From the IMG/VR virus record IMGVR_UViG_2579779034_000001: a stretch of 8,848 nucleotides of DNA; one strand, 5' to 3'. This document shows, in pieces, positions 1 to 8,848 of the stretch. How positions within the stretch are numbered: the first letter of the stretch is position 1; the number at the start of each line of letters is the position of its first letter. The DNA comes from a virus. Its lineage: Monodnaviria; Loebvirae; Hofneiviricota; Faserviricetes; Tubulavirales; Inoviridae. The position numbers were made by a program, and so were the translations under genes. Below the pieces are notes generated by a model. It was not told the origin of the DNA and ran no database searches. It saw nothing but the letters and a program-made list of their open reading frames with translations.

Positions 1-32
1 ATTGGTGCGCATAATGTGCGACTCGTTATGTT
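1..32 (+). other. dif-like XerC/XerD recombination site at the left junction (hybrid attL-like)
   Basis: Positions 5-15 GGTGCGCATAA match the E. coli dif XerC arm 11/11 (dif recalled as GGTGCGCATAA-TGTATA-TTATGTTAAAT). Central 16-21 TGTGCG matches 3/6. The XerD-arm position 22-32 is degenerate (about 5/11). Confidence 0.7.
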
Positions 33-36
33 GAAA

Positions 37-69
37 AGGCCGCTGCGAAAATCGCCTCCGCAGCGGCCT
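37..69 (-). terminator. GC-rich perfect hairpin; possible terminator for the 103..1206 gene and inner stem of a folded attP
   Basis: Stem 37-47 (AGGCCGCTGCG) pairs perfectly with 59-69 (CGCAGCGGCCT), with an 11-nt loop. On the minus strand it lies just downstream of the stop of the 103..1206 gene and is followed by a short T run (plus-strand AAAA at 34-37). Confidence 0.45.
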
Positions 70-75
70 CTTTAG

Positions 76-100
76 CATAACGTCATTGTGCGAACCAATT
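76..100 (-). other. Inverted, degenerate dif-like site (attP2-like)
   Basis: Reverse complement of 76-100 is AATTGGTTCGCACAATGACGTTATG, which resembles site 1 (ATTGGTGCGCATAATGTGCGACTCGTTATG). Positions 1-16 can pair with 84-99 (14/16 Watson-Crick) and 25-30 with 76-81 (6/6). Confidence 0.45.
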
Positions 101-102
101 AA

Positions 103-1206
103 TTATTTTTTGTCTAATATAGCACTGCTTATATTAGAATTCTTAGCTGTAAAAAGCATATCTGCTTCTTGGTATATTTCACCTGAGCCACCACTAAAGT
201 TAAACTCGATGTTTAGGTCATTATAAGTAATGCTTGGAGAGTATTTTCTGCTTATTATAATATAGCCAACTGAATTTGCAGGAACCTCAACCCTTTCTTT
301 CGGTTTTTCCATAAGATATCCATTATCATTAACAAATTCAACATTGTATTTTTTATACACTCTTATTTCTTCATCATCTCTTTTCTTTTCATCTTTATAA
401 TCAAATGTATCAACATGTTCGGAAATATATTGAAAGTTTTTATATATTCTCCATCCGCCTGAAACCTTCAGTACTTCTGATGTTTTGTTAATTATTCTAA
501 ATTTGAACATTATTTGATTTTTTTCTATCTTGGCATCTATTATTTCAATAGGGTATTCATTCGCTCTTAGATTGTAATTTTCAGTTATCAGTCCATTACC
601 TATAGGATTAATCGAAAGCCCAGAATTGTACATATTGTTATAAATCATGTAGTTATATGCTTTCAAGGGGCCCGCGAGAGGGTTGTCTTCTGTTTGGATA
701 CTGATGACCATATAACTGAAAAATGCAGCAAAAATAGCACCACCTAAGATAAAAGAACCTGCACTCGGTGGCACTGAGTCTTTTGAAAGGTATGTTTTCC
801 CGTCAGTATCTTCTGATCTTATGGAAGGCATGGTACTTTTATCAAGAATTCTTGTTCCTTCAATCAAGAGCACCATGGATATTTTTTTATTTGCTAATAT
901 TCTATCTATCTTTACAAAAGAACCTTCGGTAGTTGCATCATGATCACTTGCAATTACAGTACAAGACATACCGTTTGGGACTTTTATTTCTACATTTTTT
1001 TCTTTATCCTTACCTTTATTAAATACTGATGCATTTATTACTATTGCATTGTCAGATATTGAGGTTTTACTTAAGGAGTTCCAGCAGGATAAGTAAAGTT
1101 GTCTTTTCCTAAATATAGATAAAAACTTATTGAGGACTAATGCCACAAAAAAAGAAGTAACTACTTTCAATGTATCAGTAATCAAGTCCGGCATCTTTTT
1201 TCTCAT
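103..1206 (-). CDS. Hypothetical membrane protein, 367 aa, two predicted TM helices; AT-rich phage cargo gene of unknown function
   Basis: A 367-codon ORF in DNA of roughly 32% GC (a sampled 60-nt stretch gave 19 G+C), where stop codons are frequent by chance. Hydrophobic segments at about residues 12-32 and 148-170. No catalytic motif recognised. Weak Shine-Dalgarno. Confidence 0.75.
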   Translation of the reverse strand: MRKKMPDLITDTLKVVTSFFVALVLNKFLSIFRKRQLYLSCWNSLSKTSISDNAIVINASVFNKGKDKEKNVEIKVPNGMSCTVIASDHDATTEGSFVKIDRILANKKISMVLLIEGTRILDKSTMPSIRSEDTDGKTYLSKDSVPPSAGSFILGGAIFAAFFSYMVISIQTEDNPLAGPLKAYNYMIYNNMYNSGLSINPIGNGLITENYNLRANEYPIEIIDAKIEKNQIMFKFRIINKTSEVLKVSGGWRIYKNFQYISEHVDTFDYKDEKKRDDEEIRVYKKYNVEFVNDNGYLMEKPKERVEVPANSVGYIIISRKYSPSITYNDLNIEFNFSGGSGEIYQEADMLFTAKNSNISSAILDKK

Positions 1207-1273
1207 TTTACTTAAAATCCAGTGTTTTAACTGATCAAAGATGGTCAGATAAAATGCAAAAATTTAGTATTTG

Positions 1274-1304
1274 AATATTACCCTAGTTAACCTAGGGTAA
1301 TATT
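1274..1304. promoter_or_regulatory. Perfect 13-bp inverted repeat with 5-bp spacer (operator-like palindrome) upstream of the 367-aa cargo gene
   Basis: Arm 1274-1286 AATATTACCCTAG and arm 1292-1304 CTAGGGTAATATT are exact reverse complements; spacer TTAAC. No adjacent T tract on either strand, so an operator is more likely than a terminator. Confidence 0.5.
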
Positions 1305-1310
1305 ATATCA
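1302..1310 (-). promoter_or_regulatory. Candidate extended -10 promoter element (TGATATAAT) for the 103..1206 gene
   Basis: Minus-strand sequence TGATATAAT at plus 1302-1310 fits TGnTATAAT. Its TGA is the stop codon of the upstream 139-aa gene. The palindrome 1274-1304 covers the predicted +1 region. Confidence 0.35.
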
Positions 1311-1727
1311 ATAATATGAATTTCTTCGGTGCCACCAATAAAGTAGACCGTATCCGACGATAAGAATCCCAAAAAATATCAGAGACATTCCCCAGCCAGT
1401 TCCGTACCACGAAACCATATCATCGAAAACCAACCCACCCGTTTCACGTACTCCGGCAGCTTCCTTAAGAATTGGTTTGAATACCGGAATCAGAAGGGCG
1501 ATCGCCAGTGGGGCACCCCAGCGAACAAGACCTGTTTCCATTTTGATCCCGAAAAAGATCCCCGCACCGACAACAAGCAACCAGACTATCAGGCCAGGCG
1601 CAGTTTCCAGTGCTGTTTGCCATTCAACATCGAAAGTTTTCATTAGCCAGGCAACAACTGCCAGACAGAAAGCAAATACGCCCACGACAACCAGTTCAAC
1701 GCCGCTTGTTTCGTTATTTCTACTCAT
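1308..1727 (-). CDS. Hypothetical small integral membrane protein, 139 aa, about four TM helices
   Basis: ORF with four hydrophobic stretches. Good RBS on the minus strand (AAGGA about 8 nt before the ATG). GC about 52% in a sampled stretch, clearly higher than neighbours. The antisense ORF 1477..1767 is shorter and judged spurious. Confidence 0.65.
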   Translation of the reverse strand: MSRNNETSGVELVVVGVFAFCLAVVAWLMKTFDVEWQTALETAPGLIVWLLVVGAGIFFGIKMETGLVRWGAPLAIALLIPVFKPILKEAAGVRETGGLVFDDMVSWYGTGWGMSLIFFGILIVGYGLLYWWHRRNSYY

Positions 1728-1769
1728 CCTTTTGATCCTTTTTCATTGTTCAAAATTCGCACAATAAAG

Positions 1770-1798
1770 AACGTGCAGTGTTGGTAATACTGCACGTT
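1770..1798 (-). terminator. Hairpin downstream of the 60-aa regulator gene (minus-strand terminator or attenuator)
   Basis: Perfect 10-bp stem 1770-1779 AACGTGCAGT with 1789-1798 ACTGCACGTT and a 9-nt loop. On the minus strand it is followed by CTTTATT and lies 18 nt after the stop at 1816. Confidence 0.45.
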
Positions 1799-1815
1799 TG
1801 TACCATTCGTGGTAC

Positions 1816-1998
1816 TTAATCCTTTTGTTTGGCAGACATGAGATCTTCTGCTGCATCTTTAGAGTAGTTATCAATCAGATAACCTAAAATCTCTGTCCAT
1901 GTAATTGTTTTTCCTAGTTTTACACTGGCATTTATAGCCAGTCGTTCTAGTTTCATTTTTCTTTCTTCCGTCACGTTATAAGTCGTGCGCTTTGCCAT
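1816..1998 (-). CDS. Small putative DNA-binding regulator (60 aa), divergently transcribed from gII
   Basis: 60-aa basic N-terminus (MAKRTTYNVTEERKMKLERLA). Position and orientation mirror the repressor-replication arrangement of integrative filamentous phages such as rstR-rstA in CTXphi. Function is inferred from context only. Confidence 0.5.
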   Translation of the reverse strand: MAKRTTYNVTEERKMKLERLAINASVKLGKTITWTEILGYLIDNYSKDAAEDLMSAKQKD

Positions 1999-2040
1999 TT
2001 TTTACGCTCGTTCAATGCAATATTTGAAGTGAGTATACAT

Positions 2041-2125
2041 GCTCATGAACTCATATCATCCAAGCCTCTTGAACTCACTAGCTCACTGGTGTAATGTTTA
2101 AACACTAATGAACTACTGAACTCAT
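2041..2125. promoter_or_regulatory. Divergent control region with four TGAACT(C/A)(A/C)(T/C) iterons; candidate gII promoter, operator and/or plus-strand origin
   Basis: TGAACTCAT at 2046-2054 and 2117-2125, TGAACTCAC at 2070-2078, TGAACTACT at 2109-2117, plus related GCTCACT and GCTCATG. Possible sigma70 promoter toward gII: -35 TTGAAC 2069-2074, 17-bp spacer, -10 TAATGT 2092-2097. Possible -10 TATACT on the minus strand (plus 2032-2037) for the regulator. Confidence 0.45.
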
Positions 2126-2167
2126 GTGTTAGTAAGTCGTCATTTTTGCAATTTTGAGGATTTATTC

Positions 2168-3220
2168 GTGATCGATTGGCTTACCGGGATTTTCCCTTGC
2201 ACACACAAACCGCTTCCGGCGGGGAGTGTTGTCAGCGTTGATGCTGACGGTGCAATTGAGTGGGAAACCGTTAAGCGACTGACTGTTCGCGGCTCGCATG
2301 AAGCAACGATGAAAGTACGATCGATAGGATCTAATGGCGAAGGTAAAGCGACACATTTGTACATTGATGGTAATCCTTCCAAGTTTCTGCAGGGGCATTC
2401 TGTTGTTGGGTCGGATGATATACAAGGGCTCATGTTGACGGTCTATGCCAGGATTTTATCCTTATTGAATATTCCTCATGATTTAGCGTCTTATAAAGCC
2501 GTTATGGCAGGTCAGTATAAAATTTCACGTGTTGACATTAATTACATGTATTCATTATCTACGCTGGAAAATGTCAGATCATGGCTTTATGCCGCCGAAT
2601 TTAAAGCTAAAACACGCCATGGTCGCGCATGTGGGAAAGGCGGTACAGTTTATTTAGGTAAAAACTCCCGTCGATGGAGTCTGAAATTTTATTCAAAATA
2701 TGATGAACACGTTTCTGGTAAAAAAGGGCACCAGATAGCCGAAGAGTTTGTACGAGCCGGGTTACTGGACTGGACGAAAGATAAATTACGTATTGAATTA
2801 ACATTAAGAACAACTGAGCTTATTGATTTAAATTTAACGCTTGGCGCTAACTGGAATATGAAAACACCACGTCAATTATTCTCTGAATATGTAGGGAGAA
2901 TAGAAATGAATCAGAATGCTATTTTAAGTGATGAAAAAATAACGAAACTGCCAAGAAAAATACAGTCAACTTATTTACTTTGGAAACAAGGGGCTAACAT
3001 GAAAGAAATGTTACCTCATAACACTTTTTATCGCCATAGAAGAGAATTGCTTTCGTTCGGTATCGATATTAATTTCTATTGTGATTCACCAGACTCTAAT
3101 AACGTTGTTCCGCTAATAAGAACGCTGGAAGCCAAGCCAGCGGAAATCCCCTTATGGATTTATGAGAAAGGTTTTATTTTCGATTACAACCGTATTTCGC
3201 ACGCCAGTAGCTGGCATTAA
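2168..3220 (+). CDS. gII: Replication initiation protein, pII-like rolling-circle nickase
   Basis: GTG start at 2168 preceded by RBS TGAGGA (2155-2160). N-terminus (M)IDWLTGIFPC aligns with M13 pII MIDMLVLRLPF as recalled. Internal matches PSKFLQGHSVVGSDD vs PAKVLQGHNVFGTTD and NNVVPLIR vs NNVVPLVR. The ORF track's longer start at 2126 overlaps the iterons and is less likely. Confidence 0.85.
   Translation: MIDWLTGIFPCTHKPLPAGSVVSVDADGAIEWETVKRLTVRGSHEATMKVRSIGSNGEGKATHLYIDGNPSKFLQGHSVVGSDDIQGLMLTVYARILSLLNIPHDLASYKAVMAGQYKISRVDINYMYSLSTLENVRSWLYAAEFKAKTRHGRACGKGGTVYLGKNSRRWSLKFYSKYDEHVSGKKGHQIAEEFVRAGLLDWTKDKLRIELTLRTTELIDLNLTLGANWNMKTPRQLFSEYVGRIEMNQNAILSDEKITKLPRKIQSTYLLWKQGANMKEMLPHNTFYRHRRELLSFGIDINFYCDSPDSNNVVPLIRTLEAKPAEIPLWIYEKGFIFDYNRISHASSWH
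2906..3220 (+). CDS. gX: Putative nested in-frame pX analog (C-terminal 104 aa of pII)
   Basis: In-frame ATG at 2906 (Met261 of the 2126 frame) preceded by GGGAGA. In Ff phages pX is produced from an internal start of gII. Inferred by analogy only. Confidence 0.35.
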   Translation: MNQNAILSDEKITKLPRKIQSTYLLWKQGANMKEMLPHNTFYRHRRELLSFGIDINFYCDSPDSNNVVPLIRTLEAKPAEIPLWIYEKGFIFDYNRISHASSWH

Positions 3221-3231
3221 AGGAAAGTAAT

Positions 3232-3549
3232 ATGTCTAATTATGGTCTTTTCGTTAAGGGTAAAATGTTGGGAGCCCGCCAACGTAATAAAGTTAATGGT
3301 CAGGGCTATTATAATGAAATTGGTATTGGCCTTGAAATACCTGATGGTTTTGGTGGTACAAAGCAGGATCAAATTATTATTCGAGTTTCTCAGGCTCTCG
3401 TTAACGCAGGTCTAATGAACCAGGCGAATGCTTTCATTGGGAAATTAGTTCAAATTCCTGTCTATGTCCGTGCGTGGTCAATGGAGGGTAGGGAAGGTGT
3501 AACTTATAATGTTTCTTCCGATGGTGGCATCGCAGAGATCAAAGGTTAA
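3232..3549 (+). CDS. gV: Putative ssDNA-binding protein (pV-like)
   Basis: 105-aa ORF immediately after gII with RBS AGGAAAG. The position is conserved in Ff phages; similarity to M13 pV is weak (an R/K-rich segment followed by GxYxNE). Confidence 0.6.
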   Translation: MSNYGLFVKGKMLGARQRNKVNGQGYYNEIGIGLEIPDGFGGTKQDQIIIRVSQALVNAGLMNQANAFIGKLVQIPVYVRAWSMEGREGVTYNVSSDGGIAEIKG

Positions 3550-3551
3550 AT

Positions 3552-3638
3552 ATGGACGATGTTATTCAAATTTTGATAGCGTCTGGCATCGTTATTTCTT
3601 TTGGCCTCGGCGCGATTACTGCGGGGGTCTTTCGTTAA
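3552..3638 (+). CDS. gVII: Minor coat protein pVII-like (28 aa)
   Basis: MDDVIQILIASGIVISFGLGAITAGVFR resembles the M13 pVII C-terminal part (IQISVVLCFALGIIAGGQR). Stop overlaps the next start (TAATG). Confidence 0.7.
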   Translation: MDDVIQILIASGIVISFGLGAITAGVFR

Positions 3639-3733
3639 TGTATATCGTTTATTTCTTCGGGGCTTATACCTTTGGTTTTGCCCTTTTCTATGCGGTCGGT
3701 TCATTTAAATCATTTTCTGACCGATTAATGTAA
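3638..3733 (+). CDS. gIX: Minor coat protein pIX-like (31 aa)
   Basis: MYIVYFFGAYTFGFALFYAVGSFKSFSDRLM resembles M13 pIX (MSVLVYSFASFVLGWCLRSGITYFTRLMETSS). ATG overlaps the gVII stop. The 3509..3733 track ORF is the same frame extended upstream and is rejected. Confidence 0.72.
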   Translation: MYIVYFFGAYTFGFALFYAVGSFKSFSDRLM

Positions 3734-3752
3734 CCTTAATGGAGTTATTCCT

Positions 3753-3995
3753 ATGAAAATTCTGTCTACTGTTAAATATAAAGTTGCTCTGGCTTCAACT
3801 GCGCTTTTTATTTCTGCAAGTTCTTTTGCGGCTGAAGGCGCTACAGGTGGTACTGATTATGCAGGCCAGGCAATGGATGCTTTGTTGACTCAGGCAAATG
3901 ATCTCATTGGTAAAGTATGGCCTGTTGTTGTGGCTGTGGTTGGCGCTGGGCTTGCCATTCGTATTTTCAAAAAATTCTCTTCAAAAGCGGTTTGA
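3753..3995 (+). CDS. gVIII: Major coat protein pVIII precursor (80 aa, signal peptide plus mature coat)
   Basis: Signal peptide ending SFA followed by AEG, an amphipathic and hydrophobic core, and a basic C-terminus KKFSSKAV, closely paralleling M13 pVIII (SFA-AEGDDP ... KLFKKFTSKAS). Confidence 0.95.
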
Positions 3996-4004
3996 ATTTC
4001 ACTC

Positions 4005-4028
4005 AGGGGCACTCGTTGCCCCTTTATT
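4005..4028 (+). terminator. Rho-independent terminator after gVIII
   Basis: Stem 4005-4011 AGGGGCA pairs with 4017-4023 TGCCCCT, 5-nt loop, followed by TTATT. Ff phages have a terminator at this position. Confidence 0.55.
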
Positions 4029-4041
4029 AAAGCGGGTTACT

Positions 4042-5358
4042 ATGAAAAGGAAAATATTAATTCTTTCCGCTGTCCTCATTTCTCCTTTTTCACATGCTGA
4101 GTCATGGGAAAGCATTACTAAATCCACTTATCAAAGTTCTGCCTACGCTGAAAGTAAGCAAATAACCAATCAGGATGGCTCTAAGACAACGGTTTACTAT
4201 ATTGATGCTGCTATGCAGGCCTCCGCTTGTCAGGGTGCTAAATCCAGTGCTCAGAGTGTATTTACTCGGGTTAAACCAACTTATGAGGGTATCTGGCCTG
4301 ATTCTGAATTCCGTCTTGTTTTTACTGGTGATTGTACTTACAGCGATTCACCAGGGCAGAAGGATAAATATTGGTCTTTAACGGCTTATATTGTTGGTAA
4401 TATTCAGCGTTCTGTTCCTGATGAAAAACCTACTGACCCGACACCAGAAGAAATTTGTGAAGCGAAGCCGCCAGAAGAAGGTGTATTTAATAATGTTGAT
4501 TCATATGATGGTGGTCGCTATATCTACTATAACGGCTGTGAATATGAGGCTACTGGTGTCATTGTTTGTCAGGGTGATGGTACTGTTTGCGCTGCAACAT
4601 GGAAGCCTACAGGTGCTGTAGCTGACCCCTCTGATAAACCCTCAACCCCCCAAAATGGCGGTGGTGAGTCCGGTGGTGGTGAGTCCGGTGGTGGTGAGTC
4701 CGGTGGTGGTGAGTCCGGTGGTGGTGAGTCCGGTGGTGGTGAGTCTGGCGGTGGTGAGTCTGGCGGCGGTAGTTCTGGCGGTAGTTCTGGCGGTAGTTCT
4801 GGCGGTAGTTCTGGCGGTGGCTCTAGTGGTTCCAGTCTTTCTAAAGGTGATATTCAGTCTGCGATCGAAGGTGCTTCACCCAAAATAGCCAGCGATATTC
4901 ATGATAAATTAACGGAGAAAGACACTTCATCAGATGATAAAAAAAATGCCGATGAACAAACCAGGAATAATATAAATCGTCTTGACGATTCCATTAACAA
5001 TCTTACGCGGGGGGCTGGCCGTTTTGCTGACCCTTCAGGTGGTGATTCTCGTTATGGAAAGGGCGACTCTGAATTAGATGGCGCTTCTACTTTAGCTGAT
5101 TCTGAATTGGGAATTGAAAAGGATTCTCACGGTGCTTTATGGGAAGCATTTTTAAATAAAGGTGCTATGCTGCCTAATTTGCCCAATGGTAACGGCTGCT
5201 CTGATTTTATTATTTTCCCCGGAGAGGTTTATCAGATTGATATTGGTTGCGATAAATTACTGACTATTAAAGATGTTCTTTCATGGGTTTTTTATTGCCT
5301 TACTTTCTGGTATGTCTTTACTTCTTTAACTTCATTGCTTCGCAAAGGGGGTGAGTGA
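4042..5358 (+). CDS. gIII: Minor coat / adsorption protein pIII (438 aa)
   Basis: Signal peptide [19 protein letters not shown]. Cys-rich segment [26 protein letters not shown] resembles M13 N1 (YEGCLWNATGVVVCTGDETQCYGTW). Gly/Ser-rich linker. C-terminus IDIGCDKL...[17 protein letters not shown] resembles M13 (IDCDKINLFRGV...FMYVFSTFANILRNKES). First ATG after the gVIII terminator. Confidence 0.9.
4657..4836 (+). repeat. In-frame tandem repeats encoding the pIII Gly-rich linker (seven 15-bp GGGES units, then 12- and 15-bp GGSS/GGGSS units)
   Basis: Seven 15-bp units GG(C/T)GGTGGTGAGTC(C/T) from 4657 to 4761, then GGCGGCGGTAGTTCT, three GGCGGTAGTTCT units (4777-4812), and a degenerate tail to 4836. 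Confidence 0.9.
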
Positions 5359-5699
5359 TGCCTTTATTATTAGGTATTCCTGCATTGTTGCGTTTTCTTA
5401 TTGGTCTTGTTCCTTTGTTTATTGGCTATGTGGCGAGTTTTTTAGCTCGACTTGCTACCAGAACAGGATTAATCGCCTTTGCATTGGTCGCATTAATTAC
5501 AACAACTGTTACGCTTTTAATGCAGTACCTTGCTGAGGTCATGTATAACGGTTTACCTGCTGATTTCTCCCATTTAATGGCGTCTGTATTGCCTGACCAT
5601 TTTCAGGCGTGTGTTAACGTTATTATGGTTACTCGTATCAGTGTTTTTGTTTTCGATTTAAAACAAAAATTTCTTGATTATGCAAACAGGGTGATTTAA
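5358..5699 (+). CDS. gVI: Minor coat protein pVI (113 aa)
   Basis: [24 protein letters not shown] closely matches the M13 pVI N-terminus (MPVLLGIPLLLRFLGF) and FDLKQK matches FDVKQK. ATG overlaps the gIII stop (TGATG). Strong RBS AAGGGGGTGAG. Confidence 0.92.
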   Translation: MPLLLGIPALLRFLIGLVPLFIGYVASFLARLATRTGLIAFALVALITTTVTLLMQYLAEVMYNGLPADFSHLMASVLPDHFQACVNVIMVTRISVFVFDLKQKFLDYANRVI

Positions 5700-6794
5700 A
5701 TGGCGGTTTATGTAGTAACAGGCAAATTAGGCTCAGGCAAGACACTTGTTAGTGTTTCCAGAATACAGGAAAGACTTGCTAAGGGTTGTCCTGTTGCCAC
5801 TAATCTTGATCTTAAATTGCATAATATGCCTATGGTTGGGCGTTATGCGAAAAAAACGCGCGTTATTCGCATTCCTGACAAGCCTTCATTAAATGATTTA
5901 CTTGCTATTGGTACTGGGAATACATCTTACGATGAATCCCGTAATGGCCTCCTTGTACTTGATGAATGTGGTACTTGGTTTAATTCCCGCTCATGGGGTG
6001 ATAAAGACAGACAACCTGTTATTGACTGGTTTTTACATGCCAGAAAATTAGGCTGGGATATTATATTTTTGATTCAGGATATTTCGATAATGGATAAGCA
6101 AGCTCGTCTGGCGCTTGCTGAGCATGTTGTTTATTGTCGCCGTTCAGATAAATTAAACATTCCTTTTGTTGGCTCCATTATGAATTTGGTTTCAGGGGCG
6201 AGATTTTCTTTACCAAAGGTACACTTTGGCATTGTCAAATATGGTGATAATGTTAATTCAATCACTGTTGATAAATGGATATATACAGGAAAATCTCTTT
6301 ATTCTGCTTACAATACCAAACAAGCGTTCACAGATAATTATCCTCATGGCGCATTTTCGCTTTTGCCACCATTTATCACGCACGGTCAATTTTCTGTTCA
6401 CAGAGGATTTAATTATTATATGCGCCTCACTAAAATTTATTTTCGCAAATCGAACCGTCTTATATTAATGCTTTCTTTTTTGGCGCTGGGGCTTGCGTTT
6501 GGTTTCTGGCTCCAGTCTGGAAAGAATGTTGATGAAATCTCAGCTATTAAATCTGCTTATGCTGAACAGGCGAGGGCGGTAACGCCTGATTCGTCCAGTG
6601 ACTTACCCCGACTTTCTATTAATTCTTTTTCACAACTTGGCTTTGACGTTTCCGTTACGTTTGTTGATGCAAAAGGTATGAAATATCAGTATTTTGATTT
6701 GATTAAAGATGGTTATTCCGTTGATATTAAAGATGCCTGTCGTGTTGTTATTAGAAAAGGCCGTTATTTACAGACTGTTACCTGTCAGGAGTAA
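5700..6794 (+). CDS. gI: Assembly ATPase pI (Zot-like), 364 aa
   Basis: Walker A GKLGSGKT and Walker B LLVLDECG. Long near-identical stretches to M13 pI as recalled (MAVYVVTGKLGSGKTLVSV, RQPVIDWFLHARKLGWDIIFLIQD, LAEHVVYCRR). C-terminal TM segment. Confidence 0.95.
   Translation: MAVYVVTGKLGSGKTLVSVSRIQERLAKGCPVATNLDLKLHNMPMVGRYAKKTRVIRIPDKPSLNDLLAIGTGNTSYDESRNGLLVLDECGTWFNSRSWGDKDRQPVIDWFLHARKLGWDIIFLIQDISIMDKQARLALAEHVVYCRRSDKLNIPFVGSIMNLVSGARFSLPKVHFGIVKYGDNVNSITVDKWIYTGKSLYSAYNTKQAFTDNYPHGAFSLLPPFITHGQFSVHRGFNYYMRLTKIYFRKSNRLILMLSFLALGLAFGFWLQSGKNVDEISAIKSAYAEQARAVTPDSSSDLPRLSINSFSQLGFDVSVTFVDAKGMKYQYFDLIKDGYSVDIKDACRVVIRKGRYLQTVTCQE
6420..6794 (+). CDS. gXI: Putative nested pXI (in-frame internal start of gI)
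   Basis: In-frame ATG at 6420 (Met241 of pI), the same position as the M13 pXI start (MKLTKIYLKK vs MRLTKIYFRK here), followed by the TM segment. Confidence 0.45.
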   Translation: MRLTKIYFRKSNRLILMLSFLALGLAFGFWLQSGKNVDEISAIKSAYAEQARAVTPDSSSDLPRLSINSFSQLGFDVSVTFVDAKGMKYQYFDLIKDGYSVDIKDACRVVIRKGRYLQTVTCQE

Positions 6795-6801
6795 TATTAT
6801 T

Positions 6802-8067
6802 ATGCGCTCTGTTATTGTTGCTTTTTTATTTGCCTGTTCATTCTGCGTTTCTGCTGAAACTGTTAATTTAAATAATTCATCTGTTCGCTCATTTGTTCAG
6901 TGGTATTCTTCAAAAACTGGCAAGCCTGTTATTGTTAATCCTGATATTAAAGGAAACGTAACCGTATTTAATGCTGATGTTAATCCAACAAATATTGATG
7001 ATTTCTTTAAGTCTGTTCTGAATGCTAACGGTTTTGTCATGCTTTCTGGCAATCCTGCGGTAGTCTCTTTGCCGTCTAAATTACCTTCACAGATGGTTTC
7101 GGATTCCGATGATTCTGATAACCAGTCTTATGATACTTTTCCTTCTGAGCCATCTTACCAGCCAGTACCTGTAGCGCTTACGGTCAGAAATTTTAAGCTG
7201 ACAAAAGTTAGATCGTCCGATGTTCAGCAACTGATTAAAATTTATCTTGATTCTAATGGTGGTGGTAATGTCGTGGATTATCCAGGCAATAACTCGCTGA
7301 TTGTTTCTGCGCCTGACGAGCTGCTGCCGGTTCTGTCCGATTTTATCAATTCTGTGGATGTTGCCCGCGATCAGGTTCTCATTCAGTCGCTGATGTTTGA
7401 AACCAGCTTGTCTGATGGCGTTGATTTATCGTTTGCGGCAGGTTCTGCATCCGGTCATAAGGTTGCGGGGGGCTTTAATACTTCTGCACTGGGTAGCGCT
7501 CTTTCTACGGCGGGCGGTTCTTTTGGTATTTTTGATGGTAACGTGTTGGCGCTGTCTCTGCGTGCTGTCCAGAGTAATTCACGCTCTAAGGTGATTTCAA
7601 CGCCGCGTATTCTTACTCAGTCTGGTCAGACTGGTTACATTTCCGTAGGTAAGAATGTGCCGTTTATCACCGGAAAGGTAACGGGCGAATCTGCCGGGGT
7701 AAATAATCCGTTTCAGACTATCGAGCGTCATGATGTTGGTGTTTCTCTCAAGGTAACGCCTGTTGTCATGGGTAACGGGCAACTAGTTCTGACTATCGAC
7801 ACTCGTGCTGATTCAATCAGCAATGATGATCAGGCATCCGATATTATTACTAATCAGCGCCAGATTCAGACGACAGTCCAGATTAAGGATGGTCAGACGT
7901 TGTTATTGGGGGGGCTTATCGATTCATCGTTCAGCAATGCCGAGCGTTCAGTTCCAGTTATAAGTAAAATTCCTCTTATAGGCTGGATTTTCAGTAGCAA
8001 GGCAGACAGCAATGAACAGCGTATTATGTATATTTTGCTTACAGCACATATCATTCGTCCACTTTGA
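6802..8067 (+). CDS. gIV: Secretin pIV (outer-membrane export channel), 421 aa
   Basis: Signal peptide MRSVIVAFLFACSFCVSA. Strong secretin-domain similarity to M13 pIV (for example SVGKNVPFITGKVTGESAGVNNPFQTIER vs SVGQNVPFITGRVTGESANVNNPFQTIER, DGQTLLLGGL, SKIPLIG). RBS AGGAG. The upstream ATG at 6709 would overlap gI and lacks a signal peptide. Confidence 0.95.
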   Translation: MRSVIVAFLFACSFCVSAETVNLNNSSVRSFVQWYSSKTGKPVIVNPDIKGNVTVFNADVNPTNIDDFFKSVLNANGFVMLSGNPAVVSLPSKLPSQMVSDSDDSDNQSYDTFPSEPSYQPVPVALTVRNFKLTKVRSSDVQQLIKIYLDSNGGGNVVDYPGNNSLIVSAPDELLPVLSDFINSVDVARDQVLIQSLMFETSLSDGVDLSFAAGSASGHKVAGGFNTSALGSALSTAGGSFGIFDGNVLALSLRAVQSNSRSKVISTPRILTQSGQTGYISVGKNVPFITGKVTGESAGVNNPFQTIERHDVGVSLKVTPVVMGNGQLVLTIDTRADSISNDDQASDIITNQRQIQTTVQIKDGQTLLLGGLIDSSFSNAERSVPVISKIPLIGWIFSSKADSNEQRIMYILLTAHIIRPL

Positions 8068-8110
8068 TGGATAGCGGGTAGGTGCGTGAGCCCTGCTCGC
8101 TATCCATCAA
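8064..8110 (+). other. Large hairpin immediately after gIV; candidate packaging signal and/or terminator
   Basis: Perfect 13-bp inverted repeat 8064-8076 TTGATGGATAGCG with 8098-8110 CGCTATCCATCAA, 21-nt loop, overlapping the gIV stop. The Ff packaging signal hairpin lies at this position. No T tract follows. Confidence 0.45.
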
Positions 8111-8136
8111 ATGGACATTATTGATTGGGGTAACTA

Positions 8137-8445
8137 ATGGATTCTTATGGGATTTTATCTGCTCTGGCAGAACGAACGATTACAGCGGAAGAAGCAAAAA
8201 CAATGACACTTGCAGCCAGAAGTTCTTCGGCTCAGGTAAATGAAGCATCACTTGCTCTGTTACTGATTGATAATACTCTGGATGCGATCAAAGCAGCTGC
8301 CAGTGAAGGGAAAGGATACACTTTACTTCCTTCTTATGAGATTTCTGTAAAAGCCATTGATTTAGCAGAAGAATTTTTAAGGAAACAATGCGGCTATGTT
8401 ATTGATAACCAGAATGGCGTAAGGACGGTCTATTGGTTTATATGA
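8137..8445 (+). CDS. Hypothetical protein, 102 aa (accessory)
   Basis: ORF with an Ala/Leu-rich, probably helical N-terminal part; RBS-like GGGGT upstream; no recognisable motif. Confidence 0.55.
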   Translation: MDSYGILSALAERTITAEEAKTMTLAARSSSAQVNEASLALLLIDNTLDAIKAAASEGKGYTLLPSYEISVKAIDLAEEFLRKQCGYVIDNQNGVRTVYWFI

Positions 8446-8562
8446 TAACCCCGGACAATGACAAAACTTGCTTTTGTTAGTGTCAGGGGTTGGCCAAGCC
8501 GAACAATTCTGTTTTTTTAGCGTTATTGCTGATTCGGCGCGGCAGCATTACGAGGAGATAAA

Positions 8563-8796
8563 ATGCAATTTTTCACATCCAGCGATACTGTAATGTTATG
8601 TGCGAAGACCTGCGATCGCTGTGGTCGCCATGCGAAGACGGTGGTAGATGACATTGAGTTCAATGAGTTTCTGTCTGTTAATCACTTAGCTGGATACGGT
8701 TCAATTTTTGGTGACAGTAATCGCTTAAAACTGGATTTATGCCAACATTGCCTGAAAGACGTCCTGGGCCAGTGGATTACGGTCTGTGACCAATGA
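8563..8796 (+). CDS. Hypothetical Cys-rich putative zinc-ribbon protein, 77 aa (accessory)
   Basis: Strong RBS GAGGAG 5 nt upstream of the ATG. Cys pairs CDRC (residues 17-20) and CQHC (60-63) plus C13 and C75, compatible with a Cys4 zinc-binding fold. Function unknown. Confidence 0.62.
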   Translation: MQFFTSSDTVMLCAKTCDRCGRHAKTVVDDIEFNEFLSVNHLAGYGSIFGDSNRLKLDLCQHCLKDVLGQWITVCDQ

Positions 8797-8831
8797 CGGC
8801 ACCGGTAACGCCAGTTCCCGCCATCCTTACC

Positions 8832-8848
8832 ATTGGTGCGCATAATGT
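8832..8848 (+). other. Start of the right-junction dif site (XerC arm), truncated by the window end
   Basis: ATTGGTGCGCATAATGT is identical to 1-17. GGTGCGCATAA-TGT is the beginning of the canonical dif core. Confidence 0.7.

Follow-up and report, generated by a model that had tools for sequence, protein, structure and literature searches.

Positions 1-100 of the stretch of DNA analyzed here (8,848 nucleotides in full; hereafter, the window) very probably constitute the CTX-type attP(+) of a temperate filamentous phage, which would be used as folded plus-strand single-stranded DNA (ssDNA). The window holds one prophage unit of 8,831 bp from a filamentous E. coli phage, bounded by the 17-bp direct repeat ATTGGTGCGCATAATGT and integrated at dif. 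The region folds into a forked hairpin carrying two inverted dif-like sites, the fold is conserved among relatives, and the element is found in tandem arrays at dif.

Fold and conservation of the hairpin

Upon folding of 1-100 as ssDNA, a check proposed in an earlier note on this DNA, a single forked hairpin was obtained as the minimum-energy structure (-30.9 kcal/mol compared to -13.6 +/- 2.2 for shuffles; z = -7.7), with 0 of 200 shuffles as stable, and this hairpin ranks first among the 23 inverted repeats of the window. The fold consists of the pairs 1-6/94-99, 8-16/84-92, 24-31/75-82, 34-36/71-73, and 37-47/59-69. Recounting reproduced the pairing given in the earlier note for 1-16 with 84-99 (14/16), for 25-30 with 76-81 (6/6), and for the perfect 11-bp stem 37-47/59-69 (11/11). 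The asymmetric internal loop described there also is present, but its limits, placed at 17-24 opposite 82-83, had to be moved, since an additional C24-G82 pair leaves 17-23 as a bulge opposite T83.

The left half of the region reads ATT-GGTGCGCATAA-TGTGCGACTCG-TTATGTTGAAA-AGGCCGCTGCG, followed by an 11-nt loop, and the right half reads CGCAGCGGCCT-CTTTAGCATAA-CGTCA-TTGTGCGAACC-AATT. As the earlier note had recognized, two inverted dif-like sites surround the GC-rich stem. Site 1 (4-36, plus strand) comprises a predicted XerC-binding arm, GGTGCGCATAA (4-14), which is perfect as had been claimed (11/11 against the E. coli dif XerC arm), an 11-nt central region, TGTGCGACTCG (15-25), which starts with TGT and is bulged at 17-23, and a predicted XerD-binding arm, TTATGTTGAAA (26-36), with 9/11 matches to the dif XerD arm TTATGTTAAAT. 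Site 2 lies on the minus strand (96-70) and is composed of a XerC-like arm, GGTTCGCACAA (86-96, 9/11 against the dif XerC arm), a 5-nt central region, TGACG (81-85), and a XerD-like arm, TTATGCTAAAG (70-80, 9/11 against the dif XerD arm). Between the two sites, the 11-bp GC-rich stem with its 11-nt loop (37-69) nucleates the fold. The XerC arms face each other (4-14 against 86-96) with nine Watson-Crick pairs, one T.G and one G.A, the bulge is flanked by TG/CA and CG/CG pairs, and the XerD arms pair next, continuing into the GC stem. The XerD arm of site 1 had been judged poor because it was scored at the canonical 6-bp spacing; at 26-36, displaced by the 11-nt central region, it matches at nine of 11 positions. 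The suggestion that a poor XerD arm fits XerC-only exchange falls as well, as XerC-only catalysis in CTXphi stems from the hairpin substrate, and XerD still is required there though XerC alone catalyzes (PMC3089051, PMC4246890).

Exact matches to the XerC arm GGTGCGCATAA occur in the window only at 4 and 8835. Besides these, a XerC-like arm adjoined by a XerD-like arm was found only at 96-70, in inverted orientation. The second exact match reflects a repeat overlooked in the earlier note: 1-17, the left copy of the 17-bp core, recurs exactly at 8832-8848 (plus strand). The core is common to attP, attL, attR and the host dif and contains the crossover, and in the chromosome its right copy continues either to dif (attR) or to the next tandem phage copy.

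Gene II relatives retrieved from genome and viral collections provided 29 distinct hairpin-containing segments, all of which (29/29) fold alike. Among 14 distinct variants, changes are confined to the bulge, the loop and the host-derived left arm. T15, G16, T17 and the inner arm bases are invariant in these variants while 18-23 vary, the bulge after TGT reading GCGACTCG, ACGACTCG, CAACGCG, GTGACTCG or GCCACACG, and the GC stem is kept while the loop bases vary. Four pairs with double changes were detected among the 14, which at 94% identity provide weak covariation statistics, and three of the four come from one Brenneria sequence for which the alignment is possibly shifted. Both XerC arms read GGTTCGCATAA in the Brenneria-type phage, matching each other, and at a related locus (L040) the arms match the host dif, GGTTCGCATAA-TGTATA-TTATGTTAAAT. 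More informative on covariation than the close variants are the diverged (type-B) hairpins of Klebsiella spallanzanii, Providencia rettgeri and one further locus (L007). These have unrelated inner stems and keep the order XerC arm, long center, XerD arm, inner stem(s), XerD', short center, XerC', with two compensatory pairs between the Klebsiella and Providencia hairpins. For 14 of 17 variants, the folded plus strand is more stable than the minus strand by 2-6 kcal/mol, a small difference that weakly supports strand-specific folding.

Hairpins on the plus strand of Ff phages serve as the minus-strand origin and packaging signal, and the structure at 1-100 might likewise be mainly a bidirectional intrinsic terminator serving the convergent cargo gene and the rightward genes, a minus-strand origin or a packaging signal, with the dif-like arms a recombination scar. 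We regard this as very unlikely. The stem at 37-69 is followed on the minus strand by TTTTC and lies directly past the stop of a 367-aa gene, and IncF/ColV plasmids keep the stem and site 2, without site 1, beside an AbiJ-like gene, which would be consistent with a terminator. A terminator, however, needs only 37-69, which leaves unexplained the two in-register dif-like sites and the invariant TGT, as well as the conservation of the sites around unrelated inner stems. Our terminator scan, which accepts loops up to 8 nt, did not flag 37-69, where the loop is 11 nt; a search of the whole window against Rfam gave no match at gathering thresholds. For packaging, another hairpin is better placed. 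It begins at the gene IV stop codon (8063-8111) and has 20-nt arms that are 90% complementary and a 9-nt loop. The packaging signal of Ff phages sits at that place, right after gene IV, and we consider 8063-8111 a better candidate for this signal than the hairpin at 1-100. Terminator or packaging roles and attP function are not exclusive, and, judging from the TTTTC, the GC stem probably also terminates the convergent minus-strand cargo gene that stops at 103.

Integration at dif

An attP reading of 1-100 implies junctions at dif, and comparison of the empty locus in K-12 with occupied sites, another check named in the earlier note, placed them exactly there. The empty site of K-12 MG1655 reads ...tttatATTGGTGCGCATAATGTATATTATGTTAAAT, with the same left flank as the prophage of E. 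coli AZ184 followed by ATT plus dif. The 17-bp core matches this empty site through the TGT that opens the dif center, and the sequence 3' of dif in K-12 is the sequence found 3' of attR in an E. coli contig (L003) that is labeled a 'Candidatus Nanosynbacter' MAG, evidently a binning error. AZ184 carries the element at the chromosomal dif beside hipBA (next to hipA) in two tandem copies. The junction between the copies corresponds to window positions 8800-8848 joined to 1-100, such that a second hairpin follows copy 1. A single copy with the same attL and an intact dif at attR is present in UM146. At the end of the AZ184 array, as in UM146, the right core continues with ATATTATGTTAAAT to give the intact dif, and the regenerated attR dif, GGTGCGCATAATGTATATTATGTTAAAT, was observed in UM146, AZ184, L003 and other loci.

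Where one tandem copy meets the next, the sequence is exactly that of attP in AZ184, in Y. pestis and at a further locus (L014). For Y. pestis, the attL arm on the side of the chromosome is GGTGCACATAA and the arm at the phage-phage junction is GGTGCGCATAA; since the two differ, the crossover lies to the right of the differing base. The sequence thus places it where it would be expected for XerC cleavage at the border between arm and center. E. coli TUM14759 carries a 9,565-bp circular episome with one attP copy, in which one loop base is different and whose context, ...CATCCTTACC-ATTGGTGCGCATAATGT-GCGACTCG..., is that predicted from circularizing the window.

Several observations were made on the same loci. 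The TUM14759 episome (NZ_CP128883.1; L053) has a CUS-1/Ypfphi backbone, was deposited as an 'untypable plasmid', keeps the same first ~20 bases after attP as the window, and probably is the phage replicative form. In AZ184, ISEcp1 is inserted in gene IV of the second tandem copy (L050 3210-4472), leaving only the first copy intact, and the same ISEcp1 insertion in gene IV is found in strain 1434. L003 contains, in the segment 4853-8300, a further dif-like junction, AGTGCGCATAA-TGTGTT-GAACATGTTAA, 3.4 kb left of the phage attL, and it appears that another element, different from the phage and also integrated at dif, lies there in tandem with it; the last ~45 nt of this other element resemble the chromosome upstream of dif (z about 4.5). 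For the phage itself, capture of host sequence, that is, a right end resembling the chromosome upstream of dif, was considered and rejected upon global alignment (z = 1.1 versus shuffles).

A recombinase gene close to the site, which the earlier note had named as grounds for abandoning the attP reading, was sought among the ORFs of the element and in the flanking hipBA, SDR and fimA genes, and none was found. Searches of all ORFs against Pfam, PHROGs, NCBIfam and PADLOC likewise gave no integrase or transposase, with three small or unknown ORFs not fully excludable.

Based on these features and on the analogy with CTXphi, from which the ssDNA substrate, XerC-only catalysis and irreversibility are carried over, integration would proceed as follows. 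Rolling-circle replication by the gene II protein would yield circular plus-strand ssDNA, the plus strand being taken as the packaged strand because all Ff-type genes lie on it. In this strand, the sites at 4-36 and 96-70 would anneal around the 11-bp GC stem, making both the XerC arm and the XerD arm double-stranded, with a mostly unpaired center, including the 7-nt bulge 17-23, between them. Host XerC and XerD would bind this folded decoy and synapse it with the chromosomal dif, and XerC would cut both the site 1 strand and the top strand of dif after GGTGCGCATAA and exchange the two. The attP center starts with TGT, as does the dif center TGTATA, making pairing possible next to the XerC cut, and this shared TGT would stabilize the swapped strands. 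The resulting pseudo-Holliday junction would be resolved by replication. The left product is predicted to combine the dif XerC arm with the phage central region and hairpin, and the right product to combine the phage XerC arm with the dif central region and XerD arm, restoring dif; the left and right junctions observed are those predicted. Once double-stranded, the sites have spacers of 11 and 5 bp, such that neither should be a Xer substrate and integration is expected to be irreversible. New virions would then arise by replication across tandem copies, and a poor duplex substrate fits the tandem arrays seen.

The attL and attR junctions would be accounted for equally well if duplex site 1 were recombined with XerC acting first, and VGJ phages also enter dif through XerC (PMC4246890). 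In a VGJphi-type route, duplex site 1 of the double-stranded replicative form alone would be recombined with dif by XerC, with site 2 and the hairpin idle. This route is improbable given the spacing of the arms, which are 11 bp apart in duplex site 1 compared to 6 bp in dif, and given that a VGJ-type attP is about 29 bp in all; the single duplex attP that characterizes this type, ~29 bp long with a ~7-bp center between canonical arms, is lacking in the window. It also leaves without a role the inverted site 2, which is kept with matching arms in every relative examined, including those with diverged hairpins. Two observations count against use of the folded plus strand, which we nevertheless favor: the helical spacing of the arms along the bottom strand is 5 nt, where dif has 6 and CTXphi attP2 has 7, and upon laboratory transduction into E. 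coli, Ypfphi remained mostly extrachromosomal (PMC4266046).

Phage identity and relation to known Xer-exploiting elements

The Ff-type genes of the window all lie on the plus strand in the Ff order II, V, VIII, III, VI, I, IV. Gene II (2126-3220, plus strand) encodes a rolling-circle initiator with Phage_CRI and G2P_X_C domains (E = 9e-70). In gene III, a pilus-binding domain precedes the TolA-binding domain, gene I belongs to the Zot family, and gene IV encodes a secretin. Three ORFs adjoining the hairpin run opposite to these genes. The pII and pV proteins are 86% and 94% identical in amino acid sequence to those of Ypfphi, gII/gV are 80% identical at the nucleotide level, and the attP hairpin is 95-96% identical to that of Ypfphi; pIV shows 27% amino acid identity, and pVIII, pIII, pVI and pI show no detectable similarity. 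The body of the phage instead is IKe/I2-2-like (pI 66% and pIII 53-55% identical). The pII protein is of the Ypfphi type and not of the IKe/Ff type, and a search of the window for the Ff gene II nick site TTCTTTAATAGTGGACTC with up to three mismatches found none.

CUS-1 was considered as the identity of the phage and was rejected, the structural genes being unrelated to those of Ypfphi. In a member of the CUS-1phi/Ypfphi lineage, about 99% nucleotide identity would be expected over the ~7-kb core that CUS-1 and Ypfphi have in common, and the window shares only the hairpin and gII/gV; the genuine CUS-1/Ypfphi backbone is a separate one, present in 85 E. coli genomes. The window shares an IKe/I2-2-like core, Ff gene order, Ypfphi-like gII/gV and tandem integration at dif with the UPphi viruses (UPphi901; Shapiro and Putonti, 2020, PMC7307601), and the published PCR primers for UPphi901 match its gene III. 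By sequence, the window thus is a UPphi virus, with an IKe-like body and a replication and attachment module of the Ypfphi/CUS-1 type. The combination of Ff-like structural genes with dif integration, which the earlier note had regarded as a notable one, was therefore already published in 2020, as UPphi (PMC7307601). From their position, the ORFs at 8137-8445 and 8563-8796 would correspond to the two conserved novel genes after gene IV described in the UPphi paper. Like UPphi901, the window has three reverse ORFs after dif; it differs from UPphi901 in the length of the unit (8,831 bp compared to 7,560 bp) and in its attL-side cargo, the 367-aa gene.

The prophage of UM146 is 99% identical in nucleotide sequence over 1306-8848, and its gene III match is partial, with 205 of 438 amino acids aligned at 98.5%. 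Gene III of the window (3898-5358) also differs by a 15-nt indel from the AZ184 copy. Most g3p variation among UPphi phages is in the glycine-rich linker (PMC7307601). A zinc-ribbon pattern, CxxC...CxxC, is present in the 77-aa ORF at 8563-8796, which lies shortly before the right core repeat, and some genome annotations under the match include a 'mobilome CxxCx(11)CxxC protein'. On the minus strand, 1308-1727 is a conserved 139-aa ORF (phrog_4174) with several long hydrophobic stretches and probably encodes a membrane protein.

The layout of 1-100 is that of attP(+) of the Vibrio cholerae phage CTXphi, for which the forked hairpin was described by Val et al., 2005 (as reviewed in PMC3089051, PMC4246890). 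CTXphi attP1 is AGTGCGTATTA-TGTGGCGCGGCA-TTATGTTGAGG, with a 12-nt center, and attP2 is AATGCGTATTA-TACGCCA-TTATGTTACGG, with a 7-nt center (PMC3089051). The likeness proposed in the earlier note was borne out: the plus strand carries two dif-like sites in inverted orientation, of which site 1 has a long center and site 2 a short one (11 and 5 nt compared to 12 and 7 nt in CTXphi). The XerD arm starts with TTATGTTGA, and its first nine bases are those of the attP1 XerD arm TTATGTTGAGG. As in CTXphi, TGT beside the XerC cleavage point matches the host dif, no phage recombinase is encoded, divergently transcribed regulator and cargo genes adjoin attP, dif is regenerated at the prophage 3' end, and tandem arrays are formed. 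Unlike in CTXphi, where the sites are ~90 nt apart in a structure of ~150 nt, the sites here are 33 nt apart in a ~100-nt hairpin, the host, E. coli, has one dif only, the body of the phage resembles that of IKe, and the evidence is in silico.

CUS-1phi (E. coli O18:K1:H7) and Ypfphi (Yersinia pestis) have been classed as CTX-type, with an attP(+) and features for direct ssDNA integration (PMC4246890, PMC3089051, PMC4266046). The phage of the window resembles them in tandem integration at dif and in the variable cargo on the attL side and differs from them in its regulator (60 aa versus 148 aa), its cargo genes and its structural and assembly genes. The UPphi paper refers to 'a copy of the dif site' and describes no inverted second site, hairpin or ssDNA integration (PMC7307601). 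[quoted passage not shown]

The cargo slot beside the hairpin

The gene that abuts the hairpin (103-1206, minus strand) is a variable cargo gene encoding a 367-aa protein with two hydrophobic helices, which probably span the membrane, and two beta-sandwich domains. The protein had no match in Pfam, NCBIfam or PADLOC and belongs to phrog_17621, for which no function is annotated. Only 21 homolog clusters were found, mostly from Enterobacterales, and of 5,426 E. coli genomes, 17 cover at least 80% of the accessory region that includes the gene (100-2000). A homolog from Providencia rettgeri (36% identical) is positioned in the same way, at the end of another inovirus and beside a type-B forked hairpin.

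The slot that separates the hairpin from the conserved regulators (window 103-1727, minus strand) is hypervariable among relatives, similar to the hypervariable regions of Vibrio inoviruses (PMC12715192). In the relatives, the slots (L010 90-824, L016 240-1352, L029 1768-2839, L014 1500-1796) hold defense-type genes together with several unknowns; Fic/DOC, Pycsar-type TIR, a DpnII/MboI-like nuclease with DUF6953, and a DUF7014 fragment were detected. The hairpin itself is carried by UPphi (IKe-like) and CUS-1/Ypfphi backbones and by a Providencia phage with a Phage_GPA replicase. In addition, window positions 27-97, which extend from the site 1 XerD arm through the GC stem and site 2, are found at ~94% identity at some 459 places in E. 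coli plasmids. One example is pECOS88 (NC_011747.1 120260-120330; L051 4001-4071), where an IS200C remnant lies just to the left and an AbiJ-like gene (AbiJ_NTD4 plus DUF7014) comes next on the minus strand. The plasmid copies look like a captured fragment of phage attP plus cargo. Given these observations, we tentatively suggest that the hairpin and slot might form a portable lysogeny and cargo cassette that moves across unrelated inovirus backbones and onto plasmids, and that the 367-aa protein might be an undescribed anti-phage or superinfection-exclusion protein. Were this so, the phage would deliver a 367-aa defense protein to dif.

What novelty is left open concerns this slot and not the hairpin, which, at the nucleotide level, is a near-identical copy of the described Ypfphi hairpin. 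The mechanism is not a new one, the design having been worked out for CTXphi in 2005 and noted then for CUS-1 and Ypfphi. The only new point is that the UPphi phages can be placed among the Xer-exploiting elements of CTX type; this assignment is well supported in silico and bears on phages reported in more than 200 genomes of E. coli, Salmonella, Klebsiella, Citrobacter and Yersinia. For these phages, it predicts that integration would be irreversible, that virions would be produced from tandem arrays only, and that host range would be determined by the three bases adjoining the XerC cleavage point. It also shows that inoviruses exchange the attachment module separately from their virion genes.

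Follow-up and report, generated by a model that had tools for sequence, protein, structure and literature searches.

The DNA analysed here (the window, 8,848 nt) raises the question of how a filamentous phage that encodes no recombinase came to lie at a chromosomal dif site, and what the genes outside its core represent. An earlier sequence-only reading had answered with a plasmid-like phage of the Ff type turned into a chromosomal, XerCD-dependent element with cargo. From the gene content, the junctions, the tandem arrays, the geometry of the hairpin and the boundaries of the modules, all observed directly, we found that the window is one unit, 8,831 nt long, of a UPφ-group filamentous prophage (Inoviridae, Lineavirus-like) at dif, in the terminus of the chromosome. 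The host is an enterobacterium, almost certainly E. coli. The core of the earlier idea, a filamentous gene set at dif that depends on XerCD and carries accessory genes, is borne out by gene content and junctions. The dif-integrated element is real but not new, since the UPφ viruses were described in 2020 (Shapiro and Putonti 2020). As the best overall explanation, to which we assign a probability of about 0.8, we propose a UPφ-group dif prophage with CTXφ-type hairpin integration and rolling-circle release of virions from arrays.

Junctions with the chromosomal dif site

The window begins and ends with the same 17 nt, ATTGGTGCGCATAATGT, in direct orientation (1-17 and 8832-8848). Such an exact match has a probability of about 4^-17 per position pair and is not due to chance. 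The repeat consists of ATT, the XerC arm of dif and TGT, window positions 4-17 matching the start of E. coli dif over 14 nt (GGTGCGCATAA plus TGT); the match to dif is lost beyond TGT, on the XerC side of its central region. The dif repeats proposed to flank the element are present, but they span the XerC half only, and two full dif sites are absent. The left site is a hybrid, GGTGCGCATAA-TGTGCGACTCG-TTATGTTGAAA (4-36).

The window stops at 8848, before the bases that separate dif from a further phage copy, and its right end was read from near-identical genomes. E. coli AZ184 carries a prophage adjoining hipBA with 99.8% identity to the full length of the window, and near-identical copies are found at dif beside hipBA in 46-49 of the 5,426 complete E. 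coli genomes, hipBA lying to their left and SDR/fimbrial genes to their right. The left junction in these genomes is always chromosome, GGTGCGCATAATGT and phage spacer, and the inter-copy junctions are the phage site. Every array that was followed to the right as far as its end (UM146, AZ184, SCU-118 and A1.S1.65) closes with a perfect 28-nt dif, the full right-hand site that the sequence-only reading had suggested looking for. Tandem arrays are usual (median 2 copies per genome; at least 2 copies in 17 of the 25 genomes listed). The phage right end (8809-8848, plus strand) comprises a conserved lead-in followed by ATT, the XerC arm and TGT (8832-8848), and is the half that the phage contributes to attR or to the next inter-copy junction. 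This region is 92.5% conserved in L014, a prophage at dif that we infer to be of the CUS-1/Ypfφ type.

As had been claimed, no recombinase is encoded: domain searches (Pfam and PHROGs) found no integrase, recombinase or transposase domain among the 14 window genes, and the annotated genes on either side of the E. coli copies include no recombinase. Integration at dif by an element lacking its own recombinase implies dependence on host XerCD.

The window itself is without host DNA, and the ATT before the XerC arm is common to the E. coli flank and the phage, which would fit a circular phage or plasmid record cut open arbitrarily, or a decayed, non-producing remnant. However, a single circle has one attachment site and cannot bear the 17-mer at both ends. 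Near-identical copies with known context are all chromosomal, between hipA and dif-distal genes, and right-end matches in the 49 carrier genomes are chromosomal in 104 of 106 cases (2 on plasmids). An arbitrarily opened circle, which the sequence-only reading had named as a way in which it could fail, is contradicted by the same evidence. As to decay, 14/14 genes are intact, and phage DNA release has been reported for the UPφ group, with DNase-protected DNA of UPφ901 in culture supernatants (PMC7307601). We consider a non-integrated or decayed origin very improbable.

A forked attachment hairpin and a proposed route of integration

The attL or phage attachment region (1-99, plus strand) was delimited by sequence, ssDNA fold and conservation. 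It is composed of ATT, the XerC arm GGTGCGCATAA (4-14), TGT (15-17, the last bases identical to dif), the 8-nt remainder of the phage spacer, a XerD-like arm TTATGTTGAAA (26-36), a GC stem-loop (38-68) and two inverted arms, one XerD-like (70-80, reverse complement TTATGCTAAAG) and the other XerC-like (87-97, reverse complement GGTTCGCACAA). Once the phage is circular, 8832-8848 and 18-99 are joined to make up the site. This joined site is predicted to form a 99-nt forked ssDNA hairpin with two inverted dif-like sites and spacers of 11 nt and 5 nt (-31 kcal/mol, z = -5.7; 0 of 200 shuffles as good).

The hairpin is conserved across 9 cargo variants, in which homology runs to about 103-111, and it is almost invariant among relatives, so that covariation is limited to two cases. 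At the apex, a C-G pair of the GC stem becomes T-A by a double change in L013, L017 showing the T-G intermediate; in the duplex of the XerC arms, one wobble pair becomes a Watson-Crick pair. The GC-rich apex, followed by TTTTC (minus strand), would double as an intrinsic terminator of leftward transcription of the cargo genes, and part of the hairpin conservation may therefore be unrelated to integration.

The attP1 and attP2 spacers of CTXφ are 12 bp and 5-7 bp (PMC4246890), compared with 11 nt and 5 nt here. Ypfφ and CUS-1φ are listed as CTX-type in the table of the Das 2014 review (PMC4246890), and inverted XerC/XerD sites have been described in a review of Ypfφ. By this comparison, the attachment design of the window is the CTXφ type already assigned to Ypfφ and CUS-1.

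We propose that the packaged (+) strand folds 8832-8848 plus 18-99 into the forked hairpin, pairing a perfect XerC arm with a near-consensus XerD arm around a bulged spacer (11 nt/5 nt). With host XerC and XerD bound, XerC would swap one pair of strands between hairpin and dif at the boundary of the XerC arm and TGT, and replication would then fix the product. The left site would then be a non-functional hybrid, and the right end would regain a perfect dif, which further copies could enter, giving rise to tandem arrays. Since the hairpin cannot form in duplex prophage DNA, the prophage would not excise. Catalysis by XerC alone, the irreversibility of integration and the origin position are taken over from CTXφ and Ypfφ by analogy.

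Alternatively, a double-stranded RF could recombine with dif through the duplex GGTGCGCATAA-N11-TTATGTTGAAA, as in VGJφ, which would be reversible and yield virions after XerC-mediated excision. In its favor, the XerC arm of the duplex site is perfect, the XerD arm matches at 9/11 positions, and TGT homology adjoins the XerC arm. Moreover, incoming Ypfφ is reported to prefer an imperfect dif site between the copies already resident, that is, the duplex site; the classical CTX model does not predict this, and it counts against the CTXφ-type reading. On the other hand, the spacer measures 11 bp (10 bp in variant NCTC9104), whereas that of dif has 6 bp, and CTXφ attP1 is reported to be unsuitable for Xer recombination because of its 12-bp spacer (PMC4246890). 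In a 6-bp register, the XerD arm matches at only 5 of 11 positions, counted from the sequence. The inverted partner arms, which a duplex site does not need, are kept in every cargo variant up to the module boundary, and the CTX-type listing of the relatives Ypfφ and CUS-1φ also speaks against the duplex route. We regard this alternative as unlikely and favor hairpin integration.

Replication signals, accessory genes and the exchangeable cargo slot

The non-core DNA of about 2.9 kb that had been noted is present: 8068-8848 and 18-2167 add up to ~2.93 kb with five ORFs on both strands. The intergenic region is expanded rather than replaced, as packaging and origin-like hairpins are kept. Likewise, the description of all five ORFs as cargo applies to the variable orfA cassette but not to orfC, which has homologs in the intergenic regions of If1 and I2-2, nor to orfD and orfE, which are h1 and h2.

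The packaging (morphogenetic) signal hairpin (8057-8116, plus strand), a homolog of the IKe and I2-2 signals, overlaps the end of gene IV (-24.5 kcal/mol, z = -8.2). DNA alignment to I2-2 reaches 8105 and to IKe 8099, through their annotated morphogenetic signals, and the apical sequence GGGTAGGTGCG..AGCCCTGC is shared. Two adjacent hairpins, GAACGTGCAGTGTTGGTAATACTGCACGTT and GTACCAttcgTGGTAC, lie at 1770-1815 (plus strand; ssDNA fold z = -5.9). A 34-nt part of this region is 91% identical to I2-2 2666-2699 in diverged surroundings, both halves of the second stem are altered in A1.S1.65 (GTCTCA..TGAGAC), and homology with the unrelated L014 ends at 1826, just right of the hairpins. Based on conservation and module boundaries, the first hairpin is a candidate (+)-strand origin for the I2-2/Ypfφ-type pII. 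A further non-coding element with two hairpins (8446-8552, plus strand; z = -3.7) is 86% identical to the element at the same position in L014, where it is flanked by genes non-homologous to those of the window; the stem differences are not compensatory. It is a weak candidate for a minus-strand origin or an orfE promoter.

For virion production, we propose that pII nicks at the 1770-1815 hairpins and that rolling-circle synthesis proceeds rightward through a copy and on into its neighbor, so that a circular (+) strand is released. This strand would be coated by pV, recognized through the packaging hairpin and extruded through pI/pIV. In the same scheme, orfC, divergent from gene II, would act as a regulator, and orfA would fill an exchangeable slot between attP and origin.

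This cargo slot (100-1305) is swapped in relatives: across 14 related loci, homology to the window breaks off at 98-117 and is regained at 1306 (1309 in L023) or, where orfB is replaced as well, at 1746-1754, and at least 9 alternative cassettes occupy the slot. It contains a palindrome (1274-1304, TATTACCCTAG..CTAGGGTAATA; fold z = -4.8). The attP-cargo-origin module shares 99.2% identity with an unrelated filamentous prophage. In the window, the slot holds orfA (103-1194, minus strand, 363 aa), which is AT-rich (GC 29-36%) and has a predicted architecture of TM helix, beta-sandwich, TM helix and a second alpha/beta-sandwich domain. By sequence comparison, the orfA cassette (~1.2 kb) is the only truly variable part of the five-ORF region. 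The product of the adjacent orfB (1308-1727, minus strand, 139 aa; phrog_4174) is hydrophobic and, judged by its sequence, looks membrane-embedded. Semi-conserved in UPφ and in the CUS-1/Ypfφ-like prophage, orfB is kept in most relatives examined (98.6% identical in L002 and L014) and replaced in the Fic/Doc and L020 variants.

The product of orfC (h3; 1816-1998, minus strand, 60 aa; phrog_2503), encoded divergently from gene II in the position of rstR in CTXφ, is presumed by this analogy to be a regulator or repressor. If1 has an intact 67-aa homolog (58% identity) in its 'major intergenic region', on the minus strand, and the intergenic region of I2-2 contains a homolog with a disrupted frame. 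OrfC had no Pfam or PDB sequence match; its single-sequence AF2 model has three helices and no significant fold match. The orfC-gII divergent control region (2046-2124, plus strand) contains three exact copies of TGAACTCA and a degenerate GAACTAC, so that 3 of the 4 exact copies in the window fall within 79 nt. The cluster is a candidate operator or set of Rep-binding iterons. Downstream of gene IV, orfD (8137-8445, plus strand, 102 aa) matches phrog_4115 only, is 100% identical in UM146 and lies where h1/h2 are described (PMC7307601). The second gene, orfE (8563-8796, plus strand, 77 aa; phrog_5435), encodes CxxC...CxxC, a putative zinc ribbon, with all zinc-finger matches sub-threshold. Of the two signature genes of the UPφ group, orfD corresponds to h1 and orfE to h2.

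Core genes and relation to known filamentous phages

Core genes were called with Pfam and PHROGs, and pIX by similarity to IKe and I2-2 pIX; protein identities to IKe, I2-2, If1 and M13 were obtained by tblastn. The inovirus gene set is complete (pII, pV, pVII, pIX, pVIII, pIII, pVI, pI, pIV), all on the plus strand, and all 14 window genes are intact. Gene II (2168-3220) encodes a 350-aa rolling-circle initiator (PF05144, Phage_CRI, 4.7e-71; PF05155, G2P_X_C, 2.3e-29), within which gene X starts in frame at 2906 (104 aa; phrog_17464). The ssDNA-binding protein of gene V (3232-3549; PF17426, Putative_G5P, 3.2e-51) is not of the Ff type and had no tblastn match in M13, IKe or If1. Gene VII (3552-3638, 28 aa; PF19978) is 70% identical to IKe and I2-2, and its stop overlaps the ATG of gene IX (TAATG; 3638-3733, 31 aa), whose translation MYIVYFFGAYTFGFALFYAVGSFKSFSDRLM resembles IKe and I2-2 pIX. 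Gene VIII (3753-3995; PF19199) encodes the major coat protein as an 80-aa precursor. The attachment protein of gene III (4042-5358; PF21443 at residues 22-125, PF05357 at 135-176) has the IKe-type order of pilus-binding domain, TolA-binding N1-like domain, linker and C-terminal anchor. Its linker, (GGGES)7 GGG (SSGG)4, is encoded by 15-nt and 12-nt tandem repeats (4657-4830) and differs from that of AZ184 by one 15-nt unit. Gene VI (5358-5699, 113 aa; PF17537), the Zot-family assembly ATPase gene I (5700-6794; PF05707, 4.7e-41) and the outer-membrane secretin gene IV (6802-8067; PF00263, PF21305, PF03958) complete the set.

These proteins had been described as very close to Ff phages, which the identities contradict: M13 reaches 35-54% (pI 54%, pIV 50%, pVI 35%; pII 22%), whereas the relatives IKe and I2-2 reach 50-73% amino-acid identity (pIV 71-73%, pI 65-66%, pIII 52-56%, pVIII 55-59%, pVI 52%). 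Within these ranges, pVIII is 59% identical to IKe, and pIII 52% to IKe and 56% to the I2-2 N-terminus. For pII (57%) and pV (40%), I2-2 is the only match. Sequence similarity thus points to an IKe/I2-2-like (Lineavirus) core with a gII-gV replication module of the I2-2/Ypfφ type.

The shared module raises the possibility that the window is a copy of the E. coli K1/Yersinia pestis prophage CUS-1/Ypfφ itself, which the sequence-only reading had listed for comparison. Integration site, tandem arrays, layout and attP hairpin are held in common, and gII and gV are 86-94% identical to those of the CUS-1/Ypfφ-like L014 at dif (86.5% for the C-terminal part of pII, against a remnant, and 94% for gene V). 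In contrast, the morphogenesis proteins are unrelated to those of L014, with pIV (27%) as the sole match; pIII, pVI, pVII, pVIII, pI, orfC, orfD and orfE found none there. The UPφ paper likewise gives <20% identity to Ypfφ outside gII/gV (PMC7307601). That the window is CUS-1/Ypfφ itself is therefore highly improbable, and we retain the UPφ assignment.

The suggested direction, from plasmid-like phage to chromosomal element, is conjectural. No dif remnant was found in IKe, I2-2, If1 or M13, and the UPφ authors argue the reverse, holding that IKe and I2-2 lost dif (PMC7307601).

The published UPφ viruses share ~50% identity with IKe and I2-2 and have gII/gV in common with Ypfφ; they carry two novel genes after gIV and three reverse ORFs beside dif, and show GGGES-repeat variation, tandem arrays and repeats matching only ~15 nt of dif (PMC7307601). 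ECONIH2, named there as a tandem triple carrier (PMC7307601), matches the window at 98.5% identity. The prophage seen here agrees with this description, to which we add two small points: the cargo slot has sharp boundaries and takes at least 9 alternative cassettes, and the attP-cargo-origin module is shared with an unrelated filamentous prophage.

Gene content, ends and chromosomal site

Gene calling, combined with Pfam, PHROGs and similarity searches, placed 14 genes between the window ends. The rightward genes (+ strand) start at 2168 with gene II, which contains an in-frame gene X, and continue with V, VII, IX, VIII, III, VI, I and IV in that order; two small ORFs follow, orfD after gene IV (8137-8445) and orfE after orfD (8563-8796). 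Leftward from 1998 (- strand) lie orfC (60 aa), orfB (139 aa, hydrophobic) and orfA (363 aa). Domain searches on all window genes detected no integrase, recombinase or transposase domain. Therefore, the gene content given in the sequence-only reading, an element without a recombinase, is correct.

The 17-mer ATTGGTGCGCATAATGT is identical at 1-17 and 8832-8848, a real and exact terminal repeat as claimed earlier and not a chance match. Window bases 4-17 correspond to the XerC-binding arm of E. coli dif and the first 3 bases of the dif central region. The former description of the ends as dif repeats holds for this arm and the adjoining TGT, but the phage does not carry a copy of dif.

E. coli AZ184 matches the window at 99.8% over its whole length, and at least 80% of the window is carried by 46-49 of 5,426 complete E. 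coli genomes. In every locus opened, the prophage lies directly after hipBA, at the site of dif. At the left junction the host flank leads into GGTGCGCATAATGT and then into a phage spacer (GCGACTCG, ACGACTCG or CAACGCG), junctions between tandem copies carry the phage's own site, and the right end of the arrays read that far (four related genomes) is a perfect dif (GGTGCGCATAATGTATATTATGTTAAAT), the full 28-bp site that the sequence-only reading had proposed to confirm there. After the TGT common to dif and phage, the phage continues with GCGACTCG, ACGACTCG or CAACGCG, as opposed to ATA in dif. The result is a hybrid left site and a regenerated right dif, with homology to the dif central region on the XerC side only, a CTX-type trait. 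None of the refuting findings named in the sequence-only reading turned up, be it non-dif ends, a circular record joined at an arbitrary point or a recombinase just outside the element: the junctions were uniform at dif and the flanks of the E. coli copies held no annotated recombinase.

The bases after 8848 distinguish an array end (ATATTATGTTAAAT; attR = dif) from a further tandem copy (GCGACTCGTTATG). Carrier genomes hold a median of two copies, and the copies were in tandem in 17 of the 25 genomes listed. AZ184 has two, the second interrupted by ISEcp1; the transposase lies in gene IV (13210-14472 of the AZ184 locus L003) and inactivates the secretin, as also observed in strain 1434 (hit H9). 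E. coli EC5502 (L025, NZ_CP092647.1 30000-62000) gave 16 right-end matches in a long array beside hipA, its copies full of frameshifted genes; this may be a real amplification or an assembly artefact of error-prone long reads or of replicative-form reads.

Copies also differ in the g3p linker, which is encoded by tandem 15-nt (GGGES) and 12-nt repeats at 4657-4830. The linkers of AZ184 and the window differ by exactly one 15-nt unit, and the exact pIII was absent from a collection of 15 billion proteins, the only such case among the 7 window proteins queried. The linker is a hypervariable, slippage-prone tract.

Attachment hairpin, cis elements and orfC

Joining 8832-8848 to 18-99 yields the phage attachment site, attP. 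On the + strand it begins with the XerC arm (GGTGCGCATAA, a perfect match to dif), followed by an 11-nt spacer (TGTGCGACTCG), an XerD-like arm (TTATGTTGAAA, 9/11 matches to dif), a GC-rich stem-loop and the inverted counterpart arms (reverse complement GGTTCGCACAA-TGACG-TTATGCTAAAG, with a 5-nt spacer). As single-stranded DNA the site is predicted to fold into one long forked hairpin (-31 kcal/mol, z = -5.7, 0/200 shuffles as good). Computationally, this is the CTX-type attP design, two inverted dif-like sites with their arms paired around a bulged spacer. The hairpin is kept in all cargo variants, and homology stops exactly at its foot. Among relatives, which are too similar for a meaningful covariation count, it shows two differences: at the apex both bases of a pair change (C-G to T-A), and in the XerC-arm duplex a T-G wobble becomes T-A.

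The attP1 and attP2 sites of CTXφ have 12-bp and 5-7-bp spacers and are inactive as duplex but active when folded (PMC4246890), and Ypfφ and CUS-1φ are listed as CTX-type in a review of Xer-dependent phage integration (Das 2014, PMC4246890). Inverted XerC/XerD sites in Ypfφ are described in the Ypfφ review. Judged from its arms and spacers, the attachment site has the geometry of CTXφ attP1 and attP2. Identity to dif ends after TGT on the XerC side, and by analogy a single strand exchange mediated by XerC, as in the CTX model, calls for such confinement. We propose that integration would likewise use a single-stranded substrate, be catalyzed by XerC alone and be irreversible, and that virions would arise from rolling-circle replication across tandem copies; the correlate observed is the tandem arrays, with a median of two copies per genome. 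XerCD-dependent integration via a folded single-stranded site is already known as the established CTXφ/Ypfφ paradigm.

On the minus strand, TTTTC follows the hairpin apex, which probably doubles as a terminator for the leftward genes. Plasmids of E. coli contain, at 462 places, a 71-nt stretch of the hairpin without the XerC arm (window 27-97; about 94% identity). Two copies of this stretch were opened (plasmid pGF47-A, L009 2501-2571; MS 115-1 chromosome, L010 3001-3071), and in both it adjoins a gene of the STM4504/CBY_0614 family and an ISNCY transposase gene. The 462 megablast matches had raised the idea of a plasmid form of the phage, which we rejected, as only this piece is present beside these two genes. 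An IS or plasmid appears to have picked up a prophage end with its cargo and disseminated them, since the STM4504-family gene is also an alternative cassette of the prophage. In MS 115-1 (L010 1700-5800), a perfect dif has just to its left a 'TolA C-terminal domain-containing protein' gene together with the hairpin fragment, the STM4504 gene and the ISNCY transposase gene. This arrangement points to another dif-integrated element at this site, either decayed or of a different kind.

A second strong hairpin (8057-8116, 60 nt; -24.5 kcal/mol, z = -8.2) overlaps the end of gene IV and can be aligned to the morphogenetic signals annotated in I2-2 and IKe, with a common apical sequence; it is the packaging hairpin. 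Just downstream of orfC, the first member of a hairpin pair at 1770-1815 is 91% identical over 34 nt to I2-2 2666-2699, in surroundings that have diverged. We infer that it is a candidate (+) origin for this type of pII. The control region between orfC and gene II carries three exact TGAACTCA repeats within 79 nt. Between orfD and orfE, a non-coding element (8446-8552, 105 nt) with two predicted hairpins (z = -3.7) is 86% conserved in L014, the second filamentous prophage at dif in E. coli A1.S1.65, where it lies between non-homologous genes (16891-16994). Comparison of the two revealed no compensatory changes, and the differences weaken the predicted stems; it may perhaps be a minus-strand origin or a promoter. 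Scans of the window for consensus promoters and terminators gave no excess over shuffled sequence, and no Rfam family reached the gathering threshold.

The sequence-only reading had the usual intergenic region replaced by accessory genes. This needs correction: the packaging hairpin and the origin-like hairpin are kept, and orfC has homologues in the intergenic regions of If1 and I2-2. In If1 (L006, NC_001954; 5119-5322, minus strand), the 'major intergenic region' contains an intact, unannotated 67-aa homologue with 58% identity. In I2-2 (L007, NC_001332; 2720-2918, minus strand) the intergenic homologue is split over two frames, either as a pseudogene or through a sequencing error in the deposited record. 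The orfC gene is not cargo. A regulator-like gene in supposedly non-temperate phages bears on the question of an integrating ancestor for IKe and I2-2.

The sequence pattern of OrfC had led us to expect a ribbon-helix-helix repressor. Sequence searches of Pfam and PDB returned no match, and a single-sequence AF2 model (three helices, disordered N-terminus) had no significant Foldseek match. The Ypfφ counterpart is called 'homologous to RstR' in the Ypfφ review.

The cargo slot and its possible reassortment

In 14 related loci, homology to the window ends at 98-117 and returns at 1306 (at 1309 for L023); in those loci in which orfB has been exchanged as well, it returns at 1746-1754. Nine different cassettes were seen in this slot, within a backbone of about 99% identity: orfA, as in the window; a 159-aa ORF with a 91-aa ECs_2282 zinc-binding protein; a STM4504/CBY_0614-family protein; DUF6953 with a PD-(D/E)XK nuclease; a Fic/Doc toxin; a Mob_CxxC_CxxC protein with a 63-aa ORF; and three further sets of unknown ORFs. 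The variable cassette of the window also contains, in the gap separating orfB from orfA, a palindrome with perfect 13-bp arms (1274-1304; TATTACCCTAG ttaac CTAGGGTAATA); possible readings are an operator, a terminator and a scar left by recombination.

The orfA gene is AT-rich. Domain and family searches assigned it to no family, and only 35 relatives were found. In a confident structural model of its product (pLDDT 85), one TM helix precedes a beta-sandwich and another precedes an alpha/beta-sandwich; only generic structural neighbours were found. A search of species-representative genomes with orfA, aimed at Ypfφ/Y. pestis, yielded only a 29%-identical relative in Pseudomonas putida, so orfA itself is absent from those representatives. 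Other relatives come from the margin of a Providencia inovirus whose Rep is of another kind, from a conjugative plasmid of Enterobacter and from a Pseudomonas locus next to HicAB. The Providencia rettgeri prophage (L026 1-8074; Phage_GPA-type Rep, Zot, secretin) carries its 37%-identical relative in divergent orientation to the Rep gene, a placement that mirrors that of orfA in the window. The orfA gene is a mobile accessory gene.

The module formed by attP, cassette, orfB and origin is 99.2% identical between a UPφ copy (L012) and the otherwise unrelated L014, and homology ends at window position 1826. We tentatively consider, with a probability of roughly one in three, that the segment from the attachment hairpin to the origin (window ~100-1826) is a cargo module open to reassortment. 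Rolling-circle synthesis in a CTX-type lysogen would run from one prophage's origin to the origin of the next. Spanning origin to origin, such synthesis would make a mixed tandem array yield packaged hybrids, with the core from the upstream phage and the attP-proximal cargo from the downstream one. By analogy, the module shared by L012 and L014 is the pattern that CTX-style synthesis over such an array would give. The same L012/L014 pattern would result if the conserved segments at attP and at the origin recombined homologously. Reassortment during synthesis would explain how at least nine unrelated cassettes come to lie at identical boundaries in a nearly identical backbone, how the same cassette, orfB and origin stand behind two unrelated filamentous-phage cores, and why a Providencia inovirus with another kind of Rep has orfA relatives at its edge.

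If such reassortment takes place, the slot could be a shared exchange point for accessory or defence genes among dif-integrating inoviruses of Enterobacterales. Its mostly uncharacterised genes move among unrelated filamentous prophages, plasmids and islands of E. coli, Salmonella and relatives, which may be of modest wider interest. Should they prove to serve exclusion or defence, this prophage, being small and very common, would be convenient for studying the trade in inovirus accessory genes.

Relation to known filamentous phages

Megablast against about 50,000 phage records returned a sole match, 190 nt of gene IV with about 80% identity to IKe and the Erwinia PEar phages, and no match to M13. 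At the protein level (tblastn), identities to IKe/I2-2 and M13, respectively, were 71-73% and 50% for pIV, 65-66% and 54% for pI, and 52% and 35% for pVI. For pVII (70% to IKe/I2-2) M13 had no match, for pVIII (55-59%) it reached 48% in a partial alignment, and for pIII (52-56%) it gave local matches only. Two proteins matched I2-2 and not IKe: pII (57%, versus 22% to M13) and pV (40%, no match in M13). The pV family is Pfam PF17426 and not the Ff gene V family, and pIII has the IKe-type domain order, with the pilus-binding PF21443 before the TolA-binding, N1-like PF05357.

From these comparisons the nearest classical phages at the protein level are IKe and I2-2. The sequence-only reading had spoken of an Ff-type core very close to the classical phages; with M13 identities of 22-54%, a pV without match and a different gene V family, this does not stand, and the phrase needs rewording because IKe and I2-2 are closer, pV belongs to PF17426 and the pIII order is IKe-type. 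The element has neither genome-wide closeness to M13 nor Ff-type genes II and V. Genus demarcation aside, it does have a Lineavirus-type morphogenesis module and g3p domain order (52-73% for pVII, pVIII, pIII, pVI, pI and pIV). The likeness to IKe and I2-2 extends to the gene order VII-IX-VIII-III-VI-I-IV and the homologous packaging hairpin, and only I2-2 shares gene II, gene V and the origin-like hairpin. If1 and M13/fd are more distant, M13 with a different gene V and a distant gene II. In contrast to the element, IKe, I2-2, If1 and M13 are episomal and lack orfA, orfB, orfD and orfE; a search of these four for a dif or attP remnant gave best matches with 9-11 mismatches to the 28-mer, the level of shuffled sequence.

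The dif site, the UPEC hosts and the layout had at first led us to take the window for CUS-1/Ypfφ, an assignment rejected on the basis of PMC7307601 and the comparison with L014. L014 stands for CUS-1/Ypfφ here, its placement in that family being our assignment. Against window proteins, L014 matches pV (94%), the pII C-terminus (86.5%), orfB (98.6%) and pIV (27%), with no other match. Genes II and V share about 81% DNA identity, and orfB, attP and the origin region match besides. CUS-1/Ypfφ is marked by roughly 99% nucleotide identity across a 7.1-kb region for regulation, replication and assembly; the comparison with L014 shows no such identity, in agreement with PMC7307601. CUS-1/Ypfφ (E. 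coli O18:K1:H7, Yersinia pestis) resembles the element in dif integration without a recombinase, inverted XerC/XerD sites, tandem arrays, variable ORFs beside attL, two ORFs beside attR and related genes II and V. It differs in its unrelated structural and assembly genes (pIV 27%, the rest without match), and the L014-type prophage has an HTH gene remnant at the regulator position instead of orfC. In L014 (10764-11286) the HTH regulator gene and gene II are both truncated and abutting, while attP, the origin hairpin and the structural genes are intact; because of these truncations the copy looks replication-defective.

With CTXφ the element shares the two inverted dif-like sites with a long and a short spacer (12 and 5-7 bp in CTXφ, 11 and 5 nt here), their position between the last rightward gene and the leftward regulator side, dif homology on the XerC side only, a regenerated dif that permits tandem arrays, and a Phage_CRI-family Rep (RstA in CTXφ). 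There is no sequence relationship beyond Rep, Zot and the general inovirus layout, and host and receptor differ. The arms are 90 bp apart in CTXφ versus 33 nt here, and ctxAB lies upstream of attP, whereas the cargo here lies between attP and the origin.

Lineavirus-like filamentous phages at dif, without a recombinase and with accessory genes, are already known as the UPφ viruses (UPφ901; Shapiro and Putonti 2020, Virus Evol 6:veaa030, PMC7307601). According to that study, they are about 50% identical to IKe and I2-2, have genes II and V more than 85% identical to Ypfφ (the remainder below 20%), carry a dif-derived repeat of about 15 nt, form tandem arrays, and have two novel genes where IKe, I2-2 and M13 are intergenic, three reverse ORFs beside dif (two variable) and GGGES-repeat variation in g3p. 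Their phage DNA was found DNase-protected in supernatants, and their hosts include E. coli, Salmonella, Klebsiella, Citrobacter and Y. enterocolitica (PMC7307601). ECONIH2 (CP014667), a strain named there, matches the window at 98.5% over 86% of its length, and UM146 proteins are 97.5-100% identical to those of the window. The orfD and orfE genes have no homologue in IKe, I2-2, If1 or M13, are 99.5-100% conserved as DNA in 49 E. coli genomes, and correspond, by their position after gene IV, to the UPφ signature genes h1/h2. The location at dif and the repeat of some 15 nt of dif at the end of the phage are likewise found here.

The element is a member of a published group using a published type of integration. 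The observation itself is confirmed; the outline of the sequence-only interpretation is right and several of its details are imprecise; its finding re-derives a known result. With the UPφ viruses the element has in common the backbone, the Lineavirus-like core, Ypfφ-type genes II and V, the reverse ORFs beside dif and the variable GGGES linker. The dif-proximal cargo differs (orfA, 363 aa), and the unit measures 8,831 nt versus 7,560 bp for the UPφ901 reference. The attachment hairpin, origin, packaging signal and cargo-slot boundaries were not analysed in PMC7307601. Annotation of the hairpin, the cis elements and the slot boundaries is an incremental addition, and its value lies in a clean annotation of one UPφ member, with hairpin geometry, packaging signal, candidate origins, regulator and exact cargo slot.

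Follow-up and report, generated by a model that had tools for sequence, protein, structure and literature searches.

The largest non-core gene of the window (the whole 8,848-nucleotide stretch of inovirus DNA that was analyzed, a filamentous prophage of E. coli), hereafter the cargo gene, most likely encodes a new phage-exclusion or defence protein, because members of its family turn up repeatedly at prophage edges and amid anti-phage genes. A preliminary description of this DNA had listed toxin, virulence, exclusion and defence functions as candidates. Genomic context favours the last two, and a secreted toxin is unlikely since the product is an integral protein with two transmembrane (TM) helices and lacks an enzyme fold.

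An acquired gene under purifying selection

The cargo gene occupies positions 103 to 1206 on the minus strand, reading 367 codons from an ATG at 1206 to a stop codon at 103-105. RefSeq (WP_102804601.1) lists a product of 363 residues begun at the second ATG, at 1194, a start matched in 13 of 17 aligned homologues and preceded on its 5' side by the purine-rich GAGAAAAAAG; this shorter form is probably the true product. As the preliminary description had it, the gene lies just inside the left junction, 2 nt from the attachment-site hairpin and on the strand opposite to Rep and the structural genes. The low G+C content that had been sampled over 60 nt (about 32%, against about 43% for the core) holds for the whole ORF (31.8%, versus 41.3% for the phage core at 2126-8067), and every family member is 8 to 17 points below its own locus. 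Relative to an allele of 98% identity, dN/dS is 0.098 (15 synonymous and 6 non-synonymous changes); relative to a 75% allele, pN is 0.146 with synonymous sites saturated. The ORF is therefore a real gene under purifying selection. It is carried by 17 of 5426 E. coli genomes, mostly from human isolates.

An exchangeable cassette beside the attachment site

The suggestion that the gene was acquired is borne out by comparison with related prophages that lack it. Within the window, only positions 102 to 1305 lack homology to the F11 and UR21 prophages, which are 98-99% identical elsewhere and have unrelated ORFs at this place, so that the gene belongs to a horizontally exchanged cassette. The BLASTN breakpoints against F11/UR21 (~101-117 and 1306) coincide with the cargo stop codon and a point 2 nt before the stop of the neighbouring gene, orf139. 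To the left lies a CTXphi-type attP (1-101), made of two inverted dif-like sites (inverted repeat 24-47/59-82) that give a forked hairpin with a predicted single-stranded fold of -30.9 kcal/mol (z -7.4); GGTGCGCATAATGT recurs at 8835-8848. The GC stem at 37-75 precedes a T-run on the minus strand and may serve as the terminator of the cargo transcript as well. At the right edge, between the orf139 stop and the cargo start, is a perfect 13-nt inverted repeat (AATATTACCCTAG / CTAGGGTAATATT, 1274-1304) with a 5-nt loop and no T-run after it. This repeat is identical in SCU-101 and thus moves with the cassette. A universal recombination hairpin of the integron-attC kind was rejected, because the hairpins that follow orf139 vary from one cassette to another and some cassettes have none. 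No Rfam RNA family was found in the window.

Beyond the cassette, orf139 (1308-1727, minus strand) encodes a conserved multi-TM membrane protein of 139 residues (PHROG 4174, unknown function) that is part of the phage backbone rather than cargo. It is 95% identical in nucleotides and 96% in amino acids across two inovirus lineages, and 127 of 5426 E. coli genomes have it. It was rejected as an obligate partner of the cargo protein, because it adjoins all cassette types and is missing from the inoviruses of Providencia, Morganella and loci L018 and L028. The small orf60 (1816-1998, minus strand; PHROG 2503) stands at the rstR-equivalent position, analogous to that of the RstR-like YPO2273 of Ypfphi (PMC4266046), and is a putative repressor gene by analogy. 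It is the first gene of a leftward block, orf60-orf139-cargo, upstream of which the only minus-strand sigma-70-like sequence (2032-2059) is a consensus match from a scan that found no more matches than expected from shuffles. In 1207-1305 no promoter of the cargo gene's own was recognized by the scan, which overall did no better than shuffles.

The slot between attP and orf139 has at least seven unrelated occupants in E. coli; besides those of F11 and UR21, five further alleles were seen. Two of the occupants match defence families: one is an AbiJ_NTD4+DUF7014 protein, which also matches PDC-S32, and the other a REase_DpnII-MboI protein, which also matches Aga_Helical-REase and PDC-S35; the remaining alleles are unannotated. 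The cargo cassette itself (98% identical) is also found on a second inovirus backbone, that of SCU-101/TUM14759. The literature searched contained no description of this E. coli slot.

A widespread family without annotation

As the preliminary description had stated, the protein has no recognizable family with a function. Pfam, NCBIfam and PADLOC models gave no match, and no defence or candidate-defence model of PADLOC-DB v2.0.0 was reached at E ≤ 1. The sole family match, at E 4.5e-209, is to PHROG 17621 ("unknown function"), with residues 5-367 aligned to positions 1-363 of the 363-position profile. A PDB search by sequence profile gave nothing below E 0.36, no homologue was found among deposited phage genomes (INPHARED), and neither accession nor locus tag had a literature match. 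Rep, Zot and secretin are recognized in the window and in relatives, whereas the cargo protein has no Pfam match. Together with the absence of the gene from phages that are 98-99% identical, this sets it apart from the core inovirus morphogenesis and replication genes.

The family comprises about 200 representatives at 50% clustering, full length being kept throughout, and the close cluster alone has 294 member sequences. Hosts are Enterobacterales and Pseudomonas from varied sources. Long and distant members were found to contain no fused domains; one supposed member, P0124, proved to be a spurious match to an Ig-repeat surface protein. Seven different inoviruses carry a family member at their regulator-side edge: the window, the SCU-101/TUM14759 backbone, UTI89 (CUS-1), Providencia, Morganella, L018 and L028. 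Their Rep proteins are of the CRI, GPA or Rep_trans type, and each time the gene is oriented divergently from Rep and placed downstream of a small regulator. A prophage-border position was seen at no fewer than 11 loci, and members also occur at the borders of P2/HP1-like prophages, on plasmids, some of them conjugative, and in chromosomal islets with no inovirus nearby. In one P2-like locus (L020) the homologue follows gene D, a methyltransferase and the AbiL-like pair PDC-M38A/B, and in another (L030) it abuts the integrase. Elsewhere it is adjacent to an NsnA/GmrSD-like nuclease (L017), shares an island with AIPR and ThsB-TIR (L027), lies between HicAB and an MqsA-like pair (L031), or stands beside O-antigen-type acyltransferases (L029). 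Tandem or multiple prophage copies are common among the carriers, and the gene is stably kept in tandem copies. It has no conserved partner gene and forms a single-gene unit.

The preliminary description had raised a link to puvA, which encodes the pIII-like, receptor-binding virion protein of CUS-1 (PMC4266046). This link was rejected: there is no similarity to the 520-residue protein at the pIII position in UTI89 (BLASTP E 1.5), and the cargo gene is not part of the structural operon, being encoded on the other strand. The slot itself, in contrast, is occupied in the CUS-1 lineage (UTI89, NU14 and RS218) by a 369-residue family member (28% identity, E 6e-44) that follows a 96%-identical orf139. 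Two alleles with only 28% identity thus share one slot in sister phages of a single host species.

Domain architecture and topology

Hydrophobic segments at residues ~13-32 and ~150-171 (367-residue numbering) agree with helices 2-28 and 146-167 (363-residue numbering, used from here on) of an AF2 model (pLDDT 81.5). In this model, TM1 leads into a conserved beta-sandwich and TM2 into a variable beta-sandwich domain, and no enzyme fold is seen. TM1 (residues ~9-28; 1111-1170, this and all following parts on the minus strand) is preceded by a short acidic N-terminal tail and followed by a juxtamembrane motif, R-x-R-Q-L-Y (residues 29-34; 1093-1110), in which 86-98% of 133 family members keep R31, L33 and Y34. 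In the close subfamily, the polar residues N22, K23, S26, R29, R31 and Q32 in or beside TM1 are invariant. The first beta-sandwich domain (residues 33-135; 790-1098), defined by AF2 strands and conservation, is predicted from charge and cysteine statistics to be cytoplasmic. It has family-wide conserved positions at N59, G61 and E65 (a region that forms an NKGKDKEKN loop in the close subfamily), at R98 (IDR), and at S127 and G132 (SEDxxGK). A conserved VPPSAG motif precedes TM2 (residues 146-167; 694-759), identified by hydropathy and AF2. The variable C-terminal domain (residues 168-363; 106-693), predicted to be periplasmic, begins with membrane-proximal helices and continues as a beta-sandwich with a helical insert. 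Mean pairwise identity in the family is 16.5% in the C-terminal half versus 27% in the N-terminal half, and dN of the C-terminal half is about twice as high.

The two TM helices and the lengths of the middle (~115 residues) and C-terminal (~195 residues) segments agree with the topology first proposed, but its orientation is reversed by charge and cysteine statistics. Among 131 family members, the N-terminal tail averages 0.15 K+R and 0.78 D+E, and the 15 residues after TM1 average 2.97 K+R. Cysteines occur at a cytoplasm-like 1.22 per 100 residues in the inter-TM domain, often in odd counts, and at 0.13 per 100 residues in the C-terminal domain, where 113 of 132 members have none. The N-terminus is therefore likely outside, the middle domain cytoplasmic and the C-terminal domain periplasmic. 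Both domains match only generic beta-sandwich folds of the Ig-like, CARDB, DUF11 and FixG_C kind, and both contain a strand-loop motif, "phi-x-phi-x-N-x-G". No Pfam model of this kind reaches E = 1, and such folds imply nothing functional beyond binding. An internal duplication of the two sandwiches was rejected (hhalign probability 0.9%). The protein does not show the combination of export signal and soluble catalytic or receptor-binding toxin fold that marks secreted toxins and virulence factors.

Proposed role in phage exclusion

Our tentative preference is for a non-enzymatic inner-membrane protein that is expressed during lysogeny and acts at the envelope to shield the lysogen from incoming phages, much as in superinfection exclusion (Sie). 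Lying downstream of the putative repressor gene orf60 and of orf139, and in the same direction, the cargo gene would be transcribed in the lysogen. The charge and cysteine statistics predict that the short acidic tail is translocated, that TM1 spans the membrane and leaves the conserved beta-sandwich with its RxRQLY motif in the cytoplasm, and that TM2 acts as an internal signal-anchor exporting the variable domain of ~195 residues to the periplasm. Architecture and context suggest that this variable domain may bind a component of the incoming phage or of the host entry machinery, and that the conserved TM and cytoplasmic module could then hold or block the inner-membrane step of genome entry.

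Consistent with exclusion are the hypervariable slot with its two defence-family occupants, the recurrence of the gene at one position in seven inoviruses, the other members at prophage borders or next to defence genes, and the defence-rich border loci of Vibrio dif-inoviruses (PMC11630473, PMC12715192). A single gene without a conserved partner, a predicted periplasmic half that evolves fastest, the two alleles of 28% identity in one slot of sister phages, and strong purifying selection point the same way. Single-gene architecture without a partner is typical of prophage Sie proteins, and the cargo protein, too, is encoded by a prophage, integral to the inner membrane and devoid of an enzymatic domain. 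Several points argue against it. The protein matches no known defence or Sie model, and the argument from neighbouring defence genes is guilt by association, as conversion and virulence genes are also found at prophage borders. Conservation is highest in the cytoplasmic part, for which a blocker acting purely in the periplasm would have no need. Lysogenic expression is only putative, because no promoter was identified and a strong hairpin lies between orf139 and the cargo gene; AT-rich genes in E. coli, moreover, are often silenced by H-NS.

In a broader version, which is possible but which we hold with slightly less conviction, the whole family would be an unrecognized single-gene TM anti-phage system. 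Its fast-evolving periplasmic beta-sandwich would sense a component of the incoming phage and pass the signal through the inner membrane, its conserved cytoplasmic beta-sandwich and RxRQLY motif would execute exclusion or abortive infection (Abi), and the cassette would move between inoviruses, P2-like phages, plasmids and defence islets.

Alternative explanations

An Abi-type membrane defence appears unlikely. Here the protein would be a sensor-effector in which either domain detects infection and the TM helices oligomerize to depolarize or permeabilize the inner membrane, killing the cell before phage release. The slot and neighbourhoods shared with AbiJ-like, AbiL-like PDC-M38 and AIPR genes would suit such a role, as would the layout of conserved and variable modules, typical of sensor-effector defence proteins, the invariant polar residues around TM1, and the presence of the family on plasmids and in chromosomal islets beyond prophages; TM effectors are common in Abi systems (PMC12715192). 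However, the protein has only two TM helices, resembles no known pore-forming or TM effector model and lacks a partner that could restrain a toxic effector, and its stable maintenance in tandem prophage copies gives no sign of toxicity.

A direct benefit to the lysogen, with the inner-membrane protein altering the envelope or signalling and thereby stress tolerance, colonization or virulence, is distinctly improbable. CUS-1 and Ypfphi do have modest fitness effects in vivo (PMC4266046), but the CUS-1 phenotype arose from interruption of puvA, not from the attL-side slot (PMC4266046). Inovirus border loci bear virulence genes such as ctxAB and TDH (PMC12715192), one homologue adjoins O-antigen-type acyltransferases, a classic conversion locus, and the carriers are mostly human isolates. 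Against this, the protein is neither secreted nor surface-exposed, few E. coli genomes carry the gene, and the family comes from varied sources across Enterobacterales and Pseudomonas, with defence and toxin-antitoxin rather than virulence genes as neighbours.

We regard a role in the phage life cycle as more doubtful still. The protein would modulate inner-membrane assembly or secretion, dampen the envelope stress of virion extrusion or control co-resident inoviruses in polylysogens. Phages with a 98-99% identical core do without the gene and bear unrelated cassettes, which makes it dispensable for morphogenesis, and members in P2/HP1-like prophages, conjugative plasmids and islets have no inovirus nearby. 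In favour of such a role are the recurrence of the family at the same position in seven inovirus types, the inner-membrane location that it shares with inovirus assembly proteins, the frequency of tandem and multiple prophage copies, and the precedent of the Pf accessory modules PfiAT and KKP, which regulate virion production besides defence (PMC11341870, PMC12328805).

That the ORF is a functionless, silenced or decaying hitch-hiker is very improbable given its dN/dS, the pN of 0.146 at synonymous saturation and a close cluster of 294 sequences with about 200 full-length representatives in the family, even if it is AT-rich and a likely H-NS target, has no recognized promoter, is split in P. 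putida (L017) and carries a 1-nt deletion in the TUM14759 copies. This deletion was rejected as decay; it is probably an assembly or sequencing error, because nearly every gene of that region has frameshifts.

Significance and comparison with known systems

If exclusion or defence is its function, the family would be new and of unusual architecture, non-enzymatic and with a folded domain on either side of the inner membrane. It would join the resistance genes that small filamentous prophages spread in E. coli, Salmonella, Enterobacter, the Proteus group and Pseudomonas, and would give a function to the CUS-1 attL-side ORF, listed as functionless since 2002-2014. The hypervariable-locus principle of Vibrio would extend to the hipA/dif inoviruses of extraintestinal E. 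coli, whose slot could be mined for further systems; were the single-gene TM anti-phage system real, the slot would be a defence-cassette exchange point like the P2/P4 hotspots. If the protein is not a defence protein, the family is still a well-defined orphan family.

HK97 gp15, P22 SieA and T4 Imm are single small-to-medium prophage-expressed genes for integral inner-membrane proteins without an enzymatic domain, poorly conserved in sequence and located among morons or at prophage borders. The cargo protein, whose exclusion activity is putative, shows no sequence or fold relationship to them; it exceeds them in size and carries folded domains on either side of the membrane, of which the conserved one is cytoplasmic. 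Its AbiJ-like counterpart in sister prophages (STM4504/CBY_0614, AbiJ_NTD4+DUF7014) is likewise a single-gene cassette of similar size in the same slot, and also occurs on large plasmids together with a fragment of the attP stem. That protein is soluble and helical, unlike the two-TM beta-sandwich cargo protein, and the two are not related in sequence (E 0.048).

The attL-adjacent ORFs of CUS-1 (orf1/orf1a) and Ypfphi (YPO2271/YPO2272), in the same slot of the same kind of phage, were described as functionless and without database homologues (PMC4266046). We infer that the 369-residue CUS-1 protein is orf1; it is very divergent from the cargo protein, most so in the C-terminal domain. In dif-inoviruses of Vibrio, border-proximal hypervariable loci (pHVR), hotspots of accessory genes, are enriched in defence genes (PMC11630473, ISME J 2024; PMC12715192, Commun Biol 2025). 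These studies covered Vibrionaceae only, and neither the E. coli hipA/dif inoviruses (CUS-1 and window types) nor the cargo family are described there. The cargo slot differs from the pHVR in lying directly against the folded attP and after the conserved 139-residue membrane protein. Like the pHVR, it is border-proximal (between attP at 1-101 and orf139 from 1306), beside a transcriptional regulator and between conserved phage genes, and it swaps its content among near-identical prophages, part of that content being defence genes and most of it unannotated, with TM proteins frequent.

Prophage unit and attachment site

The window spans precisely a single unit of a filamentous (Inovirus-type) prophage, opening with ATTGGTGCGCATAATGT. 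Since the same dif-like XerC arm recurs at its end (8830-8848), this unit belongs to a tandem array, and in E. coli AZ184 one copy of the tandem prophage adjoining hipA matches it at 100% identity. The second AZ184 copy has an ISEcp1 transposase inside the secretin gene (18817-21743 of the AZ184 locus), with no resistance gene annotated beside it. Genes for Rep (PF05144/PF05155), a ssDNA-binding protein, coat, pIII-like, pVI-like and Zot-like proteins and a secretin lie on the plus strand. A G+C peak of 53-56% at about 4650-4890 (plus) corresponds to a GGGES/GGS repeat run in the pIII-like gene, the usual glycine-rich linker; opposite-frame ORFs across it are artefacts. Two conserved plus-strand ORFs between the secretin gene and the junction (8137-8445 and 8563-8796; PHROG 4115 and 5435, unknown function) occupy the position of ctxAB in CTXphi, and the shorter, of 77 aa, shows CxxC...CxxC spacing together with weak matches to zinc ribbons.

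In the attP region (1-101), two dif-like sites, GGTGCGCATAA...TTATGTTGAAA and its imperfect inverse, stand in inverted orientation. Folding of the ssDNA predicts that together they form a long hairpin, forked and bulged at its centre (-30.9 kcal/mol, z -7.4). The CTXphi attP has this architecture.

The cargo gene and its product

The preliminary description reported an AT-rich minus-strand ORF (103-1206, 367 aa) encoding two TM helices and having no recognisable function, an observation confirmed by the agreement of ORF, G+C content, helices, profile searches and selection data. RefSeq and most homologues prefer the second ATG (1194, 363 aa), which is preceded by the purine-rich GAGAAAAAAG. 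The ORF has 31.8% G+C versus 41.3% for the phage core, and hydropathy and AlphaFold2 place both helices where they had been predicted. Searches of Pfam, NCBIfam and PADLOC profiles gave no match, and the unnamed family PHROG 17621 matches the protein end to end. The gene is under purifying selection, with a dN/dS of 0.098 relative to a 98% identical allele; relative to a 75% allele, pN is 0.146 and synonymous sites are saturated.

The product, an integral membrane protein, is built of two beta-sandwich domains and lacks a catalytic fold. A confident AlphaFold2 model (pLDDT 81.5), built with a 17-sequence alignment, consists of a helix (residues 2-28, 363-aa numbering), a beta-sandwich (33-135), a second helix (146-167), short helices, and another beta-sandwich (216-348) with a helical insert. 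Orientation of TM helices is commonly based on the positive-inside rule, and unpaired cysteines are avoided in exported domains. Among 131 family members the N-terminal tail has 0.15 K+R and 0.78 D+E, and the 15 residues past TM1 have 2.97 K+R. The inter-TM domain contains 1.22 Cys per 100 aa, often in odd numbers, versus 0.13 in the C-terminal domain, where 113 of 132 members have none. By these two principles, the two independent statistics suggest a cytoplasmic location for the conserved domain and a periplasmic one for the variable domain, reversing the initial proposal of an extracytoplasmic inter-TM segment.

A word-indexed search found 21 clusters of this family. An exhaustive profile search recovered 200 representatives with E <= 1e-3, of which 36 have E <= 1e-30; none has a name, and they come from Enterobacterales, Pseudomonas, and metagenomes. 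The conserved N-terminal half comprises TM1, an R-x-R-Q-L-Y motif, a domain of about 100 aa, SEDxxGK, VPPSAG, and TM2. Variation is concentrated in the C-terminal ~195 aa: mean pairwise identity is 16.5%, versus 27% in the N-half, and dN is about twofold higher. Near-invariant residues are R31, L33, Y34, N59, G61, E65, R98, S127, G132, P142, G192, P215, and N236. In a Pseudomonas putida locus (L017, 10004-11052) the gene is broken into two ORFs, of 220 and 129 aa, possibly as a pseudogene or through a sequencing frameshift.

A hypervariable slot beside attP

The cargo is a selected, mobile, single-gene cassette. Comparison with related prophages lacking the gene, as the preliminary description had proposed, was made by BLASTN with the closest ones, F11 and UR21; the window is 98-99% identical to both and departs from them solely at about 102-1305. 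The left breakpoint falls at the cargo stop codon and the right one 2 nt before the stop of orf139 (1308-1727, minus; multi-TM, PHROG 4174, unknown function). The same cassette is present at 98% identity on both inovirus backbones and on a 9.6-kb circular episome of strain TUM14759. That circle (NZ_CP128883.1, 9565 bp, labelled 'untypable plasmid') is a complete CUS-1-type inovirus genome with the cargo gene, presumably in its replicative form; the phage would then be active. The TUM14759 assembly contains many homopolymer frameshifts. In both tandem copies of the CUS-1-like prophage of SCU-101 the Zot-domain gene (6996-8132 and 15429-16565) is longer, at 378 aa, and no secretin gene is annotated before the right-end ORFs; this prophage may be a deletion derivative dependent on a host or helper secretin.

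The slot is hypervariable and shared with Abi-like and nuclease genes. In other E. coli it holds a 309-aa STM4504/CBY_0614 protein (AbiJ_NTD4+DUF7014; PADLOC PDC-S32), a DpnII/MboI-type PD-(D/E)XK nuclease with DUF6953, three different pairs of unannotated ORFs, or a second cargo-family member (28% identical). The orf139 backbone piece, which always adjoins the slot, is carried by about 127 of 5426 complete E. coli genomes, 17 with the window's cargo allele and 10 with that of CUS-1. Its conservation exceeds that of the phage core, with 95% nucleotide and 96% amino acid identity retained into the CUS-1-type lineage versus ~80% for the Rep region. The right cassette edge bears a perfect inverted repeat (1274-1304; 13-nt arms, 5-nt loop) that no T-run follows, a possible terminator, operator or ssDNA structure. 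It moves with the window's cassette and is identical in SCU-101; at this position four other cassettes have another hairpin in common, CCGYGG-GAAA-CCACGG, and two have none. Half of the attP stem (window 27-97; 3501-3571 in compared locus L032) also recurs on large E. coli plasmids, at ~460 places. There an STM4504/CBY_0614 (Abi-like) gene lies immediately upstream of it, with flanking IS remnants and adjoining MacB/TolC genes. This arrangement looks like a captured relic of an inovirus slot, cassette and attP fragment together.

Genomic contexts of relatives

Seven distinct inoviruses, with Rep proteins of three families (CRI, GPA, and Rep_trans), hold a member at the equivalent place: the prophage edge, downstream of a small regulator gene and divergent from Rep. 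These are the window, the CUS-1-like backbone of SCU-101 and TUM14759, and CUS-1 (UTI89, NU14, RS218) in E. coli, and those of Providencia, Morganella, IMG/VR locus L018 (adjoining hipA), and metagenomic locus L028. Other relatives also lie at prophage borders, and among defence and toxin-antitoxin genes. Four are at borders of P2/HP1-like prophages (L017, L020, L029, L030); the order in L020 is gene D, a methyltransferase, full-length PDC-M38A/B (AbiL-like), and the homologue, and L017 has a GmrSD/NsnA-like nuclease nearby. Another member abuts the integrase of an integrase and Toprim-primase element (L021), and several are on Enterobacter conjugative plasmids. Further members lie in islets, accompanied in L027 by AIPR, a ThsB-type TIR, and a Schlafen-like helicase, in L031 by HicAB and an MqsA-like pair, and in L006 and L023 by IS elements and an HNH protein. 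No partner gene is conserved across the compared loci, and the G+C content of every member is lower than that of its surroundings, by 8-17 points.

Possible functions

Co-orientation of the cargo gene with orf60 (1816-1998, minus), the putative repressor gene at the rstR position, suggests expression in the lysogen; the single promoter-like site on the minus strand is upstream of orf60. We infer that the cargo protects against incoming phages. As to mechanism, we tentatively propose exclusion at the envelope, in which the variable periplasmic domain would serve to bind a component of the phage or of the entry machinery, and the conserved module of TM and cytoplasmic parts to block translocation of the genome. 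The main rival, somewhat less likely, is an abortive, membrane-depolarising sensor-effector. The feature least well explained by a simple blocker is the strongly conserved, putatively cytoplasmic domain. Readings other than defence, whether conversion, fitness, or a part in the life cycle of the inovirus itself, together retain a minor share of the probability. Decay of the gene is unlikely given the selection data.

Comparison with known systems

The cargo gene is a real, well-delimited orphan, ordinary in kind as prophage hotspot cargo, and its family is uncharacterised, recurrent, and structurally unusual. It is unrelated to puvA, a possible relative raised in the preliminary description; puvA is a pIII-like virion gene of CUS-1 (PMC4266046). 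Literature searches by accession or topic gave no match for the slot or the family. On these searches, three points appear to be new: that cassettes are exchanged at the E. coli hipA/dif slot, that the CUS-1 and cargo ORFs belong to one widespread family, and the architecture and topology of that family. The kind of locus is already known, since attL-side ORFs, termed functionless and without homologues, have long been known to vary between CUS-1 and Ypfphi (PMC4266046), and Vibrio dif-inoviruses have border-proximal hypervariable accessory loci enriched in defence genes (PMC11630473, PMC12715192). Like these Vibrio loci, the E. coli slot is border-proximal and hypervariable and in some prophages holds defence-type genes.

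Follow-up and report, generated by a model that had tools for sequence, protein, structure and literature searches.

In the window, i.e. the whole 8,848-nt stretch of DNA analysed here, a perfect inverted repeat follows the last conserved leftward gene of a filamentous prophage, and the reading tentatively favoured for it is that of a nucleic-acid stem-loop, this phage's version of a hairpin (HP1) found in its relatives, which would serve as a transcription-boundary hairpin at the end of a leftward regulatory unit and not as a protein operator. The palindrome is most likely a fairly ordinary boundary element, because it is most likely the phage's own copy of the stem-loop that related filamentous phages carry after the same stop codon. 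What points to a boundary stem-loop is the position of the repeat, the covariation of the hairpin among relatives, the match to a covariance model, the compensating differences in the stem, the pattern of spacer lengths, the hairpins that precede homologues of the adjacent cargo gene, the presence of a hairpin after each leftward gene of the window, and the independence of the palindrome from immunity type. Counting against this reading are the departure from a canonical terminator, the borderline E-values, the GUUAA loop, the missing HP2 and HP3 hairpins, the fact that a hairpin is not universal at this junction, and a close cargo homologue (at locus L009) that lacks the palindrome; so, too, does the perfect extended -10 motif adjoining the palindrome, since an operator would be expected in just the place, about -9 to +22, that the repeat would occupy. 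As a prophage boundary stem-loop, the palindrome would by itself be of modest importance. It also points to a conserved three-hairpin element that is common to phage If1, many prophages and hundreds of plasmids.

The prophage and its leftward genes

The window consists of a filamentous prophage of 8.8 kb that is inserted at the dif site of Escherichia coli. Its first and last 17 bases are identical, and this repeat, ATTGGTGCGCATAATGT, carries the XerC-side arm of E. coli dif. The left end of the window (positions 4-36) reads GGTGCGCATAA, 11 nt and then TTATGTTGAAA, the last being XerD-arm-like with a long spacer, and in related E. coli genomes (L003, L004 and L007) the left end of the prophage adjoins hipBA. 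E. coli AZ184 has a prophage that matches the entire window at 100 % identity and is present there in two tandem copies; the flank to the left of the window copy is the second copy of the prophage, and in one of the two the secretin gene is interrupted by ISEcp1 (L001, 14817-17743). Annotated genes include those for a II/X-family replication protein, an ssDNA-binding protein, coat proteins, an attachment protein, a Zot-like assembly protein and a secretin. Within the attachment protein gene (4627-4830), tandem repeats of 15 nt and 12 nt give rise to Gly/Ser-rich linkers (GGGES and GGSS), and the annotated length of this protein varies among copies of the phage. Directly after the secretin gene (gene IV) lies a 20-bp imperfect hairpin (8063-8111), which as DNA has a folding energy of -24.5 kcal/mol (z -8.9).

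Three genes of the window are read leftward, i.e. the 60-aa gene, the 139-aa membrane protein gene and the 367-aa gene, and each of them is followed by a hairpin (Table 1). The first of these hairpins, with a stem of 10-13 bp, looks like a partial terminator; the second is the palindrome; and the third, whose arms occupy 24-47 and 59-82 and which as RNA reaches -37 kcal/mol, closes the leftward unit. The segment at 27-97 matches hundreds of E. coli plasmids with 87-95 % identity, and in at least one of these plasmids it forms the end of a cassette made up of an ISNCY transposase pseudogene, the three-hairpin element and a gene of the STM4504 family. The 60-aa gene and the rep gene diverge, and the region that separates them contains three direct repeats with TGAACTCA (2042-2053, 2066-2077 and 2113-2124), which are probable binding sites for a regulator or an initiator.

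Table 1. Positions of the palindrome, the neighbouring features and the related elements (window coordinates unless a locus is named)
Feature	Position	Strand	Remark
Direct repeat of 17 bp, ATTGGTGCGCATAATGT	1-17	+	Same sequence at 8832-8848; ends of the prophage
Strong terminator-type hairpin followed by UUUUC	24-82	-	After the cargo gene, beside the dif-like end
Cargo gene of 367 aa	103-1206	-	phrog_17621
Spacer between hairpin and cargo ATG	1207-1273	-	Contains a weak alternative promoter candidate
HP1 covariance-model match	1273-1302	-	7-bp core ACCCUAG/CUAGGGU plus 3' flank UAAUAUUC; models R1 and R2
Perfect 13+13 inverted repeat with 5-nt spacer	1274-1304	either	The palindrome
TGATATAAT, candidate extended -10 without -35	1302-1310	-	Scored as -10 plus TG
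Membrane protein gene of 139 aa	1308-1727	-	phrog_4174; last conserved leftward backbone gene
Hairpin with U-rich tail (CUUUAUU)	1770-1798	-	Between the 60-aa and 139-aa genes
Gene of 60 aa	1816-1998	-	phrog_2503; repressor candidate of the preliminary description
Three-hairpin element, copies in other loci	L004 4265-4325; L007 4800-4865; L049 about 1390-1450; L174 (If1) 1501-1559		

Geometry of the palindrome and the adjoining promoter motif

The palindrome consists of AATATTACCCTAG (1274-1286), the spacer TTAAC (1287-1291) and CTAGGGTAATATT (1292-1304), with pairing at 13 of 13 positions of the arms, and a stem-loop is possible in either strand. No other short-loop hairpin of the window is as long, and a stem of at least 13 bp was seen in only one of 500 first-order Markov shuffles of the window. 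Folded as minus-strand RNA, the repeat reaches -17.9 kcal/mol (z -4.8), a value equalled in 0 of 200 shuffles, and folded as plus-strand DNA it reaches -10.8 kcal/mol (z -4.5). G-C pairs make up only four of the 13 pairs of the stem, the base of which is all A-U. The palindrome starts 3 nt past the stop codon of the 139-aa gene and, because the cargo ATG is at 1206, lies 68-98 nt upstream of the 367-aa gene. The preliminary description, which had placed a perfect 13+13 bp inverted repeat some 70-100 bp before that gene and had it overlap a minus-strand TGATATAAT whose TGA is also the stop codon of the upstream membrane protein gene, is thus borne out in its geometry. The window has seven CTAG tetranucleotides, two of them inside the palindrome (at 1283 and 1292), and the repeat holds restriction sites for HpaI (GTTAAC), AvrII (CCTAGG) and, twice, SspI (AATATT). 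Among 18 E. coli records the palindrome is invariant in all 18, and the flanking spacer has two polymorphic sites, a comparison of weak statistical power; because the repeat is identical in all of these copies, they allow no within-family test of pairing.

The TGATATAAT motif is read from 1310 to 1302 on the minus strand, sharing its last 3 nt with the repeat and its TGA (1310-1308) with the end of the 139-aa gene. In a simple position-weight scan it has the top score for a -10 plus TG in the window, but it has no -35, and the one occurrence of TGNTATAAT in the window is at chance level (0.65 expected; at least one in 95 of 200 shuffles), such that only its position and orientation are notable. 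A cargo-gene promoter at TGATATAAT, as predicted from the motif, is plausible. From the usual 7-nt spacing, we take its start site to be near 1293-1295, i.e. inside the 5' arm of the hairpin, and the repeat would then cover about -9 to +22 of the candidate promoter. An alternative candidate, which combines a -35 (TTAACT) in the hairpin loop with a -10 (TAAATT) at 1266-1261, is weaker.

A stem-loop after the same stop codon in related phages

In related phages, a stem-loop begins 4-5 nt past the stop codon of the same 139-aa gene, having the form AAACCGTGG-GAAA-CCACGGTTT in L042 and L019 and CCGCGG-GAAA-CCACGG in L004, L043 and L045. When the junctions are aligned, the palindrome is in register with the short GAAA-loop hairpins of L004 and L019. 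The stems of HP1 differ by compensating changes, as in CCGTGG/CCACGG, CCCCGG/CCGGGG, GTACGG/CCGTAC, GTATGG/CCATAC and GTGCGG/CCGCAC. Across 16 distinct variants, with the window left out, 90 % of cells are paired vs 23-39 % in slid controls; five of the seven pairs change on both sides, and this covariation score was reached by 0 of 500 shuffles. Compensatory stem changes were likewise seen in a smaller set of eight sequences.

Two covariance models (R1 and R2) built without the window both gave the palindrome, on the gene-sense strand, as the top match in the window, at 12.7 bits for R1 (E 0.09) and at 14.1 bits for R2 (E 0.045, with seven of seven pairs standard), these E-values being borderline and only roughly calibrated. 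The same site on the plus strand scored 8.8 bits, the next match in the window 9.4 bits, and the best chance matches in 57 kb of other loci at most 11 bits. The match gains independent support because it is located exactly where HP1 of the relatives lies, a few nucleotides past the same stop. Compared with the HP1 consensus, the window has two compensating pair changes (G-C to C-G and G-C to A-U), a 3' flank (GGTAATATTC) that resembles that of the family (GGTAAAGTTC), and a stem lengthened to 13 bp by outer A-U pairs. The GAAA tetraloop of HP1 (rarely GAAT or AAAA) is absent from the palindrome, in which the loop is the 5-nt GUUAA. A view of the palindrome as wholly part of the cargo module was revised once the alignment and the model searches had identified its core with the HP1 hairpin. 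Since pairing is kept among differing stems and the palindrome matches the model, the pattern is the signature of selection on pairing and not on a protein recognition sequence. Wobble pairs in HP1, by our own count roughly six G.U vs five A.C, have no strand bias; the RNA and DNA levels, and with them the strand of action, are therefore indistinguishable by this means.

In relatives, HP1 opens an element of approximately 60 nt, in which its GAAA-looped stem of 6-7 bp is followed by TAAAG, HP2 (GTTCGGGTGTCACAGAACCCCGAAC) and HP3 (CCGCTTCGCGG); 26 distinct copies of the element were collected in L004-L172. The stem of HP1 covaries, whereas HP2 and HP3 are near-invariant across very divergent inoviruses, which suggests another role for these two hairpins. 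In the major intergenic region of phage If1 (NC_001954.1, 5052-5110) the element is identical at 59 of 59 positions. In every contig where it could be placed, it has the same sense as the small regulator gene (of the 60-aa or the HTH type) and runs opposite to the structural genes, and it sits shortly past either the small regulator gene or the 139-aa gene. Homologues of the 60-aa gene are located just upstream of the element in many inoviruses, including If1. The genome of If1 (L174; NC_001954.1) contains within its major intergenic region, at about 1300-1490 of L174 and opposite to all annotated genes, an unannotated ORF for a clear homologue of the 60-aa protein of the window (MATPKRTTMAIVAERKLKLERLAIDASHTAGRAITWTDIVNHLIDNYAKDTEKDLIHTTKSSE) that stops 13 nt before the three-hairpin element; the idea of If1 as a case in which no gene has the sense of the element is ruled out by this hidden gene just upstream.

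In most copies, a U-rich tract lies downstream of HP1 when the element is taken in the viral sense, a feature reminiscent of an intrinsic terminator for the convergent structural operon. The element as a whole could act in terminating convergent transcription, as an origin for the complementary strand, or both; a literature search on the complementary-strand origins of If1 or I2-2 turned up nothing usable. Among 5,426 complete E. coli genomes, 689 contain the element, often on a plasmid; it has no Rfam family, a search of Rfam with the window and its relatives having returned no match at E-values up to 1. Because the plasmid copies are located in a remnant of the same cargo cassette, they provide no independent evidence on function, and their use as independent proof of a priming signal is ruled out. 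In the window, HP2 has no match at up to three mismatches and HP3 is also missing; the HP1-only state recurs in L042.

The cargo gene and the variable slot

In prophages related to the window at dif, the 139-aa gene is kept and the genes beyond it differ, and the variable slot starts past the 139-aa stop. Here, the slot is occupied by the 367-aa gene. The structure model of its product (pLDDT 82) has two transmembrane helices and two beta-sandwich domains and matches generic beta-sandwich folds only, and the protein has no match in PADLOC, Pfam or NCBIfam. This region of the window is AT-rich, with 27-34 % G+C vs about 40-49 % nearby. The phrog_17621 family is also cargo at the same prophage end in filamentous prophages of Providencia and Morganella and in several uncultured viral contigs; homologues occur in Enterobacter, Proteus and Pseudomonas as well, and the gene is often preceded by a small gene of 63-76 aa. 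The same 367-aa gene, together with the palindrome, is found 98 % identical on a different, CUS-1-like backbone that carries a 148-aa HTH gene. One record with the same cargo, L008 (NZ_CP128883.1; 9,565 bp, circular), is listed as an untypable plasmid of E. coli TUM14759 and is a complete CUS-1-like phage genome, probably the episomal replicative form; the chromosome of TUM14759 also carries copies.

Hairpins, though of unrelated sequence, also lie upstream of the cargo homologues in Enterobacter, Providencia, Morganella and other inoviruses, and three of these hairpins (L010, L012 and L013) have the T-runs typical of terminators. The closest cargo homologue outside E. coli (L009, 75 % identity) has no such palindrome. 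A conserved regulatory site linked to the cargo gene is ruled out by this homologue and by the unrelated hairpins of the distant ones.

A comparison of the sequence past the 139-aa stop in 26 loci distinguished about 12 types of junction, which occur in L002-L004, L008 and L031-L052. Several cargo genes are operon-coupled, because they start 20-30 nt past the 139-aa stop with only a ribosome-binding site in between. In the empty-slot junction (L049/L050), the 139-aa gene leads straight into the terminator hairpin and the dif-like site that correspond to positions 24-82 of the window. Across the junctions, the type of cargo is freely reassorted with the type of immunity (60-aa or HTH). Four junction types (those of the window, L042, L043 and L045) have a spacer of at least 100 nt and, directly past the stop, a strong hairpin (-15.6 to -18.1 kcal/mol); in the types with a spacer of 20-67 nt the hairpin is weak or there is none, and in seven of the 11 cargo-bearing types it is absent or degenerate. 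Hence, the slot shows two modes of cargo insertion, in which the gene is either fused into the leftward operon or placed behind a hairpin and a long spacer, where it may have a promoter of its own. The mode of insertion bears on the timing of cargo expression in lysogens of extra-intestinal pathogenic strains.

How a boundary hairpin might act

If the palindrome is a boundary stem-loop, the leftward regulatory unit would be composed of the 60-aa gene and the 139-aa gene, and the palindrome would mark its end. The hairpin would form in transcripts that read through from this unit and could thereby bring about a pause, weak termination or protection of the 3' end, separating the backbone unit from the cargo gene beyond in the manner of a boundary or insulator. 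As regards intrinsic termination, a stable stem-loop is present shortly past a stop codon, but a G+C-rich stem base with an immediate U-tract is lacking on both sides, where the tail reads CAAAUACU along the gene sense and AUAUCAAU along the opposite strand. Nor is the palindrome among the results of a consensus terminator scan, and a canonical terminator is thereby ruled out. Since the repeat falls short of a canonical terminator in both directions, its effect would presumably be to terminate transcription weakly, to make the polymerase pause or to shield the 3' end. Should TGATATAAT be an active promoter, transcripts of the cargo gene would start inside the 5' arm, would not contain the complete hairpin and would therefore escape its effect.

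Alternative explanations

The palindrome might also be a relic without present function, i.e. what remained of the three-hairpin element when HP2 and HP3 were lost upon acquisition of the cargo gene, with the 13 bp arising from template switching and the -10 being accidental. The lack of HP2 and HP3 in the window is in keeping with such a history, as are the junctions of the L002 type, in which the same element is decaying, the outer arms (AATATT), which are a few substitutions from the flanks of the family (AAAAATA and TAAAGTT), and the chance-level frequency of TGNTATAAT; in E. coli, the perfection of quasi-palindromes by template switching is well documented. However, two separate HP1-only junctions, those of the window and L042, keep intact stems of 13 bp and 9 bp, and their cargo genes are only 29 % identical, with no similarity evident by eye in the rest of the spacer. 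Furthermore, the stem of the palindrome is longer and more stable than that of any relative, which is the opposite of decay, and the repeat is invariant in the E. coli records against the two polymorphisms of the flanking spacer, for what a comparison of that power can convey. A functionless remnant is an unlikely explanation.

According to the preliminary description, the palindrome is the operator of a dimeric repressor. The repeat would be bound by a dimeric DNA-binding protein, encoded by the host or by some other element, which would block RNA polymerase at TGATATAAT and so switch the cargo gene. The perfect dyad is suitably placed for this, overlapping the candidate core promoter by 3 nt of TGATATAAT and extending over the start region of the best extended -10 in the window. 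Dimer operators are typically about as long as its 19-bp core (ACCCTAG-N5-CTAGGGT). The palindrome also has 9 nt (CTAGTTAAC) in common with the E. coli trp operator, from which it nevertheless departs in a right half shifted by 1 bp and in differing flanking contact bases. To our knowledge, none of the TrpR, Fur, FNR, ArgR or GntR-type sites fits the palindrome. What argues against an operator is the want of a partner and of further sites. The cargo module encodes a membrane protein only and no regulator. The 60-aa ORF, which had been put forward as the repressor, is decoupled from the palindrome in both directions. In a tblastn survey of all collected loci, the palindrome accompanies both the 60-aa backbone (window and L001) and the unrelated 148-aa HTH backbone (L008 and L023-L025), and it is missing from at least six loci whose 60-aa gene is identical (L004, L032, L033, L036, L040 and L045) and from two with diverged 60-aa homologues (L020 and L051). 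The 60-aa protein has no match in Pfam or the PDB, and the control region of its own gene carries different repeats, the three copies of TGAACTCA, which are unrelated to the palindrome. Taken together, this pattern of co-occurrence and these repeats rule out the 60-aa ORF as its repressor. The operator interpretation thus has partial support only, as the promoter motif stands and the proposed repressor does not.

A half-site search within the window found no second site or half-site beyond chance. No further copy of the 47-nt segment around the palindrome exists in the phage collection, and the only one among the plasmids searched is the episomal copy of the same element. The 19-nt core has one exact match each in species-representative genomes and in viral contigs, both in unrelated contexts (one of them a Bacillaceae terminator) and consistent with chance. 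Relatives, for their part, keep pairing and not a recognition sequence at this position, and their stems change in a compensatory fashion. Moreover, perfect pairing at 13 of 13 positions goes beyond what a protein site needs. The failure of the half-site to recur and the conservation of pairing in relatives thus speak against a dimeric-repressor operator, which we regard as rather unlikely; the variant with a host factor has the right geometry and neither a partner nor a second site, and it is just as doubtful.

A more comprehensive reading, which as a whole appears improbable, would join the boundary hairpin to the parent element. The three-hairpin element would then be a widespread and as yet uncharacterized cis-element, in which HP1 ends convergent transcription and HP2 and HP3 prime the complementary strand, and the palindrome would be a minimal, stem-extended derivative of it fused to an extended -10. 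In read-through from the regulatory unit, the hairpin would form and bring transcription to a stop or a pause, and cargo transcripts would begin in the 5' arm and escape. If this were true, expression of the cargo gene would be independent of the phage's own regulation.

Quite improbable, finally, is a role of the hairpin in the packaged plus strand, where it might serve to prime the complementary strand, to replicate the genome or to package it: phage particles carry the genome as ssDNA, the repeat also folds stably as DNA, the parent element is within the major intergenic region of If1 (the region that in Ff phages holds the origins and the packaging signal), and the near-invariance of HP2 and HP3 across divergent inoviruses suggests recognition by host machinery, but the window and the CUS-1-like episome L008 are entirely without HP2 and HP3, the duplex -35/-10 of ssDNA promoters cannot be recreated by a stem of 13 bp, and the palindrome lies approximately 2 kb from the end of gene IV, past the dif-like junction and the cargo gene. 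Because close relatives with the same backbone (L031, L048 and L051) have no hairpin at the junction, the hairpin cannot be essential, and an essential ssDNA role is unlikely. In Ff phages, the position after gene IV is that of the gene IV terminator and the packaging signal, and the much stronger hairpin at 8063-8111, right after gene IV, would appear to fit a packaging signal better than the palindrome does.

Comparison with known systems

Variable ORFs adjacent to attL have been reported for CUS-1 of E. coli K1 and YpfPhi of Yersinia pestis (PMC4266046), and these phages are like the window in genome type and in having a variable slot beside the dif-side end. YpfPhi has an RstR-like HTH gene (PMC4266046), as does the backbone of L008; in contrast, the backbone of the window has the 60-aa gene in place of the HTH gene, as well as other structural genes, and the hairpin is not described in the review of these phages (PMC4266046).

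Intrinsic terminators, which are often bidirectional, share with the palindrome a stem-loop right past a stop codon and self-complementary A/U-rich flanks, whereas the palindrome has no uninterrupted U-tract in either direction and has a stem base of A-U pairs. The REP elements, as exemplified by malE-malF, are intercistronic hairpins that stabilize mRNA; a REP-like hairpin could block 3' exonucleases and uncouple the expression of the upstream and downstream genes. Like hairpins of the REP type, the palindrome is stable, has no U-tract and lies between two cistrons of a possible operon, although it is single-copy and not a REP sequence. The operators of TrpR or of toxin-antitoxin systems resemble it in being a perfect dyad over the -10/+1 region; unlike such operators, the palindrome is a single site without a known cognate regulator, at which relatives conserve pairing.

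The nearest counterpart is HP1 of the If1 type. Here, the loop is GAAA, whereas that of the window is GUUAA, and the stem of the window is extended to 13 bp by A-U pairs and is not followed by HP2 and HP3. Nonetheless, the two hairpins have the same orientation, lie a few nucleotides past the stop of a leftward backbone gene, and have in common a 7-bp stem with an ACC...GGU base and the 3' flank GGTAA.(A/G)TTC.

Follow-up and report, generated by a model that had tools for sequence, protein, structure and literature searches.

A position-fixed membrane-protein gene beside a variable cargo slot in a dif-integrated filamentous prophage of Escherichia coli

Filamentous prophages of the CUS-1/YpfPhi type have been linked to the fitness of invasive Escherichia coli K1 and Yersinia pestis (PMC4266046). 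Adjacent to attL they carry open reading frames (ORFs) of unknown function, YPO2271 and YPO2272 in YpfPhi and orf1 and orf1a in CUS-1, which differ between phages, and YpfPhi lysogens are partly protected against superinfection (PMC4266046). When ten inovirus hypothetical proteins were tested in Pseudomonas, two of them gave exclusion (PMC6813254). The prophage described here resembles YpfPhi and CUS-1 in being a dif-integrated enterobacterial inovirus found as tandem copies, with a gene in the repressor position (the RstR-like YPO2273 in the known system) and two leftward ORFs between that gene and attL, these ORFs being likened by position and not by sequence. There is also a difference: both YpfPhi/CUS-1 ORFs are treated as variable (PMC4266046), whereas in the present family variation is limited to the distal ORF, and the one next to the repressor gene is constant. 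What might a constant gene be doing at such a place?

The window, by which is meant the whole stretch of 8848 nt analysed here, is a single complete unit of a filamentous (Inoviridae) E. coli prophage integrated at dif. It is a temperate unit of the CUS-1/YpfPhi kind, with integration at dif via the host Xer system; its features are collected in Table 1. The left arm is 100% identical in E. coli AZ184, and the core genes are annotated by RefSeq in the identical AZ184 prophage. Pfam matches to Phage_CRI and G2P_X_C are obtained for gII, and two small ORFs 3' of gIV close the rightward gene set. Three genes, orf60, orf139 and orf367, run leftward; in sister prophages a 148/149-aa HTH_3/CI-type repressor takes the place of orf60. 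In complete E. coli genomes the same element adjoins hipBA as tandem copies, and in these arrays the canonical dif (GGTGCGCATAATGTATATTATGTTAAAT) stands at the right end, with the hybrid site at the left ends and between copies. The hairpin that overlaps the hybrid site also resembles an intrinsic terminator at the end of the leftward operon. In AZ184 a 'fimA' annotation beside the prophage led us to consider integration at the fim switch, which was rejected: the same fimbrial-like gene adjoins dif/hipA in UTI89 and a canonical dif is found at the right prophage end, and integration is thus of the ordinary dif kind.

Table 1. Features of the window and of compared loci (labels beginning with L are our own for the loci compared)
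Feature	Position	Strand	Remarks
Prophage end	1-105	none	Xer site and hairpin; kept in all sister prophages, 89-95% conserved
Hybrid dif-like Xer site	4-37		GGTGCGCATAA TGTGCG ACTCG TTATGTTGAAA
Hairpin, 24-nt arms	24-82		GC-rich, followed by U run; 3' of orf367; overlaps Xer site; -38.5 kcal/mol, z -6.9
orf367	103-1206	-	phrog_17621, family of unknown function
Exchangeable cargo cassette	106-1305	-	orf367 and palindrome 1274-1304; swapped out in sister prophages
Cargo slot, further examples	L013 2602-3531; L015 2603-3674; L014 2601-3355; L038 7446-8552		Same slot as window 106-1305
Perfect 13-bp palindrome	1274-1304		3' of orf139 stop; part of orf367 cassette
orf139 and 100-nt leader	1306-1826		About 95% conserved; occurs with either repressor type
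orf139	1308-1727	-	139 aa; phrog_4174; predicted four-helix inner-membrane protein
Antisense shadow ORF	1477-1767	+	96 codons, TTG start; third codon position shared with orf139
Conserved leader	1728-1826	-	5' of orf139; two hairpins, 1800-1815 and 1770-1798
orf60	1816-1998	-	Small protein in repressor position, divergent from gII; phrog_2503
Repressor gene and control region	1827-2168		Alternative alleles in sister prophages
Inovirus core	2126-8067	+	gII, gV, gVIII, gIII, gVI, gI/Zot, gIV
gII and rest of prophage	2169 onward		Kept in sister prophages
XerC arm of next site	8835-8848		Right end of window

Relatives of the window, or of parts of it, are present in a variety of other records. In the second tandem copy of AZ184 (L001, 15568-18494) an ISEcp1-family insertion splits the secretin gene gIV. 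NZ_CP128883.1 (L002; 9565 bp, circular) bears the label 'untypable plasmid' in its database record but represents the replicative form of a sister inovirus in which orf139 is present and orf367 frameshifted, and a Klebsiella pneumoniae IncFIB/HI1B plasmid (L005) carries the same phage type as a tandem insertion. JARKOR010000214.1 (L006), binned under 'Candidatus Nanosynbacter', holds an E. coli-type prophage with most genes at 97-100% protein identity and gIII at 92%; this is almost certainly a binning error of a metagenome-assembled genome. The left-arm search found 462 of its 841 places on plasmids. A segment of about 70 nt, corresponding to window positions 27-101 and made up of XerD-arm-like sequence and the GC-rich terminator hairpin, is matched at 87-96% in several hundred plasmid records of E. 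coli (ColV-type and other plasmids), in which nothing is annotated at the match. These plasmid copies may have been left behind by Xer-site integration, or plasmids and prophage may share a terminator.

How far does base composition set the left-arm genes apart? From sampled 60-nt stretches, the preliminary description had put G+C at about 52% in orf139, 32% in orf367 and 43% in the core, and had read the three values as three compositional regimes that point to stepwise acquisition of cargo from different sources. It had also allowed that proper computation might show uniform composition. Computation shows a non-uniform one (three-way chi-square for orf139, orf367 and core, p = 2e-10), but only part of the earlier picture survives. 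The estimate for orf367 holds (31.8%), the core (2126-8067, taken as the reference) is at 41.3%, and orf139 as a whole gene is at 47.4%, with about 52% reached only at its centre (seven non-overlapping 60-nt windows give 0.37, 0.45, 0.50, 0.53, 0.57, 0.45 and 0.45). Moreover, orf139 does not stand clearly outside the range of the core: the difference has a p of 0.017, and its G+C is equalled or exceeded by 12.9% of 420-nt core windows, the matching ones being the Gly-rich linker of gIII together with gIV. The AT-rich cargo gene orf367 is the single clear compositional outlier (chi-square against the core, p = 3e-9), as no 1104-nt core window is so AT-rich (minimum 36.6%).

Much of the contrast between the two genes resides in the proteins they encode. 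Recoding of the proteins with the core's own codon usage gives an expected G+C of 43.8% for orf139 and 33.9% for orf367; about 10 of the 15.7 points between them, roughly two thirds, are therefore amino-acid composition, the one protein being rich in Gly, Val, Leu, Ala and Trp (45% Gly+Val+Leu+Ala and eight Trp in orf139) and the other in Lys, Asn, Ile and Ser. The G+C residual after amino-acid correction has a z of +2.8 for orf139, -2.5 for orf367, +4.4 for gIV and +2.8 for orf77, and GC3 of orf139 is 0.44 where 0.36 is expected (z about 2). The rise in G+C over orf139 is thus mild and mainly a by-product of a Gly/Val/Leu/Ala/Trp-rich membrane protein, with a small excess at the codon level. 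This residual excess, together with a GC3 of 0.53-0.56 in distant plasmid homologues, is compatible with a foreign origin at an earlier date. G+C is highest (62%) elsewhere in the window, at 4600-4900 in gIII, where the attachment protein has its (GGGES)n/(GGSS)n linker; the repeat number of this linker varies by strain (438 aa in the window, 443 aa in AZ184). There is a general caution here: unless amino-acid composition has been allowed for, high G+C over the gene of a small membrane protein says little about foreign origin.

Is orf139 then a 'moron', acquired separately from a GC-richer donor, in a left arm assembled stepwise from three sources? The raw three-way difference in G+C and the GC3 value speak for this, hairpins flank the gene on both sides, and the plasmid- and transposon-borne members would allow an ancient capture by an inovirus ancestor. 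Against it stand the share of the contrast that is amino-acid composition, the core windows that are as GC-rich and the larger deviation of gIV, itself a core gene; furthermore, the downstream hairpin belongs to the orf367 cassette and not to orf139. The comparison with sister prophages weighs most heavily. By blastn, from which the left-arm blocks of Table 1 were defined, homology ends at about 103-105 and restarts at 1306. Among 5426 complete E. coli genomes orf139 is present in 158, at 299 places, and the gII/gV module in 165, at 331 places (the two being compared as totals), whereas the full left arm with both orf367 and orf139 is found in 17 genomes only. The gene follows directly after the repressor gene in 23 of 23 IMG/VR inovirus contigs and in all E. 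coli prophages inspected, with 88-100% protein identity among the IMG/VR contigs and RefSeq loci. It is there with every combination of two unrelated virion/assembly modules and two gII (replication) types, behind at least three repressor types (orf60, the 148/149-aa HTH_3/CI-type and a 35-39%-identical HTH) and ahead of at least 11 cargo sets. From such comparisons orf139 behaves as a constant anchor, a fixed backbone gene of the leftward, repressor-side arm and not cargo in this lineage, and orf367 as one of many exchangeable cargos. The patchy presence among close relatives that a moron would display is not seen, and a separate acquisition of orf139 in the manner described is considered unlikely. 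Of the stepwise model, what stands is that the region is a mosaic with an exchangeable AT-rich neighbour; orf139, which varies less than any other element of the left arm while the prophages are otherwise reshuffled, drops out as the cargo of a third source.

The two genes are also found apart, which the preliminary description had proposed to look for: orf139 occurs without orf367 in most related prophages, and orf367 relatives without orf139 occur in a Providencia inovirus and on an Enterobacter plasmid. In the former, from Providencia rettgeri (L045, 5651-7074), a 37%-identical relative comes right after a 63-aa ORF, and the replication protein is of the Phage_GPA type. In the latter, from Enterobacter asburiae (L044), a 45%-identical relative is situated in an accessory region of a plasmid-like contig. 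Each of these orf367 relatives is preceded by an ORF of 63-74 aa.

In otherwise near-identical prophages, at least 11 unrelated cargo sets occupy the slot that separates orf139 from the dif-like site, and all sets inspected are AT-rich (31-38% G+C). A domain search with orf367 gave no match, and UTI89 has a 29%-identical allele of it in the same slot. Other occupants carry recognizable domains: AbiJ_NTD4 with DUF7014 (PADLOC PDC-S32), a DpnII/MboI-type restriction endonuclease (PADLOC Aga_Helical-REase, PDC-S35) with DUF6953, a CAP12/Pycsar-type TIR domain and a PDC-S64-like zinc ribbon. By its contents the slot looks like a defence hot spot in a filamentous prophage of about 9 kb. The cargo is exchanged by recombination in its two conserved flanks, orf139 with its leader on one side and the attP/terminator segment on the other.

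Could orf139 be a partner of the cargo? It would then be a membrane effector or toxin joined to the defence-type genes, either as a shared pore-forming or abortive-infection effector or as an addiction toxin held in check by the repressor-like protein next to it. CBASS and Pycsar do include small multi-TM effectors, and defence-type genes do occupy the downstream slot. In addition, an IncHI2 plasmid (L003) carries a CBASS operon with a 35%-identical homologue some 590 bp upstream, and another homologue comes after a ThiF-domain gene in Tn7-like cargo. That CBASS operon, however, already has its own SAVED effector, and only this one distant homologue is near a CBASS operon; PADLOC gives no match for orf139, and no cyclase is found in the window. 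The cargo sets are unrelated to one another, and several look self-contained, e.g. the AbiJ-like protein, the TIR protein and the nuclease. There is no fixed partner, as orf139 stays unchanged when repressor type or cargo changes. A distant relative is also found beside IS1595, and a scan of the genes neighbouring the distant homologues for a recurrent partner returned no Pfam matches of note. A role joined to the cargo is judged decidedly unlikely.

On the coordinates of orf139 there is an ORF on either strand, and the preliminary description had raised the possibility that the plus-strand ORF at 1477-1767 is the real gene, the minus-strand one being spurious. This ORF is open in close relatives, but such openness follows from the third codon position that it has in common with orf139; for the same reason codon-position periodicity alone cannot part sense from antisense, and the question was decided by distant homologues and dN/dS. 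Every homologue can be aligned in an open sense frame, even the plasmid-borne members of 35% and 31% identity, in which all antisense frames are interrupted (that of 1477-1767 is broken in L003 and L004, both distant homologues). In pairwise comparisons the sense frame has a dN/dS of 0.04-0.15; read over the same bases, the antisense frame gives about double that value. The plus-strand ORF starts with TTG and has no family match in Pfam and PHROG searches. Variable columns at orf139 codon positions 1, 2 and 3 number 28, 16 and 77, RefSeq genomes annotate orf139 as a CDS, and the motifs PLAIALLIPVFKPILKEAAG and WYGTGWGM are conserved across Enterobacterales. These data identify orf139, by all signs in the alignments, as a real gene under strong purifying selection, and a gene on the other strand is extremely improbable.

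Two further observations concern the reading frame. The protein database has many fragments of orf139 from complete E. coli genomes, 77-87 aa long and matching one or the other half at 93-100% identity; they suggest frameshifted or interrupted copies in some prophages, where disruption may be tolerated. Upstream, an ORF of eight codons (MKKDQKDE; minus strand, 1720-1746, start at 1746) has a stop that overlaps orf139 codons 2-3, and translational coupling between the two is possible.

The four-TM character noted from the start is borne out by two methods. Hydropathy gives four hydrophobic segments, at about 10-29, 43-61, 66-87 and 111-132, and the AF2 model from a deeper alignment has helices at 5-32, 36-62, 67-90 and 111-137 (mean pLDDT 75.6), the third of which is kinked at the invariant P73, P81 and P85. 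The protein is thus predicted to have four membrane helices. An N-in/C-in topology fits the charge distribution and the positive-inside rule, and with it the conserved loops FDVxWQTALETAP and KPILKEAAGVRE...WYGTGWG would be periplasmic. What family does it belong to? The phrog_4174 HMM matches over the full length (E 3.3e-84, 281 bits, residues 1-139 on profile positions 1-139 of 140), and this family carries no functional annotation. Pfam, NCBIfam and PADLOC searches with orf139 and 26 family members gave no match, nor did a PDB sequence search with orf139, and fold searches returned generic helical bundles only. The family is small: an exhaustive HMM search of 1.84 billion representatives gave 41 clusters at 50% identity, none annotated, and the named members are all Enterobacterales. 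A literature search on the names YPO2271-2273 and on inovirus defence hot spots found no functional data on orf139.

A 38%-identical member (L043) lies between two small ORFs in a divergent inovirus, with secretin and Zot genes on the same contig; the small ORF 5' of it has no similarity to orf60. A tblastn search of 50,697 deposited phage genomes, Ff, IKe and PEar among them, found no match to orf139. The distant relatives outside inoviruses are on plasmids and transposons, in places without phage genes.

How might orf139 be expressed? The leader is structured. The hairpin at 1770-1798 is followed by UCUUUAUU on the minus-strand RNA (inverted repeat I3), and the two hairpins together reach -21 kcal/mol (RNA fold, z -3.9). 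In the hairpin at 1800-1815 two base pairs differ between repressor types in a compensatory manner (GUACCA/UGGUAC vs GUCUCA/UGAGAC); the hairpin at 1770-1798 does not vary among E. coli-type phages, and more distant relatives have other hairpins in its place. From sequence and fold the two have the look of a terminator or attenuator that separates orf139 from the repressor gene, but they could equally be phage ssDNA signals, e.g. a complementary-strand origin, and not RNA terminators. In a promoter scan no sigma-70-like promoter stands out, the match count equalling the shuffled expectation. We infer a single leftward operon of repressor, orf139 and cargo with an attenuating leader: orf139 would be cotranscribed with the repressor gene from a leftward promoter and hence made in the lysogen, and the structured leader may attenuate read-through into it. 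The hairpins could, on the other hand, terminate the repressor transcript 5' of orf139.

A lysogen-expressed role in exclusion appears the most likely function, because orf139 is confined to repressor-bearing inoviruses, is encoded on the repressor-side strand and does not co-vary with any module. The distant relatives in accessory and defence regions of plasmids and transposons lead to the same view, as do the lysogen protection and the inovirus exclusion proteins cited above. The preferred reading of the whole, that orf139 is a prophage backbone gene with a protein-driven G+C, expressed in the lysogen and with a tentative, generic exclusion role, is on balance probable. The specific functional proposal, taken alone, is less likely than not, though placed ahead of its rivals: a generic superinfection-exclusion or entry-blocking factor of the inner membrane that acts through a host component. 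Residing there, orf139 would block incoming filamentous phages and possibly other phages. A host component is favoured over a phage-specific one because the sequence of orf139 does not co-vary with virion or immunity modules. The membrane localisation expected of the exclusion class is found for orf139 as a prediction, and searches of Pfam, NCBIfam, PADLOC and PDB sequences and of folds gave no homology that links it to exclusion.

Could the protein instead serve the phage's own life cycle, as a membrane factor of replication, Xer-mediated integration/excision or assembly that does not protect the host? The near-universal presence of orf139 in the prophage group, the strong purifying selection and the adjoining regulatory region are compatible with this. 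Yet presence across inoviruses and a link to a virion/assembly module, the marks of an inovirus core gene, are not found: none of the deposited phage genomes, Ff, IKe and PEar included, has orf139, which is independent of virion/assembly and replication module type and is missing from the Providencia inovirus with the orf367 relative. The relatives free of phage genes and the coding on the repressor-side strand also argue against it, and a life-cycle factor is very unlikely. A holin-like role, also mentioned in the preliminary description, is unlikely since orf139 has no match to Pfam or PHROG holin HMMs and no endolysin-like ORF is found in the window of this non-lytic phage; a single holin appears in the BFVD fold list, with E = 3.9. 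Filamentous phages leave the host cell without lysing it (PMC4266046).

What would follow? The finding on composition is ordinary; a position-fixed, uncharacterised membrane protein beside a hot spot of defence cargo is moderately interesting. The left arm points to a small and tractable hot spot in a phage of about 9 kb, and orf139 offers a concrete candidate for the partial superinfection protection that has been reported. It might further be speculated that orf139 (phrog_4174) is a previously unrecognised protein of broad exclusion or defence, which forms a 'protection arm' with the slot, and whose distant plasmid and transposon members do the same job; this is a doubtful prospect at present. 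If true, a constant membrane factor and a variable defence gene would be paired at dif in about 3% of E. coli genomes, and the distant members would be at the same work on plasmids and transposons beside defence islands.

How does this compare with known exclusion proteins and hot spots? PfsE of the Pseudomonas Pf phages is a superinfection-exclusion protein of some 30 aa that has a single TM helix; its gene belongs to the rightward core operon, and the target of the protein is the type IV pilus protein PilC. It resembles orf139 in being a conserved inner-membrane protein encoded by an inovirus prophage, a functional analogy that is not based on sequence. SieA of P22 and other inner-membrane exclusion proteins of tailed phages are expressed from the prophage and block DNA entry of superinfecting phages (PMC10883804). 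SieA exemplifies the class proposed for orf139, although it comes from a tailed phage, and tblastn detected no similarity to orf139 among the 50,697 phage genomes. Temperate phages and satellites such as P2/P4 have variable hot spots for defence cargo. The cargo slot is similar to these in that conserved anchors flank unrelated, AT-rich, defence-type genes in near-identical elements; it differs in that the putative hot spot is in a filamentous prophage of about 9 kb, between a conserved membrane-protein gene and the Xer site.

Follow-up and report, generated by a model that had tools for sequence, protein, structure and literature searches.

The 60-aa protein encoded divergently from the replication gene gII of this filamentous prophage was assessed, with a probability of roughly three in four, as a ribbon-helix-helix (RHH) transcriptional repressor having the repeats of the intervening spacer as its operators, an assessment that draws on sequence comparison, a structural model and analogy with known systems. 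The main result at the sequence level is a double dissociation: across related loci, the repeats (8-bp boxes of the type TGAACTCA) keep company with the small regulator and not with the initiator protein pII, which argues that the boxes are the putative operators of the small protein and not pII sites. Both possibilities, operators for the regulator and pII-binding repeats of the plus-strand origin, had been offered in the initial annotation of the window (the whole 8,848-nucleotide stretch of DNA analysed here); co-variation and promoter overlap speak for the former, and the latter is contradicted by the comparison described below.

The prophage unit and its small divergent gene

A single unit of a filamentous E. 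coli prophage, UPphi901-like and integrated at dif, makes up the 8848 bases. Strain AZ184 matches the window at 99.8% and carries the phage as a tandem array adjoining hipA, presumably next to where the chromosomal dif site would be expected. The last 15 bases of the window (8834-8848) are the same as its first 15, so that the window spans exactly one tandem-array unit. The genes follow the Ff/IKe order (gII, gV, gVII, gVIII, gIII, gVI, gI, gIV), with two additional genes 3' of gIV and three reverse-strand genes 3' of a dif-like site. The UPphi901 type was described by Shapiro and Putonti, with UPphi-type prophages in 331 of 26,397 assemblies and a gene 'h3', given no function, in 221 of 229 UPphi phages, as against about 56 for h4 and h5 (PMC7307601). 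The 60-aa ORF is UPphi 'h3', and the 139-aa and 367-aa ORFs are evidently 'h4' and 'h5'. A genome scan with a narrow alignment gave only four close loci. The module is present in 162 of 5,426 complete E. coli genomes.

Several further observations were made on the unit and its close relatives. The dif-like site, GGTGCGCATAA-TGTGCGACTCG-TTATGTTGAAA, lies at 3-37 and has a long central region; no full dif site was found in the window with up to three mismatches. Bases 8-99 gave 90-95% matches to roughly 400 plasmids, mostly conjugative, and an Rfam search of the window returned no family. The two cargo genes at 103-1206 and 1308-1727 lie on the same strand as the regulator gene, downstream of it and past the hairpins described below, and may be co-transcribed with it. 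A circular Salmonella 'plasmid' of 7938 bp (L028, NZ_CP140410.1), with regulator and pII proteins identical to those of the window, is apparently this phage in its free replicative form; there, a Fic/Doc 'death-on-curing' gene replaces the 139-aa and 367-aa genes. A contig labelled as a Candidatus Nanosynbacter MAG (L004) carries this module of an enterobacterial phage, its regulator being 100% identical, and its label is probably a binning error.

The 60-aa ORF had been annotated from the window's sequence as a basic protein transcribed divergently from gII, and this description stood: the ORF is divergent from gII and real, being represented by a RefSeq hypothetical protein with many homologues (phrog_2503), and the protein is mildly basic (pI 9.0, and 10.3 for the N-terminal half). 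Over 53 codons, synonymous/nonsynonymous differences numbered 24/4 against locus L017 and 15/2 against L026, and since the codon differences are mostly synonymous the ORF is taken to be under purifying selection. The AlphaFold model of the monomer (pLDDT 81) displays an extended N-terminus followed by two helices, in agreement with the RHH topology of an N-terminal strand plus two helices in about 45-60 residues; the β-ribbon of RHH proteins forms only in the dimer. An RHH fold for the 60-aa protein is thus a prediction, and as a prediction it is well supported. No curated RHH sequence family was matched significantly by Pfam, PDB profile searches or hhalign against CopG. Pfam gave no match for the protein itself, RHH models included, and only sub-threshold ParG matches among 42 family members (best E 0.055), while phmmer and hmmsearch against the PDB likewise gave sub-threshold matches only (best with the family profile: ParG, E 0.4, and TTHA0139, E 0.79). 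Foldseek returned nothing significant, and the hhalign match to CopG was weak (probability 4.5%).

Homology to proteins carrying the name RstR was detected using tblastn, which aligned 95% of the query at 40.7% identity (E ~5e-6) to the annotated RstR of GQ466611 and KR063268, which are records of 'environmental'-type CTXphi and pre-CTXphi. Identity was 42% to 'RstR-like' proteins of Vibrio anguillarum (VAI) phages and 58.5% to an ORF that phage If1 carries, without annotation, in its 'major intergenic region'. Each of eight CTXphi rstR alleles specifically represses its own ig-2 promoter (PMC11509585); judged from the approximately 20 terminal residues encoded by primers, allele 6 appears to belong to the 60-aa family.

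Repeats and predicted promoters in the spacer

All four copies of TGAACTMMY first noted upstream of gII were recovered on the plus strand (2046-2054, 2070-2078, 2109-2117 and 2117-2125), and the size given for the region was borne out by a spacer of 169 bp (1999-2167) between the 60-aa ORF and gII. The reported lack of a LexA box also held, as no CTGT-N8-ACAG match with up to one mismatch was found in 1999-2167, the sole one-mismatch match in the window lying at 8784. TGAACTMMY was matched five times in 8848 bases against 0.43 expected, and none of 200 shuffles reached five. TGAACT as a bare hexamer shows no enrichment over the whole window (7 versus 5.2 expected), and the signal is therefore one of clustering: three of the window's four exact TGAACTCA/TGAGTTCA 8-mers fall in the spacer, corresponding to about 18 per kb as compared to 0.12 per kb elsewhere.

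The box, TGA-AC-TCA, is an 8-bp near-palindrome whose reverse complement differs only at the central AC/GT. Boxes are set in an 8-bp phase (2038/2046, 2070/2078 and 2109/2117/2125) that is conserved in relatives, an arrangement of short repeated subsites at fixed phase that, at the level of sequence, is of the RHH type. Three candidate operator clusters, O1 to O3, were delineated in this manner (Table 1), in which the boxes at 2038, 2078 and 2125 are weak, with four to five of eight positions matching. In an alignment of ten spacer sequences the boxes and two promoter-like elements are invariant and the stretches between them vary. A TCATGA(A/G)(C/T)TCA block at O1 is kept across nine relatives, with the orientation flipped to TGAGTTCA in L018 and L024. 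The O2 position holds inverted pairs in L018 (TGAACTCA with TGAGTTCA) and L023 (TGAACTCA with TGAGTTAA), and the O3 position holds two or three phased boxes in varied orientations; box positions of relatives are also occupied by TGAGTTCA or by inverted pairs such as TGAACTCATGAGTTCA.

Table 1. Positions of genes, predicted promoters, candidate operator clusters and the double hairpin in the window
Feature	Coordinates	Strand	Remarks
Cargo gene, 367 aa (h5)	103-1206	-	No Pfam match, no toxin-like annotation
Cargo gene, 139 aa (h4)	1308-1727	-	No Pfam match, no toxin-like annotation
Double hairpin	1770-1815	+	13-bp stem 1770-1782/1786-1798; 6-bp stem 1800-1805/1810-1815
Regulator gene (UPphi 'h3'), 60 aa	1816-1998	-	ATG start; predicted ribbon-helix-helix; RstR-like by position
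Regulator promoter (predicted)	2032-2059	-	-35 ATGATA (2059-2054), 16-nt spacer, -10 TATACT (2037-2032)
O1, candidate operator cluster	2038-2053	+	Weak CATGCTCA (2038-2045) and TGAACTCA (2046-2053)
gII promoter (predicted)	2069-2097	+	-35 TTGAAC (2069-2074), 17-nt spacer, -10 TAATGT (2092-2097); read from sequence
O2, candidate operator cluster	2070-2085	+	TGAACTCA (2070-2077) and weak CTAGCTCA (2078-2085)
O3, candidate operator cluster	2109-2132	+	TGAACTAC (2109), TGAACTCA (2117), weak inverted-type TGTGTTAG (2125)
gII replication initiator ('type A', 350 aa)	2168-3220	+	RefSeq start; presumed regulated gene

The predicted regulator promoter was the only sigma-70-like match in 1650-2300, a region in which 1.2 are expected by chance. 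Its -10 block (GAGTATAC on the plus strand) is kept in most box-carrying relatives, and O1 exactly fills its 16-nt spacer. The predicted gII promoter was not called by that same scan, which is the stricter reading; at this promoter TTGAACTCA is invariant in ten aligned relatives, TA-N3-T recurs at the 17-nt spacing, and a TTGnnn/17/TAnnnT pair is seen in this position in every lineage, those that have different boxes included. Both promoters are consensus-level assignments and are referred to as predicted throughout. O2 overlies the -35 and spacer of the predicted gII promoter and O3 corresponds to approximately +6 to +29 of the predicted transcript. A stem at 2076-2091 was considered as a terminator and rejected, being inside the promoter spacer, weak, and unconserved in the alignment of relatives.

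The gII product was matched by the Pfam models Phage_CRI (4.7e-71) and G2P_X_C (2.3e-29). Its start is more likely the GTG at 2168, which is the RefSeq start and is preceded by the Shine-Dalgarno sequence GAGGA at 2156-2160, and the longer gII ORF from the GTG at 2126 given in the mechanical list of reading frames is probably an overcall. With the start at 2168, O3 would lie in the untranslated leader.

Co-variation of boxes, regulators and initiators

Twenty related loci were fetched, and in every relative (36-100% identical) the small gene is divergent from a replication-initiator gene across 130-195 bp. All ten loci whose regulator has the predicted β-strand KR(T/A/M)TYNVTE carry between two and seven TGAACTCA/TGAGTTCA boxes in the spacer (up to one mismatch), and such boxes were found at none of nine loci with other β-strands (background 0.3-1.3 per kb), although the relatives are phylogenetically non-independent and 10/10 versus 0/9 overstates the number of independent events. 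The tenth box-free locus is that of E. coli NC101, which lacks an RHH gene, giving a total split of 10/10 versus 0/10. A prediction set beforehand held for the Providencia locus L023, which keeps the β-strand at an overall identity of only about 60% and has seven boxes. Each of the other lineages has its own repeated motif at the box position, comprising ATGCATGCAT-type repeats in Yersinia, Dickeya and If1, TGTGAGC in a Pasteurella locus and a related 'Inoviridae sp.' metagenome locus, GCATGC in Vibrio, and GTATAC-type repeats in Aeromonas and I2-2.

The boxes show no such association with pII. Loci with boxes encode pII of type A (the window, L005 with 95% pII identity and L026 with 90%), pII of type B (L017, L018 and L023-L025) or a third Rep type (L007), type-B pII being approximately 26% identical to the pII of the window over short stretches and 65-75% identical to that of Yersinia L008. 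Conversely, boxes are absent despite related pII in NC101 (86% identical) and in phage I2-2 (56%). At the NC101 locus (L027, 2600-3217) a 148-aa helix-turn-helix regulator occupies the same slot with other repeats in a 171-bp spacer, no TGAACTCA boxes are present, and hairpin 1 is identical to that of the window; as far as sequence comparison goes, NC101 and the window differ by a clean swap of the regulator module. NC101-type sister prophages were counted in about 115 E. coli genomes.

An element that does vary with pII was located outside the operator set, directly 3' of the small gene, where a double hairpin (Table 1) has a DNA fold of -16.3 kcal/mol (z -5.9). Over 34 nt, hairpin 1 shares 91% identity with I2-2, as against only about 65% for the gII genes, and in NC101 the identical hairpin 1 is accompanied by a hairpin 2 with compensatory changes. 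In loci with type-B pII this place is taken by another double hairpin, just as conserved, consisting of GGTTCGGGGTTCTGTGACACCCGAACTTT and a co-varying second stem; CTGTGACAC is common to this type-B hairpin and to the stretch beyond rstR in pre-CTXphi (L019). The corresponding coordinates are 2545-2590 in L027 and 2666-2699 in L003, with type-B elements in L008-L025. The f1 origin has two adjacent hairpins and is nicked in the first loop (PMC11765958), and the plus-strand nick of CTXphi is made by RstA within Ig-1, which borders rstR, with Ig-1 and rstA sufficing for rolling-circle replication (PMC8265649). Based on its position, its architecture and its co-variation with pII, we infer that 1770-1815 is a candidate plus-strand origin or pII site. 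The Ff/I2-2-like origin string ACTCTTGTTGCAAAATCGCAAC was not found in the window. A main role of hairpin 1 as the terminator of the small gene was also considered: the minus-strand T-run that follows it in the window is absent in I2-2, L005/L006 and the type-B elements, the hairpin sequence itself being conserved, and because the T-run is unconserved this role was rejected.

Proposed switch and alternative explanations

In the proposed switch, one RHH dimer would bind each 8-bp box, and the 8-bp phase within clusters of two or three would allow neighbouring dimers to bind cooperatively. Occupation of O1 would render the regulator autoregulated, whereas occupation of O2, over the -35 and spacer, and of O3, after the start of transcription, would block gII transcription. 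With gII off, replicative-form amplification would be reduced and the downstream virion genes would be lowered in expression, so that the tandem prophage integrated at dif would stay quiet; a superinfecting phage that shares its box type would also be silenced, which would amount to immunity. More speculatively, R4, T6 and N8 would face the DNA according to the register with CopG in the weak hhalign match; position 8 of the regulator is the residue most different between the specificity groups. Binding, repression as opposed to activation, cooperativity, the promoter positions and immunity are all features that we infer for this switch. By analogy with rstR/ig-2/rstA of CTXphi, it is reasonable to suppose that the region sets the balance between replication and quiescence, as had been suggested at the outset for either reading of the repeats.

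The alternative in which pII would bind the repeats as part of the plus-strand origin, with rolling-circle replication starting in their region, was considered because they lie directly upstream of gII. The Ff origin is likewise directly upstream of gII and the repeat motif loosely resembles the Ff origin repeats. However, the repeats do not co-vary with the initiator, given that they occur with three unrelated initiators and are missing beside the related pII proteins of NC101 and I2-2, and no conserved nick-type hairpin adjoins them, the conserved and pII-type-specific double hairpin being instead at 1770-1815, more than 220 bp away. In CTXphi, furthermore, the nick is made in Ig-1, next to rstR (PMC8265649), outside the rstR-rstA spacer that is bound by RstR (PMC11509585). 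This alternative was therefore judged highly improbable. The fold alone cannot tell a repressor from an accessory or architectural origin protein of the TraY/TraM kind that gates pII, or from an activator of gII. Nevertheless, the module is freely combined with initiators of three types and hairpins of two, and its homologues occupy the rstR slot of CTXphi, both of which disfavour an accessory role, and boxes over the -35/spacer and the early transcribed region are in positions typical of a repressor, so that an accessory or activating protein was considered unlikely, if the least unlikely of the alternatives.

A type II antitoxin paired with a downstream cargo gene, for which the repeats would be autoregulatory only, is brought to mind by the Fic/Doc gene found downstream in some relatives. 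No tightly linked cognate toxin gene is present directly downstream in the window, where the 139-aa and 367-aa genes have neither a Pfam match nor toxin-like annotation, and the cargo, unlike the small gene, is variable, as reflected in the frequencies of h3 and of h4/h5 given above (PMC7307601). In addition, the gap between small gene and cargo measures 88-150 bp and contains the conserved hairpins, in the Fic/Doc relatives as well, and boxes are also placed over the predicted gII promoter; an antitoxin was accordingly rated very unlikely. Sites for a host factor have a precedent in YpfPhi, which is reported to be under the control of RovA, a protein that binds the putative promoter region preceding its replication gene (PMC4266046). 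Yet the motifs differ within a single host (Salmonella L012 versus L026; E. coli UPphi versus NC101 versus If1/I2-2), the same boxes recur in Providencia, Serratia, Brenneria and Scandinavium, and the motif tracks the phage protein and not the host, leaving host-factor sites with very little probability. The reading retained is that of a predicted RHH repressor acting on the boxes as its operators.

Significance and comparison with known systems

The arrangement is of a known kind, namely a divergent repressor with allele-like specificity that governs the replication gene in an integrative filamentous phage, and no new kind of mechanism is revealed. What is new, on the strength of the sequence comparison and the model, is the apparent placing of UPphi 'h3' in an RstR-like role with a predicted RHH fold and an 8-bp box architecture, together with evidence suggesting that regulator plus operators and initiator plus hairpin are exchanged as separate modules. 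A literature search turned up no account of RHH-type RstR-like repressors in UPphi-type filamentous phages. As UPphi-type filamentous prophages are common, the RstR-like assignment gives 'h3' a testable role in quiescence and predicts which phages are mutually immune, and the setting apart of the control region from the likely origin matters for vector building and replication mapping.

A wider proposal, tentative and, taken jointly in all its parts, somewhat doubtful, is that the regulator gene and boxes may constitute a portable immunity cassette, exchanged separately from the replication module among enterobacterial, Vibrio, Aeromonas and Pasteurellaceae inoviruses. The at least seven types of β-strand and box would then be heteroimmunity groups, and loss of the cassette may mark the passage from a quiet dif-integrated prophage to a constitutively productive non-integrating phage (a frameshift in I2-2, an adjacent IS in If1, absence in Ff). 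If the cassette proposal is true, the regulator would be the main determinant of silence in these prophages of extraintestinal E. coli.

Two of the phages concerned were inspected at the regulator position. In I2-2 (L003, approximately 2720-2919, minus strand) the regulator homologue is split by a one-base frameshift in the sequence as deposited, reading MKKPVRTTASITTEKK...TWTD and then, in a different frame, ...NYVIENYTELAEKK, which is either an old sequencing error or repressor loss in a non-integrating phage. The 'major intergenic region' of If1 (L020, 1263-2468) contains an unannotated 63-aa regulator homologue and a type-B double hairpin, and directly upstream of the regulator gene is an insertion that looks like IS200/IS605, with a TnpA-like ORF and ORF348, the latter taken to be TnpB-like. 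An omega-like RHH ORF has been noted in a Pseudomonas inovirus.

Among known systems, the Ff (f1/M13) origin resembles 1770-1815 in its two adjacent hairpins (PMC11765958), a likeness that excludes the TGAACTCA boxes; unlike the window, Ff has no repressor gene between origin and gII. YPO2273 of YpfPhi is described as RstR-like and is in the rstR position (PMC4266046), and may be of the NC101 helix-turn-helix type. Prophages of the NC101 type are like the window in genome position, spacer length (171 bp), hairpin 1 and pII type (86%), and unlike it in their 148-aa helix-turn-helix regulator, their other repeats and their lack of TGAACTCA boxes.

MetJ binds as one RHH dimer per 8-bp near-palindromic metbox, AGACGTCT, repeated head-to-tail two to five times and occupied cooperatively. 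The 8-bp near-palindromic boxes described here, in 8-bp phase and with two or three per cluster, are likened to metboxes by architecture and not by sequence, and differ in that no corepressor is indicated and the box orientation varies between relatives. The Omega repressor of pSM19035, an RHH protein acting on heptad repeats, has a 7-bp unit as compared to 8 bp here, governs a plasmid copy-number and partition regulon and not a phage replication gene, and has no detectable sequence similarity to the 60-aa protein. El Tor RstR is a larger helix-turn-helix protein that acts with LexA, and El Tor CTXphi is thus unlike the window, which has a predicted RHH fold, no LexA SOS box in the spacer and no evident antirepressor. 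The resemblance to CTXphi as a module is closer, both running from an origin region through an oppositely oriented repressor gene and a spacer of repeated operators, putative in the window, to an initiator (rstA or gII); in the window the gene divergent from the initiator has sequence homology to a protein called RstR, and the repeated sites overlap a predicted promoter. RstR binds ig-2, the rstAB promoter region, with allele-like specificity (PMC11509585), to which the several box types found at one position in these loci are likened.

Follow-up and report, generated by a model that had tools for sequence, protein, structure and literature searches.

An IKe-type attachment protein in a dif-integrating, UPΦ-type filamentous prophage

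Which domains make up the N-terminal half of the attachment protein pIII in this filamentous prophage, and is the first of them a receptor domain of the kind found in phage IKe or an Ff-type N2 domain in a new place? The question is raised by the first part of gene III, positions 4042-4656, which encodes aa 1-205 of pIII and ends exactly where a Gly-rich linker begins. In a preliminary description, this region was read as an extra N-terminal domain followed by an N1-like, TolA-binding domain, an order said to differ from that of the Ff phages and to resemble that of IKe and I2-2. As argued below, it is very probably the host-recognition half of a pIII of IKe architecture, encoded by a UPΦ-type phage that integrates at dif and is related to IKe and I2-2 (Lineavirus). 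The IKe-type architecture of G3P, which is covered by Pfam and PHROGs, and the phage group of this DNA are both already known. The main value of the analysis is the correct annotation of the attachment protein in the UPΦ prophages that are widespread in urinary E. coli.

The phage unit and the layout of pIII

The window, that is, the whole stretch of 8848 nt that was analysed, comprises a single, complete unit of a filamentous (inovirus) prophage. According to the ORF list and Pfam, ten core gene families of the Ff type are present on the + strand and in Ff order (Table 1). Positions 1-17 are the same 17 nt as positions 8832-8848 (ATTGGTGCGCATAATGT), and these identical ends indicate a single phage unit in circular permutation. 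In the dif-like site, the XerC arm has the canonical bases, the XerD arm contains mismatches, and the arms are separated by 11 nt, as opposed to the 6-nt spacer of dif; the canonical 28-bp E. coli dif is absent from the window when up to 3 mismatches are allowed. A sequence that is 99.8% identical is found in E. coli AZ184 as a head-to-tail tandem beside hipBA, with a unit of 8846 nt. The same core genes are also present in a 7938-nt circular 'plasmid' of Salmonella enterica, which is evidently a replicative form.

Table 1. Features of the 8848-nt window, with the subdivision of gene III
Feature	Position	Strand	Basis or remark
dif-like site GGTGCGCATAA-TGTGCGACTCG-TTATGTTGAAA	4-36	+	prophage junctions
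three reverse accessory ORFs (367, 139 and 60 aa)	103-1998	-	PHROG families of unknown function
gII	2126/2168-3220	+	ORF list, Pfam
gV	3232-3549	+	ORF list, Pfam
gVII	3552-3638	+	ORF list, Pfam
gVIII	3753-3995	+	ORF list, Pfam
gene III	4042-5358	+	pIII, 438 aa by translation
gene III: start and signal peptide, aa 1-19	4042-4098	+	aligned with the annotated 19-aa IKe signal peptide
gene III: N-terminal IKe-type pilus-binding domain (PBD), aa 20-125	4099-4416	+	PF21443, 4eo0, AF2 model, Foldseek
gene III: short Pro/Glu/Asp/Thr spacer, aa 126-136 (11 aa)	4417-4449	+	joins both N-terminal domains; direct from sequence
gene III: N1-type TolA-binding domain (predicted), aa 137-193	4450-4620	+	4eo1, fd/M13 N1, PF05357, Foldseek
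gene III: Pro/Ser-rich N1 tail leading into the linker, aa 194-205	4621-4656	+	sequence; 18% identity to IKe
gene III: sole Gly-rich linker, aa 206-265	4657-4836	+	seven GGGES units, then GGSS-type units; TRF
gene III: C-terminal domain with membrane and virion anchor, aa 266-438, plus stop codon	4837-5358	+	colinear with IKe, I2-2 and PEar1
gVI	5358-5699	+	ORF list, Pfam
gI, Zot family	5700-6794	+	ORF list, Pfam
gIV, secretin	6802-8067	+	ORF list, Pfam
two accessory ORFs after gIV	8137-8445, 8563-8796	+	compared with UPΦ h1 and h2

This organization corresponds to that of UPΦ, which has been described as integrated in tandem at dif, with core genes closest to those of IKe and I2-2, two accessory ORFs after gIV, and three reverse ORFs after dif (Shapiro and Putonti 2020, PMC7307601). 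In particular, the IKe/I2-2-like core, the dif-like site, the tandem arrangement beside hipBA, and the accessory ORFs all agree with the published description.

The cargo beside the dif-like site varies. Only 86% of the window is covered by other E. coli copies, whose genes in this region are different ones, and the Salmonella circular form has a gene for a Doc-family (death-on-curing) toxin in the cargo position. In addition, a segment of ~70 nt (window 27-97), comprising a remnant of the XerD arm, a GC-rich hairpin, and a tail, recurs with ~94% identity in roughly 400 large plasmids, the majority of them conjugative and the majority from E. coli. In pL65-2, an IncF plasmid and the only one inspected, the segment lies just 3' of a gene of the 'STM4504/CBY_0614 family', which in other UPΦ variants stands in place of the reverse accessory ORFs. 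These observations suggest a shared mobile cargo cassette or a terminator. A search of Rfam yielded no RNA family in the window.

The start of gene III is the same in the RefSeq annotation of an identical prophage; RefSeq names the product 'attachment protein', and phrog_4150 covers the full-length pIII (E 7e-278, PHROGs). The mature IKe domain in PDB 4eo0 aligns from aa 20, that is, directly after the signal peptide. An N-terminal domain of about 105 aa had been proposed from the sequence, and it is indeed found at aa 20-125 (22-125 by PF21443 and 20-128 by 4eo0). The N-terminal domain should not be called extra, because pIII has the same number of domains as its Ff counterpart (two N-terminal domains and a C-terminal domain). 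The N1-like domain, which had been placed at about aa 150-195, is also real, but its limits must be corrected to aa 137-193. Similarly, the 21-aa string taken as a Pro/Glu-rich spacer is present at aa 126-146, but only residues ~126-136 are spacer; its second half (11 aa) is the first strand region of N1 and holds the first disulfide cysteine. As had been noted, a single Gly-rich linker follows N1 (aa 206-265), and none lies between the two N-terminal domains.

In the linker DNA, TRF detects a 15-nt unit repeated 6.7 times at 4660-4760 (97% match) and a 12-nt unit repeated 4.5 times at 4765-4818 (100% match). The number of GGGES copies differs between phages whose pIII is otherwise identical: there are 7 here, 8 in E. 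coli AZ184, and 3 in the Salmonella circular form. Variation in the number of these repeats among UPΦ g3p alleles has been published (PMC7307601). A word-indexed search for homologues of pIII returned only close relatives. Most of these were fragments, and many database entries for the protein end at or near the repeat; the probable cause is that assemblies are interrupted by the Gly-repeat. Beyond the linker, aa 375-435 align with residues 343-403 of f1 pIII in the cryo-EM structure 8b3o, and the C-terminal domain as a whole is colinear with those of IKe, I2-2, and the Erwinia phage PEar1 at 52-53% identity.

Folds of the two N-terminal domains

The first domain is recognized by the Pfam family PF21443, 'G3P pilus binding domain', with 87 bits for a cut-off of 27. 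When all PDB chains were searched with phmmer, the top two matches were 4eo0, with aa 20-128 (E 1.3e-25), and 4eo1, with aa 130-195 (E 4e-25; 71-77% identity). The titles of these two entries are, respectively, the 'pilus binding domain' and the 'TolA binding domain' of phage IKe. A profile of the PBD matches 4eo0 only in the PDB (hmmsearch, E 2.7e-49), and two cysteines of the domain, Cys63 and Cys98, are invariant. Judging by their E-values, the domain matches of pIII are far beyond chance.

An AF2 model of aa 20-205 made from the single sequence was poor (pLDDT 54) and was replaced by one based on an alignment of 11 sequences, which reached a pLDDT of 92.7 with a pTM of 0.56. In Foldseek, the PBD of this model superimposes on 4eo0 with a TMt of 0.95, an rmsd of 1.3 Å, and 45% identity. 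A Foldseek search of viral predicted structures added just two significant matches, both nameless.

The second domain is of the N1 type. PF05357 is found in this region, and the N1 structures of fd/M13 (1fgp, 1g3p, 2g3p, and 8b3o) match aa 137-193 with E-values of 1e-10 to 1e-13; for 8b3o in full length, where the C-terminal domain also contributes to the match, the E-value is 2e-22. The G3P structures of fd/M13 match only this segment and the C-terminal ~60 residues of pIII. All four cysteines of the domain, Cys139, Cys166, Cys176, and Cys183, align with those of fd N1 (Cys7, Cys36, Cys46, and Cys53). The structural alignments made with Foldseek agree with these results: the N1 model superimposes on 4eo1 with a TMt of 0.90, an rmsd of 1.1 Å, and 71% identity, and on 2x9a, the N1 of IF1 in complex with TolA, with a TMt of 0.87, while its identity to fd N1 is 46-48%. 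Thus, the N-terminal half of UPΦ pIII can be divided in two: aa 20-125 are a receptor module of solved fold, and aa 137-193 are a conserved TolA module.

The spacer between the two domains is kept in IKe, I2-2, and PEar1 at 64-82% identity. In the alignment-based model, regular secondary structure is lacking in the spacer and begins only with a short helix near aa 135-140; the pLDDT drops to 81-82 over aa 120-139. The pTM, which is low despite the high pLDDT, fits two independently folded domains without a fixed mutual orientation. In a study of IKe by Jakob et al. in 2012, the two domains were reportedly independent, with a TolA site that is always exposed and has low affinity. From the low pTM and that study, the two N-terminal domains of the present pIII are probably independent as well.

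Receptor and evolution of the pilus-binding domain

The IKe architecture and the folds of pIII follow directly from the comparisons above, and its binding partners are assigned by homology with IKe and Ff. In p3 of IKe, domain D1 binds the retracting pilus and D2 binds TolA (IKe cryo-EM paper, PMC6431161). By analogy with IKe and Ff, five copies of pIII would cap the virion tip, and their outermost domain would take hold of a retractile and most likely conjugative pilus at its tip. As the pilus retracts, the virion tip would be drawn to the periplasm, where N1 would bind the C-terminal domain (domain III) of TolA. Finally, the C-terminal domain of pIII, anchored in the virion cap, would insert into the inner membrane with the help of TolQRA, and the ssDNA would be released. 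The TolA site of N1 would be constantly exposed and of low affinity, as in IKe, and not locked, as in fd; its exposure is probable because the spacer is short and the model has no confident packing between the two N-terminal domains.

As far as can be judged from its sequence, the N-terminal domain is the specificity module of pIII. Compared by domain with the proteins of IKe and I2-2, pIII is 44-45% identical in the PBD, 77-79% in N1, and 52-53% in the C-terminal domain. With only 44-45% identity to the characterised binders of N and I2 pili, the receptor class of this PBD is an extrapolation from them, and a different specificity is plausible. Consequently, host range is not readable from the sequence, as had been anticipated in the preliminary description, and infection trials with IncI hosts point the same way. 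When UPΦ901 was applied to JE-1, the standard host of I2-2, and to three IncI-bearing strains, neither plaques nor integration were obtained (PMC7307601). In the literature collection that was searched, no later paper on the receptor of UPΦ was found.

In this context, the main alternative to a conjugative pilus of the N or I2 type is that the domain has the IKe-type fold but binds a different receptor, so that entry would not depend on IncN or IncI2 plasmids. The receptor would then be another plasmid pilus or a chromosomal pilus or fimbria common to E. coli, Salmonella, Klebsiella, Citrobacter, and Yersinia. Several observations speak for it. Besides the difference in identity between the PBD and N1 and the failed infections, the copies examined from E. 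coli and Salmonella (prophages or circular forms) agree in all of the first 205 aa, and UPΦ has been found in five genera (PMC7307601). Moreover, PEar1, with a PBD similarly diverged (53% identity to IKe), infects Erwinia amylovora. Nevertheless, conjugative pili are the receptors of all characterised proteins with this fold, and an IncI plasmid was present in every UPΦ901 host of the original collection (PMC7307601). The lack of infection may also be due to low titre, immunity, or limits of the assay. On balance, this alternative has a real chance of being correct, although one clearly below even. A more specific version is that UPΦ has a variant of the IKe-type PBD with a new specificity, directed at a non-N/I2 receptor, possibly a chromosomal or widespread retractile pilus. 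Such a variant would account for the unsuccessful trials on IncI hosts and also for an N-terminal half that does not differ between E. coli and Salmonella; it is put forward tentatively, as a rather unlikely proposal. In any case, aa 20-125 provide a precise construct for a receptor hunt, and the receptor would define the strains able to acquire UPΦ prophages.

The rates of substitution differ between the domains. Values for all three domains were obtained in six pairs of phages, and in each of the six the PBD has the highest dN/dS; in a seventh pair, the window and IKe, dS was saturated in N1, so not all domains were scored. In the PBD, dN/dS is 0.11-0.15 for close UPΦ and IKe-type pairs, 0.36 for IKe and PEar1, and 1.72 for IKe and I2-2, the last with few substitutions. 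In N1, it is 0.02-0.09 in those six pairs. Thus, the PBD evolves faster than any other module of pIII, as would fit a role in setting host range.

As regards IKe and I2-2, dN is 0.050 and dS 0.029 in the PBD, so few substitutions underlie the ratio of 1.7, which hints at adaptive change in the receptor domain; for N1 and the C-terminal domain of this pair, dN/dS is 0.08-0.18.

The PBD family is very small. An exhaustive HMMER search with aa 20-128 against 1.84 billion cluster-representative proteins gave 12 relatives at E <= 0.001, among which only a few are distinct full-length lineages. In complete E. coli genomes, the N-terminal region of pIII was found in 55 of 5426. Its identity is at least 95% in 48 of these, ~83-85% in 6, and ~70% in the remaining one, an IKe-like replicon.

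A related replicon, pCREC572-6 (14488 nt, circular; from the clinical E. coli strain 572), has IKe-like genes, and its pIII is 98% identical to that of IKe in N1 and 82% in the PBD. Two places in the replicon match the N-terminal pIII region, so that it may represent a dimer of the replicative form of an IKe-type phage; a frameshift is annotated in its gII.

New infections by UPΦ could not be established in the laboratory (PMC7307601), as would be expected if the prophage were a defective remnant whose gene III is free of selection for infection. This is most improbable, however, because 52 complete E. coli genomes have an undisrupted gene III ORF, in most cases with at least 99% identity, dN/dS between UPΦ gene III alleles is 0.03-0.15 in all domains, and all cysteines of pIII are conserved among the relatives compared. 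Furthermore, circular phage-sized replicons exist, and lysogens shed DNase-protected UPΦ DNA (PMC7307601).

Comparison with Ff, UPΦ, IKe, and Erwinia phages

The pIII of the Ff phages (fd, f1, and M13; 1G3P, 2G3P, and 8B3O) consists of N1, a Gly linker, the N2 domain that binds the F pilus, and a second Gly linker. The difference in domain order that had been proposed with respect to Ff is borne out, as aa 20-125 are not homologous to N2 by BLASTP, HHalign, or Foldseek. For aa 20-132 against M13 g3p, the best BLASTP E-value is 1.7; for an 8-member PBD profile against M13 N2, HHalign gives a probability of 0.13% (E 0.44); and in the PDB, fd N2 is not matched by the PBD with phmmer or hmmsearch. 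In Foldseek, the PBD model gives an E-value of 2.1 and TM values of 0.19/0.31 with fd N2 (9g8e), compared with a TM of 0.95 for 4eo0. The PBD and Ff N2 therefore differ in fold. That the N-terminal ~105 aa might be a diverged, F-pilus-specific N2 moved ahead of N1, as suggested by the general expectation that pIII of filamentous coliphages carries N2 and by a distant relative of pIII that has an Ff-like N2 in addition to the IKe-type domain, is contradicted by these BLASTP, HHalign, and Foldseek values and has practically no chance of being correct.

The relative in question, P0017, is a protein of 521 aa encoded outside the window, and it has three N-terminal domains. These are a PBD of the IKe type at aa 23-133 (4eo0, E 2e-11), N1 at aa 147-207, and an N2 of the Ff type at ~240-356, which aligns with residues 97-208 of 1g3p. 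Unlike in pIII of gene III, the IKe-type domain is truly extra in P0017.

With no N2 homology and a single linker, pIII does not have the layout of an Ff-type G3P, in which N2 follows N1 and two Gly-rich linkers are present. Instead, a receptor domain of a different fold is placed first, a short spacer replaces the Gly linker between the N-terminal domains, and only one linker is found. What pIII has in common with Ff is N1 with both disulfides, a Gly-rich linker, and a C-terminal anchor.

Among prophages, the window matches the published description of UPΦ901/UPΦ, a dif-integrated tandem prophage of E. coli with an IKe/I2-2-like core and with genes II and V from another lineage. In the UPΦ paper (PMC7307601), g3p is not split into IKe-type pilus-binding and TolA-binding domains.

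The closest likeness in architecture is to IKe and I2-2. As in an IKe-type G3P, pIII has the PBD fold (PF21443 and 4EO0) ahead of N1, a short non-Gly spacer, a single Gly-rich linker before the C-terminal domain, and an N1 with two conserved disulfides that is homologous to 4EO1 and to fd N1. The proposal that the receptor domain comes first and the TolA domain second, as in IKe and I2-2, is supported by the matches to 4eo0 and 4eo1 in both sequence and fold and by colinearity over the full length of pIII, which has 53-54% identity with pIII of IKe, I2-2, and PEar1. The proteins of IKe and I2-2 share with it the order and number of domains, a short PDE..PEE spacer, and the cysteine pattern. 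The linker units differ, being GGGES and GGSS here and GGDT and GGST in IKe and I2-2. Unlike these two phages, the phage described here integrates at dif and carries accessory genes.

Finally, the same IKe-type architecture is found in pIII of the Erwinia phages PEar1, 2, 4, and 6, which are 53% identical overall to the present protein. With respect to IKe, they are 84-94% identical everywhere except in the PBD, where identity falls to 53%. Such divergence, confined to the PBD, again marks this domain as the module that changes with the host.

Follow-up and report, generated by a model that had tools for sequence, protein, structure and literature searches.

In-frame repeat number variation in the gene III linker of a UPphi-type filamentous prophage

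The attachment protein gene (gene III) of the filamentous prophage analyzed here carries a run of short, near-identical tandem repeats, and the locus raises the question of whether the number of these repeats differs between isolates, how such differences would arise, and whether they matter to the phage. An earlier note on this DNA had taken the repeat to be a likely hotspot of slipped-strand change, in which gain or loss of units would alter the length of the linker, leave the reading frame intact, and possibly tune infectivity. We analyzed the anatomy of the repeat, the protein that it encodes, its length across complete Escherichia coli genomes, and the phage sequence that flanks it.

The prophage and its attachment protein

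The window, meaning the whole stretch of 8848 nt that was analyzed, holds one complete unit of a filamentous (inovirus) prophage. Pfam assignments (Table 1) recovered the Lineavirus order of the core genes II, V, VII/IX, VIII, III, VI, I, and IV. The closest relatives of the structural genes were those of IKe/I2-2, and the gene IV DNA of IKe and PEar was 80% identical to gene IV of the window. A 17-nt sequence, ATTGGTGCGCATAATGT, corresponding to the XerC arm of dif, is common to both window ends; a search for E. coli dif allowing up to 3 mismatches returned no match within the window, where the XerC arm and degenerate dif-like sites only were identified. In complete E. coli genomes, homologous prophages were bracketed by hipA and the ydeP-side fimbrial genes and were usually present in at least 2 tandem copies. 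The accessory ORFs had zero matches in Pfam, PADLOC, and NCBIfam. Judged by its sequence, the window represents a single prophage unit of the UPphi type, an IKe/I2-2-like inovirus integrating at chromosomal dif.

All 3 published diagnostic primers for UPphi901, with sequences taken from PMC7307601, were located in the window, where zero matches are expected by chance: IntCheck_RV at 8164-8183 (+, 20/20), UPphi_shortFW at 4622-4641 (-, 20/20), and UPphi_shortRV at 4172-4191 (+, 19/20). We assign the window on these matches to the UPphi viruses as defined by Shapiro and Putonti 2020 in the available text of PMC7307601. Features shared with UPphi, as described there, include core genes like those of IKe/I2-2, a genome end that carries a dif-like site, integration at dif in tandem, accessory ORFs that adjoin dif in reverse orientation, 2 extra ORFs 3' of gene IV, and a number of g3p GGGES repeats that varies between isolates. 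The window differs from UPphi901, which the same text gives as 7560 nt, in its length of 8848 nt and in its left-arm cargo, a 367-aa ORF. An identity with CUS-1/Ypfphi, along with the label 'puvA' for g3p, was considered and dropped; according to the available text of PMC7307601 only genes II and V resemble Ypfphi, and the UPphi primers match.

Table 1. Features of the window; positions are nucleotides of the window unless given as residues (aa) of g3p
Feature	Position	Strand	Basis or remark
367-aa ORF, left-arm cargo	103-1206		no family match
Gene II replication protein	2126-3220		Pfam
Gene V ssDNA-binding protein	3232-3549		Pfam
Major coat protein	3753-3995		Pfam
Gene III (g3p/pIII attachment protein)	4042-5358	+	438 aa plus stop; Pfam, PDB, IKe/I2-2/PEar1 identity
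g3p signal peptide	aa 1-19
g3p pilus-binding domain	aa 20-128		PDB 4EO0 (IKe G3P), E 1.3e-25
g3p TolA-binding domain	aa 130-195		PDB 4EO1 (IKe G3P), E 4e-25
g3p Gly/Ser/Glu linker	aa 206-265		residues G, S, E only
g3p C-terminal virion-anchor domain	aa 266-438		f1 pIII 8B3O C domain matches aa 375-435
Alternate-frame ORF, 77 aa, MAVVSP(VVVSP)n...	4655-4888	+	ORF list, translation; most likely a repeat by-product
Seven tandem 15-nt units, GGYGGTGGTGAGTCY (GGGES)	4657-4761	+	Tandem Repeats Finder and unit-by-unit reading
Transitional 15-nt unit, GGCGGCGGTAGTTCT (GGGSS)	4762-4776	+
Three tandem 12-nt units, GGCGGTAGTTCT (GGSS)	4777-4812	+	Tandem Repeats Finder, unit-by-unit reading
Degenerate linker tail, GGCGGTGGCTCTAGT GGTTCCAGT (GGGSSGSS)	4813-4836	+
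Gene VI-like protein, DUF5455	5355-5699		Pfam
Zot/gene I	5700-6794		Pfam
Gene IV secretin			last in Pfam-assigned order, after Zot/gene I

A long ORF (3898-5358) overlaps the coat-protein gene, and we placed the true start of gene III at ATG 4042, since RefSeq annotates the same start in homologous prophages. The g3p protein matched the Pfam families G3P_pilus-bind (PF21443, 9.7e-25) and Phage_Coat_A (PF05357, 9.4e-06), with zero matches in NCBIfam. It was 53-54% identical to g3p of IKe, I2-2, and Erwinia phage PEar1, and a tblastn search with it identified matches in I2-2, IKe, and PEar phages only, at 53-55%. The attachment-protein layout is complete, with signal peptide, receptor-binding N-terminal domains, and C-terminal anchor. 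In an AlphaFold2 model with 31 homologs as input, pLDDT was 85-94 at aa 20-200, and a hydrophobic C-terminal helix was present at aa 405-435. At aa 206-267 the pLDDT was 25-29 with zero secondary structure, values that point to a flexible tether, and the repeat is accordingly best described as encoding a predicted disordered link that joins the receptor-binding domains to the C-terminal virion anchor.

The pilus-binding domain, TolA-binding domain, Gly-rich linker, and C domain occur in the same order in g3p of the lineaviruses IKe and I2-2, whose linkers are also made of tandem units (12, 15, and 27 nt), and a naturally longer linker variant of IKe is known (Bruno and Bradbury 1997, as cited in the available text of PMC7307601). 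Their units, however, encode GGDT, GGGST, or GGGSS and match each other less closely (70-82% for the most part and 96% in a single block, vs 97-100% in the window), and these phages do not integrate. The pIII protein of the Ff phages (M13/f1/fd) likewise has flexible Gly/Ser/Glu tethers, (EGGGS)n, between receptor-binding and anchor domains, with homology over the TolA-binding and C domains (8B3O, 1TOL, and 1G3P), and the f1 pIII linkers are flexible, disordered, and invisible by cryo-EM (PMC10175506). In contrast to the window protein, Ff pIII has 2 linkers, places N1 (TolA-binding) before an unrelated N2 (pilus-binding), and has the peptide register GGGSE instead of GGGES.

Repeat units and the overlapping reading frame

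Positions 4657-4836 comprise 180 nt, or 60 codons, in the gene III frame, and both ends fall on exact codon boundaries. Tandem Repeats Finder identified an array of period 15 at 4660-4760 (6.7 copies, 97% matches, score 188) and an array of period 12 at 4765-4818 (4.5 copies, 100% matches, score 108). The latter count exceeds the three 12-nt units of the unit-by-unit reading because the match extends into the end of the unit before them and into the start of the unit after them. Seven near-identical 15-bp units followed by 12-bp units, all in frame, had been described in the earlier note, and both the program and the reading in the gene III frame bear this description out.

The 15-nt units 2-5 carry the same base at every synonymous site, which points to recent duplication at the DNA level, beyond mere repetition of a peptide. 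DNA secondary structure was considered as a driver of slippage, and no convincing hairpin was identified in the repeat: folding was weak for the + strand (-20.4 kcal/mol and a z of -3.1, with a diffuse ensemble) and absent for the - strand (z of -0.2).

The repeat is also read through by an ORF in an alternate frame (Table 1), and its presence, recorded in the earlier note, was confirmed in the ORF list and its translation. The GGN-rich repeat lacks stop codons in this frame, which leaves the ORF open. The ORF lies entirely within gene III, whose frame is supported by homology and solved structures, and CCTCAACCCCCCAAAATG, which precedes the ATG of the ORF, contains no Shine-Dalgarno-like sequence. 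Most probably the ORF arises incidentally from the repeat and does not represent a gene; the label 'spurious' given to it previously, itself drawn by inference, seems reasonable.

Linker length among E. coli prophages

A megablast search with window positions 4350-5150 as the query against 5,426 complete E. coli genomes identified 48 matching genomes, in which the span (801 nt in the query) had 23 distinct lengths from 687 to 870 nt, with all differences being multiples of 3. Repeat number therefore varies between isolates, as had been supposed, and is not identical among the related sequences. We fetched 25 loci, from genomes picked for differing lengths, and cut out the linker between conserved anchors, obtaining 23 alleles. 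Linker alleles of good quality measured 66-249 nt (22-83 aa), and the shortest, at 22 aa, suggests a lower length limit under selection. Differences between the alleles amount to whole units of 15, 12, or 30 nt, and gene III was in frame in every good-quality assembly, so that gain or loss of units changes linker length and keeps the frame, in agreement with the earlier note.

Among other E. coli prophages, the number of GGGES units per allele ranged from 1 to 9, and that of pure GGSS units from 0 to 4. In a second haplotype, a GGGSS unit and a GGGES unit form a 30-nt super-unit that is amplified 2 (ECONIH2), 3 (F11 and BH100_2014), 4 (FDAARGOS_1257 and BH100N_2017), or 6 (HB37) times. All alleles keep the linker tail at 4813-4836, in which the second haplotype has a single change of Ser to Phe.

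On/off phase variation involves a unit that is not a multiple of 3, and the units here are of 15, 12, and 30 nt. The rate of length change also appears moderate, unlike that of phase variation, because clonal groups keep one length each (12 genomes at 765 nt, 6 at 735, and 5 at 777) and tandem copies within a genome had identical linkers in 8 of 9 cases. The exception was strain 1434, in which one copy is short by one 12-nt unit; frameshifts occur elsewhere in that assembly.

Some individual alleles could be assembly errors, and repeat collapse or expansion during assembly might be put forward as the source of the copy-number differences altogether. Out-of-frame copies were confined to visibly noisy assemblies; frameshifted copies were present in the noisy long-read assemblies of EC5502 and 1434, and the EC5502 linkers, with their out-of-frame copies, were treated as errors and left out. 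In a database of 5.8 billion proteins, g3p falls into 2 clusters at ≥90% identity, with 165 and 682 distinct sequences from E. coli, Salmonella, Citrobacter, and Klebsiella and full linkers of 23-72 aa. Many 'partial' members of these clusters start or end inside the repeat; short-read draft assemblies therefore often break there, and individual linker alleles from draft genomes are not trustworthy. The 2 BH100 records compared below stem from different sequencing efforts as well, and the difference between them may be a product of separate sequencing runs rather than a true change. As a general account, however, assembly artefact is very unlikely. The 48 complete genomes differ by multiples of 3 and by whole units, independent assemblies of the same clone give equal lengths, and the array, at no more than 249 nt, is below long-read length and is spanned by read pairs. 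The same phenomenon is found in Sanger-era phage work and in the available text of PMC7307601.

The earlier note had proposed that the linker repeats are a hotspot of length change, and comparisons with the flanking phage sequence uphold this, since unit number differs between prophages without substitutions elsewhere. Aligned over all 8848 nt, the window and either AZ184 prophage copy show 0 mismatches and a single gap, of 15 nt. The extra AZ184 unit sits within a run of identical GGTGGTGGTGAGTCC units, a position that agrees with the prediction of slippage. BH100N_2017 and BH100_2014 have 0 mismatches over 8401 nt and are set apart by one gap of 30 nt, and HB37, with the same flanks as BH100, has 2 super-units more than BH100N. 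ECONIH2, F11, and FDAARGOS_1257, which differ in super-unit number as given above, have identical 3300-nt flanks. Across 23 genomes, chosen for different lengths and so biased towards distinct alleles, we identified 23 distinct linker DNA alleles vs 17 haplotypes with 91 segregating sites in the 3300-nt flank; the haplotype counts leave out strains 1434 and PEC422, in which indels, an IS element, or a deletion made Hamming distances unusable. The linker changes faster than substitutions accumulate in the rest of the phage.

SCU-118 and EC23 have the same flanks, and their linkers differ by substitutions and indels and in internal unit order; recombination or gene conversion between alleles is therefore probably an additional process. 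Such exchange between co-resident or superinfecting phages might even be the main source of the diversity, in place of slippage in situ, given that the prophages lie in tandem arrays, that superinfection is possible (PMC4266046, for Ypfphi), and that EC23 and C10, with flanks 1 nt apart, have similar linkers. The cleanest pairs, however, differ by one contiguous unit or super-unit and by nothing else over 8.4-8.8 kb, which would be a rare outcome of import. Recombination also needs pre-existing length variants and therefore is not the origin of the variation, and we regard allele exchange as a highly improbable main source.

Origin and meaning of the length variation

The explanation that we favor, and that we hold as a whole to be quite likely, is a coding minisatellite within a disordered g3p tether, changed by slippage or unequal exchange and free to take many tolerated lengths. 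The Gly/Ser/Glu tether would link the N-terminal pilus-binding and TolA-binding domains to the C-terminal domain in the virion tip. Near-identical 15-, 12-, and 30-nt units would misalign during DNA replication, or recombine unequally, and whole units would be added or removed; with every unit a multiple of 3, the protein frame would be preserved. A flexible spacer would tolerate a wide range of lengths, allowing the variants to persist, and the outcome would be a minisatellite changing faster than point substitutions in the remaining phage. Rolling-circle single-stranded replication and tandem prophage arrays may give extra opportunities for gain and loss of units. We infer that replication slippage or unequal exchange between units is the cause and assume that most length changes are nearly neutral.

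The features of a coding minisatellite were identified at this locus, with near-identical head-to-tail units and whole-unit differences between otherwise identical relatives. In-frame coding minisatellites (VNTRs) of bacterial surface proteins share the near-identical multiple-of-3 units, the whole-unit polymorphism, and the preserved frame. The locus in the window differs from them in belonging to a phage virion protein and in encoding a featureless spacer, not a structured repeat domain.

Selection might instead diversify linker length itself, with length setting the reach of the receptor-binding domains and the repeat acting as an in-frame contingency locus for infectivity or host range; different lengths would then suit different pili, capsule or O-antigen thickness, and periplasm width. 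No other gene of these phages varies nearly as much as gene III (available text of PMC7307601 and the flank comparisons here), the range of 22-83 aa is large, and the authors of the f1 cryo-EM study propose that long linkers could let up to 5 pIII clamp the pilus (PMC10175506). Against this, a naturally longer IKe linker had no selective advantage (Bruno and Bradbury 1997, as cited in the available text of PMC7307601), related lineages retain the linker and not its sequence or length, and decayed prophages with IS1 in gene II (MB51 and PEC422) carry ordinary in-frame alleles. We consider such adaptive tuning unlikely. The proposal that the minisatellite is a functional contingency locus, with unit number setting the reach of the pilus-binding and TolA-binding domains, seems to us quite doubtful, because the only related experiment, in IKe and as cited there, gave a negative result and relatives do not conserve the sequence of the linker. 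If it were true, adsorption and host range would shift among E. coli, Salmonella, Klebsiella, and Citrobacter with different surface layers, and the high indel rate would be selected for, not merely tolerated.

In the wider family, 31 of 31 homologs keep a Gly-rich linker of 13-63 aa with lineage-specific units; this phage has GGGES, IKe and I2-2 have GGGST or GGDT, and GGGDT occurs in Izhakiella and in other relatives from Escherichia/Salmonella. Among GTDB species representatives, 4 loci only were identified, which showed that relatives carry other unit types but were of no use for statistics on copy number. These data suggest selection for a flexible spacer of adequate length and not for a particular sequence. 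A linker that is kept with lineage-specific units fits repeated local expansion and homogenization, with selection acting on composition only.

Copy-number variation of the linker is real but was already published for the UPphi phage group in 2020. In the available text, GGGES copy number is the main variation of gene III (Shapiro and Putonti 2020, Virus Evolution 6:veaa030, PMC7307601), 95 g3p protein variants are given for 229 prophages, and the sole difference between the authors' isolates is one extra GGGES repeat in g3p. Relative to that text, the detail added here comprises the 12- and 30-nt units, the 30-nt super-unit haplotype, the range of 22-83 aa, the substitution-free pairs, and the caveat on assemblies.

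The linker could serve as a fine-scale typing marker, given read-level checks, which are needed because short-read assemblies often break or miscount the repeat. The variation would carry biological weight only if linker length proves to affect infectivity or host range. It explains the hundreds of distinct gene III protein sequences in databases, and the linker changes faster than any other part of this widespread enterobacterial prophage, which apart from it is nearly invariant.

The phage attachment region and its plasmid counterparts

A GC-rich hairpin lies between two dif-like sites in inverted orientation at the left end of the window (1-105). As single-stranded DNA, this stretch was predicted to fold at -30.9 kcal/mol (z -7.2), with none of 200 shuffled sequences equally stable, and it resembles a folded attP of the CTXphi type for XerCD integration.

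Part of this attP-like hairpin region (window 27-97, 71 nt) had matches of ~94% identity in 416 plasmid records, of which 378 were conjugative, mostly from E. coli, with the single plasmid inspected being of IncF type. In plasmid NZ_CP010158.1, a gene of the STM4504/CBY_0614 family immediately adjoined the 71-nt match, and the left-arm cargo of the strain WL297 prophage likewise belonged to this family. On plasmids, this stretch may be a relic of a phage left arm, or it may instead be a mobile cassette.

Accessory cargo of the left arm

The left arm (window 103-1727) was exchanged among prophages that were ~99% identical elsewhere. No match to either of its 2 ORFs in the window was identified in Pfam, PADLOC, or NCBIfam. 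At the same position, the cargo of other strains was a Doc toxin, a PD-(D/E)XK nuclease with DUF6953, a mobilome CxxCx(11)CxxC protein, an ECs_2282 zinc-binding protein, or an STM4504 family protein.

Coordinates of attachment-region, left-arm, and insertion-sequence features (window positions unless a fetched homologous locus, L, is named)
Feature	Position	Strand	Sequence or source
dif-like site 1	~4-35	+	GGTGCGCATAA TGTGCG...
dif-like site 2, inverted relative to site 1	~70-97	-	GGTTCGCACAA TGACGT TATGCTAAA
Accessory left-arm ORF, 367 aa	103-1206	-
Accessory left-arm ORF, 139 aa	1308-1727	-
Plasmid counterpart of window 27-97	L034 3501-3571
ISEcp1 within secretin gene IV, second tandem copy	L002 and L003 ~16900-18500		Strains 1434 and AZ184
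IS1 within gene II	L010 and L025 ~2400-3550		Strains MB51 and PEC422

Integrity and assembly of prophage copies

Some prophage copies were interrupted by insertion sequences, namely ISEcp1 or IS1, and the PEC422 prophage additionally lacked the 3' end of gene III, gene VI, and gene I. The gene III segment was matched in at least 15 places in E. coli EC5502 (NZ_CP092647.1), and in the fetched locus these matches formed a tandem prophage array adjoining the fimbrial/ydeP side of dif. The size of this array and the sequences of its copies are uncertain because the assembly has many frameshifts.

In E. coli KE48 (NZ_CP141085.1), the record that contains the prophage is 385 kb long and bears a plasmid label; the prophage encoded the shortest g3p linker seen, 22 aa. 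It was bordered by genes (a LysR regulator fragment) found beside the chromosomal prophage in other strains. The record may be a piece of the chromosome that was mis-assigned, or else a secondary replicon of large size.

Many g3p database entries were labelled partial, with lengths of ~186-306 aa, and started or stopped within the GGGES/GGSS repeat (proteins P0060-P0073, P0084, and P0086), indicating that short-read contigs commonly end in the 180-nt array.

A circular phage genome in Salmonella enterica

The 7938-bp circular Salmonella enterica record NZ_CP140410.1 was submitted to the database as a plasmid, small and non-mobilizable; its sequence is the complete phage genome, with a Doc toxin as cargo and a linker of 36 aa. 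This molecule is presumably the phage replicative form, which suggests that the phage is active in that Salmonella enterica strain.

Follow-up and report, generated by a model that had tools for sequence, protein, structure and literature searches.

The gIV gene of the phage considered here ends in a large hairpin, and the locus raises the question of what this hairpin does in a genome where accessory genes follow it. An earlier note, made from the letters of the DNA, suggested the counterpart of the Ff packaging (morphogenetic) signal, with a second role as a terminator, and a boundary between the conserved core and the cargo. Below, the window is the whole stretch of DNA that was analysed (8,848 nt).

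The phage unit and its genes

The window matches E. coli chromosomes at an identity of at least 99%, and at least 80% of it is present in 46 genomes. The prophage adjoins hipBA, that is, it occupies the dif locus; a UPΦ prophage is present at dif in 51 of 5,426 complete genomes of E. coli, or about 1%. The unit is tandemly repeated in strain AZ184. In UM146 it is present in a single copy, and the right end of the prophage restores the canonical dif site, GGTGCGCATAATGTATATTATGTTAAAT. The window both begins and ends in a dif-like site, hence it is exactly one phage unit. The inovirus belongs to the UPΦ group, which is related to IKe and I2-2 and integrates at dif.

The UPΦ phages integrate at dif, are Lineavirus relatives of IKe and I2-2, and have GGGES repeats in g3p (PMC7307601). 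The h1 and h2 genes of these phages occupy a region that is intergenic in IKe, their reverse ORFs are situated past the dif site, and no new infections by the prophages were achieved (PMC7307601). A text search of that paper yielded no instance of "hairpin" and one of "packaging", the latter within "co-packaging". The phage UPφ901 described there (Virus Evol 2020, PMC7307601) is similar to the one in the window in its kinship to IKe and I2-2, in integration at dif and in being tandem in some strains, and its group likewise has the GGGES repeats in g3p, two unknown genes after gIV and reverse ORFs after dif. However, the UPφ901 unit has 7,560 bp, compared to 8,848 bp here, and the reverse-strand cargo is different.

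The gene order in the window is three reverse-strand ORFs, gII, gV, gVII, gIX, gVIII, gIII, gVI, gI, gIV, the hairpin, h1, h2, attP. The following features are relevant for the analysis.

3552–3638, plus strand: gVII, encoding a tip protein, a presumed partner of the signal (Pfam PF19978, Inovirus_G7P_2, E = 2.7e-11)
3638–3733, plus strand: gIX candidate, 31 aa (...GSFKSFSDRLM), encoding a tip protein that presumably also partners the signal; conserved in a comparison of small ORFs with IKe, I2-2 and relatives
5700–6794, plus strand: gI, encoding the Zot-like assembly ATPase (annotation; 63–66% identity to pI of IKe and I2-2)
6802–8067, plus strand: gIV, encoding the secretin, final gene in the conserved assembly module (RefSeq annotation)
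8137–8445, plus strand: h1, the first cargo gene, 102 aa, starting 21 nt past the hairpin and having its own Shine-Dalgarno sequence
8563–8796, plus strand: h2, the second cargo gene, 77 aa, with a CxxC...CxxC arrangement (ORF list)
8830–8848, continuing at 1–37, plus strand: dif-like attP, as expected for one unit of a tandem prophage and in line with the canonical dif at the right end in UM146

The gIV product, pIV, is 71–73% identical to pIV of IKe and I2-2 and 51% identical to that of f1. Neither NCBIfam nor Pfam has a family matching h1, h2 or the three reverse ORFs.

Structure, conservation and strand of the hairpin

Folding, together with a covariance model described below, yields the following description of the hairpin.

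8057–8116, plus strand: complete hairpin (27 pairs in 60 nt), proposed as the packaging (morphogenetic) signal
8057–8061 with 8112–8116, plus strand: outer helix, 5 pairs
8062, plus strand: bulged C between the outer and main helices
8063–8082 with 8092–8111, plus strand: main helix, 20 pairs, including the wobbles G8077·T8097 and T8079·G8095
8083, plus strand: bulged T
8084–8085 with 8090–8091, plus strand: GC/GC helix, two G-C pairs
8086–8089, plus strand: GTGA loop, the only unpaired bases of the loop
8075–8084, plus strand: motif CGGGT-A-GGTG (CGGGTAGGTG) of the Ff type, on the ascending limb
8077–8097, plus strand: conserved apex GGTAGG-T-GC-GTGA-GC-CCTGCT, with the T8083 bulge and a wobble, T8079·G8095, that never varies

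The perfect 13-bp stem reported in the earlier note is indeed present, formed by 8064–8076 (TTGATGGATAGCG) and 8098–8110 (CGCTATCCATCAA), and the adjacent pair T8063–A8111 extends it to 14 pairs. The gIV stop codon, TGA at 8065–8067 in the ORF list, lies within the 5' arm. Thus the stem does overlap the stop, as had been stated, but it does not start inside it, the first base of the 13-bp stem being one position earlier; the complete hairpin begins 8 nt upstream of the stop. The supposed 21-nt loop, on the other hand, is mostly paired: 8077–8082 forms pairs with 8092–8097, two of them the wobbles listed above, and the result is a 27-pair hairpin closed by the four-nucleotide GTGA loop.

The hairpin fold far exceeds the chance expectation. 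Its energy as single-stranded DNA, the calculation of which had been proposed as a check, is −24.5 kcal/mol, compared to −6.6 ± 2.0 kcal/mol in 200 shuffles, none of which folds as well (z = −8.9). The RNA fold has −46.4 kcal/mol (z = −10.2). Among all 80-nt segments of both strands (mean −5.7, sd 3.1) the hairpin is one of the two strongest folds. A terminator-like hairpin at 33–72 is the other one. The covariance models of Rfam 15, applied to the whole window, produced no matches at E ≤ 1.

Relatives were gathered by pIV from genome and viral collections, and the DNA around each gIV stop was folded. Absence of the hairpin in related phages had been named as one observation that would speak against the packaging signal. 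Among the relatives, 14 distinct ones have pIV of at least 70% identity, IKe (L104) and I2-2 (L102) included, and the hairpin is present in every one. It has 51–80 nt and 21–32 pairs, and in each of these 14 family members it starts 4–20 nt upstream of the gIV stop. The alignments demonstrate that IKe, I2-2 and the UPΦ family have a common apex, GGTAGG-T-GC-GNNA-GC-CCTGC, and different lower stems. For instance, the lower stem GGATAGCG/CGCTATCC of the window corresponds to GGCTGGCG/CGCCAGCC in the relative L091, which amounts to two double compensating changes.

The covariance model was built from seven sequences, and only its matches on the (+) strand were used. In the window it scores 73.7 bits at 8059–8116 on the (+) strand and 29.7 bits on the reverse strand, and each genome has a single (+)-strand match, always over the gIV stop. 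In 11 distinct sequences, 92.8% of the cells are paired, compared to 33–46% when the partners are slid, and both sides have changed in 13 of the 22 pairs of the lower stem, a level of covariation reached by none of 500 shuffles; since the alignment was fitted to the structure of the model, these figures lean somewhat towards that structure. Seven pairs of the apex are invariant across the 11 sequences. The 18-base apex motif has 16 matches in 2.9 million viral contigs, and 15 of them belong to this phage family, one per contig. The remaining match was rejected as a chance one: L145 is an unrelated contig of high GC content, and the match falls in coding sequence.

More distant relatives, namely the phages of Xenorhabdus bakwenae and Photorhabdus, the If1 group and Ff, keep a long hairpin of a different sequence at the same place; the apex of the If1 group is CCCTGC-GCA-GCGGGG. 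Folding revealed no strong hairpin after gIV in one Xenorhabdus relative (L006). The Halomonadaceae relatives (pIV 40–44% identical) lack a hairpin after gIV owing to the overlap of the next gene there, and this case is uninformative.

The alignment of the family is strongly asymmetric with respect to the strand. G·T or T·G occurs in 27 cells and A·C or C·A in one; for the variable pairs only, the respective counts are 16 and one. The (+) strand folds more stably than the (−) strand by 3.4–8.8 kcal/mol in all 14 members, and the same is seen in f1 and If1, an 86-nt excerpt having been used for Ff. The excess of G·T together with the stability of the (+) strand points to selection acting on the single-stranded (+) form, rather than on duplex DNA or the (−) strand. 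As the mRNA and the viral single-stranded DNA are identical in sequence, the covariation and the G·T asymmetry fit a role in DNA and in RNA alike.

Relation to known packaging signals

The IKe record X02139 labels positions 6141–6196 as [quoted passage not shown]. As gIV of IKe has its stop codon at 6149–6151, the labelled region is the homologue of the hairpin in the window. The label goes back to 1985 and may, for the most part, derive from an analogy with Ff. The packaging signal of IKe is given as 6141–6197 in a later preprint (Yeh et al., 2023, bioRxiv 10.1101/2023.12.30.573655).

The hairpins of IKe (X02139 / NC_002014, 6141–6196/7) and I2-2 (L102, 2264–2321) have the same place over the gIV stop and the same apex as the one in the window, down to the bulged T and the T·G wobble, and a similar size, within the family range of 51–80 nt and 21–32 pairs. 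These phages also have the same partner proteins, including an identical C-terminus of pVII. The sequence of the lower stem differs, with compensating changes, and the stem in the window is more regular than that of IKe.

The partners merit a closer description. The pVII, pI and candidate pIX proteins are all encoded in the window, and the 13 C-terminal residues of pVII, SFGLGAITAGVFR, coincide with those of IKe pVII. Cryo-EM of f1 and M13 places the signal at the pVII/pIX cap and implicates the C-terminal Arg of pVII. Judging by the sequences, an invariant apex accompanied by invariant pVII C-termini would be the expected appearance of a conserved recognition pair. What is recognised is probably the conserved apex, T bulge and T·G wobble included; length and stability are probably provided by the covarying lower stem.

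The hairpin A of the Ff phages (f1, M13, fd) also overlaps the gIV stop and is a long, imperfect hairpin formed by the viral strand, as seen in L009, a vector-contaminated record where the f1 counterpart is CGGGTGTGGTG. The Ff packaging hairpin has about 78 nt and is thus longer than the hairpin here (60 nt). It likewise has many G·T wobbles, a more stable (+) strand and CGGGT…GGTG on the ascending limb, the stretch with the motif being GGCGGGTGTGGTGG, and it is recognised at the pVII/pIX tip. The passage of the preprint that cites Russel & Model 1989 describes CGGGT closely before GGTG on the ascending limb of the Ff signal (bioRxiv 10.1101/2023.12.30.573655). However, there is no alignable similarity to Ff past this short motif, pIV is only 51% identical, and the Ff apex, TTACGC-GCA-GCGTGA, resembles that of the If1 group and not that of the IKe/I2-2/UPΦ family. 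The comparison with the Ff and IKe signals, also proposed in the earlier note, yields a common apex for IKe and I2-2, and a likeness in position, type and short motif for Ff.

Packaging hairpins are present in other chromosome-integrating inoviruses as well, namely the Xanthomonas phages φLf-UK and φLf2 (bioRxiv 10.1101/2023.12.30.573655). The signals of these phages have stems of 7–8 bp, are orientation-independent and need specific loop bases (bioRxiv 10.1101/2023.12.30.573655). They are situated mostly inside the replication gene, whereas the one in the window is of the long Ff/IKe type after gIV.

The window contains several features typical for an Ff/IKe-type signal: a long (+)-strand hairpin in a single copy at the gIV end, homology to IKe, the motif and the genes for the partners. 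We consider it likely that the hairpin at 8057–8116 is the packaging (morphogenetic) signal initiating assembly, orthologous to that of IKe and I2-2. The proposal of a packaging signal at the Ff position is supported by the homology to IKe 6141–6196, the covariation, the single copy, the fixed place and the (+)-strand asymmetry. As the UPΦ counterpart of the known IKe/I2-2 signal, the hairpin is expected in such a phage and not surprising, and the current understanding of filamentous phages is unchanged.

That the hairpin acts in packaging, which proteins it contacts and where in the virion it lies are inferred here by analogy with Ff. Rolling-circle replication would free the viral (+) strand. 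The single-strand DNA-binding protein pV would cover it, leaving the self-paired hairpin exposed, and the C-termini of pVII and pIX would engage the hairpin at the pI complex in the inner membrane. Assembly would then begin at the hairpin, and the filament, hairpin end first, would be extruded via the pIV secretin.

Other possible roles and the core/cargo boundary

Among the alternatives, the one that fares best is that the hairpin acts mainly in mRNA, as a 3' stabiliser of gI–gIV, as a partial terminator or attenuator before h1 and h2, or as an RNase III site. Folded as RNA, the stem is highly stable (−46.4 kcal/mol, z = −10.2), and the IKe homologue is labelled as potential transcription termination too (X02139). 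Moreover, the (+)-strand asymmetry suits RNA as well as single-stranded DNA, and the tail following the stem in the window, ATTATTGA, is moderately T-rich. However, this tail has 4 T in 8 with no run, and hence lacks the T/U tract of an intrinsic terminator; it is not conserved, with 1–5 T in 8 across the 14 relatives, and the terminator scan of the window did not list the hairpin. The h1 gene starts at 8137, is co-oriented with gIV and lies 21 nt past the stem, and no promoter is predicted in the gap, so transcription would have to pass through the stem. Termination would not require a bulged and wobble-containing apex to stay invariant, and IKe and I2-2, which do not integrate, retain the hairpin without any gene after it. 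The terminator of the Ff intergenic region is rho-dependent according to a review. Thus the terminator function ascribed to the hairpin in the earlier note finds no support, and a conserved role as an intrinsic terminator is unlikely. The hairpin may have a partial effect at the RNA level, while a mainly mRNA-level function seems improbable.

Another candidate role is that of the (−)-strand origin, where RNA polymerase or the primosome would start synthesis of the second strand on viral single-stranded DNA. In favour of this, the hairpin is long and formed by the viral strand, and the hairpins of the (−) origins in Ff and IKe are close to the packaging signal. However, the respective IKe stem-loops are annotated separately, at 6333–6385 and 6410–6438, downstream of the homologue of our hairpin, and no similarity between the hairpin region and this IKe (−) origin region (6333–6438) was found. 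No pair resembling −35 and −10 boxes is recognisable in the stem by eye, and the promoter scan, which covers only promoter-like sites in duplex DNA, found none at 8057–8116. A better candidate is the double hairpin in the h1–h2 spacer, 8447–8543. Hence this assignment is very improbable.

Finally, the near-palindromic sequence and the placement at a point where gene modules differ between relatives might suggest a duplex palindrome bound by a dimeric protein, or an XerCD/attP-like recombination site, but this can hardly be the case, as the 27 G·T against one A·C indicate selection on one strand, the covariance model gives 73.7 bits to the forward strand and 29.7 bits to the reverse, the dif-like attP is elsewhere (8830–8848 and 1–37) and the XerC and XerD arms are not in the hairpin, and the non-integrating IKe and I2-2 also carry it.

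The packaging signal, our preferred assignment, also marks the end of the conserved core. The nucleotide similarity to I2-2 spans gI through gIV and ends at 8105, in the 3' arm of the hairpin, and relatives with pIV 93–97% identical diverge directly past the stem. Taken together, these two observations indicate that the conserved assembly module ends with the hairpin and that the cargo starts from about 8117, in agreement with the boundary suggested in the earlier note. In most of these relatives with 93–97% identical pIV, the DNA examined did not reveal h1 and h2. In this integrating lineage the signal has stayed with the assembly module, and the cargo and the attachment site are now situated between the signal and gII.

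One can imagine a dual use of the element, as the start of assembly in single-stranded DNA and as an mRNA stem that throttles or processes the read-through from gIV to h1 and h2, the hairpin serving also as a fixed breakpoint for swapped cargo modules. We regard this as a tentative and rather doubtful extension of the packaging role.

If the hairpin is the packaging signal, there are several consequences. The apex and the pVII C-terminus are as in IKe and I2-2, hence a superinfecting IKe- or I2-2-like phage could mobilise the resident UPΦ genome by packaging it, and the reverse could also occur, a suggestion as tentative and doubtful as the dual use. A defined signal permits phagemid and helper tests of UPΦ assembly. 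For the Lineavirus group, the contrast between the freely covarying stem and the invariant apex, where the GNNA loop, the T·G wobble and the T bulge lie, offers a target for mutagenesis of how pVII and pIX would recognise the signal.

The region following the hairpin is where the window and its relatives differ in organization: IKe and I2-2 have their replication origins there, whereas here h1, h2, attP and the three reverse genes follow. A search of the window with the (+) origin motifs of IKe and I2-2 gave nothing convincing. The segment 1769–1801, which corresponds to I2-2 2666–2699 (91% identity), was considered as the (+) origin and rejected, as the nick-site motif of I2-2 and IKe is located elsewhere. 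It forms a hairpin that follows a small reverse ORF in both genomes, and hence is now interpreted as the terminator of that ORF.

Hairpin apices and deletion variants

In the If1 group (L107–L114 and L012) and the Ff phages (f1, L009), the hairpin after gIV has a common apex, GCGCAGCG, arranged as stem-GCA-stem. Since it differs from the apex found in IKe and the UPΦ group, GGTAGG-T-GC-GNNA-GC-CCTGC, this suggests the existence of two signal types among these related phages. In one relative, L101 (3476–3531), the apex is GCGAAGC in place of GC-GNNA-GC. The oligonucleotide d(GCGAAGC) is known as an unusually stable DNA mini-hairpin, and given this stability the L101 apex would fit a role as single-stranded DNA.

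The prophage also occurs in two forms with deletions. The variant represented by L128 and L134 has lost most of gIV, the secretin gene, and retains the hairpin. In the other, L099, the deletion removes the hairpin together with the 3' end of gIV and the adjacent forward cargo gene h1, and this variant should therefore be unable to package itself.

Candidate origin and terminators

Four further structured elements are present, one in the spacer between the forward cargo genes h1 and h2 and three in the reverse-strand region:

8447–8543, two adjacent hairpins occupying the h1–h2 spacer, fold z = -3.7
33–72, G+C-rich hairpin GGCCGCTGCG...CGCAGCGGCC with a strong DNA fold of about -25 kcal/mol
1274–1302, perfect 12-bp palindrome ATATTACCCTAG-GTTAA-CTAGGGTAATAT, separating the 367-aa reverse ORF from the 139-aa one
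1769–1801, 34-nt hairpin, at 2666–2699 in I2-2 (L137), with 91% identity between the two phages

The nick-site motif of the IKe and I2-2 (+) origin (…AGTGGACTCTTGTT…) was not found in the window at any position, the region 1999–2167 included. The double hairpin at 8447–8543 is a candidate (-) strand origin; the first of its two hairpins is kept in the deletion variant L099. Upstream of gII, both this phage and I2-2 have a small ORF on the reverse strand, and the hairpin at 1769–1801 is situated directly past its stop codon in each; it looks like a conserved terminator of that ORF rather than an origin. The hairpin at 33–72 is located just after the 367-aa reverse ORF and is followed by TTTT on the minus strand. 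It is probably the terminator of this ORF, and may act bidirectionally. For the palindrome at 1274–1302, either an operator or a terminator role is possible.

Cargo genes and the attachment site

The cargo comprises five ORFs, none of which has a significant match to a Pfam or NCBIfam family:

103–1206, 1308–1727 and 1816–1998, minus strand, three reverse ORFs
8137–8445 and 8563–8796, two further ORFs (h1 and h2, respectively)

Judged by eye from its sequence, the 139-aa ORF product looks like a multi-pass membrane protein, and h2 contains a CxxC...CxxC pattern. The reverse ORFs vary among E. coli strains, a different set being present in UM146.

The phage carries a dif-like attP:

3–37 and 8832–8848, dif-like attP, reading GGTGCGCATAA-TGTGCGACTCG-TTATGTTGAAA

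Compared with E. coli dif, its XerC arm is identical, the XerD-like arm matches at 9 of 11 positions, and the spacer is 11 nt, not 6. In UM146, canonical dif is regenerated at the right end of the prophage. E. coli EC5502 (NZ_CP092647.1) matches the phage at 16 separate places, suggesting a long tandem array or multiple phage insertions.

Apparent phage and vector DNA in unexpected records

Several genome records (L003, L009, L012, L022) seem to hold phage or vector DNA filed under improbable organism names. The pIV encoded on a MAG contig labelled 'Candidatus Nanosynbacter' shows 100% identity to that of this phage, and a 'Paenibacillus tengchongensis' contig carries a UPΦ-like gIV. An 'Actinomadura monticuli' contig is If1-like, and a single-cell contig assigned to 'SAR11' consists of f1/M13 vector sequence.

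Follow-up and report, generated by a model that had tools for sequence, protein, structure and literature searches.

A CUS-1/YpfPhi-type filamentous prophage of Escherichia coli carries two independently distributed small genes, probable cargo, beside its attachment site

The filamentous phages CUS-1 of E. coli K1 and YpfPhi of Yersinia pestis integrate at dif, form tandem repeats and carry an inverted pair of XerC/XerD-like sites in their single strand (PMC4266046). Both have been linked to fitness in invasive E. coli K1 and in pandemic Y. pestis, and the ORFs at the end of their genomes were named as an open question (PMC4266046). According to the same 2014 review, YPO2280a and YPO2281 of YpfPhi adjoin attR, have no predictable function, have homologues in CUS-1 and occupy the position that ctxAB holds in CTXphi (PMC4266046). 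Our search for further literature on YPO2281, on CUS-1 or on a zinc domain joined to DUF2384 returned nothing beyond this review. The existence of both ORFs and their lack of predictable function are therefore already published. We add three findings: the genes are independent of each other; the family to which the second protein belongs is characterized by its size, its conserved pattern and its fusion partners; and a structured element is located between the genes.

The window, which is the whole stretch of 8,848 nt that we analyzed, corresponds to a single unit of a filamentous prophage of the CUS-1/YpfPhi type that is integrated in tandem at dif in E. coli. Based on Pfam matches and RefSeq annotation, it encodes a complete filamentous-phage gene set (gpII, a gpV-like protein, G7P, the major coat protein, G3P, DUF5455, Zot and secretin). 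The gpII-type replication protein matches the Pfam families Phage_CRI and G2P_X_C (E = 9e-70), and the other products include a ssDNA-binding protein, small virion proteins, a G3P-type attachment protein and a Zot-like assembly ATPase. We identified a segment in the chromosome of E. coli strain AZ184 that is 99.8% identical to the window over its full length. In that genome, tandem prophage copies directly follow hipBA, in the neighborhood of dif. The XerC-side half of the dif-type junction, ATTGGTGCGCATAATGT, is located on the plus strand at positions 8832 to 8848, and the same 17 nt occur at positions 1 to 17, so the phage unit is 8831 nt long. The junctions between tandem copies carry GGTGCGCATAATGT, and a perfect dif site, GGTGCGCATAATGTATATTATGTTAAAT, is restored past the last prophage copy in three loci (L002, L016 and L017). 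The prophage thus combines the filamentous gene set with tandem integration at dif and regeneration of dif at the right end, the two features of the CUS-1/YpfPhi type.

The phage attachment region (positions 1 to 101, plus strand) was recognized from its sequence and self-complementarity as two inverted dif-like sites that flank a GC-rich hairpin. It agrees with the folded, CTX-type attP of the single strand that has been proposed for YpfPhi (PMC4266046), and is also found on two plasmids, L003 and L055.

The original prediction, made from the letters of the window, placed two same-strand ORFs of 102 and 77 amino acids between a packaging-signal hairpin and the attachment site. Their coordinates are confirmed, and RefSeq calls both genes. 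ORF102 (WP_000378924.1, 102 aa) spans positions 8137 to 8445 and ORF77 (WP_001159442.1, 77 aa) positions 8563 to 8796, both on the plus strand and both annotated by RefSeq/PGAP as hypothetical proteins; we refer to the places that they occupy as cargo slots A and B. The strong ribosome binding site (RBS) predicted for ORF77 is also present, as GAGGAG at positions 8552 to 8557 on the plus strand, 5 nt ahead of the ATG. A purine-rich, Shine-Dalgarno-like stretch (GAGGAG, GAGGGG or GAGGGA) is kept 5′ of the ORF77 homologues in L003, L011 and L017, and is weaker in L010. Like YPO2280a and YPO2281 of YpfPhi and their homologues in CUS-1 (E. coli O18:K1:H7), ORF102 and ORF77 are two small ORFs that follow the secretin gene beside attR in a tandem dif prophage. 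From position and phage identity we infer that they are the same genes, which agrees with the description in the review and with the 99% identity reported between CUS-1 and YpfPhi. The same phage is represented as an episome by a circular Salmonella record of 7938 bp, in which both ORFs are identical to those of the window. A sister episome of this phage group carries a Doc-family toxin gene elsewhere in its genome. The INPHARED phage collection contains no DNA or protein match to ORF102 or ORF77, and this prophage group is apparently absent from GenBank phage records.

When compared to diverged homologues, dN/dS was 0.14 to 0.24 for ORF102 and 0.05 to 0.22 for ORF77, with dS saturated or near-saturated in both comparisons. 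Given the overall range of 0.05 to 0.24, both are protein-coding genes under purifying selection.

ORF102 encodes an acidic 11-kDa protein (pI 4.7) in which residues 36 to 102 show almost no variation but the N-terminus varies. Neither a signal peptide nor a membrane segment is apparent by eye. It matches PHROG 4115 (E = 2e-68), which is labeled as of unknown function, and has no match in Pfam, NCBIfam, the toxin and defence families of PADLOC, or the sequences of the PDB. Searches of 5.8 billion proteins, including a profile query, recovered only about 10 clusters of this family, all from Enterobacteriaceae, and all 10 of the ORF102 loci in IMG/VR are on contigs of 7 to 14 kb, the size of inovirus genomes. 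ORF102 is limited to a small number of filamentous prophages of enterobacteria. Many proteins labeled "G2P" fall into the ORF102 cluster at 90%, and we considered whether they were fusions of gpII and ORF102. They proved to be plain gpII fragments joined to the cluster via chained clustering, and only P0019 and P0014 are genuine gpII-ORF102 fusions.

The product of ORF77 is a protein of 8.7 kDa that is also acidic (pI 5.4), and its family is far larger. A word-indexed search recovered just 14 relatives, and a profile search was needed to establish the family size. The profile search covered 1.84 billion cluster representatives and identified 1236 of them at E ≤ 1e-3, of which 613 reached E ≤ 1e-10. 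The family matches no model in either Pfam or NCBIfam, the best matches in a PDB sequence search are not below E = 0.07, and the profiles of ORF77 and ORF102 show no similarity to each other. ORF77 matches PHROG 5435 (E = 4.5e-46), again labeled as of unknown function. Apart from these PHROGs, the family scans of ORF102 and ORF77 returned only weak, sub-threshold matches, to zf-FPG_IleRS (17 bits) and S-layer (15 bits). The expectation that neither protein could be assigned to a named family was therefore borne out in Pfam, NCBIfam and PADLOC and by PHROGs that carry no functional assignment.

The cysteines of ORF77 are at positions 13, 17, 20, 60, 63 and 75. All six had been proposed as a pattern (C13/C17/C20 and C60/C63/C75), and the positions are correct, but only C17, C20, C60 and C63 are conserved in the family. 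Among 109 aligned members, C20, D51, C60 and C63 are invariant and C17 is present in 96%, whereas C13 and C75 are not conserved; all four conserved cysteines are invariant in 40 long members that contain the domain. Residues D18, E32, E35, G44, S47, G50, D58 and Q61 are conserved in more than 90% of the 109 members. We infer from this pattern that ORF77 is a Cys4 zinc-binding protein. An AlphaFold2 (AF2) model built with a 6-sequence alignment was poor (pLDDT 57), and a confident model (pLDDT 93, pTM 0.73) was obtained only with the 109-sequence alignment. In this model, predicted strands at residues 14 to 16 and 23 to 25 flank a knuckle with C17 and C20, and a predicted helix at residues 61 to 71 begins at C60/C63. 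The zinc site would thus be treble-clef-like, although no solved structure is closely similar to the model. The model also predicts a long beta-hairpin (residues 37 to 42 and 54 to 59), the loop of which carries a GYGSxFGDG motif.

The ORF77 domain mostly stands alone, and in nearly all of 69 viral loci the protein is 74 to 105 aa long. Proteins of 90 aa or less account for 55 of the 146 top representatives and those longer than 130 aa for 42, and the ORF77-type domain is N-terminal in 135. We examined 40 long relatives and detected a C-terminal PF09722 domain in eight, TacA1 in one and DUF4926 in two. An FDPxxHGGEFP motif follows the ORF77-type domain in 11 relatives, and one relative also has a match to HTH_17. 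Across the family the domain has a median pI of 4.8 and a net charge of about −4. This acidity favors protein binding over DNA binding, while being compatible with nucleic-acid binding.

Two structured non-coding regions border the genes. A near-perfect hairpin of 49 nt (positions 8063 to 8111, plus strand) overlaps the stop codon of the secretin (gene IV-like) gene. Its predicted DNA fold has an energy of −20 kcal/mol (z = −6.7), none of 200 shuffled sequences was equally stable, and the hairpin is 94% identical in Salmonella relatives (L007, L009 and L013). In Ff phages the packaging signal occupies the matching position after the secretin gene, and by analogy this hairpin is assumed to be the packaging signal. 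The second region is in the 117-nt spacer between ORF102 and ORF77, where we identified a conserved two-hairpin element on the plus strand (positions 8447 to 8543), with helix 1 at 8447 to 8491 and helix 2 pairing 8493 to 8501 with 8535 to 8543. About 105 nt of the spacer (8444 to 8549) recur in eight other contexts at 78 to 86% identity, with or without ORF77, and 118 E. coli records carry only a partial stretch of it (about 70 to 105 nt). In an alignment of nine copies, the two-hairpin fold has 25 pairs, of which five show compensatory changes, and 99.1% of the alignment cells are paired. None of 500 shuffles matched these values, and slid controls dropped to 34 to 56% paired. The DNA fold of the element has a z-score of −3.8. 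G-T pairs occur at alignment columns 32/50 in all nine copies and at columns 31/51 in five of the nine, which favors folding of the plus strand (viral or mRNA-sense). The element is a candidate cis element of single-strand elements, and might act as a minus-strand origin, as a packaging signal or as the leader of the downstream cargo gene. We found no Rfam match in the window, and neither a sigma-70-like promoter nor an intrinsic terminator in a scan of positions 7900 to 8848.

A survey of related prophages had been suggested as a check on the original prediction, and it revealed that both genes are variable and independently distributed. In another inovirus lineage (L010, L011 and L017), ORF77 homologues with 77 to 82% identity directly follow the secretin gene, and ORF102 is absent. 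ORF77 homologues also occur without ORF102 on the plasmid-like contig L003 (71% identity), on Klebsiella plasmids that include the IncF plasmid L055 (62 to 64%) and on small Morganellaceae plasmids of replicon type rep_cluster_1791 (49 to 55%). On the Morganellaceae plasmids the ORF77-type gene is alone; no long ORF was detected in about 280 nt upstream or in the 1.77 kb downstream toward rep, and the neighbors vary. Conversely, four Salmonella prophages (L007 to L009 and L013) encode ORF102 homologues (about 60% identity) after the secretin gene and have no ORF77. In the dif prophage of UTI89, unrelated ORFs of 82 and 65 aa fill both positions around the same two-hairpin element. From this distribution across prophages and plasmids, we deduce that there are two cargo slots that are filled differently in each element.

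We also examined the genomic context of the ORF77 relatives. Across 37 genome loci and 69 viral loci there is no recurrent neighbor, only scattered genes for HTH, PF09722, TniQ, integrase, terminase and HNH proteins. At locus L030, a gene for a canonical antitoxin with Xre-type HTH and PF09722 is directly upstream of the ORF77-domain gene. Other relatives follow TniQ or integrase genes, or adjoin terminase, portal, HNH or methylase genes in contigs of tailed phages. None of 68 neighbors of ORF77 relatives belongs to a classical toxin family, and no toxin was found to adjoin the PF09722 fusion proteins. A dif-like site is nearby in only two of the 37 genome loci, both of them enterobacterial. 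In several enterobacterial elements, ORF77, the upstream two-hairpin element and the attP region travel together, and this linkage could mean that the role of ORF77 is tied to integration or to a single-strand DNA lifestyle rather than that of free cargo.

On balance, we consider it probable that ORF102 and ORF77 are separately acquired cargo ("moron") genes that occupy two slots flanking a cis element, and that ORF77 is a zinc-stabilized protein-binding module. As for morons, the genes are variably present in related phages and occur in unrelated mobile elements. The slots flank the two-hairpin element on its two sides, within the interval bounded by the secretin gene and the attachment site, and their contents would be dispensable for replication and assembly and would not form a pair. 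ORF77 would be translated from its own strong RBS, and C17, C20, C60 and C63 would hold one zinc ion that, in the predicted treble-clef arrangement, links the knuckle near the N-terminus with the point where the C-terminal helix begins. Residues D18, E32, E35, S47, D51, D58 and Q61, together with the GYGSxFGDG hairpin loop, may form the binding surface for a conserved partner protein. The conserved polar surface, the acidic charge and the repeated fusion to antitoxin-type domains all point to a stand-alone protein-binding module. Action by the domain alone also fits its solitary gene on the Morganellaceae plasmids and its short length in the viral loci. ORF77 could act by itself in trans as a small regulatory or neutralizing module that aids the mobile element or its host. 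ORF102, for its part, is a lineage-restricted protein under purifying selection.

Other readings were weighed against this one. ORF77 could be a zinc-finger DNA-binding regulator, similar to the N-terminal module of an antitoxin or to a phage activator, that controls phage or host transcription, perhaps via the element upstream of its own gene. The ORF77-type domain is N-terminal to PF09722 or TacA1 in longer relatives, and in Xre-type antitoxins that N-terminal position is usually taken by a DNA-binding HTH. The HTH_17 match in one relative and the conserved 116-nt element that accompanies the ORF77 gene also fit. However, the family is acidic throughout (median pI 4.8, charge about −4) and matches none of the DNA-binding zinc-finger families in Pfam or NCBIfam, and the upstream element also occurs where ORF77 is absent, so we regard a DNA-binding role as unlikely. 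An accessory function in integration or excision of dif elements, with XerCD or the folded attP as its target, would bear a loose analogy to that of XafT of TLCphi, a Xer activation factor and DUF3653 protein. ORF77 ends 38 nt ahead of the XerC-type arm, and two inovirus lineages carry ORF77 together with the upstream element and attP, as does an element of about 2.9 kb flanked by dif on a Klebsiella plasmid; an integrase or TniQ gene adjoins distant relatives. Against this, a nearby dif-like site is restricted to the two enterobacterial loci among the 37, homologues are found on Morganellaceae plasmids and tailed-phage contigs away from Xer sites, and UTI89-type and Salmonella prophages are integrated at dif without ORF77. 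Moreover, both ORFs lack Pfam matches, including any to DUF3653 or HTH. This explanation depends only on ORF77 being physically linked to attP in elements of enterobacteria, and we consider it very unlikely.

The original prediction also raised the possibility of a small regulatory or addiction-like cassette, in which ORF102 and ORF77 would form a toxin-antitoxin pair that stabilizes the prophage or episome. Two small same-strand genes beside an att site are consistent with such a pair, and the Doc-family toxin on the sister episome indicates that this phage group does carry such genes. A broad link to toxin-antitoxin proteins gains some indirect support from longer relatives, in which the domain of ORF77 is followed by C-terminal domains of antitoxin type, but the cassette itself finds no support. 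Each gene occurs without the other, where a toxin-antitoxin pair would be expected to co-occur; they are separated by a structured spacer of 117 nt rather than overlapping as an operon; and ORF102 matches no toxin or defence family. In addition, the two families are of very unequal size (about 10 clusters for ORF102 and 1236 for ORF77). We give this pairing hardly any credence, and the same applies to the suggestion that one or both proteins perform a core function peculiar to this phage group, for example in origin binding, in packaging or as an accessory of morphogenesis. The ORFs do sit amid presumed cis elements (the hairpin, the two-hairpin element and attP), ORF102 is restricted to inovirus contigs, and relatives of ORF77 in tailed phages sometimes adjoin genes for the large terminase, portal or HNH proteins. 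Yet close dif prophages that lack one or both genes retain the cis elements, and ORF77 homologues are encoded on plasmids that are not phages. Furthermore, the review reports that particles are no longer produced when genes for replication, morphogenesis and secretion are mutated, and it counts both ORFs as additional (PMC4266046).

That the right-end ORFs appear to be unrelated passengers rather than a pair narrows the question left by CUS-1 and YpfPhi, and the two-hairpin element between them is a candidate for a site that acts in cis in such single-strand DNA elements. ORF77 belongs to a large unnamed domain family, probably zinc-binding, that recurs on plasmids, transposons and phages and in antitoxin-like proteins, and this membership offers an experimental handle. 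A more far-reaching interpretation, which we offer tentatively and regard as unlikely, is that the domain is a new and widespread zinc module of mobile elements that binds and neutralizes, or senses, a conserved cellular or defence protein. The stand-alone form would then serve very small genomes as an anti-toxin or anti-defence factor, and the fused form would be the input module of antitoxin-like proteins. Under the same interpretation, the portable enterobacterial block of two-hairpin element, ORF77 and folded attP would also build mini-elements devoid of phage genes at Xer sites on plasmids, possibly as satellites of filamentous phages.

Cargo genes of unknown function are common beside att sites, and in kind the finding is ordinary. 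Like ctxAB and other morons of dif phages, ORF102 and ORF77 are located between the assembly and secretion module and the attachment site and are variable in their presence (for the position of ctxAB, see PMC4266046). They differ from ctxAB in that neither resembles cholera toxin or any known virulence factor, and no secretion signal is apparent by eye.

For ORF77, the original prediction had pointed to zinc domains of the YgiT/MqsA or Ogr type, and neither assignment held. In MqsA, a small Cys4 zinc module forms the N-terminus of the antitoxin, and some antitoxin-like proteins begin in the same way with an ORF77-type domain, so that ORF77 might at most resemble this module in how it works. 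However, ORF77 has neither an HTH nor an adjacent MqsR-type toxin, and its cysteines are spaced CxxC-x39-CxxC, compared to CxxC-x30-CxxC in the MqsA sequence examined. Membership in the MqsA/YgiT family was rejected given a probability of 0.3% for the family profile against MqsA in hhalign and the absence of Pfam, NCBIfam and structural matches. An activator with an Ogr/Delta-type zinc finger was rejected because Pfam gave no match to that family at E ≤ 1 and given the same CxxC-x39-CxxC spacing. Among treble-clef zinc fingers (for example the PARP-1 fingers, the ClpX zinc-binding domain, RING domains and ribosomal eS26), ORF77 fits the Cys4 class by ligand pattern and predicted topology only, with two conserved CxxC pairs placed, in the model, at the knuckle and at the N-terminus of the helix. 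The remaining comparison is with antitoxins of the Xre/MbcA/ParS type, which combine an Xre-like HTH with PF09722. ORF77 itself has no PF09722 domain, and RES, ParT and other classical toxins were not found beside the members that we examined. In 8 of the 40 long relatives, the ORF77-type domain takes the place of the HTH ahead of PF09722.

The non-coding sequence between the 102-aa ORF102 (window 8137-8445) and ORF77 (window 8563-8796), the latter encoding a Cys4 protein predicted to bind zinc, folds into two hairpins at window 8447-8543. The hairpins are marked by compensatory base changes, and sequence conservation continues to about position 8552. One G-T pair is kept in all nine copies compared and a second in five of the nine, and thus folding of the + strand is favored. 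Copies of the two-hairpin element also occur on plasmids and in other dif prophages, both where ORF77 is present and where it is absent. In 118 E. coli records, only part of it (about 70-105 nt) is present. The element may serve as a minus-strand origin, as a packaging signal or as a leader.

On plasmids, the element was found in a setting that is free of phage structural genes. The Klebsiella pneumoniae IncF plasmid NZ_CP132652.1 (L055) carries an element of roughly 2.9 kb (4416-7317) that begins with the phage attP region and has two HTH genes and a hypothetical gene. It also includes the two-hairpin element and an ORF77 homolog in a 102-aa form, and it ends in a dif-like site, AGTGCGCATAA-N6-TTATGTTAAAT. 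The whole resembles a Xer-dependent integrative element in miniature and is possibly a satellite. A similar arrangement was identified on a plasmid-like contig (L003 2851-4195).

A second, distinct filamentous prophage lineage is present at dif in E. coli UTI89 (L053 8686-9328). Its layout is that of the window, with the secretin gene followed by a small ORF, the two-hairpin element, another small ORF and dif. The two small ORFs of the UTI89 prophage encode proteins of 82 aa (basic) and 65 aa, neither of which is related to ORF102 or ORF77. In Salmonella, a relative of the window prophage is terminated by a perfect dif site (L007 10731-10758), and about 200 nt past it, from 10951 onward, lies a tailed-prophage lysis module encoding DUF2514, lysozyme and holin proteins. 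The same neighbor is seen at a further locus, L011. In E. coli strain 1434 (NZ_CP184019.1), an insertion sequence of the ISEcp1 family splits the prophage copy.

Two in-frame fusions join the N-terminus of the replication protein gpII to parts of the small proteins. In P0014, which has 70 member sequences, it is fused to the C-terminal 21 residues of ORF77, and in P0019, from Citrobacter, to residues 35-102 of ORF102. In window coordinates, this corresponds to sequence from 2126 onward joined to 8137-8796. Both are deletion remnants from which nearly the whole phage has been lost. Among the 146 ORF77-family representatives, 11 (including P0029, P0031, P0033, P0062 and P0168) are long proteins with a conserved linear motif, FDPxxHGGEFP, after the zinc domain.

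The left arm is a third cargo slot, and a highly variable one. In the window it holds two minus-strand ORFs (103-1727; 367 aa and 139 aa), located downstream of a 60-aa ORF (1816-1998), and neither protein has a match in Pfam, NCBIfam or PADLOC. The same slot in a sister prophage, a Salmonella episome, encodes a Doc-family toxin, and in other sister prophages it contains a "mobilome CxxCx(11)CxxC protein," an STM4504/CBY_0614 protein or a PD-(D/E)XK nuclease.

The attachment protein G3P has a tract of glycine-rich GGGES/GGS repeats (window about 4600-4800). Over the whole unit, the window is 15 nt shorter than its best E. coli match. An identical 17-nt sequence, ATTGGTGCGCATAATGT, occurs at both window ends (within 1-101 and at 8832-8848), and the phage unit is therefore 8831 nt. 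Window 1-101 comprises two inverted dif-like sites flanking a GC-rich hairpin, a layout that agrees with the proposal of a folded single-strand attP of the CTX type for YpfPhi (PMC4266046).
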